Shown piece after piece: positions 1 to 30,280 of a stretch of DNA of 30,280 bases (position 1 is its first letter; the number at the start of each line of letters is the position of its first letter). Under the pieces are notes generated by a model. It was not told the origin of the DNA and searched no databases. It saw nothing but the letters and a program-made list of their open reading frames with translations. The position numbers and the translations under genes are program-made. This DNA comes from a virus. The stretch lies in UHGV virus genome UHGV-0139558, one strand, 5' to 3'.

Positions 1-945
1 AACGATAATTATGAAGAAGCTATAAACAGATTGATTGGCGAATACAATCACTTCTTTGTTCAAAGAACATTCATGGTTATGGTTAATACAATTTTAACAC
101 CGACTCTTAAGAGTGTCCATTATTTGCCAGCAAGTCGTTCGGGTTTGTATCAAGCTCTGAGTGCTTTTGGTCAAATAATTGCAGAGTTATCTAAGAATAG
201 ATCTTTCTTATCAAAAAAAATTGAATTGCCAAGTATATCTGAGCCTGTTAGTGATTACTTCATTAAGTTGTCTGATATTAGAGTTGTTAAACGGAACTAT
301 GAAGATAAGAAATTAAATATCCTTGCCAAAGAAATAGAAGATAAAATATTAGATGGTAGAGTGGAATTTAATCCACAGACAAAACAGCTTCTTTTTTATC
401 CTAATAATACAAATCTTAGATTAGAGTTGTCATCAACATCTTCGATGGTTTCAGAGTTGGCACCTATTGTATCATATTTAAGATACGTGCTTACTAAAGC
501 TGACGAATCGGGTATGAGACGCATCGGAAGCGGGGCTAGGGAATTCAAACGTCCAGAACCTAAACCATTAATTATGATTGAAGAACCAGAAGCTCATTTA
601 CATCCGGAAATTCAAATAAAATTAACAGAGATATTTGCAAAATTAATAGATGCAAATGTTAAACTTATTGTGACATCTCATAGTAATTTTATATTCAACA
701 AGGTTAATAATCTTGTGATTAAGAACACTGCTGAGAACTGCATGACAGGTATCCATAAAAATAATGTATCATCAGTAGTATTTAAAAAGACAGGAACAGG
801 AAGTGTTGCTTTACCGCTAGAAATTGATGAGTTAGGGATTGAGGATAATAACTTTGGCCCAGCTACGAATGAGTTATTTGATGAAAAGATGGATATCTTT
901 CAAACTATAAATGACGAAATGGAAGACGAGGATGGCAAAGAATGA
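1..945 (+). CDS. ABC-type (AAA_15/AAA_21-like) ATPase, C-terminal portion; the reading frame is open to position 1 so the gene starts upstream of the window
   Basis: Frame 1 is open from nt 1. Translation contains a Walker B/D-loop/H-loop block 'LIMIEEPEAHLHPE' typical of OLD/Abi-type ABC ATPases. AT-rich codon usage unlike the phage backbone. 4-bp ATGA overlap with the next gene. Confidence 0.6.
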   Translation, partial: NDNYEEAINRLIGEYNHFFVQRTFMVMVNTILTPTLKSVHYLPASRSGLYQALSAFGQIIAELSKNRSFLSKKIELPSISEPVSDYFIKLSDIRVVKRNYEDKKLNILAKEIEDKILDGRVEFNPQTKQLLFYPNNTNLRLELSSTSSMVSELAPIVSYLRYVLTKADESGMRRIGSGAREFKRPEPKPLIMIEEPEAHLHPEIQIKLTEIFAKLIDANVKLIVTSHSNFIFNKVNNLVIKNTAENCMTGIHKNNVSSVVFKKTGTGSVALPLEIDELGIEDNNFGPATNELFDEKMDIFQTINDEMEDEDGKE

Positions 946-1508
946 TCGAAAAAATTCTTGCAACTCCTGAGTTAACTGCTTTACTTCGTGATGAAGTCGA
1001 AGAAAATAATGTGTTTGTCAAATTGGATGCTGATTTTTATCAGGATAACGGAAAACTAGATTGCCAAAAAATAATCAATCTTTCTGTGGATTCATATTAT
1101 AATTCGCTTCGGTTGCCTATTACACCTCCTTCACCAGATAATATTTTAGTTATTAAGCGAGGGGATAATCGTTTTGCACTTTACATAATTGAGTTGAAGA
1201 ATGTTGCAAAAGTTTCCCGATTAGATGAAGAAAATATACGATGCAAGTATAAGACAGCAGTAGACGATTTCATGCAAGAGCGTTTTTCTGATAGTTTTTT
1301 AAAAGAAGATGTGAAAATTACTGATTTTAATATATGGATTGTATGTAATAGATTCTCTTTTTTAGGGAAAGAACTTACTGATGAACAGTATGCAAAAAAA
1401 GTAATTAATAATGGGGTTATGGAAAAGTTACTACTATCCAAACCTTATAGGTTTAGAGGTAAAATATCTCCTATAACTTTCCAGTTAAGTGGCTCTGAAG
1501 TGTGTTAA
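942..1508 (+). CDS. Hypothetical 188-aa partner protein, translationally coupled to the ATPase; possible PD-(D/E)xK-like nuclease core
   Basis: ATGA start/stop overlap with upstream ATPase. Motif 'GDNRFALYIIELKN' (D ... E-x-K spacing) resembles a restriction-endonuclease-fold active site. AT-rich. Followed by a hairpin terminator. Confidence 0.5.
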   Translation: MIEKILATPELTALLRDEVEENNVFVKLDADFYQDNGKLDCQKIINLSVDSYYNSLRLPITPPSPDNILVIKRGDNRFALYIIELKNVAKVSRLDEENIRCKYKTAVDDFMQERFSDSFLKEDVKITDFNIWIVCNRFSFLGKELTDEQYAKKVINNGVMEKLLLSKPYRFRGKISPITFQLSGSEVC

Positions 1509-1512
1509 AAAG

Positions 1513-1538
1513 TGAGGGGGAGTTTTCCCCCTCATTTT
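1513..1538. terminator. Bidirectional rho-independent terminator between convergent genes
   Basis: Perfect 8-bp stem TGAGGGGG / CCCCCTCA with 6-nt loop, T-run on the plus strand and on the minus strand; the int stop codon lies inside the right arm. Confidence 0.5.
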
Positions 1539-2662
1539 AATTCTAACTTATTCCAATCTTTTCCCCTGTCATCATGGTAACGATCGGTTTGCTGCTGGGT
1601 TTTATGGCCCAGCAGTTTTCTGGTATCTATCCCTTGCTCCTTGTAAAGGCGTTCAGATAAAGATCTTTGTTCATGAAAAGTTGCTGGAGTTCCAGTACCC
1701 CAATCAATTTTTGCCAGATCACGCGCCTTGCTAAAGTTCATCGTTAGTGTATTAGCTTTTACCTGTGCGCCACGTTCAGCCTGTGAGGTTGTGCGAAAAA
1801 AATGTACAAGATATGGACTGACAGCATAGTCACGGCAGCGGGCTACTACATCTCGCAAACTCCAGTTAATCGCATTGAGACGCAGGGAAAGCGGGATGGC
1901 GATTTTGCTCCCAGTTTTTTCCTGGATGACATGGAGATGATCATCCCAAATATCGCTAAATTTCATACGCGAGATATCACCTAACCTCTGACCGGTAACC
2001 AGTGCTAACAGCATGGCATTCCCCATATAACGATGACTGGCATCTGCGATATCAAAGATTTTTTGCCATTCTTCAAGGCTTAACCGTTGTCGGGTAATTT
2101 TTCTTCTGGGCTGTTTGGTCGCTAATGCTGGATTATAGCCAGGAGGGACCTCCCCATAGTGTTGTGCCTCCTTGAATACATCAATTAGAACGGAGCGGAC
2201 TACTTGCGCCATCCTCGGTTGTCCAGCAGTGATATACTCGTCAAGCAATTGTGCTATATCCCTTACATCAACGGATGAAATTAACTTCATTCCTGCTCGT
2301 TCCCTGAGCAAGGATACTGGTTTAGCTTTCTGTTTATAGGTGTTGAGCTTTATATCGCCACTTTTCAGTCTGTCATCCTGGATTGCTTGATAGCGATCTA
2401 ACCAGGTTGACGTTGTGATTGCTTTTCCTTTGCTGGTTGCGATCCTGTCACTGATAGCTAGAATCTGCCGGGTTCTTTGCTCAGCCAGGCGTGTATTGGC
2501 CTCAGTGGCAATAGCAATGGCTTCAGCTTCGTTTGTGCCCAAAGAATGAAACTTCCCGGTCACTGGATGCTTATATCGCCAATAGACTTTATTTACTTTT
2601 CTGCTATAGAGCGGATATAAGTTCGGGACTGAAACATTATTTTTACGTGGTCTGGCTGCCAT
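1532..2662 (-). CDS. int: Tyrosine site-specific integrase, lambda Int family
   Basis: 376 aa; N-terminal arm-binding-like region 'PNLYPLYSRKVNKVYWRYKHPVTGK', C-terminal catalytic region ending '...HEQRSLSERLYKEQ...LLGHKTQQQTDRYHDDRGKDWNKLELK' which parallels lambda Int (R-H-R-Y motifs). 20-bp overlap with xis as in lambda. Confidence 0.9.
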   Translation of the reverse strand: MAARPRKNNVSVPNLYPLYSRKVNKVYWRYKHPVTGKFHSLGTNEAEAIAIATEANTRLAEQRTRQILAISDRIATSKGKAITTSTWLDRYQAIQDDRLKSGDIKLNTYKQKAKPVSLLRERAGMKLISSVDVRDIAQLLDEYITAGQPRMAQVVRSVLIDVFKEAQHYGEVPPGYNPALATKQPRRKITRQRLSLEEWQKIFDIADASHRYMGNAMLLALVTGQRLGDISRMKFSDIWDDHLHVIQEKTGSKIAIPLSLRLNAINWSLRDVVARCRDYAVSPYLVHFFRTTSQAERGAQVKANTLTMNFSKARDLAKIDWGTGTPATFHEQRSLSERLYKEQGIDTRKLLGHKTQQQTDRYHDDRGKDWNKLELK

Positions 2663-2879
2663 TACTTAAAATCCTTTGTAGAATAATAGAATCACTTTTC
2701 TTGATGACAGGAGTAACTAATTCCCCAACTAACTCTGCGTCCTCACGCACTCGCCATAGTCGACCTTGTTTCATTGCCGGTGGACAAAATAAATTCTGCT
2801 TAGCATAACGACGCAATGTGGACACACTTGGAGGATTACTTCTGTATTTTTCCGTAGCCCATTCCTCAAGTGTCAGCAT
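2643..2879 (-). CDS. xis: Excisionase (lambda Xis-like)
   Basis: Translation 'MLTLEEWATEKYRSNPPSVSTLRRYAKQNLFCPPAMKQGRLWRV' resembles lambda Xis 'MYLTLQEW...'. Overlaps the int start. Start chosen at the third in-frame Met to match lambda Xis; the ORF could start as far upstream as 2903. Confidence 0.7.
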   Translation of the reverse strand: MLTLEEWATEKYRSNPPSVSTLRRYAKQNLFCPPAMKQGRLWRVREDAELVGELVTPVIKKSDSIILQRILSNGSQTT

Positions 2880-2931
2880 TTGAAGCATTTTTGATAACCT
2901 CATTTCTTTTGCTACAAAACTATTTCACTAG

Positions 2932-3480
2932 TTAATTTCGCTGTCTGGATTGTTTATGTATCTTATGCAGCTCTTTAAAGCGTTCCATAAACATCCCGTA
3001 GGCATGGCCCGGTGCCAGTGGAATCACGTTGAACATCTCTGTTGCCGGGATGCCTTCCAGTACAGGCCAGAAAGAGCCATCATCAAGCCCGAGATCGCGG
3101 CGTTCGGTTGCCAGCATGATGAGATCGGCATATTTCACGGGCGTACTCATCACCGGGGGTAACCCGTATTTCTCACGGATCACGGCGTCTATTTTTTCTT
3201 CCATCTGTTTATAGTCAGGAAGAAGGCGTTTCAGTGGCGCGGGGATGTCCTGACAATAAGCTTCTGTTGCATCATGCATTAACGCTTCAAAAGCAAATTC
3301 CTGCGGTACCAGCTGGCTGCAAAGCACCGCATGTTGGGCGACGCTGTAGAAGTGTGAAAGATGTCCTGCAAAGCGACAGATATTTGAAAGGGAAACCGCG
3401 ATATCGTTAATAACGATGTCGTCTTTATTTATCTTGTCATAATAAAAATGCTTCCCGGAAAAAGTTTTAATAAATGACAT
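2932..3480 (-). CDS. HD-domain phosphohydrolase (YfdR-like prophage protein)
   Basis: Contains H...HD metal-binding signature ('HAVLCSQLV...ALMHDATEAY'). Start at 3480 has a GGAG RBS 7 nt upstream; the longer ORF start at 3510 has none. Confidence 0.65.
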   Translation of the reverse strand: MSFIKTFSGKHFYYDKINKDDIVINDIAVSLSNICRFAGHLSHFYSVAQHAVLCSQLVPQEFAFEALMHDATEAYCQDIPAPLKRLLPDYKQMEEKIDAVIREKYGLPPVMSTPVKYADLIMLATERRDLGLDDGSFWPVLEGIPATEMFNVIPLAPGHAYGMFMERFKELHKIHKQSRQRN

Positions 3481-3573
3481 TTTGTTCTCCACGTATATGT
3501 GCTGCGCCATACTGAATTTTGGTAAAAGGAAGCCCTCATCATCCGGCGATTATTGAGTTAATTACGTTTCCAT

Positions 3574-3595
3574 AAATGCCCCCGCAGGGGCATTT
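3574..3595. other. Perfect palindrome / hairpin between early-left genes
   Basis: AAATGCCCC-cgca-GGGGCATTT, 9-bp stem, 13 nt downstream of the stop of the 3608..4432 minus-strand gene. Confidence 0.4.
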
Positions 3596-3607
3596 GCAGT
3601 AATGAAA

Positions 3608-4432
3608 TCAGGCGCTGAAAGTACCAATGAAGGTTTCTACTTTGCTGTCTTTGAATTTCTCAACAAGCAGATCACGAAATTCGTTAGCCATTTCTTCCTG
3701 CACTGCTTCCAGCTGAATAATGCGCAGAACCAGTACAGGACGATCGCCAGTGATAATGCTGAGGCGTAATTTAAACGGACGTTCTTTCAGGCCTTCAAAC
3801 GGAACGCATTTAAATTCAAATGCCACTGGCATAATGTCTTTGGTCTTCGCTTCGACAGACTCCATCAGGGAGCGTTTGCCGCTGAAGTCATTATCTTCAA
3901 AATCAGCGGTCTGGTTTGCTTCAATCGTGATTTTACGGACTGCCGCAGCCGCTTTTGTTGCCTGAATGGCGTCACCATTAGCATCAAAGCCCACAAGGTA
4001 GTCGGCCCAGTCTTCAATCCATTCTGCCTGTGACTTCTGGGAGTTGCGCTCGCCGTTAACAGACAACAGAGCAGAGAACGGTGCTGTCTTTTTCAGTTTG
4101 AGAGTGGCGGTGTTATCTGCGTGACCTGGTTCATCAATAGTACCCAGGTTAAGCACACTGACGGCACGCATATTATCAGCATCGATAAAGCAGCGGGTGC
4201 CTTCATCTGCAAGATCTTTAGAATAACGGGTAAAGTCATCGATGCTGGCAGTGGAAAGCGCACCACGGAAACGGAAGCGATTTAAATTAAATTTTTCCAG
4301 ATCATGAATGCGGAAATTCTCAGGCAATGCCACAGCATCGGCACCAATCTTACTGATAATTTCATTAACACCCTGAGCAGAAATAAGGGCATGGATTTGA
4401 TTAATTGCGGTTGCGTCTAAGTTCTGAGACAT
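3608..4432 (-). CDS. Prophage early protein, DUF2303/YfdQ-like (function unknown)
   Basis: 274-aa ORF with GAGG RBS 6 nt upstream of ATG; sequence is recalled as resembling CPS-53-type YfdQ proteins. Family call from memory, not searched. Confidence 0.55.
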
Positions 4433-4497
4433 AATAAGTCCTCACTATATAAAGATATTCAGTGATGAGATAAATAATCAGTTTATTAATAACGATA

Positions 4498-4860
4498 TTA
4501 ATGACCTGCTGCGCGTAGTTTTCCGTCAGGCTCACCGGCAAGAGTCAGTAATTGTCCCTGGTCTTCCTGCAGAATAGTCAGGCGACCACCGCGATTGACA
4601 TACATCGGCGTTTCGGTGGTGTCTTCTTCGGAAATTTTCCCGCGGTTAGTCGGGCGAACATATGAGAGTTTGTGTTTGATTTTCACACGGTTCTCATCAA
4701 ATGGTTCGATTTCCAGGTTGAGTGAGACCTTACCTTTGGTTTTCGTGTTCATCACACCGGAAGCGACTTCACTGAGAACTGCGCCGATTTTGGTTTCAAA
4801 TACGCCGCCGTCCAGCTCCCCGATAAATGCCTGCACATCAGTACTGCGTTCGCTAGCCAT
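4498..4860 (-). CDS. Hypothetical prophage early protein (about 121 aa)
   Basis: Start set at internal ATG (4860) preceded by GAGGAG RBS; the 182-aa extended ORF upstream has Cys/Arg-rich low-complexity translation and no RBS. Confidence 0.5.
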   Translation of the reverse strand: MASERSTDVQAFIGELDGGVFETKIGAVLSEVASGVMNTKTKGKVSLNLEIEPFDENRVKIKHKLSYVRPTNRGKISEEDTTETPMYVNRGGRLTILQEDQGQLLTLAGEPDGKLRAAGH

Positions 4861-5331
4861 TTTGCTGCTCCTCATCATATCGACCCTGCAAGGTCGGTTG
4901 GTTTCTCCACAAAACAGAGAAGAACACCTGCGGTGGCAGCCGCCCGGATGGATTGGGTTATTAGCTCGTCGTCCGGTGATGCTCTTCTCTGTTTTGTAAA
5001 AAGAGCGGTACCAGCCGGAAGCAAGTGTACAAACTGGTACCGCCAAAGCAGTGGCTGTTGTGGTGACCGGTGCTGATCTCCGGCATGCGGTTATTTCAGA
5101 CTCTCACGGGCATTTAATTGCCCCGCCGAACAGCTCTTTTCTGCAATAGCTGCAATGTCTTTCGCGCATCAGCCTGCGCATTCACCACAACGCTAAGGAT
5201 TCTCTCTGGTTGAAAATACTTAGCTGTTATGTGCCTGCTTTTAGCCACATCAGGCGAGGTGGACCTGGTTATTCCCCAACAACAAGGATTCGGTTAATCT
5301 GGTTATCCCCAACAACGCAAAAGGAAAAGAA

Positions 5332-5766
5332 ATGTCCGGTAATATCTACACGTTGTACAAATCCCACTGTGAAAATGTTGGAAAGTATCGGGGCATTGAA
5401 ATCAGTGGGATAGTGTCATCAGTCGAAATAAGCAAAGTGGAATCAAGGGCAACATTACTTACTCTTCTGGATCTTGTCTTACATGAGCACCGGAAGAAAT
5501 TCGGCACTCCCTATAATCAGTTGAATGGGAAAAAGGCTCTGGTTCACCTTATTCTGATGAAGCATCACTGGATGCCAAAACAGATTAATGAGATGAAATT
5601 TGATGAACTTCTTCTTTCAATTCAGGATGAACTCACACTTGATAAAATAAGCGTAACCGCCCAGAAATTTTTAGATTATCGAGACTGGAGATCACAAATT
5701 CATCACTTTGATGATTTTGACGAAAATGAATGGGATCCTAATTTGTCTGCACAATATCTAAAGTAA
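5332..5766 (+). CDS. Hypothetical 144-aa protein, orphan gene oriented against the leftward early operon
   Basis: AGGA RBS 6 nt upstream of ATG; preceded by about 280 bp of noncoding DNA with direct repeats; 3' end overlaps the convergent 5738..5944 gene. Confidence 0.45.
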   Translation: MSGNIYTLYKSHCENVGKYRGIEISGIVSSVEISKVESRATLLTLLDLVLHEHRKKFGTPYNQLNGKKALVHLILMKHHWMPKQINEMKFDELLLSIQDELTLDKISVTAQKFLDYRDWRSQIHHFDDFDENEWDPNLSAQYLK

Positions 5767-5944
5767 CATCCTGTGATAAAACCGTGATTTCCTGATCCAG
5801 TTTTTTTAAGGAGTCTATTGTTTCCTGTCGATAAGACAGCACTTCACGAAGCTGGTTTATAGCTGCCAGCTTCTTTGTCATCCACTCATAAATTTCCTCA
5901 TCTGTGTAGCCAGGCGCGACGATTTTGGGTTCTGTTTTGTGCAT
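5738..5944 (-). CDS. Small hypothetical early protein (about 68 aa), first gene of leftward operon
   Basis: Start at 5944 preceded by GAGGAGGTG RBS; coiled-coil-like translation. Confidence 0.45.
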   Translation of the reverse strand: MHKTEPKIVAPGYTDEEIYEWMTKKLAAINQLREVLSYRQETIDSLKKLDQEITVLSQDVTLDIVQTN

Positions 5945-5992
5945 TTCACACCTCCTCAAGTTATCAGTTACTTGTTGATGGGGACCAGATTG

Positions 5993-6016
5993 TTAAAGAG
6001 CTAAGCGTCCTGTAGG
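5993..6016 (+). terminator. Candidate rho-independent terminator (plus strand)
   Basis: Stem AGCGTCC / GGGCGCT (one G-U wobble) followed by TTTTTTGTTG. Confidence 0.4.
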
Positions 6017-6099
6017 GCGCTTTTTTGTTGCTAACGAATCATCCTGGACTTCATATGCCCCAGGCGGCTACTTCGTGGGTGTCCTGCCTGTTCGTTGTC

Positions 6100-6160
6100 T
6101 TAACACCTTTAAGTTGTAATTTAGTTGTGGTTTTGAATGTTGTCAACAACTTTATGTGGT
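6100..6160. promoter_or_regulatory. Left operator region (OL-like) with repressor half-site repeats
   Basis: Motifs AACACCTTTAAGTTGT and CAACAACTTTATGTGG share the half-site ACAACTT/AAGTTGT with the cI-cro intergenic region. Confidence 0.5.
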
Positions 6161-6209
6161 TTGAACGAGTAGCCAAGGAGTGCAAGGATTATCAAAAAAA
6201 GGAGGTTGT

Positions 6210-6593
6210 ATGGAAGACGCGCTTTACGCTTTTAATTACACACAGAACCGGGACAAGTTATTTGCTAACTTGATTAGCATCATTGATGGAATCATTGCAG
6301 ATGGAGTTGTCCGTGAAGAGGAGGTTCTTTACTTAGATACATGGTTACTTGAAGCAAAGCAGATTATCAATAATGGAGTTATAAAAAGTCTATCTGCTCG
6401 GGTGTCGGATATTCTTGCGGATGGAATAATCACATCAGAAGAACGTGATGACCTTAAAAATAGCCTTCTCCAAATACAGAGGGAAATTCTTGATATCCCT
6501 GAAATTGATTTTTACTCCAAGGATGTAGATGTCCATTTACTTAATGGACTATGTAAAGGATTAATTGCTGATCGGAACTTAACTCAAGAATAA
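6210..6593 (+). CDS. TerB-like domain protein (about 127 aa)
   Basis: AAGGAGG RBS 6 nt before ATG at 6210. Two 'ADG-h-h-x-EE' motifs ('IADGVVREEEV', 'LADGIITSEER') as in TerB-family helical domains. AT-rich. Confidence 0.5.
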   Translation: MEDALYAFNYTQNRDKLFANLISIIDGIIADGVVREEEVLYLDTWLLEAKQIINNGVIKSLSARVSDILADGIITSEERDDLKNSLLQIQREILDIPEIDFYSKDVDVHLLNGLCKGLIADRNLTQE

Positions 6594-6632
6594 ATAAGAT
6601 ATCTTAATTGGTGGCTTGAGCAAAATGGAGCT

Positions 6633-7100
6633 TTGAAGAACAACTACCCAGGAAAAAAACTTTATGCACTTGTAAAGGAAATTCTTAAAGATGGTGTTAT
6701 TACTGAAGATGAGAGTTTAACTCTACATAAGGCATTAGTAGACTTCACAGGATGTGACTTGGAAAGTGGGGTGGTGGATGGTTTGGCGACCAGGCTGCCT
6801 ATTGATGTAGGGGCTTCGATAGAGTTAGAGGGTAAAACCTATTGTCTTACAGGCACTTTTGTTGCAGGAAAGAGAGCCGTAGTTGAAAATTTGATTAAAA
6901 ATGCTGGTGGGAACATCAGTAGTGGAATTACTCAAAAGTTGGATTTTTTAGTAATTGGGACGCTTTCCTCCCGTGATTGGAAATTCTCTAGTCACGGAAG
7001 GAAGATCGAAAAGGCTATATCTTATAGGGATGATAATGGTGCAAAACTTAAAATTATTTCTGAAGAAATGCTTTTCGATGCATTACCAAGTTCGCGATGA
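6633..7100 (+). CDS. BRCT-domain protein with N-terminal TerB-like half-motif; same frame as upstream ORF, separated by one TAA
   Basis: C-terminal 'GKTYCLTGTF...GKRAVVENLIKNAGGNISSGITQKLDFLVIG...ISEEMLF' matches the BRCT pattern of LigA C-termini. Listed ORF starts at TTG; frame is open back to the TAA at 6591. Confidence 0.5.
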   Translation: MKNNYPGKKLYALVKEILKDGVITEDESLTLHKALVDFTGCDLESGVVDGLATRLPIDVGASIELEGKTYCLTGTFVAGKRAVVENLIKNAGGNISSGITQKLDFLVIGTLSSRDWKFSSHGRKIEKAISYRDDNGAKLKIISEEMLFDALPSSR

Positions 7101-7769
7101 CCAGAATACCCTACCTATAACATGAATTCTGGCTCGTCTATCTTCAAAGGTGAGTATTTCATCTGGGTACTCATCTTTGTTGAAGCTTCTAAGAATCAAG
7201 CCACCGTCAGGTAAGTTGATAAGTATTTTAACCCTTAGCAATACACCATCTCGTACGGCATAAAGATCGCCATCACGAATAGGAACGGTTTGAGAAATAT
7301 CAACGGCAACAAGATCTCCATTATTGAGAACCGGTAATAAACTGTTCCCCCATATTTGTACGATCTTGGCATTAGATGCACATACGCCAGATTTTCTCAA
7401 ATCTGCTCTTCTTAACGGAAACCAGTCAATAGCTGATTCAACTATTTCAGCCAGACATCCGTTACCTGCCGATAACTCGACATCTAAAACAGGAATGTTT
7501 ACGAAAATATCGGGGTCTAATGCGGTGCTTTCTGCTTCTTTTACAACAAGATCAGGTATGGATGCGTTGTCTTCAATACCAAGTTGTAACCACTTTTGTG
7601 ATACACCTAAAACTTTTGCAATTTCTTTAATTTTGCGCGGTTGTAGAGTTTCGCCATTCTCTATTTTGGCTACAGATTGTTGTGAAAGTCCAATTTTTTC
7701 AGCTAGTTGAGCTTGGCTCATGCCAGCTTTCTCTCTACCTATCTTTAATCGTTCTGCCAGTGTTTTCAC
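7083..7769 (-). CDS. cI: CI-like prophage repressor (HTH_XRE + S24 LexA-like peptidase domain)
   Basis: N-terminal HTH 'MSQAQLAEKIGLSQQSVAKIENGE'; C-terminal S24-like fold; GTG start with AGAGGG RBS; divergent from Cro-like gene across operator repeats. Confidence 0.85.
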   Translation of the reverse strand: MKTLAERLKIGREKAGMSQAQLAEKIGLSQQSVAKIENGETLQPRKIKEIAKVLGVSQKWLQLGIEDNASIPDLVVKEAESTALDPDIFVNIPVLDVELSAGNGCLAEIVESAIDWFPLRRADLRKSGVCASNAKIVQIWGNSLLPVLNNGDLVAVDISQTVPIRDGDLYAVRDGVLLRVKILINLPDGGLILRSFNKDEYPDEILTFEDRRARIHVIGRVFWSSRTW

Positions 7770-7796
7770 AACATATCCCTCTCTTTTTTGATGAGG

Positions 7797-7885
7797 TTAC
7801 AACTTTATGTTTTAGCTTTCCAACACCTAAAAGTTGTGGTAAAAGTTGTTAATGTTGTATTCTTGCAGCTCGTAACAACTTAACT
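7797..7885. promoter_or_regulatory. Right operator/promoter region (OR-like; pRM/pR expected here)
   Basis: Repeated half-sites ACAACTTTATGT, AACACCTAAAAGTTGT, AAAAGTTGTTAATGTTGT, GTAACAACTT between divergent cI and cro. Confidence 0.55.
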
Positions 7886-7904
7886 ACCAAAAAAGGAGAA
7901 AGCT

Positions 7905-8153
7905 ATGACACCTGAGCAATTAGCCTTATCGGAGGCAATCGCTCTGGCTGGTGGTCAATCAGAATTGGCTCGGAAGCTCACAGCCAGCAGCGGTCATTTA
8001 GTAAAGCAACAACATGTCTGGAACTGGTTGAACAGAGAAAAGCGTCCCCCTGCAAAGCTCTCGATATTCATTGAAAAGACCACTGGCATATCAAAAGAAA
8101 AATTACGTCCAGATATTTTTCAAAAGATTAAAGATTCATCAGATGAAAAGTAA
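7905..8153 (+). CDS. cro: Cro-like / YdaS-family HTH regulator
   Basis: 82 aa, GGAG RBS; 'AGGQSELARKL...' HTH; position immediately right of OR, divergent from cI. Confidence 0.7.
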   Translation: MTPEQLALSEAIALAGGQSELARKLTASSGHLVKQQHVWNWLNREKRPPAKLSIFIEKTTGISKEKLRPDIFQKIKDSSDEK

Positions 8154-8175
8154 CCACAGTTTTAAGGAGATAGCC

Positions 8176-8733
8176 GTGGGTAAGCATCACTGGAAAATAG
8201 AAAAACAGCCTGAGTGGTACGTGAAAGCTGTCAGAAAAACTATCGCGGCGTTGCCGGGGGGTTACGCTGAAGCCGCTGACTGGCTGGATGTAACAGAGAA
8301 CGCTTTATTCAACCGCCTTCGTGCAGATGGCGATCAGATTTTCCCGCTGGGATGGGCAATGGTTTTACAGCGTGCTGGTGGCACTCACTTCATTGCTGAT
8401 GCTGTGGCGCAGTCTGCAAATGGCGTCTTTGTGTCTCTTCCTGACGTCGAGGATGTGGACAACGCCGATATTAACCAGCGTCTGCTGGAAGTCATTGAAC
8501 AGATCGGCAGTTATTCAAAACAGATTCGTTCAGCAATCGAAGACGGCGTAGTGGAACCGCATGAGAAGACAGCAATTAACGACGAGCTGTATCTCTCAAT
8601 TTCGAAGCTGCAGGAGCATGCAGCACTTGTCTACAAAATTTTTTGCATTTCAGAAAGTAATGACGCCCGCGAGTGTGCAGCTCCGGGCGTCGTGGCGTCG
8701 ATTGCTTCTGGTTGTGGAGAAACTAACGCATGA
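8176..8733 (+). CDS. CII-like / YdaT-like regulatory protein (putative)
   Basis: GTG start with AAGGAG RBS at 6-nt spacing; follows cro as in Rac-type immunity regions. Family call from position and recollection. Confidence 0.45.
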
Positions 8734-9088
8734 ACAGTTTAACAACACACTACCGTCGCTCGCAACTGATTGCGCTTCCTGTACCGGGTGGAAAAGCGAA
8801 GGTGGAATATTGCTATGCAGTGAATGTACCAGGTGACAGGGAAATTGTAACCCACAGTTTTGCAGAGTGGGCTGTGGGTGATTTCAACCGGCAGAAGGAG
8901 ACAGTCCTTTGCGACAAGTTAACCGCTGGTTCAAAGATCACTACGGAGTGCCCGTCAGAGTCATTCGTTGGGAGCCGGAAACACAACGGGTTATCTACCT
9001 CCGCGAAGGTTATGAGCATGAATGCTTCAGTCCGCTCGAACAGTTTCGTCGTAAATTCAGGGAAATAGAGGTCGGTCATGAGCACTAA
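8730..9088 (+). pseudogene. Small early gene with apparent frame switch (frame 0 N-terminal part 8730..about 8900; frame -1 C-terminal part 8882..9088)
   Basis: Frame-0 ORF becomes Ser-rich and low-complexity after about 8900, while the -1 frame gives protein-like '[58 protein letters not shown]' ending at 9088. Confidence 0.3.
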
Positions 9089-10019
9089 ATTAACCGGCTA
9101 TGTATGGGATGGTTGCGCTGCATCAGGCATGAAGTTATCCAGCGTGGCAATTATGGCCCGCCTGGCTGATTTCAGTAATGACGAAGGTGTGTGCTGGCCA
9201 TCAATTGAAACCATTGCCCGTCAGATTGGCGCGGGGATGAGTACCGTCAGAACGGCTATCGCACGGCTGGAAGCAGAAGGCTGGTTAACGCGTAAGGCGC
9301 GTCGCCAGGGTAACCGCAATGCGTCGAATGTTTATCAGCTTAACGTTGCGAAGCTTCAGGCAGCGGCATTTTCTCAACTGTCAGATTCTGACCCGTCAAA
9401 ATCTGACGCATCAAAATCTGACCCGTCAAAATTTGATGCGTCGAAATCTGGCAAAAAAGCGGGTTTTCACCCGTCAGAATCTGGCGGGGATCCGTCAGTA
9501 AAATCAAAACATGATCCGTCAGATAAAAAACCTTCTCGTCCGGACGCTTCGCAACCGGACACGCAGACGGATGAACAGGATTTTTTAACTCGCCATCCTG
9601 ATGCGGTTGTATTCAGCCCTAAAAAGCGCCAGTGGGGGACGCAGGATGATTTGACCTGCGCACAGTGGCTCTGGAAAAAAATCATCGCCCTGTACGAGCA
9701 TGCCGCCGAATGTGACGGCGAGGTGGTTCGTCCCAAAGAACCGAACTGGACAGCCTGGGCAAACGAAATTCGCCTGATGTGTGTGCAGGATGGTCGTACT
9801 CATAAACAAATCTGCGAGATGTACAGCCGCGTCAGTCGCGATCCGTTCTGGTGCCGTAACGTGCTCAGCCCGTCGAAGCTGCGGGAAAAATGGGATGAGC
9901 TTTCCCTGCGCTTATCGCCGTCCGTCAGCACGTACACCGAAAAACGCGAAGACCCGTACTTCAAAGCCAGTTACGACAACGTGGACTACAGCCAGATCCC
10001 AGCAGGATTCAGGGGGTGA
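9078..10019 (+). CDS. Phage replication initiator (O-like; N-terminal HTH, repeat linker, C-terminal domain)
   Basis: GAGG RBS; N-terminal winged-helix-like 'SIETIARQIGAGMSTVRTAIARLEAEGWL'; central pentapeptide repeats SDPSK/SDASK encoded by 15-bp iterons; position after cro/cII-like genes. Confidence 0.65.
   Translation: MSTKLTGYVWDGCAASGMKLSSVAIMARLADFSNDEGVCWPSIETIARQIGAGMSTVRTAIARLEAEGWLTRKARRQGNRNASNVYQLNVAKLQAAAFSQLSDSDPSKSDASKSDPSKFDASKSGKKAGFHPSESGGDPSVKSKHDPSDKKPSRPDASQPDTQTDEQDFLTRHPDAVVFSPKKRQWGTQDDLTCAQWLWKKIIALYEHAAECDGEVVRPKEPNWTAWANEIRLMCVQDGRTHKQICEMYSRVSRDPFWCRNVLSPSKLREKWDELSLRLSPSVSTYTEKREDPYFKASYDNVDYSQIPAGFRG
9384..9530. repeat. Candidate origin of replication: four 15-bp iterons plus CCGTCAGA repeats and an A-rich tract inside the initiator gene
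   Basis: ATCTGAC(C/G)C(G/A)TCAAA repeated 4 times at 15-bp period (about 9386-9445); CCGTCAGA at 9471, 9492, 9516; then AGATAAAAAACC. Confidence 0.5.
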
Positions 10020-10021
10020 TT

Positions 10022-10510
10022 ATGAGTCTTTTGAATGATGTTCAGAAATTCATTGAAGCCCATCCGGGGTGTACTTCCGGAGACATTGCGGATGCTTTTG
10101 CAGGTTACTCACGGCAGCGCGTTCTGCAGTCAGCAAGCAAGTTACGTCAGAGTGGGCGTGTGGCTCACCGTTGTGAAGGAGATACACGCAGACATTTCCC
10201 GCGCCTGACTGAGAGAGCGCAGGAGTCGGAACCACAACCAGTTCGTGAAACCAGACCTGTGCGCAATTTCTATGTCGGCACTAACGATCCCCGGGTGATT
10301 TTGTGCCTGACCCGCCAGGCGGAAGAACTGGAGTCCAGGGGCTTATACCGTCGTGCTGCAACGGTGTGGATGGCGGCATTCCGTGAAAGCCACTCCCAGC
10401 CAGAACGAAACAATTTTCTGGCGCGTCGTGAGCAGTGTTTACGGAAAAGCAGCAAGCGCGCTGTATCGGGTGATGAGTGGTATCTGTCAGGGAATTACGT
10501 GGGGGCTTAA
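10022..10510 (+). CDS. Hypothetical protein, probable replication-module accessory protein
   Basis: Start ATG 5 nt after AGGGGG; stop overlaps the next start (TAATG). No recognisable motif. Confidence 0.45.
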   Translation: MSLLNDVQKFIEAHPGCTSGDIADAFAGYSRQRVLQSASKLRQSGRVAHRCEGDTRRHFPRLTERAQESEPQPVRETRPVRNFYVGTNDPRVILCLTRQAEELESRGLYRRAATVWMAAFRESHSQPERNNFLARREQCLRKSSKRAVSGDEWYLSGNYVGA

Positions 10511-11163
10511 TGAGTAATAAATATTGCCAGGAGCTGGTGGAACTGCGGAACAAACCAGCCCATGAACTGAAGGAAGTGGGTGATCAGTGGCGCACGCCGG
10601 ACAACATTTTCTGGGGAATTAACACCCTGTTTGGCCCGTTTGTTCTGGATCTGTTCACTGACGGTGATAACGCCAAATGTGCCGCGTATTACACGGCGGA
10701 AGACAACGCGCTGGCGCATGACTGGTCAGAACGCCTTGCGGAGCTTAAAGGTGCTGCCTTTGGTAATCCTCCATACAGCCGCGCCAGTCAGCATGAGGGG
10801 CAATACATCACCGGCATGCGTTACATCATGAAACATGCCAGTGCCATGCGTGATAAGGGCGGGCGCTATGTTTTCCTGATCAAAGCTGCCACCAGCGAAG
10901 TGTGGTGGCCGGAAGATGCAGATCATATTGCTTTTATTCGCGGGCGTATTGGTTTTGAGCTGCCTGTCTGGTTTATCCCGAAAGACGAGAAGCAGATACC
11001 GACAGGAGCTTTTTTCTCTGGTGCTATTGCTGTTTTTGACAAGACCTGGAAGGGACCGGCAATCAGCTACATCGGGCGCGATGAACTTGAGGCATGTGGT
11101 GAGGCCTTTCTGGCGCAGGTTCGCCAGCAGGCGGAAAAACTGGTCAGGGAGATGGTGGCATGA
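10510..11163 (+). CDS. Phage DNA N6-adenine methyltransferase (orphan, Dam-like)
   Basis: 'GNPPYS' (N/D-PP-Y/F) catalytic motif; 217 aa; typical Nin-region location. Confidence 0.8.
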   Translation: MSNKYCQELVELRNKPAHELKEVGDQWRTPDNIFWGINTLFGPFVLDLFTDGDNAKCAAYYTAEDNALAHDWSERLAELKGAAFGNPPYSRASQHEGQYITGMRYIMKHASAMRDKGGRYVFLIKAATSEVWWPEDADHIAFIRGRIGFELPVWFIPKDEKQIPTGAFFSGAIAVFDKTWKGPAISYIGRDELEACGEAFLAQVRQQAEKLVREMVA

Positions 11164-11486
11164 CGACATTAACTCAATGCCAGCAGCAGGTGCTGGATAT
11201 GCTGATTTCTTACCAGAAAGAACGAGGCTTCCCGCCAACCAATCAGGAGGTGGCAACCATGCTGGGATACCGTTCAGTGAATGCAGCGGTGGAGCATCTT
11301 CGCGCACTGGAGAAAAAAGGCGTCATCACGATAAAGCGTGGCGTGGCCCGGGGGATAACGCTTCATACCGCGGTGAAGGACGACGACAGCGAGGCTGTCT
11401 GGATTATCCGCTCACTGCTTGCCGGTGAGGAAAACGCCAGGCTGCGTGCAACCCACTGGTTACATGAGAGAGGCCTGAAAGTATGA
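11160..11486 (+). CDS. LexA N-terminal DNA-binding-domain-like protein (no peptidase domain)
   Basis: 'QQQVLDMLISYQKERGFPPTNQEVATMLGYRSVNAAVEHLRALEKKGVITI' parallels LexA winged-HTH '[52 protein letters not shown]'; only 108 aa. Confidence 0.6.
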   Translation: MTTLTQCQQQVLDMLISYQKERGFPPTNQEVATMLGYRSVNAAVEHLRALEKKGVITIKRGVARGITLHTAVKDDDSEAVWIIRSLLAGEENARLRATHWLHERGLKV

Positions 11487-11872
11487 AACTGATCCTGCCT
11501 TTCCCGCCCAGCGTGAATACGTACTGGCGACACCCTAACAAAGGGGCGTTTGCTGGTAAAAGCCTGATAAGCGCGGCGGGGCGCAAATTCCAGAGCGCGG
11601 CGTGCGCAGCAATAGTTGAGCAGTTACGTCGTCTTCCGAAACCAACGTCGGCACCTGCTTCAGTGGAGATCGTGTTGTTTCCTCCGGATAACCGGATCCG
11701 CGATCTGGACAACTATAACAAGGCGCTGTTTGACGCCCTGACCCACGCGGGTGTGTGGGAAGACGACAGTCAGGTGAAAAGAATGCTGGTGGAGTGGGGA
11801 CCGGTTATCCCGGAAGGGAAGGTCGAGATCACTATCAGTAAGTACGAGAAAACGGCGGGTGCAGCCGCCTGA
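11483..11872 (+). CDS. rusA: RusA-family Holliday junction resolvase
   Basis: 'LPFPPSVNTYWRH...RDLDNYNKALFDALTHAGVWEDDSQV' matches the RusA catalytic core (DxD...D). Confidence 0.85.
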   Translation: MKLILPFPPSVNTYWRHPNKGAFAGKSLISAAGRKFQSAACAAIVEQLRRLPKPTSAPASVEIVLFPPDNRIRDLDNYNKALFDALTHAGVWEDDSQVKRMLVEWGPVIPEGKVEITISKYEKTAGAAA

Positions 11873-11891
11873 TCAAGAGGAGAAACGAAGT

Positions 11892-12701
11892 ATGAATAAT
11901 CTGATGGTCATTGATGGTATTGAAGTTCGTCGTGATGCTTATGGGCGTTACAGCCTGAACGATCTGCATCGCGCAGCAGTAGCATCTGGTGCAAATGCCA
12001 GAACCAAGGAGCCAGGAAAGTTTCTTTCCAGCCAACAAACTGTTGAACTTGTTCATGAATTGACCAACACCCAGAATTTGGGTGTTGACCCGGTGAGTGT
12101 GATTCATGGGGGAAATGAACGGGGAACTTATGTCTGCAAGGAACTGGTGTATGCCTATGCAATGTGGATCAGCCCGTCATTCCATCTGAAGGTGATCCGT
12201 ACTTTCGATATGATAACCAGCGCACCGGAAAAATTATCCGGACAGGCTGCTGACAAGATGCAGGCTGGTGTGATTCTGCTGGACTTTATGCGTCGGGAGT
12301 TAAACCTGTCTAACTCATCTGTGCTTGGTGCCTGTCAGAAACTCCAGGAGGCTGTTGGCTTACCGAATCTGGCACCGCGCTATGCCATTGATGCTCCTGC
12401 TGATGCACACGATGGCTCAAGTCGCCCGACACTGTCACTGAGTGCACTGCTGAAACAGTATGGTATCCGCCTGACGGCTAATCAGGCATATCACCAGATG
12501 GTGAAGCTGGGGATCGTCGAGCAGCGCGAACGATACAGCCGTACCGCGATTAACAACATCAAAAAATTCTGGTCGCTGACAGCGAAAGGCTGCATGTTCG
12601 GCAAGAACATCACCAGTCCCGCAAATCCGCGCGAGACGCAGCCGCATTTCTTCGAATCCCGATTCCCTGAGCTGTTAAAGCTGCTCGATACCGTTCATTG
12701 A
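11892..12701 (+). CDS. KilA-N domain protein (antirepressor-like)
   Basis: N-terminal 'IDGIEVRRDAYGRYSLNDLHRA...GTYVCKELVYAYAMWISPSFHLKVIRTF' is a KilA-N/APSES-like fold pattern; ATG with GAGGAG RBS. Confidence 0.65.
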   Translation: MNNLMVIDGIEVRRDAYGRYSLNDLHRAAVASGANARTKEPGKFLSSQQTVELVHELTNTQNLGVDPVSVIHGGNERGTYVCKELVYAYAMWISPSFHLKVIRTFDMITSAPEKLSGQAADKMQAGVILLDFMRRELNLSNSSVLGACQKLQEAVGLPNLAPRYAIDAPADAHDGSSRPTLSLSALLKQYGIRLTANQAYHQMVKLGIVEQRERYSRTAINNIKKFWSLTAKGCMFGKNITSPANPRETQPHFFESRFPELLKLLDTVH

Positions 12702-12702
12702 G

Positions 12703-13698
12703 GTGACCGTGAGAGCACTACTGACCCCTGAAATTGCCCCGCGTATGGGGATCGTATTGTTCAGGCCAGGTTCAGAGCTGATGCCTCTGTTTATGCAGGG
12801 GCGTGTCCTGCTGGAGCCTGAGCCGGAACGTTATTCATCTTTCGCCAGTGGTGCCGTTCCCGCGGCATCACAACCGCTGGCGGATGATCCTGCCGTTCGG
12901 GCCGTGTTCCGCAATGAGGTAGTGATCCGTCGTGCTGGTGGCGTGGAATGTCTTGAAAGCTGGTTACTTCGTGAAAAAGGCTGCCAGTGGCTTCATTCCG
13001 ACTGGCACAGCGAGAACATGACCACAATGCGACACGCGCCGGGCGCAATCCGTCTGTGCTGGCACTGCGATAACCAGTTGCGCGATCAGTTCACGGAACG
13101 GCTGGAATCAATGGCAACGGATAACTGTGCCCGCTGGGTGTTGTCTGTCGTGCGTCTGGATCTCGGTTTTGATGATAGTCACGTTGTGACAATGCCGGAA
13201 CTGTGCTGGTGGCTGATTCGTAATGACCTGGCGGATGCCTTACCGGAAAGTGCAGCCCGTAAGGCACTGAGATTACCGAAGCCTGTTGTGCCATCTGTCA
13301 CCCGGGAAAGTGACCTTGTGCCTTCAGTTCCTGCCACCAGCATCATCCAGGATAAAGCGAAAAAGGTGCTGGTACTGAAAGTGGATCCGGAGTCGCCGGA
13401 GTCTTTTATGTTACGCCCCAAACGTCGCCGCTGGGTTAACGAAAAGTACACGCGCTGGGTTAAGACACAGCCGTGTGCATGTTGTGGAAAGCCTGCTGAT
13501 GATCCCCACCACCTGATAGGTCACGGTCAGGGTGGAATGGGTACAAAAGCGCATGACCTCTTTGTGTTGCCTTTGTGCAGAAAGCATCACGACGAGCTGC
13601 ATGCGGATACCGTGGCATTTGAAGAGAAGTATGGCTCCCAACTGGAGCTGATATTTCGTTTTATCGATCGCGCGCTGGCGATTGGTGTGTTGGCCTGA
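12703..13698 (+). CDS. DUF968 (YdfU-like) protein with C-terminal HNH-like Cys/His cluster
   Basis: 331 aa; C-terminal 'CACCGKPADDPHHL...CRKHHDELH'; GTG start near GAGG. Confidence 0.65.
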   Translation: MTVRALLTPEIAPRMGIVLFRPGSELMPLFMQGRVLLEPEPERYSSFASGAVPAASQPLADDPAVRAVFRNEVVIRRAGGVECLESWLLREKGCQWLHSDWHSENMTTMRHAPGAIRLCWHCDNQLRDQFTERLESMATDNCARWVLSVVRLDLGFDDSHVVTMPELCWWLIRNDLADALPESAARKALRLPKPVVPSVTRESDLVPSVPATSIIQDKAKKVLVLKVDPESPESFMLRPKRRRWVNEKYTRWVKTQPCACCGKPADDPHHLIGHGQGGMGTKAHDLFVLPLCRKHHDELHADTVAFEEKYGSQLELIFRFIDRALAIGVLA

Positions 13699-13715
13699 TT
13701 TGGTGGAGAAAGTTG

Positions 13716-14081
13716 ATGCGTGATATTCAGATGGTTCTGGAGCGTTGGGGAGCATGGGCGGCGAGTGATAGTTCTGGAGTAGACTATTCGCCTATAGCTG
13801 CTGGGTTTAAGGGGCTTCTTCCCTACACAAGCAAAACACGTCAGGCTTGTTCAGATAGTGATGCATTAATTATTGAAGGTTGTCTTGCTCGTCTAAAGCA
13901 AAAAAAGCCAGATGAGCACTCGCTGCTTGTGGCACATTATTTATACAGAATATCCAAGCGTAAGATTGCAAAGGTGCGTGGAAAGGATGAAAAATTGGTA
14001 CGCATAGAAATACAACTAGCTGAAGGATTTATTGATGGTTGCCTTTCAATGTTGGATGTTAACCTTGAAATGGACGCTTAG
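13716..14081 (+). CDS. Q: Late-gene antiterminator Q
   Basis: Begins 'MRDIQMVLERWGAWAA...AAGFKGL' as in enterobacterial Q/Quu antiterminators; GGAG RBS; sits upstream of the lysis cassette. Confidence 0.7.
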   Translation: MRDIQMVLERWGAWAASDSSGVDYSPIAAGFKGLLPYTSKTRQACSDSDALIIEGCLARLKQKKPDEHSLLVAHYLYRISKRKIAKVRGKDEKLVRIEIQLAEGFIDGCLSMLDVNLEMDA

Positions 14082-14116
14082 GGTTGCACAGGTTGGCCCC
14101 ATATGAGGCCAACCTG

Positions 14117-14578
14117 TCACAAGTGGGGGAAGATTTTTCGTAACACTAACCAACACCTTCCGAAGGTATATAGCGAAATTATAAGGGAGGATAAGCCTAA
14201 CAGTATGAATAGGAAATCAATAGGTTTGCCCGCAACAATAACATCATCTGGTAGAAACATCGCTATCAATGGAAATATACATGCGACGATGAGAGTTAAC
14301 CCTGTTGAAAGTAATCGATTTACCAGAGTTGGTAACACGTTGTTTTGCTTAAGGGCATTAATTGCTCCTTCCTTATCGCTGTTTGCACTACTAAATATAG
14401 ATATTGCAGCCAGAACAAAACCAAACAGGATGCCTGATATAGTCGAGAGCACCCCCGCTGTTGTGAGTACGTCAGCATGCTTCATCGGTTTAAACAGTTT
14501 TGTCGCTGCATAGGTCAACAGAATCCAGAGGACGCATTTCCAGAGAAAAGTGGCTAATTCTCTCATTGTGTCCTCCAT
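14117..14578 (-). CDS. Polytopic membrane protein (4 predicted TM helices), second gene of cargo operon (candidate membrane effector)
   Basis: Hydrophobic stretches 'FLWKCVLWILLTYAATKLF', 'VLTTAGVLSTISGILFGFVLAAISIF', 'LSTGLTLIVACIFPLIAMFL', 'IDFLFILLGLSSLIISLYTF'. Confidence 0.55.
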   Translation of the reverse strand: MEDTMRELATFLWKCVLWILLTYAATKLFKPMKHADVLTTAGVLSTISGILFGFVLAAISIFSSANSDKEGAINALKQNNVLPTLVNRLLSTGLTLIVACIFPLIAMFLPDDVIVAGKPIDFLFILLGLSSLIISLYTFGRCWLVLRKIFPHL

Positions 14579-14587
14579 GCTTGGTTA

Positions 14588-15529
14588 TTAGTCTCTGCTA
14601 GCGAGCTCATACTGTGCAAGATAGTTCGCGTTATCAATTTTAGCAGATATCATCGCCGTTCTGATATCAGAATCGGATGGATAACCGCTTTTGACAATGA
14701 TTGTCTTTGTACTGACCAATACTTGGTCAAGTAGACTTTTGGGCGTTCTATTGGATGGCTCTGTTACATCAATTTTTTTAATTTTTAGACCTCCAGAACC
14801 TTTTGGAAAAAGTTCAAGTAGTTCCTTAATAGCATCGGTGACAGAAGTTTTTAGATAGTTAAAACCTTGTTTTTTCGGGCGAATCCGACCTCGCATATTT
14901 AATCTTAGATGCGACCCGCCCATACCAACAACCATGTCAATAATTTCATTAGCTAAAGGGTTTTTAATCTTATAATTAGCTTTGTTAAAGTTTCTTGGAG
15001 CAGCAACTATAAGATCGAAACTACGTAGGATATTTCCGTCCTCAAGCAGTTCCTTCATGCTCTCTTGTTTCCAAATGGCTTCAAAAGTGACGCTTTTTAA
15101 ATCAGTTTTGTTATACAAAATGAATGCCAGATCATTTACTTTGGGCCCTATATGGTTGAGGGTCATAGCTAATAAGTCCGTTTCGTAGTAATAGATAAAA
15201 TATGTTCTTTCAACTACAGAATCTTTATCATTTAAAGGAATTGTTCTCTCACTACCTGTAGCATCCTCGATGAACGGTAGTAGGCATTCCCTTCTCCACG
15301 ATACGTAACCAAAGTAACATTGCAGTGTGGTATCTTTTTGAAGAATAACTAACTTTAACCCTCGATTTGGGGTGTCTGTTGTGTAAGTTATTGGAAAAGT
15401 TACAGTATCTGCTGTGGTCATTTGCTCAAAGGCTAGTTTTGCAGCAGATGTGCCATCTTTTTTGCTTCCATTACCAGTGAAAAAACCAACTCTCACTCGC
15501 CTAGTTTTATTCTTATTTTCTGTACTCAT
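14588..15529 (-). CDS. Hypothetical 313-aa soluble protein, first gene of reverse-oriented AT-rich cargo operon (candidate defense/exclusion component)
   Basis: Long ORF in a locally AT-rich segment between Q and the holin gene; no recognisable catalytic motif; 9-nt gap to downstream membrane gene. Confidence 0.55.
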   Translation of the reverse strand: MSTENKNKTRRVRVGFFTGNGSKKDGTSAAKLAFEQMTTADTVTFPITYTTDTPNRGLKLVILQKDTTLQCYFGYVSWRRECLLPFIEDATGSERTIPLNDKDSVVERTYFIYYYETDLLAMTLNHIGPKVNDLAFILYNKTDLKSVTFEAIWKQESMKELLEDGNILRSFDLIVAAPRNFNKANYKIKNPLANEIIDMVVGMGGSHLRLNMRGRIRPKKQGFNYLKTSVTDAIKELLELFPKGSGGLKIKKIDVTEPSNRTPKSLLDQVLVSTKTIIVKSGYPSDSDIRTAMISAKIDNANYLAQYELASRD

Positions 15530-15651
15530 TATCGATCCGAAATAATTTTAGCAACCGTGTGAAAAATACAACAAAAAAAAGAGGAAATCATTAGCGCGGT
15601 CCGCAAAAAACATTGTAATCTGTTAAGAGTGGTTACTTCGCCACACAGCTT

Positions 15652-15680
15652 AAACCCGCCGTCGAGCGGGTTTTGTCGTT
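15652..15680 (+). terminator. Candidate late-region terminator (tR'-like) upstream of lysis genes
   Basis: Stem AAACCCGC / GCGGGTTT, loop CGTCGA, then TTTTGTCGTTTC; lies in a 290-bp noncoding region before the holin gene. Confidence 0.4.
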
Positions 15681-15825
15681 TCTGTGGCTGGGGATTCGTT
15701 GGTCCTGGCCTATTCCGCAGTTCTCCATCGGTTCGGCTTCTTTGATGTTTCCGCTTCTGATTTGCGGTACATGATGTTCCCTCAATTTGCACCTGCTGTA
15801 TCAGCGAGGTGAGAGATAACTACAA

Positions 15826-16152
15826 ATGCCTCATAACCCAAATACCTGGCTGGAGTTGGTCCAGAGCTGGTGGCGTGGAGACACACCGCTGGGCGCAGTG
15901 ATTATGTCGATTGTTATGGCTGGTTTGCGCATTGCCTATTTTGGCGGTGGTGGTGGCTGGAAGCGAAAAACACTCGAAATTCTACTCTGTGGCGCTCTGA
16001 CGCTGACTTTTGCATCCGCTCTTGAGTATGTCGGATGGCCTAAATCGCTTTCTGTTGCCATTGGTGGTGGGGTGGGGCTGATCGGTGTCGATGCTATTCG
16101 TGGGGCTGCAATGAGAGTAATCGGTAATAAGTTTGGTGGCTCTAAGGAGTAA
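15826..16152 (+). CDS. S: Holin (lambda S-like, class I)
   Basis: 108 aa, hydrophobic helices and charged C-terminus; immediately upstream of R endolysin. Confidence 0.7.
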   Translation: MPHNPNTWLELVQSWWRGDTPLGAVIMSIVMAGLRIAYFGGGGGWKRKTLEILLCGALTLTFASALEYVGWPKSLSVAIGGGVGLIGVDAIRGAAMRVIGNKFGGSKE

Positions 16153-16155
16153 TTT

Positions 16156-16632
16156 ATGCAGGTACTAAATTCCCAGCGTAAAGCTTTCCTCGATATGGTG
16201 GCATGGTCAGAAGGAACGGATAACGGGCGACAACCGACACGTAACCACGGTTATGATATTATTGTTGGTGGTGAACTATTCACTGATTACTCCGATCACC
16301 CTCGCAAACTTGTCACGCTAAACCCCAAACTCAAATCAACAGCTGCAGGCCGTTATCAACTTCTTTCACGCTGGTGGGATGCTTACCGCAAGCAGCTTGG
16401 GCTGAAAGACTTCTCTCCAAAAAGCCAGGATGCTGTGGCATTGCAGCAGATTAAAGAGCGTGGCGCTTTACCGATGATTGATCGCGGCGATATTCGTCAG
16501 GCTATCGATCGTTGCAGCAATATCTGGGCTTCACTGCCGGGCGCTGGTTACGGTCAATATGAACATAAAATCGGTGACCTGATTGCCCGATTCAAAGAGG
16601 CTGGCGGGGTGGTAAATGAAGTTGAGCTATAA
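16156..16632 (+). CDS. R: Endolysin, lambda R-type lytic transglycosylase
   Basis: 'NSQRKAFLDMVAWSEGTDNGRQPTRNHGYDIIVGGELFTDYSDHPRKLVTLNPKLKSTAAGRYQLLSRWWDAYRKQLGLKDFSPKSQDAVALQQIKERGALPMIDRGDIRQAIDRCSNIWASLPGAGYGQ' is near-identical in pattern to lambda R. Confidence 0.9.
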   Translation: MQVLNSQRKAFLDMVAWSEGTDNGRQPTRNHGYDIIVGGELFTDYSDHPRKLVTLNPKLKSTAAGRYQLLSRWWDAYRKQLGLKDFSPKSQDAVALQQIKERGALPMIDRGDIRQAIDRCSNIWASLPGAGYGQYEHKIGDLIARFKEAGGVVNEVEL

Positions 16633-17050
16633 GCTGGTTATCGCAGCATTCTTCTCTACTGTCATCGGTTCTTTCATCTGGTCTGCTAACCACTACTACA
16701 GCAAATATCAGCACGAAAAGAAACGTGCTGATGAGGCTGTACAAAATGCTGAATCCGCAACCGCTATTACCAATAATGTCCTGCAATCACTGCAAATCGT
16801 CAATACAGTTCTGGAGGCTAACCAGCATGCAAAACAGCAGATCGCACTGGAGTCACAGAGAACCCAGGCTGATATCAAAGTGGCTGTTGCGGATGATGAT
16901 TGTGCTTTACGCCTTGTGCCTGCTGCCGCTGCTGACCGGTTGCGGAAATACGCGGACAGTTTACGTAACAGTACCTCCAATTCCGCTTCCAGCTACTCTG
17001 ACTTTGGAAACGCCAGTACCGCACATACCCGATACTCTGACCTATGGTGA
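16616..17050 (+). CDS. Rz: i-spanin (Rz-like)
   Basis: N-terminal TM 'LVIAAFFSTVIGSFIWSA', coiled-coil periplasmic domain; follows R. Confidence 0.7.
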   Translation: MKLSYKLVIAAFFSTVIGSFIWSANHYYSKYQHEKKRADEAVQNAESATAITNNVLQSLQIVNTVLEANQHAKQQIALESQRTQADIKVAVADDDCALRLVPAAAADRLRKYADSLRNSTSNSASSYSDFGNASTAHTRYSDLW

Positions 17051-17141
17051 CAGTCTGGAGTTGAATGTGAGTCTGTTGTCAGCGTTGGAACAGTGTAATC
17101 TTGATAAAGCGACAATAAAAAATATCGACGCTAACAAATAA
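16893..17141 (+). CDS. Rz1: o-spanin (Rz1-like lipoprotein), +1 frame, overlapping and extending beyond Rz
   Basis: Internal start 'MMIVLYALCLLPLLTGCGNTR' with lipobox LTGC; Pro-rich mature part. Confidence 0.6.
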   Translation: MMIVLYALCLLPLLTGCGNTRTVYVTVPPIPLPATLTLETPVPHIPDTLTYGDSLELNVSLLSALEQCNLDKATIKNIDANK

Positions 17142-17206
17142 AAGGACCTGTAATTTCATAGAGATGATTCCATGTTAATATTGCTTCTTTAACTGGAGGC
17201 ATATTG

Positions 17207-17692
17207 ATGGATTGGAATATGTGGTCTGCTATTGGGGCTTGTGGTTCGGCTATCGCGTCTTTATGGGCGTTGTGTTATGCACGCAAGGCGTTAAACACAT
17301 GGAATAGACAAGAGCAATTTAAAGTAAAGTTAGAGTTTAAACGAGCTTTACTTGAGCTGGAGGATGCCTTTGAGGCAATGCCCGATAATTGGAATTCCAC
17401 ACAATACAGAATAGCTAGAACAAGAGTTGAACAGCAGTATAATGCTGTTGTTCACCGAGTTGATGATGCAGCACAGCTATATTTCAAGAAAGAAAACCTT
17501 AAATCAGCATACCAGAATGCAGTGAGAGCATGGGTTTTATGTGAAGGGGGGATTAAAGATAAAAGTATACATGCTGAATGGAAACAACTCAGGACTGATT
17601 ATAGTCAATATATTATGACTGGTGGAAATAAAAAGTGCTACTTATCAAAAATAGAAAAAATATATTCTAGAATTGTCGTGTTCATAGATTGA
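17207..17692 (+). CDS. Membrane-anchored hypothetical protein (single N-terminal TM), AT-rich moron
   Basis: GGAGG RBS 8 nt upstream; N-terminal 'WSAIGACGSAIASLWALCYA' hydrophobic helix; AT-rich; between lysis cassette and HNH/terminase. Confidence 0.5.
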   Translation: MDWNMWSAIGACGSAIASLWALCYARKALNTWNRQEQFKVKLEFKRALLELEDAFEAMPDNWNSTQYRIARTRVEQQYNAVVHRVDDAAQLYFKKENLKSAYQNAVRAWVLCEGGIKDKSIHAEWKQLRTDYSQYIMTGGNKKCYLSKIEKIYSRIVVFID

Positions 17693-17738
17693 TTTTTATA
17701 TGAGAGAGACAAGTACTCTCTCATTATGGATATTTTAC

Positions 17739-18089
17739 ATGCCACCACGAACCCCAAAAGCCTGCCGCGTTCGCGGCTGCCGCAATACCACTACTGATCC
17801 GTCAGGCTATTGCGAAAACCACAAAAGCGAGGGCTGGAAGCAATACAAGCCAGGACAATCCCGTCATCAACGCGGTTATGGTTCTAAGTGGGATGTTATT
17901 CGCGTGCGTGTGCTGCAACGTGACAAAGGCCTGTGTCAGTTATGTCTGCGTGCTGGTGTGGTACGTGAGGCGAAAACCGTTGACCACATCATTCCTAAAG
18001 CGCATGGCGGCACAGATGCCGACAGCAATCTGCAGAGTCTGTGCTGGCCGTGTCATAAGGCGAAGACGGCCCGTGAACGGCTTAAGTGA
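17739..18089 (+). CDS. HNH endonuclease (terminase-associated)
   Basis: 'VDHIIPKAHGGTDADSNLQSLCWPCHKAKT' HNH motif with CxxC pairs; directly upstream of terminase genes. Could start at 17700. Confidence 0.8.
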   Translation: MPPRTPKACRVRGCRNTTTDPSGYCENHKSEGWKQYKPGQSRHQRGYGSKWDVIRVRVLQRDKGLCQLCLRAGVVREAKTVDHIIPKAHGGTDADSNLQSLCWPCHKAKTARERLK

Positions 18090-18214
18090 TAATTATTCTC
18101 AACAGCCTGAGGGGAGGGGCGGGTCAAATCTCTGTGACCTGACGTCTTCCGGACTGCCCGCCCCATCGTTTTTTTATACCCGCGAAAAATGAAATTTAAC
18201 CAGGAGTGCCGCAT

Positions 18215-18709
18215 ATGGCTGGAACGGCGGGGCGTTCCGGGCGTCGCCCTAAGCCAACGGCGCGCAAGGCGCTGGCCGGAAACCCCGGCAAGCGAGCCCT
18301 GAACAAAGATGAACCTGTTTTTACGCCCATCAAAGGTGTTGAGCCACCGGAGTGGTTCGCTGAAGAAGAGCTTCCTCTCGCCACGATCATGTGGCAACTG
18401 ACAACCAAAGAACTCTGCGGTCAGGGCCTGCTGTGCGTGACTGACCTCGCAGTGCTTGAGCGGTGGTGCGTGGCCTATGAGTTCTGGCGACGTGCCGTGA
18501 AAAATATTGCCAGACAGGGCAACACCATCACCGGTGCAATGGGCGGCATGGTCAAAAATCCGGAGCTGACCGCCAAAAAAGAACAGGAGTCCGAGATGAG
18601 CAGTACGGGGGCAATGCTCGGACTCGACCCCAGCAGCCGCCAGCGTCTGATTGGCCTGGCGGGGCAGAAGAAAGCCACTAACCCGTTTCTGAAAATTATC
18701 GAATCATGA
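18215..18709 (+). CDS. Terminase small subunit (P27/HK97 family)
   Basis: '[34 protein letters not shown]' N-terminus characteristic of this family; GGAG RBS. Confidence 0.8.
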
Positions 18710-20439
18710 GCCGGAAATCTTACCCCAACGTAAATGCTGCAAATCAGTATGCCCGGGATGTCGTGCGCGGAAAGATTGTGGCCTGCCAGTTTGTGATTCA
18801 GGCCTGCCAGCGCCATCTTGATGACCTGATGGCGGAAAAAAGTAAGTCGTTTCGTTACCGCTTCGACAAGGACCTGGCTGAACGGGCTGCCAAATTTATT
18901 CAGCTGTTGCCGCACACCAAGGGTGAGTGGGCATTTAAACGGATGCCCATCACGCTGGAGCCGTGGCAGCTATTTGTGATCTGCTGTGCGTTTGGCTGGG
19001 TCAATAAAGGCACCCGATTGCGCCGCTTCCGGGAGGTGTATACCGAAATCCCCCGTAAGAACGGCAAATCGGCAATCTCTGCCGGTGTCGCCCTGTATTG
19101 TTTTGCCTGTGATAACGAGTTCGGCGCGGAAGTGTATTCCGGTGCCACGACGGAGAAACAGGCATGGGAAGTCTTTCGTCCGGCAAGACTGATGTGTAAA
19201 CGCACACCCATGCTGACGGAAGCGTTCGGGATTGAGGTTAACGCCTCAAACATGAACCGTCCGGAGGATGGTGCGCGTTTTGAACCGCTGATCGGTAACC
19301 CCGGTGATGGTTCATCACCCCACTGTGCGGTGGTGGATGAATATCACGAGCACGCCACAGATGCGCTTTACACCACGATGCTTACCGGGATGGGGGCGCG
19401 ACGCCAGCCACTGATGTGGGCCATTACCACCGCCGGGTACAACATTGAGGGGCCGTGCTACGACAAACGGCGGGAAGTCATCGAGATGCTCAACGGCTCG
19501 GTGCCCAACGATGAACTGTTCGGGATCATCTATACCGTTGATGAAGGTGACGACTGGACCGACCCGCAGGTGCTGGAAAAAGCCAATCCAAATATTGGTG
19601 TGTCGGTTTATCGCGAGTTTTTGTTAAGCCAGCAGCAACGTGCGAAAAATAACGCCCGTCTGGCAAACGTCTTTAAAACAAAACACCTCAATATCTGGGT
19701 GTCGGCGCGTTCGGCGTATTTCAACCTGGTGAGCTGGCAGAGCTGCGAGGATAAATCACTGACCCTTGAGCAGTTCGAGGGGCAGCCGTGCATTCTGGCC
19801 TTTGACCTGGCGCGTAAGCTGGATATGAACAGCATGGCGCGACTTTATACCCGCGAGATTGACGGTAAAACGCATTACTACAGTGTGGCCCCGCGTTTCT
19901 GGGTACCGTATGACACGGTGTACAGCGTCGAGAAAAATGAAGATCGACGGACAGCCGAACGCTTTCAGAAATGGGTGGAAATGGGCGTTCTGACCGTTAC
20001 CGATGGTGCGGAGGTGGATTATCGCTACATCCTCGAGGAGGCCAAAGCGGCGAACAAAATCAGCCCGGTCAGTGAGTCACCCATCGACCCCTTCGGGGCG
20101 ACCGGGTTGTCACATGACCTTGCTGATGAAGACCTGAACCCCATCACTATCATTCAGAACTACACCAACATGTCCGACCCGATGAAAGAGCTGGAAGCGG
20201 CAATTGAATCGGGGCGCTTTCATCATGATGGCAATCCCATCATGACCTGGTGTATCGGCAACGTGGTCGGCAAAACCATTCCGGGTAACGATGATGTGGT
20301 GAAGCCCGTCAAAGAGCAGGCGGAAAACAAAATCGATGGTGCAGTTGCGCTGATTATGGCGGTTGGCAGAGCCATGCTGTACGAGAAAGAAGACACGCTG
20401 TCTGACCACATTGAGTCCTATGGGATCCGCTCGCTTTAA
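18706..20439 (+). CDS. Terminase large subunit
   Basis: 577 aa; ATPase region '[14 protein letters not shown]', 'VVDEYHEH'; C-terminal nuclease-like domain; ATGA overlap with small subunit. Confidence 0.9.
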
Positions 20440-20450
20440 CTGAGGTAATT

Positions 20451-20633
20451 ATGATCATGCTGATTCTCGCGCCTCTGGTGGGCGTGCTGGGGGCGCTTTT
20501 GCTGGCTTATGGTGCCTGGCTGATTTATCCCCCGGCGGGGTTTGTTGTTGCCGGGGCGTTGTGCCTGTTCTGGTCGTGGCTGGTGGCGCGATATCTCGAC
20601 CGTACACAGTCGTCTGTCGGCGGAGGTAAATAG
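20451..20633 (+). CDS. Small hydrophobic protein between terminase and portal
   Basis: 60 aa, two hydrophobic helices; stop overlaps portal GTG start. Confidence 0.4.
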
Positions 20634-21874
20634 TGTTCTTTTCGGGATTATTTCAACGAAAAAGTGACGCACCGGTGACCACGCCAGCAGAGCTGGCGGA
20701 TGCTATCGGGTTGTCCTACGACACCTATACCGGAAAGCAGATCAGCAGTCAGCGAGCCATGCGACTGACGGCGGTTTTTTCCTGTGTCAGGGTGCTGGCG
20801 GAGTCGGTCGGGATGTTGCCCTGCAACCTGTATCACCTGAACGGCAGCCTGAAGCAGAGAGCCACCGGCGAACGTCTGCATAAGCTGATCTCCACGCATC
20901 CCAATGGCTATATGACGCCGCAGGAGTTCTGGGAGCTGGTGGTCACCTGTCTGTGCCTGCGGGGAAACTTTTACGCCTACAAAGTGAAAGCATTTGGCGA
21001 AGTGGCTGAACTGCTGCCCGTCGATCCCGGCTGTGTGGTACCGAAGCTTAACAGTAGCTGGGAGCCGGTCTATCAGGTCACATTCCCGGATGGCTCCACG
21101 GATGTACTGAGCCAGGAGGATATCTGGCATGTGCGCACGCTGACGCTGGACGGACTGGTGGGGCTGAATCCCATCGCCTATGCCCGCGAGGCAATATCGC
21201 TGGCGGCAGCGACCGAAGAGCACGGGGCCAGACTGTTCAGCAATGGCGCGGTGACGTCGGGTGTGTTGCGTACAGAGCAGACGTTGTCAGATCAGGCTTA
21301 TGAGCGCCTGAAGAAAGATTTTGAGGAGCGTCACACCGGGCTTGGCAATGCTCACCGCCCGATGATCCTTGAGATGGGGCTGGACTGGAAGTCGATGGCG
21401 CTGAACGCCGAGGACAGCCAGTTCCTGGAAACCCGCAAGTTTCAGCTTGAAGAAATCTGTCGTCTGTTCCGGGTGCCGTTGCACATGGTGCAGAACACCG
21501 ATCGCGCCACCTTCAACAATATCGAAGAGCTGGGGCTGGGATTTATCAACTATTCACTGGTGCCGTATCTGACCCGCATCGAACAGCGGATCAACACCGG
21601 ACTGGTACGAAAAAGTAAGCAGGGCGTTTATTACGCCAAATTTAACGCCGGGGCGTTACTGCGCGGGGATATGAAGTCCCGTTTTGAAGCCTACGCCACC
21701 GGGATCAACTGGGGAATTTACTCTCCCAATGACTGCCGCGACCTGGAAGATATGAATCCCCGTCCCGGTGGGGATGTCTATCTCACACCGATGAACATGA
21801 CCACGAAACCCTCCGATGGCAGTAAAGCCGGTAAGCAGAAGGATAACGCCAATGCAGACGAAACAACGTCTTGA
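20633..21874 (+). CDS. Portal protein (HK97 family)
   Basis: 413 aa, GTG start after GGAGG; order terminase-portal-protease-capsid. Confidence 0.85.
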   Translation: MFFSGLFQRKSDAPVTTPAELADAIGLSYDTYTGKQISSQRAMRLTAVFSCVRVLAESVGMLPCNLYHLNGSLKQRATGERLHKLISTHPNGYMTPQEFWELVVTCLCLRGNFYAYKVKAFGEVAELLPVDPGCVVPKLNSSWEPVYQVTFPDGSTDVLSQEDIWHVRTLTLDGLVGLNPIAYAREAISLAAATEEHGARLFSNGAVTSGVLRTEQTLSDQAYERLKKDFEERHTGLGNAHRPMILEMGLDWKSMALNAEDSQFLETRKFQLEEICRLFRVPLHMVQNTDRATFNNIEELGLGFINYSLVPYLTRIEQRINTGLVRKSKQGVYYAKFNAGALLRGDMKSRFEAYATGINWGIYSPNDCRDLEDMNPRPGGDVYLTPMNMTTKPSDGSKAGKQKDNANADETTS

Positions 21875-22502
21875 TGTACCGCTGAGTCTGAAATCTGTCA
21901 GTGACTCCGGGGAGTTTGAAGGGTATGGCTCCGTCTTTGGTGTAAAGGACAGCCACGATGATGTGGTGATGTCCGGGGCATTTGCTGCTTCCCTGCGGGC
22001 GTGGAGTGACAGAAAAGCGTTACCTGCGCTGCTCTGGCAGCACCGCATGGATGAGCCCATCGGTGTTTACACCGAAATGAAGGAAGACGATGTCGGGCTT
22101 TACGTCAGGGGGCGGTTGCTCATTGATGATGATCCCCTGGCAAAACGCGCACATGCACACATGAAGGCCGGTTCGTTAACCGGCCTTTCTATTGGGTACG
22201 TCCTGAAGGACTGGGAATACGACCGGACGAAAGAAGCCTTTCTGCTGAAAGAAATCGACCTCTGGGAAGTCAGTCTGGTGACGTTCCCGTCTAACGACGA
22301 GGCACGGATCAGCGACGTCAAGAACGCGCTGGCCCGCGGGGAAATCCCCGAACAGAAAAAAATCGAAAGAGTCCTGCGTGATGTCGGACTCTCCCGTACC
22401 CAGGCCAAAGCATTCATGGCCGGGGGCTATAGCGCACTGTCCCTGCGCGACGCTGAGGATGTGAGCTCTGCACTGAATGCACTGAAAAATCTGAACTTCT
22501 AA
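21852..22502 (+). CDS. Prohead protease (HK97 family)
   Basis: Position and size; 'SVFGVKDSHDDVV...' ; start at internal ATG 21852 overlapping the portal 3' end. Confidence 0.75.
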   Translation: MQTKQRLDVPLSLKSVSDSGEFEGYGSVFGVKDSHDDVVMSGAFAASLRAWSDRKALPALLWQHRMDEPIGVYTEMKEDDVGLYVRGRLLIDDDPLAKRAHAHMKAGSLTGLSIGYVLKDWEYDRTKEAFLLKEIDLWEVSLVTFPSNDEARISDVKNALARGEIPEQKKIERVLRDVGLSRTQAKAFMAGGYSALSLRDAEDVSSALNALKNLNF

Positions 22503-22516
22503 TCAGGAGAAATACG

Positions 22517-23722
22517 ATGGCGGTAGATATTAAAGATGTCGAACAGGTCGCGCAGGAGCTGCAGCAGAAGTTTGACGACTTCAAAGCAAAGAACGACAAG
22601 CGCGTGGATGCGATTGAGCAGGAAAAAGGCAAACTTGCCGGGCAGGTGGAAACCCTGAACGGGAAACTCAGCGAGCTGGAAAACCTCAAAAGCGATCTTG
22701 AAAAAGAGCTGCTTGAGCTGAAACGTCCGGCAGGTGGTGCGCAAAATAAACTGGCCACCGAGCATAAAGAAGCGTTTGTGGGCTTCCTGCGTAAAGGCCG
22801 TGAAGATGGTCTGCGCGATCTGGAGCGTAAGGCATTGCAGGTGGGCACCGATGAAGACGGTGGCTATGCCGTGCCGGAAGCGCTGGATCGCAACATTCTC
22901 ACCCTGCTGAAAGATGAAGTGGTGATGCGCCAGGAAGCCACGGTGATCACCGTTGGCGGTTCCGACTACAAAAAACTGGTGAATCTGGGCGGCACGGCTT
23001 CCGGATGGGTGGGGGAAACGGATACGCGATCCCAGACTGCCACCTCCAGACTGGAGCTGATTGAACCTCTCATGGGGGAAATCTACGGCAACCCGCAGGC
23101 CACCCAGAAAATGCTGGACGATGCCTTCTTCAACGTGGAGGCCTGGATCAACAGCGAGCTGGCAACCGAATTTGCCGAACAGGAAGAAATTGCCTTTACC
23201 TCAGGCGATGGCACCAAGAAGCCGAAAGGGTTCCTGGCGTATGAATCCACTGATGAAACCGATAAGGTCCGGGCGTTCGGCAAACTTCAGCATATTGTAT
23301 CCGGCGAAGCGACTGCGGTGACCGCAGACGCCATTATCAAACTTATTTACACGCTGCGTAAGGCACACCGCACCGGTGCGAAGTTCATGATGAACAACAA
23401 CAGCCTGTTTGCCATCCGTCTGCTGAAAGACAGCGAGGGTAACTATCTGTGGCGTCCGGGGCTGGAGCTGGGGCAGCCGTCCTCTCTGGCGGGTTACGGT
23501 ATCGCTGAAAACGAACAGATGCCGGATATCGCCGCTGATGCGAAAGCCATTGCATTTGGTAACTTCAAACGGGGTTACACCATCGTTGACCGTATCGGCA
23601 CCCGCATTCTGCGTGACCCGTACACCAATAAACCGTTTGTCGGTTTTTATACCACCAAACGCACCGGCGGCATGCTGGTCGATTCGCAGGCCATCAAACT
23701 GCTGAAGATTGCAGTGGCGTAA
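22517..23722 (+). CDS. Major capsid protein (HK97 fold)
   Basis: 401 aa; N-terminal coiled-coil delta/scaffold-like region followed by capsid domain; GGAG RBS. Confidence 0.85.
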   Translation: MAVDIKDVEQVAQELQQKFDDFKAKNDKRVDAIEQEKGKLAGQVETLNGKLSELENLKSDLEKELLELKRPAGGAQNKLATEHKEAFVGFLRKGREDGLRDLERKALQVGTDEDGGYAVPEALDRNILTLLKDEVVMRQEATVITVGGSDYKKLVNLGGTASGWVGETDTRSQTATSRLELIEPLMGEIYGNPQATQKMLDDAFFNVEAWINSELATEFAEQEEIAFTSGDGTKKPKGFLAYESTDETDKVRAFGKLQHIVSGEATAVTADAIIKLIYTLRKAHRTGAKFMMNNNSLFAIRLLKDSEGNYLWRPGLELGQPSSLAGYGIAENEQMPDIAADAKAIAFGNFKRGYTIVDRIGTRILRDPYTNKPFVGFYTTKRTGGMLVDSQAIKLLKIAVA

Positions 23723-23770
23723 TCACTCAGGGGCGCGGAACCGCGCCCCTGTTCTGACGGGTGAAGAATC

Positions 23771-23971
23771 ATGATCCTGAAACAAGATCTGAAATGGTCA
23801 CCGGACGGTATGCGTGTTGAGGTCATTCGGGCCGGTGAGTATGACGACGGGGCGCTTCCTGCCCGGGTGCAGGAGATTGCACTTCAGGCCGGGTTAGCAG
23901 AGCGCGGAACCAGTGCAAAAAGCAGTAAAGCGACAAAAGAGAAAAAAGCCACGACCAGTAAAGAGGGCTGA
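23771..23971 (+). CDS. Small hypothetical head-associated protein
   Basis: 66 aa ORF in the structural operon between capsid and connector genes; Lys-rich tail. Confidence 0.4.
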   Translation: MILKQDLKWSPDGMRVEVIRAGEYDDGALPARVQEIALQAGLAERGTSAKSSKATKEKKATTSKEG

Positions 23972-23973
23972 GT

Positions 23974-24297
23974 ATGCTTCTGACAATGGAAGAGATTAAA
24001 GCCCAACTCCGGCTGGATGAGGATTTCGATGCTGATGACCGCCATCTGCAACTGCTGGCCTGTGCGGCACAAAAGCGGACGGAAACGTATCTGAACCGGA
24101 AGCTCTATGCACCGGATGAAACCATTCCGGACAGCGATCCGGACGGGCTGCACCTGCCGGATGATATTCGTCTGGGGATGCTGATGCTTATCAGCCATTT
24201 TTACGAAAACCGCTCGTCGGTTACGGAAGTGGAGAAACTCGACATGCCGCAGAGTTTTGGCTGGCTTGTCGGCCCGTACAGGTACTTTCCGCAATGA
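23974..24297 (+). CDS. Head-tail connector protein (gp6-like)
   Basis: 'MLLTMEEIKAQLRLDEDFDADD...' typical N-terminus of this family; position after capsid. Confidence 0.6.
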   Translation: MLLTMEEIKAQLRLDEDFDADDRHLQLLACAAQKRTETYLNRKLYAPDETIPDSDPDGLHLPDDIRLGMLMLISHFYENRSSVTEVEKLDMPQSFGWLVGPYRYFPQ

Positions 24298-24704
24298 AAA
24301 TTCGTCAGGCGCAGACCAGCGCAACCTACATTCTGCCGGACCCCGGTGAACTGAATAAACGCGTCCTGATCCGCCAGCGGGTGGATATGCCCGCGGATAA
24401 CTTTGGCGTGGAGCCTCAATACCCGGTTACGTTCCGGACATGGGCGAAGGTTGTCCAGACCAGTGCCACCACCTGGCAGGAAACCGCGCAGACCGGAGAT
24501 GCCATCACCCATTACATCACCATTCGTTACCGCCGGGGGATCACCGCTGATTATGAGGTGGTCTGCGGTGACAGTGTGTACCGGGTGAAACGTCAGCGCG
24601 ATCTGAACGGGGCGCGGCGTTTTCTGCTGCTGGAGTGTACGGAGCTGGGCGAATGTAGGCAGAGTCACGGAGGCAACAATGGCGACTTCCTTTTTGCACG
24701 TTGA
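24294..24704 (+). CDS. Head closure / head-tail joining protein
   Basis: Translationally coupled, 136 aa, position in morphogenesis operon. Confidence 0.5.
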   Translation: MKIRQAQTSATYILPDPGELNKRVLIRQRVDMPADNFGVEPQYPVTFRTWAKVVQTSATTWQETAQTGDAITHYITIRYRRGITADYEVVCGDSVYRVKRQRDLNGARRFLLLECTELGECRQSHGGNNGDFLFAR

Positions 24705-25185
24705 TTTTCAGCAGCCCGCGGAGATGCGCTTTAACCGCGCCCGTGTCCGGCGGGCTTTTGTCACGATTGGTCAGCGTCATATGCGTGATGCCCGTCGGCT
24801 GGTGATGCGCCGTGCGCGGTCGGCACCGGGTGAAAACCCCGGTTATCAGACCGGACGCCTGGCTCGTTCGATTGGTTACATGGTACCCAGAGCCAGTAAA
24901 CATCGCCCTGGTTTTATGGCACGTATAGCCCCTAACCAGCGTAATGGAGAGGGAAACCGCCGTATCACCGGTGATTTTTATCCGGCTTTTTTGTTCTATG
25001 GCGTGAGGCGAGGGGCAAAGCGTCGTCGCAGCCATCATCGTGGTGCATCCGGTGGCAGCGGCTGGCGACTGGCTCCACGTAATAACTTCATGGTGGAAAC
25101 GCTTGAAAAGAACCGCAGCTGGACACGCTATTTTCTGGCGCGGGAATTGCGTAAATCACTGAAGCCGGAGCGACGACACAGATGA
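24679..25185 (+). CDS. Virion morphogenesis / tail completion protein (P2 gpS / Mu gpG-like)
   Basis: Arg-rich 168-aa protein with 'TGRLARSIGY' motif; position before tail genes. Confidence 0.5.
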   Translation: MATSFLHVDFQQPAEMRFNRARVRRAFVTIGQRHMRDARRLVMRRARSAPGENPGYQTGRLARSIGYMVPRASKHRPGFMARIAPNQRNGEGNRRITGDFYPAFLFYGVRRGAKRRRSHHRGASGGSGWRLAPRNNFMVETLEKNRSWTRYFLARELRKSLKPERRHR

Positions 25186-25742
25186 AACTGACGCCTGTTA
25201 TTGCTGCGCTGCGTGCCCGCTGCCCGTATTTTGAAAACCGGGTTGCAGGCGCGGCACAGTTCAAAAATCTGCCGGAGGTCGGAAAGCTGAGACTCCCGGC
25301 GGCGTATGTGGTGCCGGGTGATGACTCTCCGGGAGAAAACAAAAGCCAGACCGACTACTGGCAGGAGCTGAAAGAGGGCTTCTCCGTGGTTGTCATACTG
25401 AGTAACGGGCGTGATGAGCGCGGTCAGTTTGCTTCGTATGATGTGGTGGACGATGTCCGGCAGATGCTCTTTAAGACTCTGCTGGGCTGGAACCCGGAAG
25501 CGTGCGGTAACCCGATTACCTATGACGGCGGCACGCTGCTGGATCTGAATCGTCATGAGCTGATTTATCAGTTCGATTTTTCGGTCATCAGCGAGCTGAC
25601 CGAAGACGATACCCGCCAGCAGGATGACCTGAACAGTCTGGATGAACTGCAAACGCTGGCGATTGATGTTGATTATCTCGATCCCGGTAACGGGCCTGAC
25701 GGCGATATCGAACATCACACCGAAATAACCTTTCCTTCCTGA
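25182..25742 (+). CDS. Tail-associated structural protein (Mu gpK-like position)
   Basis: 186 aa, overlapping start; immediately upstream of the sheath module. Confidence 0.45.
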   Translation: MKLTPVIAALRARCPYFENRVAGAAQFKNLPEVGKLRLPAAYVVPGDDSPGENKSQTDYWQELKEGFSVVVILSNGRDERGQFASYDVVDDVRQMLFKTLLGWNPEACGNPITYDGGTLLDLNRHELIYQFDFSVISELTEDDTRQQDDLNSLDELQTLAIDVDYLDPGNGPDGDIEHHTEITFPS

Positions 25743-25750
25743 GGATCATC

Positions 25751-25921
25751 ATGTTTGTGAAACCTGTTAAAGGGCGGTCAGTGCCTGACCCTGCCCGCGG
25801 CGACCTTTTGCCCGCCGAAGGGCGAAATGTTGATGAGAACAACTACTGGCTGCGCCGTGAAGCAGCGGGTGATATCCGGCGCGTGAATAAAAAGGTGAAC
25901 ACCGATGACGATAAGCTTTAA
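25751..25921 (+). CDS. Small protein upstream of tail sheath (DUF2635-like); not in the supplied ORF track (under 60 aa)
   Basis: 56-codon ORF 'MFVKPVKGRSVPDPARGDLLPAEGRNVDENNYWLRREAAGDIRRVNKK...' overlapping the sheath start, as in Mu-like tail modules. Confidence 0.45.
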   Translation: MFVKPVKGRSVPDPARGDLLPAEGRNVDENNYWLRREAAGDIRRVNKKVNTDDDKL

Positions 25922-27401
25922 CACCATTCCGTCGAATACGCTGGTTCCGCTGTTTTATGCGGAAATGGATAACCAGGCTGCGAATACTGCACAGGACAGC
26001 GGAGCATCGCTGCTGATTGGTCATGTCAATAACGGTGCAGAGATTGTTGCCAACAGTCTGGTGCTGATGCCGTCGGCAGACTATGCACGCCAGATTTGTG
26101 GTGCTGGAAGTCAGCTGGCGCGTATGGTCGAGGCTTATCGTCAGACCGACCCGTTTGGTGAGCTGTATGTGATTGCCGTTCCTGAATCCACGGGCGCGGC
26201 GGCAACAGTTACGCTGACGGTGACCGGGGCGGCAACCGAAACCGGCACGGTGAATGTTTATGTGGGACGTACCCGCGTGCAGGCACCGGTGACCAACGGC
26301 GATAACGTCACGACGATTGCCAGCAGTATCCAGGATGCCATTAATGCCGTTCCGGCCCTGCCGTTTACGGCCTCATCTTCGGCAGGCGTGGTCACGCTGA
26401 CCGCGCGTCATAAGGGGCTTTGCGGGAATGAAATTCCTGTCAGCCTCAATTACTACGGCTTTGGTGGGGGCGAAGTGCTGCCAGCGGGCGTACAGATTGC
26501 CGTAGCGACGGGGACCGCCGGAACGGGCGCTCCGGTTCTCACCGGCGCGGTGGCTGCAATGGCGGATGAGCCGTTTGATTATATCGGCCTGCCGTTCAAC
26601 GACACGGCCTCCGTTAACACGCTGGTGACCGAGATGAACGATACCAGCGGTCGCTGGAGCTATGCGCGTCAGCTGTATGGCCATGTGTATACGGCAAAGA
26701 TCGGCACGCTGTCAGAACTGGTGACCGCAGGTGACCAGTTTAACCAGCAGCACATTACCCTGGCGGGGTACGAAAAAGACACTCAGACGCCTGCCGACGA
26801 GCTGGCGGCAAGCCGTACCGCCCGCGCAGCGGTGTTTATCCGCAACGATCCGGCTCGTCCCACGCAGACCGGTGAGCTGGTGGGTATGCTGCCTGCGCCG
26901 AAGGGGAAACGGTTCACGATGACCGAACAACAGACCCTGCTGTCTCATGGCGTGGCAACGGCGTATGTCGAAAGCGGGGTACTGCGCATTCAGCGTGATG
27001 TCACCACGTACAGGAAAAACGCTTACGGGGTTGCGGATAACAGCTACCTCGACAGTGAGACGCTGCATACCAGTGCGTATGTACTGCGCAAACTGAAATC
27101 CGTCATTACCAGTAAGTACGGGCGTCACAAGCTTGCCAGTGACGGTACCCGCTTTGGTCCCGGTCAGGCGATTGTCACCCCGGCGGTGATCAAAGGGGAA
27201 CTGCTGGCAACCTACCGTCAGCTTGAGCGTGCGGGGATCGTGGAAAACTACGAACTGTTTAAGCAGTACCTGGTTGTGGAGCGTGATGCCAGCGATCCGA
27301 ACCGCCTGAACACGCTGTTCCCGCCTGACTATGTTAACCAGTTGCGTGTCTTTGCCGTGGTTAACCAGTTCCGTCTTCAGTATTCAGAGGAGTCTGCATA
27401 A
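25905..27401 (+). CDS. Contractile tail sheath protein (Mu gpL-like)
   Basis: 498 aa; followed directly by tube, chaperone and tape measure genes. Confidence 0.8.
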   Translation: MTISFNTIPSNTLVPLFYAEMDNQAANTAQDSGASLLIGHVNNGAEIVANSLVLMPSADYARQICGAGSQLARMVEAYRQTDPFGELYVIAVPESTGAAATVTLTVTGAATETGTVNVYVGRTRVQAPVTNGDNVTTIASSIQDAINAVPALPFTASSSAGVVTLTARHKGLCGNEIPVSLNYYGFGGGEVLPAGVQIAVATGTAGTGAPVLTGAVAAMADEPFDYIGLPFNDTASVNTLVTEMNDTSGRWSYARQLYGHVYTAKIGTLSELVTAGDQFNQQHITLAGYEKDTQTPADELAASRTARAAVFIRNDPARPTQTGELVGMLPAPKGKRFTMTEQQTLLSHGVATAYVESGVLRIQRDVTTYRKNAYGVADNSYLDSETLHTSAYVLRKLKSVITSKYGRHKLASDGTRFGPGQAIVTPAVIKGELLATYRQLERAGIVENYELFKQYLVVERDASDPNRLNTLFPPDYVNQLRVFAVVNQFRLQYSEESA

Positions 27402-27757
27402 TGGCCCGTATCGGGGGAACCTGTTATTTCAAAATTGACGGTCAGCAGCTATCGCTGACCGGCGGCATTGAGGTGCCCATGAACAAGACGGTAAATGATG
27501 ACATCATCGGCCTGGACGGTTCAGTGGACCGCAAGGAAACTCACCGTGCGCCTTATGTCAAAGGGACCTTCAAGGTGCCGAAGAATTTTCCGGTGAGCAA
27601 AATCACCTCGTCTGATGAGATGACCATCACTGCCGAGCTGGCAAACGGTCAGGTCTATGTACTGTCGTCTGCCTGGCTGCACGGCGAAGCGAACCATAAT
27701 GCCGAAGAAGGCACGGTCGATCTTGAGTTCCACGGTGAAGAAGGGGATTACCAGTAA
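27401..27757 (+). CDS. Tail tube protein (Mu gpM-like)
   Basis: 118 aa, ATGGCC start overlapping sheath stop; canonical position. Confidence 0.75.
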   Translation: MARIGGTCYFKIDGQQLSLTGGIEVPMNKTVNDDIIGLDGSVDRKETHRAPYVKGTFKVPKNFPVSKITSSDEMTITAELANGQVYVLSSAWLHGEANHNAEEGTVDLEFHGEEGDYQ

Positions 27758-28026
27758 TGAAAGAGCTTGAGTTAAAGAAACCGATTACCGCTCATGGCGA
27801 GACACTCTCCGTACTGGAGTTTGATGAGCCCACCGGGAAAGATGTCCGCGAGCTGGGATATCCCTACCAGATGAATCAGGATGAGTCCGTCAGACTTCTG
27901 GCGCATGTGGTATCGAAATACATTGTGCGGCTGGCGAAAGTGCCGCAAAGCTCTGTCGACCAGATGTCTCCGGCAGACCTGAATGCAGCGGCGTGGCTTG
28001 TGGCTGGTTTTTTCCTCCAGGCCTGA
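27757..28026 (+). CDS. Tail assembly chaperone (G-like), zero-frame product
   Basis: 89 aa acidic protein immediately before the tape measure; ends just after a T-TTT-TTC slippery site. Confidence 0.7.
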   Translation: MKELELKKPITAHGETLSVLEFDEPTGKDVRELGYPYQMNQDESVRLLAHVVSKYIVRLAKVPQSSVDQMSPADLNAAAWLVAGFFLQA

Positions 28027-28175
28027 CGGCTGAATACCTCACTGATCGCTTTTTTGATTGCGCCAGCTACTGGCGCATTAATCCCTTCGAATTGCTGAAT
28101 ATGCCGATCAGTGAAATTCCCTTGCTGGTCAGTCAGGCAAACAGGATAGAGCAGGAGAAACGCACACATGGCTGA
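28008..28175 (+). other. Programmed -1 frameshift site (T TTT TTC at 28008-28014) and -1 frame extension of the tail chaperone (GT-like fusion)
   Basis: Heptamer X XXY YYZ = T TTT TTC in the chaperone zero frame; -1 frame is open from there to 28175, ending 8 nt after the tape measure start. Confidence 0.6.
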
Positions 28176-30003
28176 ATTTGAGCTTAAGGCGTTGATCACC
28201 GGTGTCGACAGGCTTTCTCCCGCGCTGTCGAAAATGCAAAAGAAAATCCGGGGATTTAAACGCCAGGCGGAAGAAGCGTCACAGGGTGGGCTGGCGCTTG
28301 GTGGCGGACTGGCAGCGGGTCTGACGCTTTCCCTGAAATCTTATGCCGATCAGGAAAACGCCGCCACCGGGCTGAAAGTCGCCATGATGGATGCGAACGG
28401 CGAGGTTGGAAAGAGCTTTCAGGACATCAATAAACTGGCTATTGGCCTGGGTAACCAGCTACCCGGTACAACGGCTGATTTCCAGAACATGATGCAGATG
28501 CTGGTGCGTCAGGGGATCCCGGCAGAAAACATTCTTGGTGGTGTGGGTAAAGCGACAGCTTATCTTGCGGTACAACTGAAAAAAACACCGGAAGCGGCTG
28601 CTGAGTTTGCTGCAAAGATGCAGGATGCTACCGGAACGGCGTCAGAAGACATGATGGGGCTGTTCGACACTATCCAGAAGGCGTTTTATCTGGGCGTTGA
28701 TGATACCAACATGTTGTCCTTCTTCACTAAAACCAGTTCTGTTCTGAAAATGGTGAATAAGGACGGTCTTCAGGCTGCACAGAGCCTTGCCCCTATCAGC
28801 GTCATGATGGATCAGATGGGGATGAACGGGGAGTCGGCAGGTAATGCCCTGCGAAAAGTTATCCAGTCCGGATTAAGCGTTAAGAAAATCAGGGACGTCA
28901 ATAAAGTCATGGCCCGCCAGAAACTCGGAGTGCAGCTCGATTTTACTGACGGCAAAGGGAGTTTTGGCGGTCTTGATAACATGTTTAAGCAACTGGCAAA
29001 GCTGCGAAAACTGACCGACGTTAAGCGAACAGGTGTACTTAAGGCAATATTTGGTGATGATGCCGAAACCCTTCAGGTGGTCAATGCTCTGATCGATAAA
29101 GGAAAGGATGGTTACGATCAGATCCAGCAGAAGATGAATAAACAGGCCAGCCTGAATAAACGTGTTCAGGCCCAGCTTGGTACGCTGTCCAACCTGTGGG
29201 AGGCAATGACGGGGACCGCAACTAACGGCCTTGCGGCTATTGGCGGCGCATTTTCTGGTGACGCCAAAAATATCACGCAATGGCTGGGGGAGTTGGGGGA
29301 AAAATTCACGAAGTTTGCGGATGAAAATCCCCAGGTTATTCGCGGCGTCGTCGGGCTTGCTGCCGGTCTTGCGATTCTGAAACTGGGATTGATGGGCGTT
29401 GGCGGTGCCATCAGTATTGTCAGCAGGATTATGTCGATGACGCCGATTGGCATGATTGCGACGGCGATAGCCCTGGCTGCGGGATTAATTATCACTAACT
29501 GGGATGTTGTCGGACCTTATTTCAAGAAGCTCTGGGAAACCATTAGTCCTTATTTTGAGGCTGGCTGGGAACTTCTGAAGAAGGTTTTTGCCTGGTCGCC
29601 GCTGGGGATGGTGATCAATAACTGGGGACCGGTTGTTAAGTGGTTTCAGGATATGTGGGATAAGCTGAAGCCGATTATTGAATGGTTTACCGACAGTTCC
29701 GGTGACACGGTCGATGCCATTAACTCTGCGCAGTGGGGCGTGGGTGCTTATGATGCTTATGGGACGGGAATACCGGCGCGGGGATACACGCCTTATCCGG
29801 CGATGGATCCGGCTCAGGCAAACAACGCCTCTGATGCCAAAGGCCCGAATCCCTTCATGATTAATAAAGCTACTGCGCCAAAAGTTGATGGTGAGATCAA
29901 GGTCTCTTTTGTGAATTCACCTCCGGGGATGCGGGTTATGGAAACGCGATCCAGCGGTTTTGATGTCAGCCATGATGTTGGCTATACGCGCTTTGGCAGG
30001 TAA
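28168..30003 (+). CDS. Tail tape measure protein
   Basis: 611 aa, Gly/Ala-rich with hydrophobic central segment; downstream of frameshifted chaperone. Confidence 0.85.
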   Translation: MAEFELKALITGVDRLSPALSKMQKKIRGFKRQAEEASQGGLALGGGLAAGLTLSLKSYADQENAATGLKVAMMDANGEVGKSFQDINKLAIGLGNQLPGTTADFQNMMQMLVRQGIPAENILGGVGKATAYLAVQLKKTPEAAAEFAAKMQDATGTASEDMMGLFDTIQKAFYLGVDDTNMLSFFTKTSSVLKMVNKDGLQAAQSLAPISVMMDQMGMNGESAGNALRKVIQSGLSVKKIRDVNKVMARQKLGVQLDFTDGKGSFGGLDNMFKQLAKLRKLTDVKRTGVLKAIFGDDAETLQVVNALIDKGKDGYDQIQQKMNKQASLNKRVQAQLGTLSNLWEAMTGTATNGLAAIGGAFSGDAKNITQWLGELGEKFTKFADENPQVIRGVVGLAAGLAILKLGLMGVGGAISIVSRIMSMTPIGMIATAIALAAGLIITNWDVVGPYFKKLWETISPYFEAGWELLKKVFAWSPLGMVINNWGPVVKWFQDMWDKLKPIIEWFTDSSGDTVDAINSAQWGVGAYDAYGTGIPARGYTPYPAMDPAQANNASDAKGPNPFMINKATAPKVDGEIKVSFVNSPPGMRVMETRSSGFDVSHDVGYTRFGR

Positions 30004-30026
30004 TGAAAAATTAATCTGTTAATGAG

Positions 30027-30048
30027 TCCCACTCCGGTGGGATTTTTT
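30027..30048 (+). terminator. Rho-independent terminator/attenuator after tape measure gene
   Basis: Stem TCCCAC / GTGGGA, loop TCCG, followed by TTTTTT. Confidence 0.5.
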
Positions 30049-30063
30049 ATGTACGGAGTTTAT

Positions 30064-30280
30064 ATGACGTGGAAAGACAGACTTCAGGACGCGTCATTTC
30101 GCGGCGTGCCGTTTAAGGTTGAAGAAGAAAGTGCGGGAACCGGTCGCCGTGTGGAAACACATGAATACCCGAACCGCGACAAACCCTATACCGAAGACCT
30201 GGGGAAAATCACTTTTCGCCCGTCCATCACGGCTTATGTGGTGGGAGATGACTGCTTTGACCAGCGCGATCGCCTGATTG
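30064..30280 (+). CDS. DNA circulation protein (Mu gpN-like), N-terminal fragment; continues past window end
   Basis: 'MTWKDRLQDASFRGVPFKVEEE' N-terminus as recalled for Mu N-family proteins; follows tape measure. Confidence 0.55.
   Translation, partial: MTWKDRLQDASFRGVPFKVEEESAGTGRRVETHEYPNRDKPYTEDLGKITFRPSITAYVVGDDCFDQRDRLI

Follow-up and report, generated by a model that had tools for sequence, protein, structure and literature searches.

The conserved segment at positions 18111-18199 of the viral DNA analyzed here (a stretch of 30,280 nt, hereafter the window) is very probably the cos site of an SfV/SfI-like prophage, and it would work as in the five-step mechanism proposed below. The segment is flanked by the stop codon of an HNH endonuclease gene on one side and the ATG of the small terminase gene terS on the other, and these two genes are co-oriented. 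That this is a cos site is already known, as it has been mapped in SfI and postulated for SfV. The finding mainly confirms an annotation, namely cos packaging at the site mapped in SfI. The block structure of the site and the coincidence of one of its predicted nicks with HNH nickase specificity are by-products of this check.

Prophage context and the mapped cohesive end

The Shigella phages SfIV, SfV, SfI and SfII, together with E. coli phages of this type, match the segment from the HNH gene to TerS at 95–99.5% identity. Over the first 25 kb, the coverage by the best phage record is 74%, at 96.7% identity, and the remainder of the window is mosaic. A lambda-type integrase is encoded on the minus strand (1532-2662), a Q antiterminator gene (13713-14081) is located upstream of the cos region, and a lambda-family holin gene and a contractile tail sheath gene are also found in the window. 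Judged from these matches and this gene content, the window is an SfV/SfI/SfIV-like mosaic prophage that combines a lambdoid regulatory backbone with an HK97-type head and packaging module and a contractile tail.

The HNH gene (17739-18089, plus strand) encodes an endonuclease of the terminase-associated type (Pfam HNH PF01844, E 2.3e-16), and the PGAP name of its homologue at the homologous locus is “HNH endonuclease.” The protein is 40% identical to HK97 gp74 over 65 aa (E 2e-11) and 35% identical to the HNH protein of Bacillus phage Gamma, N.phiGamma, over 115 aa, which is nearly the full length (E 3e-16). The match to N.phiGamma spans both the zinc-ribbon and the HNH parts. By these alignments, the protein is a homologue of gp74 and of the phage Gamma nickase. 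Downstream of the site, the ribosome-binding site AGGAG (18202-18206) precedes the small terminase gene of the P27 family (18215-18709, plus strand; Pfam Terminase_4 PF05119, E 2.3e-21). Its product is 49–89% identical to the TerS proteins of phiP27, phi644-2 and EPP-1, and PGAP names a homologue “phage terminase small subunit P27 family.” The large terminase gene (18706-20439, plus strand) encodes a TerL with ATPase and nuclease parts (Pfam TerL_ATPase and TerL_nuclease), which is 26% identical to HK97 gp2 over 522 aligned positions (E 7e-30). Matches to Pfam Phage_portal, Peptidase_S78 (the S78 prohead protease) and the HK97-type Phage_capsid follow downstream of TerL.

The link to a mapped cohesive end comes from SfI. 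Run-off sequencing of SfI virion DNA, compared with the prophage, showed a 10-nt gap, 5′-TGCCCGCCCC-3′, from which cos packaging was concluded, as postulated for SfV (PMC3636060). In the window this 10-mer is unique and is located at 18155-18164, where it consists of TG followed by the right arm of the inverted repeat described below. Over the interval 18109-18215, the window agrees with SfV base for base, and 18165 is the single position at which it departs from SfI. The SfI record ends with TGCCCGCCCC, and its first base is the one following the 10-mer. In the record of phiP27 (AJ298298), a “cos-site” feature has been placed on the homologous 10-mer, CGCCCGCCCC. The records of SfI, Burkholderia phage phi644-2, Edwardsiella phage EPP-1 and HK97 all have as their first base the one homologous to 18165. 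Thus, the SfI-mapped end, the phiP27 cos feature and the four record starts bear out the initial annotation, which had placed a candidate cos/packaging site between the HNH and small terminase genes. The HK97 background on which that annotation drew could also be found in the literature: the cos site of HK97 is adjacent to its HNH gene, and cleavage at cos is stimulated by gp74 (PMC9410871). Literature searches with the cohesive-end strings returned unrelated papers only.

Some related records begin elsewhere. Those of SfV and SfIV are linearised at the equivalent of 18147|18148, 17 nt upstream of the SfI-mapped end, that of SfII at the equivalent of 18090 and that of ST64B at 18200. The record of Geobacillus virus E2 is not linearised at cos and is uninformative here. 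Record linearisation points are described as conventions in the SfI (PMC3636060) and SfIV papers. Either the SfV-type record starts are conventions of this kind, or the SfV end is placed differently.

The window shares with cos sites of the HK97/P27 type the gene context of HNH and P27-type TerS, the mapped end sequence of a relative and the homology of its HNH protein to characterised packaging HNH proteins. By this comparison the site belongs to the SfI/SfV, phiP27 and HK97 type of cos.

Anatomy of the site and comparison with known cos regions

Related sites were sampled from bacterial genomes by TerS protein alignment, taking one locus per species and anchoring it on the conserved downstream motif. 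This yielded 62 distinct HNH-TerS intergenic regions from Enterobacterales, Aeromonas, Pseudomonas and Burkholderiales. The regions align nearly gap-free, and conservation is limited to 18111-18199: the information content is zero upstream of 18111, where conservation sets in abruptly, and again downstream of ∼18199.

Block A (18111-18134, plus strand) reads GGGGAGGGGCGGG TCAAATCTCTG, within which the left arm of the repeat is located (18116-18123). Its columns G14 and G15 are invariant among the 62 relatives. We considered a G-quadruplex in this block, which was rejected on inspection as there are three G-tracts only (GGGG A GGGG C GGG) and no fourth nearby. Block A is separated from block B by a spacer (18135-18150) of variable sequence, with an information content of ∼0.1–0.8 bit per column, and of essentially invariant length in the 62 sequences. 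A hairpin within the spacer (18135-18150) was also considered; individual relatives have small palindromes there, yet RNAalifold gave no consensus pairing.

Block B (18151-18164) is made up of GGAC (18151-18154, plus strand), which lies directly 5′ of the predicted bottom-strand nick at 18154|18155, and of the 10-nt cohesive end TGCCCGCCCC (18155-18164, plus strand). The latter includes the right arm of the repeat (18157-18164) and would be the 3′ overhang of the top strand at its right end. A18153, C18154 and G18156 are invariant in the 62 relatives, and the junction reads AC|TG in the window and AC|YG across the family.

Block C begins with an A/T-rich proximal part, ATCGTTTTTTTATA (18165-18178, plus strand), which contains a run of seven T residues (18169-18175). 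The T-run is conserved as a DNA motif with the consensus GAATTTTTA. Its length varies, the longest run of T being 5 in 33/63 sequences and 7 in 17/63, and HK97 has GAATTTAA at this position. The distal part of block C, CCCGCGAAAAATGAAATTTAA (18179-18199, plus strand), is more strongly conserved than any other stretch of the intergenic region; CCGCG and the A positions that follow it (CCGCG.AA) are invariant in the 62 sequences, from Enterobacterales to Burkholderiales. This part is a candidate TerS-binding site and may be regarded as cosB-like. The interval singled out in the initial annotation, 18111-18176, spans blocks A and B and ends short of this most conserved part.

Among known phages, SfI and SfV, and also SfII and SfIV, have essentially the same cos sequence as the window, including the 10-mer mapped on SfI virion DNA, flanked by the same HNH, TerS and TerL genes at 95–99.5% identity. 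Apart from the SfI base at 18165 noted above, the site itself is without difference, while the rest of the window is mosaic. The published work on these phages names the 10-mer and not the conserved site of ∼90 bp that surrounds it. The site of phiP27 resembles that of the window in the homologous position of its 10-nt cos, in an identical block A, GGGGAGGGGCGGGTCAAATC, and in an inverted repeat with 8/8 pairs. It differs in carrying the block C variant CCGCGAAATTAAAAATTT and a TerS, 49% identical to that of the window, whose arm is of the type ...GRGRKPKP.

HK97 shares with the window the gene order HNH, cos, TerS and TerL, and its HNH and TerL proteins are homologous to those of the window. 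Its cos region has a G-run plus TCAAATCT starting 41 nt before the right end, GAC at −13 to −11, an A/T block at +5 to +12, and CCCG followed by an A/T tract near +15 to +30, all of which are also seen in the window. In contrast, its TerS is just 15% identical, its overhang is CGCCGCCAAA and the 8-bp inverted repeat is absent. Furthermore, the CCCG and the A-tract are displaced by ∼4 nt, and the top strand of the tract is rich in T instead of A.

The three-part layout of the site, with an upstream element, a nicking site and a downstream region next to terS, resembles that of cosQ, cosN and the TerS-binding cosB in lambda. Lambda has 12-nt 5′ overhangs, a Nu1-type TerS, an IHF site and no HNH protein. 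In contrast, the window has a predicted 3′ overhang of 10 nt, a TerS that matches Terminase_4 only and an adjacent HNH gene. The IHF consensus WATCAANNNNTTR had no match in 18100-18215 when up to one mismatch was allowed, and a lambda-like cosB I1 site was rejected on this basis. Membership in the lambda type of cos was rejected as well, given the Terminase_4 TerS, the adjacent HNH gene, the missing IHF site and an overhang that is probably of opposite polarity.

The inverted repeat and alternative readings of the element

The initial annotation had been built around a GC-rich inverted repeat, for which the coordinates of arms, spacer and T-run proved exact. The left arm GGGGCGGG at 18116-18123 is complementary at 8/8 positions to the right arm CCCGCCCC at 18157-18164 across a 33-nt spacer (18124-18156), and the T-run follows 4 nt (ATCG) past the right arm. 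The element thus reads ...TGA GGGGA GGGGCGGG TCAAATCTCTGTGACCTGACGTCTTCCGGACTG CCCGCCCC ATCG TTTTTTT A.... The repeat is real and compositionally unusual. Perfect 8-nt inverted repeats with spacers of 3–40 nt occur 60 times in the window vs. 19 ± 6 times in first-order Markov simulations, and two with all-G/C arms were observed in 30 kb where 0.07 were expected. The advantage of the local RNA fold over shuffles is modest, with a z-score of −1.97 and 6/200 shuffles folding equally well.

The 62 relatives were used to assess whether the pairing is conserved. For the eight proposed pairs, 69.6% of cells were paired vs. 71.8% after shuffling of the partners, and 488/500 shuffles equalled or exceeded the observed value. 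With the 3′ partner slid by −2, 70.0% were paired. The central C:G pair was unpaired in 46/62 sequences. In the ungapped version of the comparison, all 8/8 Watson-Crick pairs were present in only 6/63 sequences, with a mode of 3–5, and a left arm formed 4.25 pairs with its own right arm vs. 4.48 with the right arms of other sequences. RNAalifold predicted 0 pairs and no consensus structure for the 62 relatives, and an Rfam scan of 17600-18400 on both strands gave no match at E ≤ 1. From this comparison, the hairpin-like symmetry seems to be incidental, with no selected hairpin or cruciform. The 8-bp repeat would result from the G-richness of block A and the C-richness of the cohesive end, 33 nt apart.

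These data bear on two other readings of the element. It could be a Rho-independent terminator of the HNH/lysis transcript, as the initial annotation had suggested as its alternative, in which GGGGCGGG and CCCGCCCC form the RNA stem and U7 releases the polymerase. The element sits directly behind the HNH stop codon with its T-run 4 nt past the stem. The plus-strand RNA does close the 8-bp G/C stem, with a minimum free energy of −25.1 kcal/mol for 18111-18176, so a weak transcriptional effect is possible in this particular sequence. However, the geometry is poor, as the stem encloses 33 nt and ends 4 nt before the U-run, and a terminator scan that called 15 other sites in 6 kb did not call this one. 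The stem shows neither conservation nor covariation in the 62 relatives, whereas the T-run is kept, independently of the stem, as the GAATTTTTA motif in common with HK97. HNH and terS also belong to a co-oriented, Q-antiterminated late operon downstream of Q, and transcription must therefore cross cos to express the head genes. By analogy with lambda, where late transcription is subject to Q antitermination, read-through of the cos region is expected in a lambdoid prophage. We therefore consider a terminator very improbable, and it finds no comparative support; as aligned, the T-run belongs to a conserved A/T motif of the DNA and is no terminator tail. The same comparison argues against the inverted repeat being the signal itself, through extrusion of a cruciform or hairpin or through symmetric binding of a dimeric protein, recognised by the terminase or HNH protein at cos. 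An all-G/C repeat of this kind is rare by composition, one of its arms falls exactly on the cohesive end, and phiP27 has the complementarity in full (8/8), Bacillus phage Gamma almost in full (GGGGCGG / CCGCCCC). Nevertheless, most relatives lack the full set of pairs, the arms do not co-evolve and a slid register pairs equally well. In addition, the cos of HK97, which is functional, biochemically studied and of the same architecture, lacks the repeat, and folding with DNA parameters gives −12 kcal/mol only. We give this reading hardly any credence. Of the proposal that the repeat is a cos element, then, the location within cos holds; the repeat as a functional unit does not, its right arm being the cohesive end and its left arm a separate G-rich block, without covariation between the two.

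A further possibility is that the prophage is defective and that the cos-like sequence is a relic no longer in use. Defective relatives exist in E. coli, and the name ymfR of a neighbouring gene in a homologous prophage points to e14-like elements. Yet every packaging or head ORF in the window has its full length and matches its family strongly, and the cos block is present in 1113/5426 complete E. coli genomes (∼20%), mostly at ≥95% identity, as well as in isolated phages. We regard a relic as unlikely, and the question it raises is one of activity and not of the identity of the site.

Predicted nicks, terminase binding and proposed mechanism

The polarity of the overhang can be deduced from the SfI mapping. 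The 10-mer is missing from the SfI run-off reads of both sides, as would be expected of recessed 5′ ends, and we infer a 3′-protruding overhang of 10 nt, as in HK97 and in Clostridium phage phi3626. Such an overhang would imply nicks at 18164|18165 (top strand) and 18154|18155 (bottom strand). For HK97, 10-nt 3′ overhangs have been described; the motor stalls at cos through the action of TerS, and cleavage is stimulated by the HNH protein gp74 (PMC9410871).

The predicted bottom-strand nick falls at the invariant AC|YG, and this matches the published specificity of terminase-linked HNH nickases. On plasmid DNA these enzymes cut CG^GT (= AC^CG), with AC^TG as a star site, and N.phi3626 cuts RT^CGV (PMC3592412). 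In phage Gamma, with the ends GTAC|CGCCGCCCC, the 5′ edge of the cohesive end coincides exactly with the published nick site. The same exact coincidence is seen in phi3626, where the ends are GGT|CGCAGTGTC with an annotated 9-nt 3′ overhang. In phi105, the 7-nt cos that has been annotated and the predicted nick disagree by 1 nt. We propose that the HNH protein nicks the bottom strand and that the TerL nuclease nicks the top strand. The sequence around the top-strand nick is poorly conserved, which would fit a cut placed by distance and not by sequence. The assignment of the HNH nick draws on enzymes of Gram-positive phages, and the AC|TG of the window is only a “star” site for N.phiGamma. HK97 gp74 has moreover been described as non-specific, so that the AC^CG rule can be extended to the HK97/P27-type family with less confidence. 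For HK97, the same division of strands between HNH and TerL was offered in 2024 only as one of two possibilities (PMC11331095). In several phages, the published nick specificities coincide with the 5′ edge of the cohesive end, which makes for a testable strand assignment, with HNH on the bottom and TerL on the top strand. If AC|YG is indeed the HNH nick site, this would settle which enzyme cuts which strand, a point left open for HK97 in 2024.

TerS of HK97 binds +15 to +29, where it reads the C:G pair at position 21 and the adjoining A-tract, and its N-terminal arm (Lys4, Arg5 and Arg7) lies in the minor groove (PMC11331095). In the window, CCCGCGAAAAATGAAATTTAA is found at +15 to +35 from the cut and so overlaps the position of the HK97 TerS site. 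The distal part of block C also resembles that site in sequence, with TA-CCCG followed by an A/T tract. Among the relatives, the block C variants ...GAAAAATGAAA and ...GAAATTAAAAA track TerS N-terminal arms of the types [RK]SGRR[PA]KP and GRGRKPKP, respectively (9/9 vs. 0/51), but the arm and the block are <60 bp apart, so linkage alone could produce this covariation. At two loci the arm reads RSGRKPKP in place of [RK]SGRR[PA]KP. Identity over the whole of TerS correlates only partially with the type of block C; the signal is confined to the N-terminal arm, and arm and block C still match at loci whose TerS otherwise more closely resembles the other type. We infer that the distal part of block C is the candidate TerS-binding site, and the covariation with the arm would fit TerS binding.

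Block A has counterparts at a fixed distance from the nick in other HNH phages. A G-run together with a (T/A)CAAAT motif is common to HK97, Bacillus phage Gamma and Clostridium phage phi3626, 30–31 nt before the bottom-strand nick. The distance from the start of the block to that nick is 31 bp in the window, in HK97 and in phage Gamma, and it is 30 bp in phi3626 and phi105. In phage Gamma and phi3626, the G-run (GGGTAGGGGCGGG and GGGGAGGGGTAGGG, respectively) is thus placed like that of the window relative to the AC|CG or GT|CG junction at which the cohesive end starts. In phi105, the AAATCCCT part is kept at an equal distance, 30 nt, but after a C-run. Unlike the window, these Gram-positive HNH phages (Gamma, phi3626 and phi105) have overhangs of 7–9 nt and an unrelated downstream TerS region, and similarity between their TerS proteins and that of the window was not detectable by BLASTP. 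Cue and Feiss reportedly found, in 1998, that lambda cosQ is required for the bottom-strand nick at termination. Block A may be a cosQ-like element or a docking element for the HNH protein or the terminase.

The five steps that we propose for the site of the window are as follows. Late in infection, the concatemer would be cut at the site such that every virion chromosome ends in TGCCCGCCCC, as has been shown for the near-identical SfI. The cut would leave a 3′-protruding overhang through nicks at 18164|18165 on the top strand and 18154|18155 on the bottom strand, as suggested by the SfI run-off gap and by the overhangs of HK97 and phi3626. The HNH protein (17739-18089) would nick the bottom strand at AC|YG, and the TerL nuclease would nick the top strand 10 nt downstream. 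TerS would bind CCCGCGAAAAATGAAATTTAA (18179-18199) and thereby position and halt TerL. Finally, block A (18111-18134), fixed 31 bp upstream of the bottom-strand nick, would be one more recognition element, with a function comparable to that of cosQ in lambda.

A broader reading joins these observations into a three-block cos machine common to HNH-dependent cos phages from Proteobacteria to Firmicutes. In such a machine, AC|YG (18153-18156) would be the HNH protein's own bottom-strand nick site, the TerL top-strand cut would be fixed 7–10 nt away, and the G-rich block A, fixed 30–31 bp from the nick, would be a cosQ-like docking or termination element for the HNH-terminase complex. We put this forward tentatively, at somewhat less than even chances.

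The cos block has been left unannotated in E. coli genomes. The block structure of 18111-18199 could be used for annotating cos sites and predicting virion ends across a large prophage family, and the description of the site could help to flag DNA, such as satellites and plasmids, that is packageable by prophages of the SfV/SfI-like family.

Genome record ends and copies of the cos site

The deposited 'linear' genomes of SfV/SfI-type phages were found to open at differing points around cos, the packaging site between the HNH nuclease and small terminase (TerS) genes, in the region homologous to 18090–18200 of the window. Converted to window numbering, the record of SfII opens at 18090, those of SfV and SfIV at 18148, that of SfI at 18165 and that of ST64B at 18200. 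Record ends in this group of phages are not usable as mapped termini without checking.

In complete E. coli genomes, the 99-bp cos block is present in up to four copies per genome, and 13 copies are located on plasmids. Non-phage replicons or satellites could therefore carry a packageable cos of the type seen in the window.

Variation among relatives

Upstream of cos in Bacillus phage phi105, AAATCCCT is kept at the usual distance, but the run that precedes it is C-rich (CCCCCCACCC) and not G-rich. The nick predicted for phi105 by the published RAC^CR specificity falls 1 nt off the annotated 7-nt cos. In the TerS of Edwardsiella phage EPP-1 (L010:48-650), a segment of about 37 residues in the N-terminal region is tandemly duplicated. 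This two-copy arrangement is absent from all other family members that were compared.

Accessory genes and putative cargo positions

The packaging HNH gene is directly preceded on its 5′ side by a 162-aa ORF (17204–17692, + strand) with no match in Pfam or PADLOC. In E. coli ECONIH5 the equivalent slot is occupied by a DUF6236 protein, and the cargo carried at this position next to cos seems to vary. Between the Q antiterminator and holin genes there are two overlapping ORFs of 313 and 87 aa (14588–15792, − strand). As neither of them matches any Pfam or PADLOC family, we consider this interval a slot for moron-like cargo. The holin gene of a homologous E. coli prophage is immediately preceded by the end of a DNA methyltransferase gene. 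The Nin-like region contains the window's second HNH-like nuclease gene (DUF968/HNHc_6; 12703–13698, + strand), which is separate from the packaging HNH.

The integrase gene (1532–2662, − strand) adjoins a region (1–1508, + strand) containing an AAA_15/AAA_21 ATPase gene that is cut by the window start. Its top PADLOC matches are the PD-T4-4_A, PDC-M47A, NsnB and AriA-like models, and it is followed by a 188-aa ORF without a family match. Together the two genes are a candidate two-gene anti-phage defence system, located at or just outside the integrase end of the prophage.

A G/C inverted repeat after the capsid gene

Apart from the repeat at cos, the window has just one perfect inverted repeat whose arms consist entirely of G and C, GGGGCGCG-GAAC-CGCGCCCC (23730–23749), which lies 8 nt past the stop codon of the major capsid gene. 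It has no strong T-run downstream and probably represents a stability or attenuation hairpin following the capsid gene.

Follow-up and report, generated by a model that had tools for sequence, protein, structure and literature searches.

Predicted programmed −1 frameshifting of ribosomes in the tail assembly chaperone gene of a temperate, SfV-type myophage

The lambda G/GT class of tail assembly chaperone frameshifts, reportedly set out for the long-tailed phages by Xu and colleagues in 2004, has its type site immediately upstream of the lambda tape measure gene. In phage P2, the database record lists E (91 aa) and E+E' (142 aa), the latter as a joined CDS marked '-1 frameshift' at T TTT TTG, and no downstream hairpin is reported next to this site (PMC3091744). 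Phage Mu is reported to use a −2 shift instead (Atkins 2016; PMC2628397), and in the structure of the Mu virion gp41 could not be resolved (PMC11915804), an indirect hint that chaperones of this kind are absent from virions. Outside the phage tail genes, tandem slippage on X XXY YYZ heptamers is seen in E. coli dnaX and in IS3/IS911. H_HH.U_UU.Y sequences are among the efficient, shift-prone heptamers in E. coli, U_UU.U_UU.C is used by some IS elements, and in a reporter UUUUUUC shifted at 7.6% with a strong stimulator and at 0.12% with none (Sharma 2014).

Here we compare these systems with a locus in the window, by which we mean the whole 30,280-nucleotide stretch of the viral genome UHGV-0139558 that was analysed. 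With 98% identity, the window belongs to the SfV/SfI/SfII type of E. coli/Shigella myophages, and we consider it very likely that the tail assembly chaperone gene of this temperate phage carries a programmed −1 ribosomal frameshift. The genes concerned all lie on the plus strand, in the order tail sheath (25905–27401, 498 aa; PF04984, PF17482 and PF17481), tail tube (27401–27757, 118 aa; PF10618, E = 3e-33), chaperone (27757–28026, 89 aa plus stop, the equivalent of P2 gpE and SfV orf13) and tape measure (28168–30003, 611 aa; PF10145, E = 1e-26). The records of SfV and other phages label the homologue of 27401–27757 as tail tube, and the sheath is described as 'similar to Mu gpL' in the SfV record, which makes this a contractile, Mu-like tail module. 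The chaperone ORF matches PF10109 (Phage_TAC_7, titled 'phage tail assembly chaperone proteins E, or 41 or 14') with E = 1.9e-16 and 60.3 bits against a gathering cut-off of 25, and also phrog_166 'tail protein' (E = 7e-24). NCBIfam returned no match, not even for the P2 E+E' control. Structure prediction with AF2 reached a pLDDT of 65 for the chaperone with a 13-sequence alignment and of 46 for the fusion alone; a Foldseek search of the PDB returned nothing below E = 3, and a PDB sequence search gave marginal matches to unrelated light-harvesting complexes only.

The ORF starting at 27757 reads ...GTG GCT GGT TTT TTC CTC CAG GCC TGA around the proposed site, and this codon reading places TTTTTTC in the X XXY YYZ phase, beginning with the last base of GGT. 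The heptamer T TTT TTC, a proposed site of tandem −1 tRNA-Phe slippage, occupies 28008–28014 (the T-run at 28008–28013 and the C at 28014), and the chaperone stop (28024–28026) follows after three sense codons, just as the original prediction had it. The first codon after a −1 slip is CCT (28014–28016), from where the −1 frame runs through 53 sense codons (PPGLTAEYLTDRFFDCASYWRINPFELLNMPISEIPLLVSQANRIEQEKRTHG) to a TGA at 28173–28175. The frame had been predicted to be open for 54 further codons, and open it is, the figure of 54 being reached only if the stop is counted. The −1 stop finishes on the eighth base of the tape measure gene (ATG at 28168), so that the extension (28014–28175) overlaps the tape measure start by 8 nt (ATGGCTGA), again as anticipated. 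A fusion of about 140 aa had been proposed, and we calculate 86 + 53 = 139 aa, or about 15–16 kDa judging by length, for join(27757..28014, 28014..28175), spanning 27757–28175 with the junction ...WLVAGFF/PPGLT.... Peptides predicted from the sequence include FFDCASYWR and INPFELLNMPISEIPLLVSQANR for the extension and VPQSSVDQMSPADLNAAAWLVAGFFPPGLTAEYLTDR across the junction. We note that the tube stop overlaps the chaperone start (ATGA) and that an AGGAG at 28153–28157 falls within the extension coding sequence.

Taken alone, the window provides modest, suggestive evidence, because in-frame heptamers are common and a frame of this length is not especially rare: among the roughly 9,100 codons of the window's long ORFs there are 41 heptamers of the form XXXYYYZ in frame, and a random frame of the same base composition would stay open for at least 53 codons with P ~0.06. 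None of the 41 yields a product running beyond its own stop. A null drawn from within the window for −1 frames open past the stop was set aside as uninformative (31 of 89 ORFs), since that frame is often taken up by the following gene where operons are packed. It is the comparative data which decide the matter.

The in-phase run of six or seven Ts is kept in about 30 relatives, down to 35–40% chaperone identity, in agreement with the original prediction of a conserved frameshift. T TTT TTY/G is found in phase in 20 of 20 genome loci, which extend from the Enterobacteriaceae to the betaproteobacterium Derxia and from 100% to 40% chaperone identity, and the in-phase run is also present in ST64B, SfIV, phiP27, AH07, BgVeeders33, DVM-2008, PG1 and PBb002, as well as in P2 and a Hamiltonella prophage. 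By tblastn, 23 phage records show this arrangement across two frames, and the tape measure gene is likewise overlapped by 8 nt in P2, ST64B, SfIV, phiP27, AH07 and PG1. The distance between the heptamer and the zero-frame stop varies (3, 6, 8, 9, 10, 14, 16 or 21 codons), and stops in the zero and −1 frames confine the shift to no more than 34 nt containing the heptamer. The codon that provides the first T may be GGT, AAT, AGT, CCT, GAT or CGT, always NNT, and thus the amino acid varies (G, N, S, P, D or R) and the T does not; the third positions of the neighbouring Ala and Val codons vary freely. A set of 80 near-identical viral contigs was used only to look for polymorphism in the T-run, because they are identical at the protein level and hence useless for divergence tests, and in three of these (L024, L055 and L061) the first position of the heptamer is broken by a synonymous GGG. 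An apparently longer T-run in Hamiltonella (P0120, ...FFFPG) was rejected as its DNA is an ordinary GGT TTT TTC. We also rejected six database proteins (P0001–P0006) as natural full-length fusions. Each derives from just one contig and has a garbled junction (...AGFSSSLTAEY..., ...FFLQARRLNTSLIAFFDCASY...), which looks like the outcome of indel errors at homopolymers.

A homopolymer could also act during transcription, with RNA polymerase adding a U at the T6 run so that part of the mRNA carries the fusion as one continuous frame. The run is indeed homopolymeric, reaching T7 in some relatives, and a one-base insertion would yield the identical protein; error-prone assemblies do carry indels exactly at the T-run, which shows only that it is slippery for sequencing polymerases. 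In bacteria, however, transcriptional slippage becomes efficient only with runs of about 8–9 or more, and the run here is T6, or T7 at most. The X XXY YYZ codon phase, which ribosomal tandem slippage requires and polymerase slippage does not, is kept in every lineage despite the differing flanking amino acids, and the homologous P2 site is annotated as translational. We judge transcriptional slippage to be very unlikely.

The DNA beyond the chaperone stop might instead do nothing, with the heptamer and the open −1 frame occurring together by coincidence and 28027–28167 being a non-coding spacer. This stretch is indeed treated as intergenic in the inspected database annotations, and both the abundance of in-frame heptamers and the chance of an open frame noted above would allow it. 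Against this, the −1 frame past the chaperone stop gives pS = 0.625, pN = 0.150 and dN/dS = 0.125 with no stops among 11 sequences, whereas the remaining two frames of this region have dN/dS values of 1.39 and 1.25, with 26 and 49 stops; the chaperone body itself has a dN/dS of 0.071 among relatives. The −1 extension is thus under purifying selection, and a peptide motif, [YF]-x-x-A-x-[YF]-W-[RK]-x-x-P...A-x-R-I, is common to 16 diverse sequences and conserved down to 35–40% chaperone identity. Added to this is the conservation of the heptamer at the nucleotide level. As far as sequence comparison allows, a functionless spacer is refuted, and we put its probability close to nil. No other element accounts for the 141-nt 'gap' among those sought: region scans found no Rfam family, promoter or terminator, and an antisense ORF of 107 aa (27876–28199) is broken by stops in 7 of 10 relatives.

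Given that the −1 frame is protein-coding, it could be an independent small gene of 60 aa starting at the GTG at 27993 and needing no frameshift. Such a start is present in the window, a separate hypothetical protein is recorded in phage vB_EcoM-689R6, gene callers do likewise in Hamiltonella genomes, and in PHROGs the extension stands alone as phrog_32181 (E = 4e-40). But in 11 of the 20 relatives the −1 frame contains neither ATG nor GTG nor TTG before the heptamer, although the peptide is retained, and where there is a start its type varies (GTG, ATG or TTG). The GTG at 27993 has no Shine-Dalgarno sequence, and the −1 frame opens just 15 nt before the heptamer in one relative (L096) and 9 nt before it in P2. 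An independent gene would also leave unexplained why the in-phase T-run is conserved across amino-acid changes, and we regard it as highly improbable. The +1 frame closes two codons past the chaperone stop in the window and within 2–6 codons in 15 of the 20 relatives, the rest being longer (up to 51 codons in L103). The absence of a conserved start, together with the position, the PF10109 assignment, the conserved heptamer and the selected extension, upholds the description of this locus as a G/GT-type site upstream of the tape measure gene; judging by comparison of sequences, all of the testable defining features of such a tail-chaperone frameshift are present.

Any homology between the extension and P2 E' would be remote. 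PF06528 (Phage_P2_GpE, the E' part) was not matched by the extension of the window or by those of nine relatives at E values up to 10, although the P2 control matches at 1.2e-21, and the Bordetella PBb002 extension matches it only below the threshold (15.7 bits vs 23). When a profile of 16 extensions was compared with P2 E' using hhalign, 44 columns aligned collinearly in a weak match (P = 4.7e-4, probability 32%), and a 10-sequence extension profile gave P = 0.0065. The bridging peptide of Mu also shows a weak resemblance to the extension (hhalign P = 0.0019).

We found no conserved RNA structure that would stimulate the shift. The fold of the 46 nt following the heptamer is no more stable than that of shuffled sequences (z = −0.04), folding of 28008–28110 and of the 46-nt segments in 10 relatives gave no conserved element, a sliding 40-nt scan of 18 relatives gave no family-wide structure, and no Shine-Dalgarno-like sequence was seen by eye upstream of the heptamer. 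There is a hairpin at 28060–28076 (GCGCCAG-CTA-CTGGCGC), inside the extension and 45 nt 3' of the heptamer, with a local fold of −14.2 kcal/mol, and it lies about one ribosome footprint past a ribosome on the heptamer. Among 11 close relatives its four synonymous stem sites are invariant and the loop is variable, and in most of the distant relatives the stem is lost. Whether it belongs to the frameshift signal is uncertain, and it probably does not. One could propose that, in the clade close to SfV, this unusually conserved hairpin sets the level of frameshifting as a distal stimulator of the collision type, where a shifted ribosome would pause at the hairpin and the next ribosome would queue on T TTT TTC, unlike a classical element 5–9 nt downstream; and, separately, that the SfV-type extension (phrog_32181, with no Pfam family) is a distinct tube-recruiting domain and not a diverged P2 E'. 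We think this proposal very unlikely to be correct.

Under ribosomal frameshifting at the heptamer, the majority of ribosomes would translate 27757–28026 and release the 89-aa chaperone, and a minority would slip back by one base with tRNA-Phe in the P site on TTT (28009–28011) and tRNA-Phe in the A site on TTC (28012–28014), both re-pairing with TTT after the slip. Reading would resume at CCT (28014), with C28014 decoded twice, and continue for 53 codons to end 8 nt into the tape measure gene, giving a 139-aa fusion in which the N-terminal chaperone body is followed by a small domain at the C-terminus. If lambda gpG/gpGT and P2 gpE/gpE+E' are a guide, the tape measure protein would be coated by both forms, and the tube protein would be recruited by the extension that the rare long form carries, after which the tube and then the sheath would polymerise around the tape measure; neither form would remain in the virion. 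We infer the synthesis of the fusion, the ratio of long to short form and the role in assembly, for which the model is taken from lambda, and suggest that the fusion is very probably essential for tail assembly.

The main value of this finding lies in annotation, as the predicted 139-aa protein is missing from the records we inspected: no joined CDS is present in SfV, SfII, SfIV, ST64B, phiP27, AH07, vB_EcoM-689R6 or one E. coli genome annotated by PGAP, and the C-terminal half either falls into a 141-nt 'intergenic gap' or appears as a hypothetical protein of its own. Of 5,426 complete E. coli genomes, 917 carry the same DNA. In the literature covered there is no description of a frameshift in SfV or ST64B or of the TTTTTTC site (Xu et al. 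2004, Christie et al. 2002 and the SfV genome paper were outside this coverage). The site is an ordinary, widely conserved frameshift site which is absent from annotation, rather than new biology, and it leaves the understanding of frameshifting or of tail assembly unchanged. It does provide a comparative example in which TTTTTTC, TTTTTTT and TTTTTTG occupy the homologous position in the chaperones of P2-like and Mu-like contractile tails, with Mu itself reportedly shifting by −2.

The dnaX and IS3/IS911 signals share with the window tandem slippage on an X XXY YYZ heptamer, but they rely on an upstream Shine-Dalgarno-like element and/or a hairpin or pseudoknot at 5–9 nt and neither is evident in the window. 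Lambda gpG/gpGT shares with the window the location of the site directly before the tape measure gene, but the lambda tail is non-contractile whereas the window has a contractile tail module, the chaperone families are unrelated at the sequence level, the lambda heptamer is G GGA AAG (read by Gly and Lys tRNAs) rather than T TTT TTC (Phe and Phe), and the lambda T domain is much longer than the extension seen here. In Mu the flanking genes are homologous, the SfV-type sheath and tube being annotated as resembling Mu L and M; the PF10109 title mentions gp41, and the stretch between gp41 and the tape measure gene is spanned by an ORF in an alternative frame. However, the Mu extension is read in the +1 (= −2) frame, gp41 has 144 aa and an in-phase XXXYYYZ heptamer is lacking, and in the window the extension does not lie in the +1 frame, which closes early.

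P2 differs from the window in that the rest of the window tail module is Mu-like, the last base of the heptamer is G in P2 and C in the window, the zero-frame stop follows after six codons in P2 and three in the window, the chaperone bodies are only ~20–27% identical (pairwise E = 0.009), and the window extension has no PF06528 match and only the weak profile match to E' given above. Both have the order sheath, tube, chaperone and tape measure, an N-terminal body in PF10109 (47.8 bits for the P2 E+E' control), products of similar size (89/139 aa in the window and 91/142 aa in P2) and no hairpin beside the site, none having been found in the window and P2 being reported to have none. The T6 run lies in the same codon phase within a homologous ...V-x-G-F (GTG GCT GGT TTT TTC in the window and GTG GTC GGT TTT TTG in P2), the window fusion aligns collinearly with P2 E+E' with junction opposite junction, and in both the extension ends at base 8 of the tape measure gene (gene T in P2). 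The closest model for this locus is P2 E/E+E', from a phage with a contractile tail, and not lambda G/GT.

The window is ~98% identical to the Shigella and E. coli temperate myophages SfV, SfI, SfII, SKA5 and vB_EcoM-689R6, with a sheath gene (25905–27401; PF04984, PF17482 and PF17481) and a tube gene (27401–27757; PF10618) leading into an 89-aa ORF (27757–28026) and then the tape measure gene (28168–30003; PF10145). The 89-aa protein matches PF10109, 'Phage tail assembly chaperone proteins, E, or 41 or 14', at 60.3 bits (cut-off 25). Starting at ATG 27757, this ORF ends …GTG GCT GGT TTT TTC CTC CAG GCC TGA, and the six Ts at 28008–28013 plus the C at 28014 are read in the zero frame as GGT TTT TTC, which puts TTTTTTC in the X XXY YYZ phase. 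The sequence thus confirms the slippery heptamer T TTT TTC predicted at 28008–28014, three sense codons 5' of the zero-frame stop (28024–28026). The first codon following a -1 slip is CCT (28014–28016), and this frame is open for 53 sense codons up to the TGA at 28173–28175, so that the 54 further codons of the original prediction are right when the stop is included. With the tape measure ATG at 28168, the last base of the -1 stop is the eighth base of that gene, as had been claimed, and the predicted fusion of 86 + 53 = 139 aa agrees with the approximately 140 aa expected. The extension contains a second T6 run (28050–28055, + strand; CGC TTT TTT GAT). A C stands immediately before this run, so in the -1 frame it does not have the X XXY YYZ phase; it too shows indels in error-prone assemblies (P0002, a database protein resembling the fusion), and no function is suggested for it.

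Taken by itself, the window sequence exceeds chance only modestly. Its long ORFs include 41 in-frame XXXYYYZ heptamers in ~9,100 codons, and in none of these does the -1 product reach beyond the stop of its own gene. A random frame of the same base composition would be open for at least 53 codons with P about 0.06, and the -1 frame is open beyond the stop in 31 of the 89 window ORFs, which is frequent in a packed operon because the next gene often begins in that frame. The case therefore depends on context and comparison.

A scan using one genome per species produced 20 loci from Edwardsiella, Shigella, Buttiauxella, Citrobacter, Atlantibacter, Scandinavium, Kluyvera, Erwinia, Pantoea, Kosakonia, uncultured proteobacteria and Derxia, with chaperone identities from 100% down to 40%. 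All 20 have an in-phase T-run (T TTT TTC, except for T TTT TTT in two) and a -1 frame open for 41–49 codons beyond the chaperone stop, and in 15 the +1 frame is closed within 2–6 codons. The two-frame arrangement of chaperone and extension was also found by tblastn in 23 annotated phage records. When eight further phages and P2 were examined, the heptamer was T TTT TTT in ST64B, SfIV and phiP27, T TTT TTC in AH07, Burkholderia BgVeeders33 and the Pseudomonas tailocin-like element DVM-2008, and T TTT TTG in Stutzerimonas PG1, Bordetella PBb002 and P2. T TTT TTC is also the heptamer of a Hamiltonella prophage. The distance from heptamer to zero-frame stop is 3, 6, 8, 9, 10, 14, 16 or 21 codons among relatives, and the nearby stop of the window is thus no component of the signal; the 21 codons account for the annotated chaperone CDS of 107–111 aa in ST64B, SfIV and phiP27.

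The codon holding the first T is NNT in every lineage, yet its amino acid changes between Gly, Asn, Ser, Pro, Asp and Arg, and the third positions of the Ala and Val codons adjoining the heptamer vary freely, which indicates selection on the nucleotides of the T-run in a fixed codon phase. Upstream of the heptamer, the -1 frame is open for just 15 nt in one relative (L096) and for 9 nt in P2; in the close group, the zero frame closes 12 nt downstream of it. Stops in both frames thereby confine the shift site to ≤34 nt, heptamer included. The T-run might also give the fusion through slippage of the polymerase during transcription, but this seems unlikely from the sequences, as the run is merely T6–T7 and its codon phase is strictly kept, which is needed for tandem slippage by the ribosome and not by the polymerase. 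Three of 80 near-identical viral contigs (L024, L055 and L061) have GGG TTT TTC or GGG TTT TTT at about contig positions 1745–1760, where the first heptamer T is replaced by a synonymous change that leaves the chaperone protein unaltered; possible explanations are a weakened site, prophage decay or an error in sequencing.

Past the chaperone stop, a comparison of eleven ungapped sequences gave dN/dS 0.125 for the -1 frame (pS 0.625, pN 0.150, no stops), against 1.39 for the zero frame (pS 0.201, pN 0.264, 26 stops) and 1.25 for the +1 frame (pS 0.209, pN 0.251, 49 stops); the chaperone body in its own frame gave 0.071 (pS 0.693, pN 0.125, stops not counted). Variability in the -1 frame is highest at the third codon position (0.34, 0.27 and 0.51 for positions 1–3 in 18 distinct sequences), and 16 diverse extensions have in common the motif [YF]-x-x-A-x-[YF]-W-[RK]-x-x-P … A-x-R-I. 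Together these argue that the 141-nt 'gap' is protein-coding in the -1 frame, and the dN/dS, the stops and the motif lead us to reject an open frame arising by chance or a non-coding spacer. Scans of the gap found no Rfam family, promoter or terminator. An antisense 107-aa ORF (27876–28199, - strand) that stretches across the extension, from the end of the chaperone gene to the beginning of the tape measure gene, is spurious, having 1–3 stops in seven of ten close relatives. We also reject the -1 ORF as a gene with its own start: in that frame, ATG, GTG and TTG are all absent upstream of the heptamer in 11 of 20 relatives, the start-codon type varies among those having one, and GTG 27993 in the window has no Shine–Dalgarno sequence. 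In one viral contig (L022, IMGVR_UViG_2541047860_000003) the extension ORF is broken after …ELLN, ~90 nt past the heptamer, and runs on without a frame change into a 505-codon ORF encoding a VapE-like domain (PF05272, E = 5e-33). Either the contig is chimeric or the prophage has been rearranged so that a satellite-type region adjoins the tail module.

We checked the equivalent of 28027–28167 in seven phage records and one PGAP-annotated E. coli genome (NC_003444, KC736978, NC_022749, NC_004313, NC_003356, MZ501270, ON470584 and NZ_CP070071), and a joined CDS was absent from all of these. The region is a gap in the SfV, SfII, SfIV, ST64B, phiP27 and AH07 records, the -1 ORF is entered as a separate hypothetical protein in vB_EcoM-689R6 (ON470584) and likewise by Hamiltonella gene callers, and the PGAP genome has solely an 89-aa 'phage tail assembly protein'; DNA of the extension region occurs in 917 of 5,426 complete E. 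coli genomes. Singleton 107–139-aa 'fusion' proteins from public metagenome and Logan assemblies (P0001–P0006) were rejected as natural fusions, being homopolymer indel errors with junctions scrambled at the equivalents of 28008–13 and 28050–55; they are a potential source of false hits when frameshift products are sought automatically.

The 46 nt past the heptamer fold no better than shuffles (z = -0.04), and the sole structure near it in the window is a 4-bp GGCC/GGCU hairpin at +6. GC-rich hairpins occur 1–4 nt 3' of the heptamer in some distant relatives (L098, L103 and DVM-2008), and a sliding scan of 18 relatives found no consistently structured position. Further downstream, 45 nt 3' of the heptamer and inside the extension codons C-A-S-Y-W-R, is a perfect 7-bp hairpin (28060–28076, + strand; GCGCCAG-CTA-CTGGCGC; -14.2 kcal/mol locally) with an extended stem at about 28054–28081. 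Among 11 close relatives (pS about 0.63) the loop codon is AGC, AGT or AGA, yet all four synonymous sites of the stem are invariant; only two other synonymous sites in the whole extension are (P about 0.003, post hoc and counted by hand). The equivalent is fully paired (7/7) in L101 and L102 and 6/7 in L096, and the stem is lost in L097, L098, L100, L103, ST64B, SfIV, phiP27, PG1 and Hamiltonella. Strong hairpins unrelated to this one occur about as far from the heptamer in P2 and BgVeeders33, which is not significant family-wide (about 3/10 lineages). The hairpin is too distant for a classical stimulator, and its conservation is the one remaining oddity of the site.

The lack of a consistent structure next to the heptamer agrees with the P2 site, which was reported without a hairpin (PMC3091744). 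H_HH.U_UU.Y ranks among the efficient E. coli heptamers (Sharma et al. 2014, PMC4066793), where UUUUUUC gave 0.12% frameshifting with no stimulator, 0.89% with the IS911 stimulator and 7.6% with the IS3 pseudoknot, and UUUUUUG, the P2 motif, gave 0.12%, 0.25% and 0.77%, respectively. P2 efficiency in its native context is reportedly 2- to 3-fold above that of lambda (Atkins 2016), so context matters, and the efficiency in the window cannot be predicted.

In the P2 record, the 91-aa E is accompanied by a 142-aa E+E', the latter a joined CDS with a 'site of -1 translational frameshift' at GTG GTC GGT TTT TTG, compared with GTG GCT GGT TTT TTC here, and E+E' likewise ends 8 nt into the next gene, T. 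E+E' and the window fusion are collinear, with junction opposite junction (20–27% identity, E = 0.009). E+E' matches PF10109 and, over the E' part, PF06528, for which SfV-type extensions gave no match. A profile of 16 extensions aligned with E' over 44 columns (P = 4.7e-4, probability 32%) and the PBb002 extension (…FHWPPSELL…) matches PF06528 below threshold, so homology between the SfV-type extension and E' seems likely. PBb002 (L112, 1131–1289) has an SfV-like chaperone (34% identity) and an extension resembling E', and may be a useful link in bringing the extensions together as one family. Mu has related sheath and tube genes, but its extension (L105, NC_000929, 3950–4117) is in the +1 frame without an XXXYYYZ heptamer (…CGG GGG CGA…), its shift being reported as -2 (Atkins 2016; PMC2628397), and the window site is thus not of the Mu type. 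Most lineages of the PF10109 chaperone family thus enter the extension by -1 on T6C, T7 or T6G, but in Mu it is in the +1/-2 frame.

Lambda G/GT is a functional paradigm only, as its proteins are unrelated to those of the window at the sequence level. By analogy with lambda and P2, two tRNA-Phe slipping in tandem would yield a minor 139-aa product. The short and long chaperone would both bind to the tape measure protein, with the extension recruiting the tube protein, and neither form would be kept in the virion. Mu gp41 is not resolved in the virion (PMC11915804), which is compatible with such loss and no proof of it. Confidence in the predicted structures was low, and a fold search gave no useful match. 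The programmed -1 frameshift originally predicted for the chaperone is upheld by the in-phase, nucleotide-conserved T TTT TTC, the coding -1 extension without its own start, PF10109 membership and P2-like anatomy. SfV may already have been reported as a frameshift case in earlier literature. The site adds an unannotated case to a well-known frameshift class, its nearest counterpart being P2 E/E+E'.
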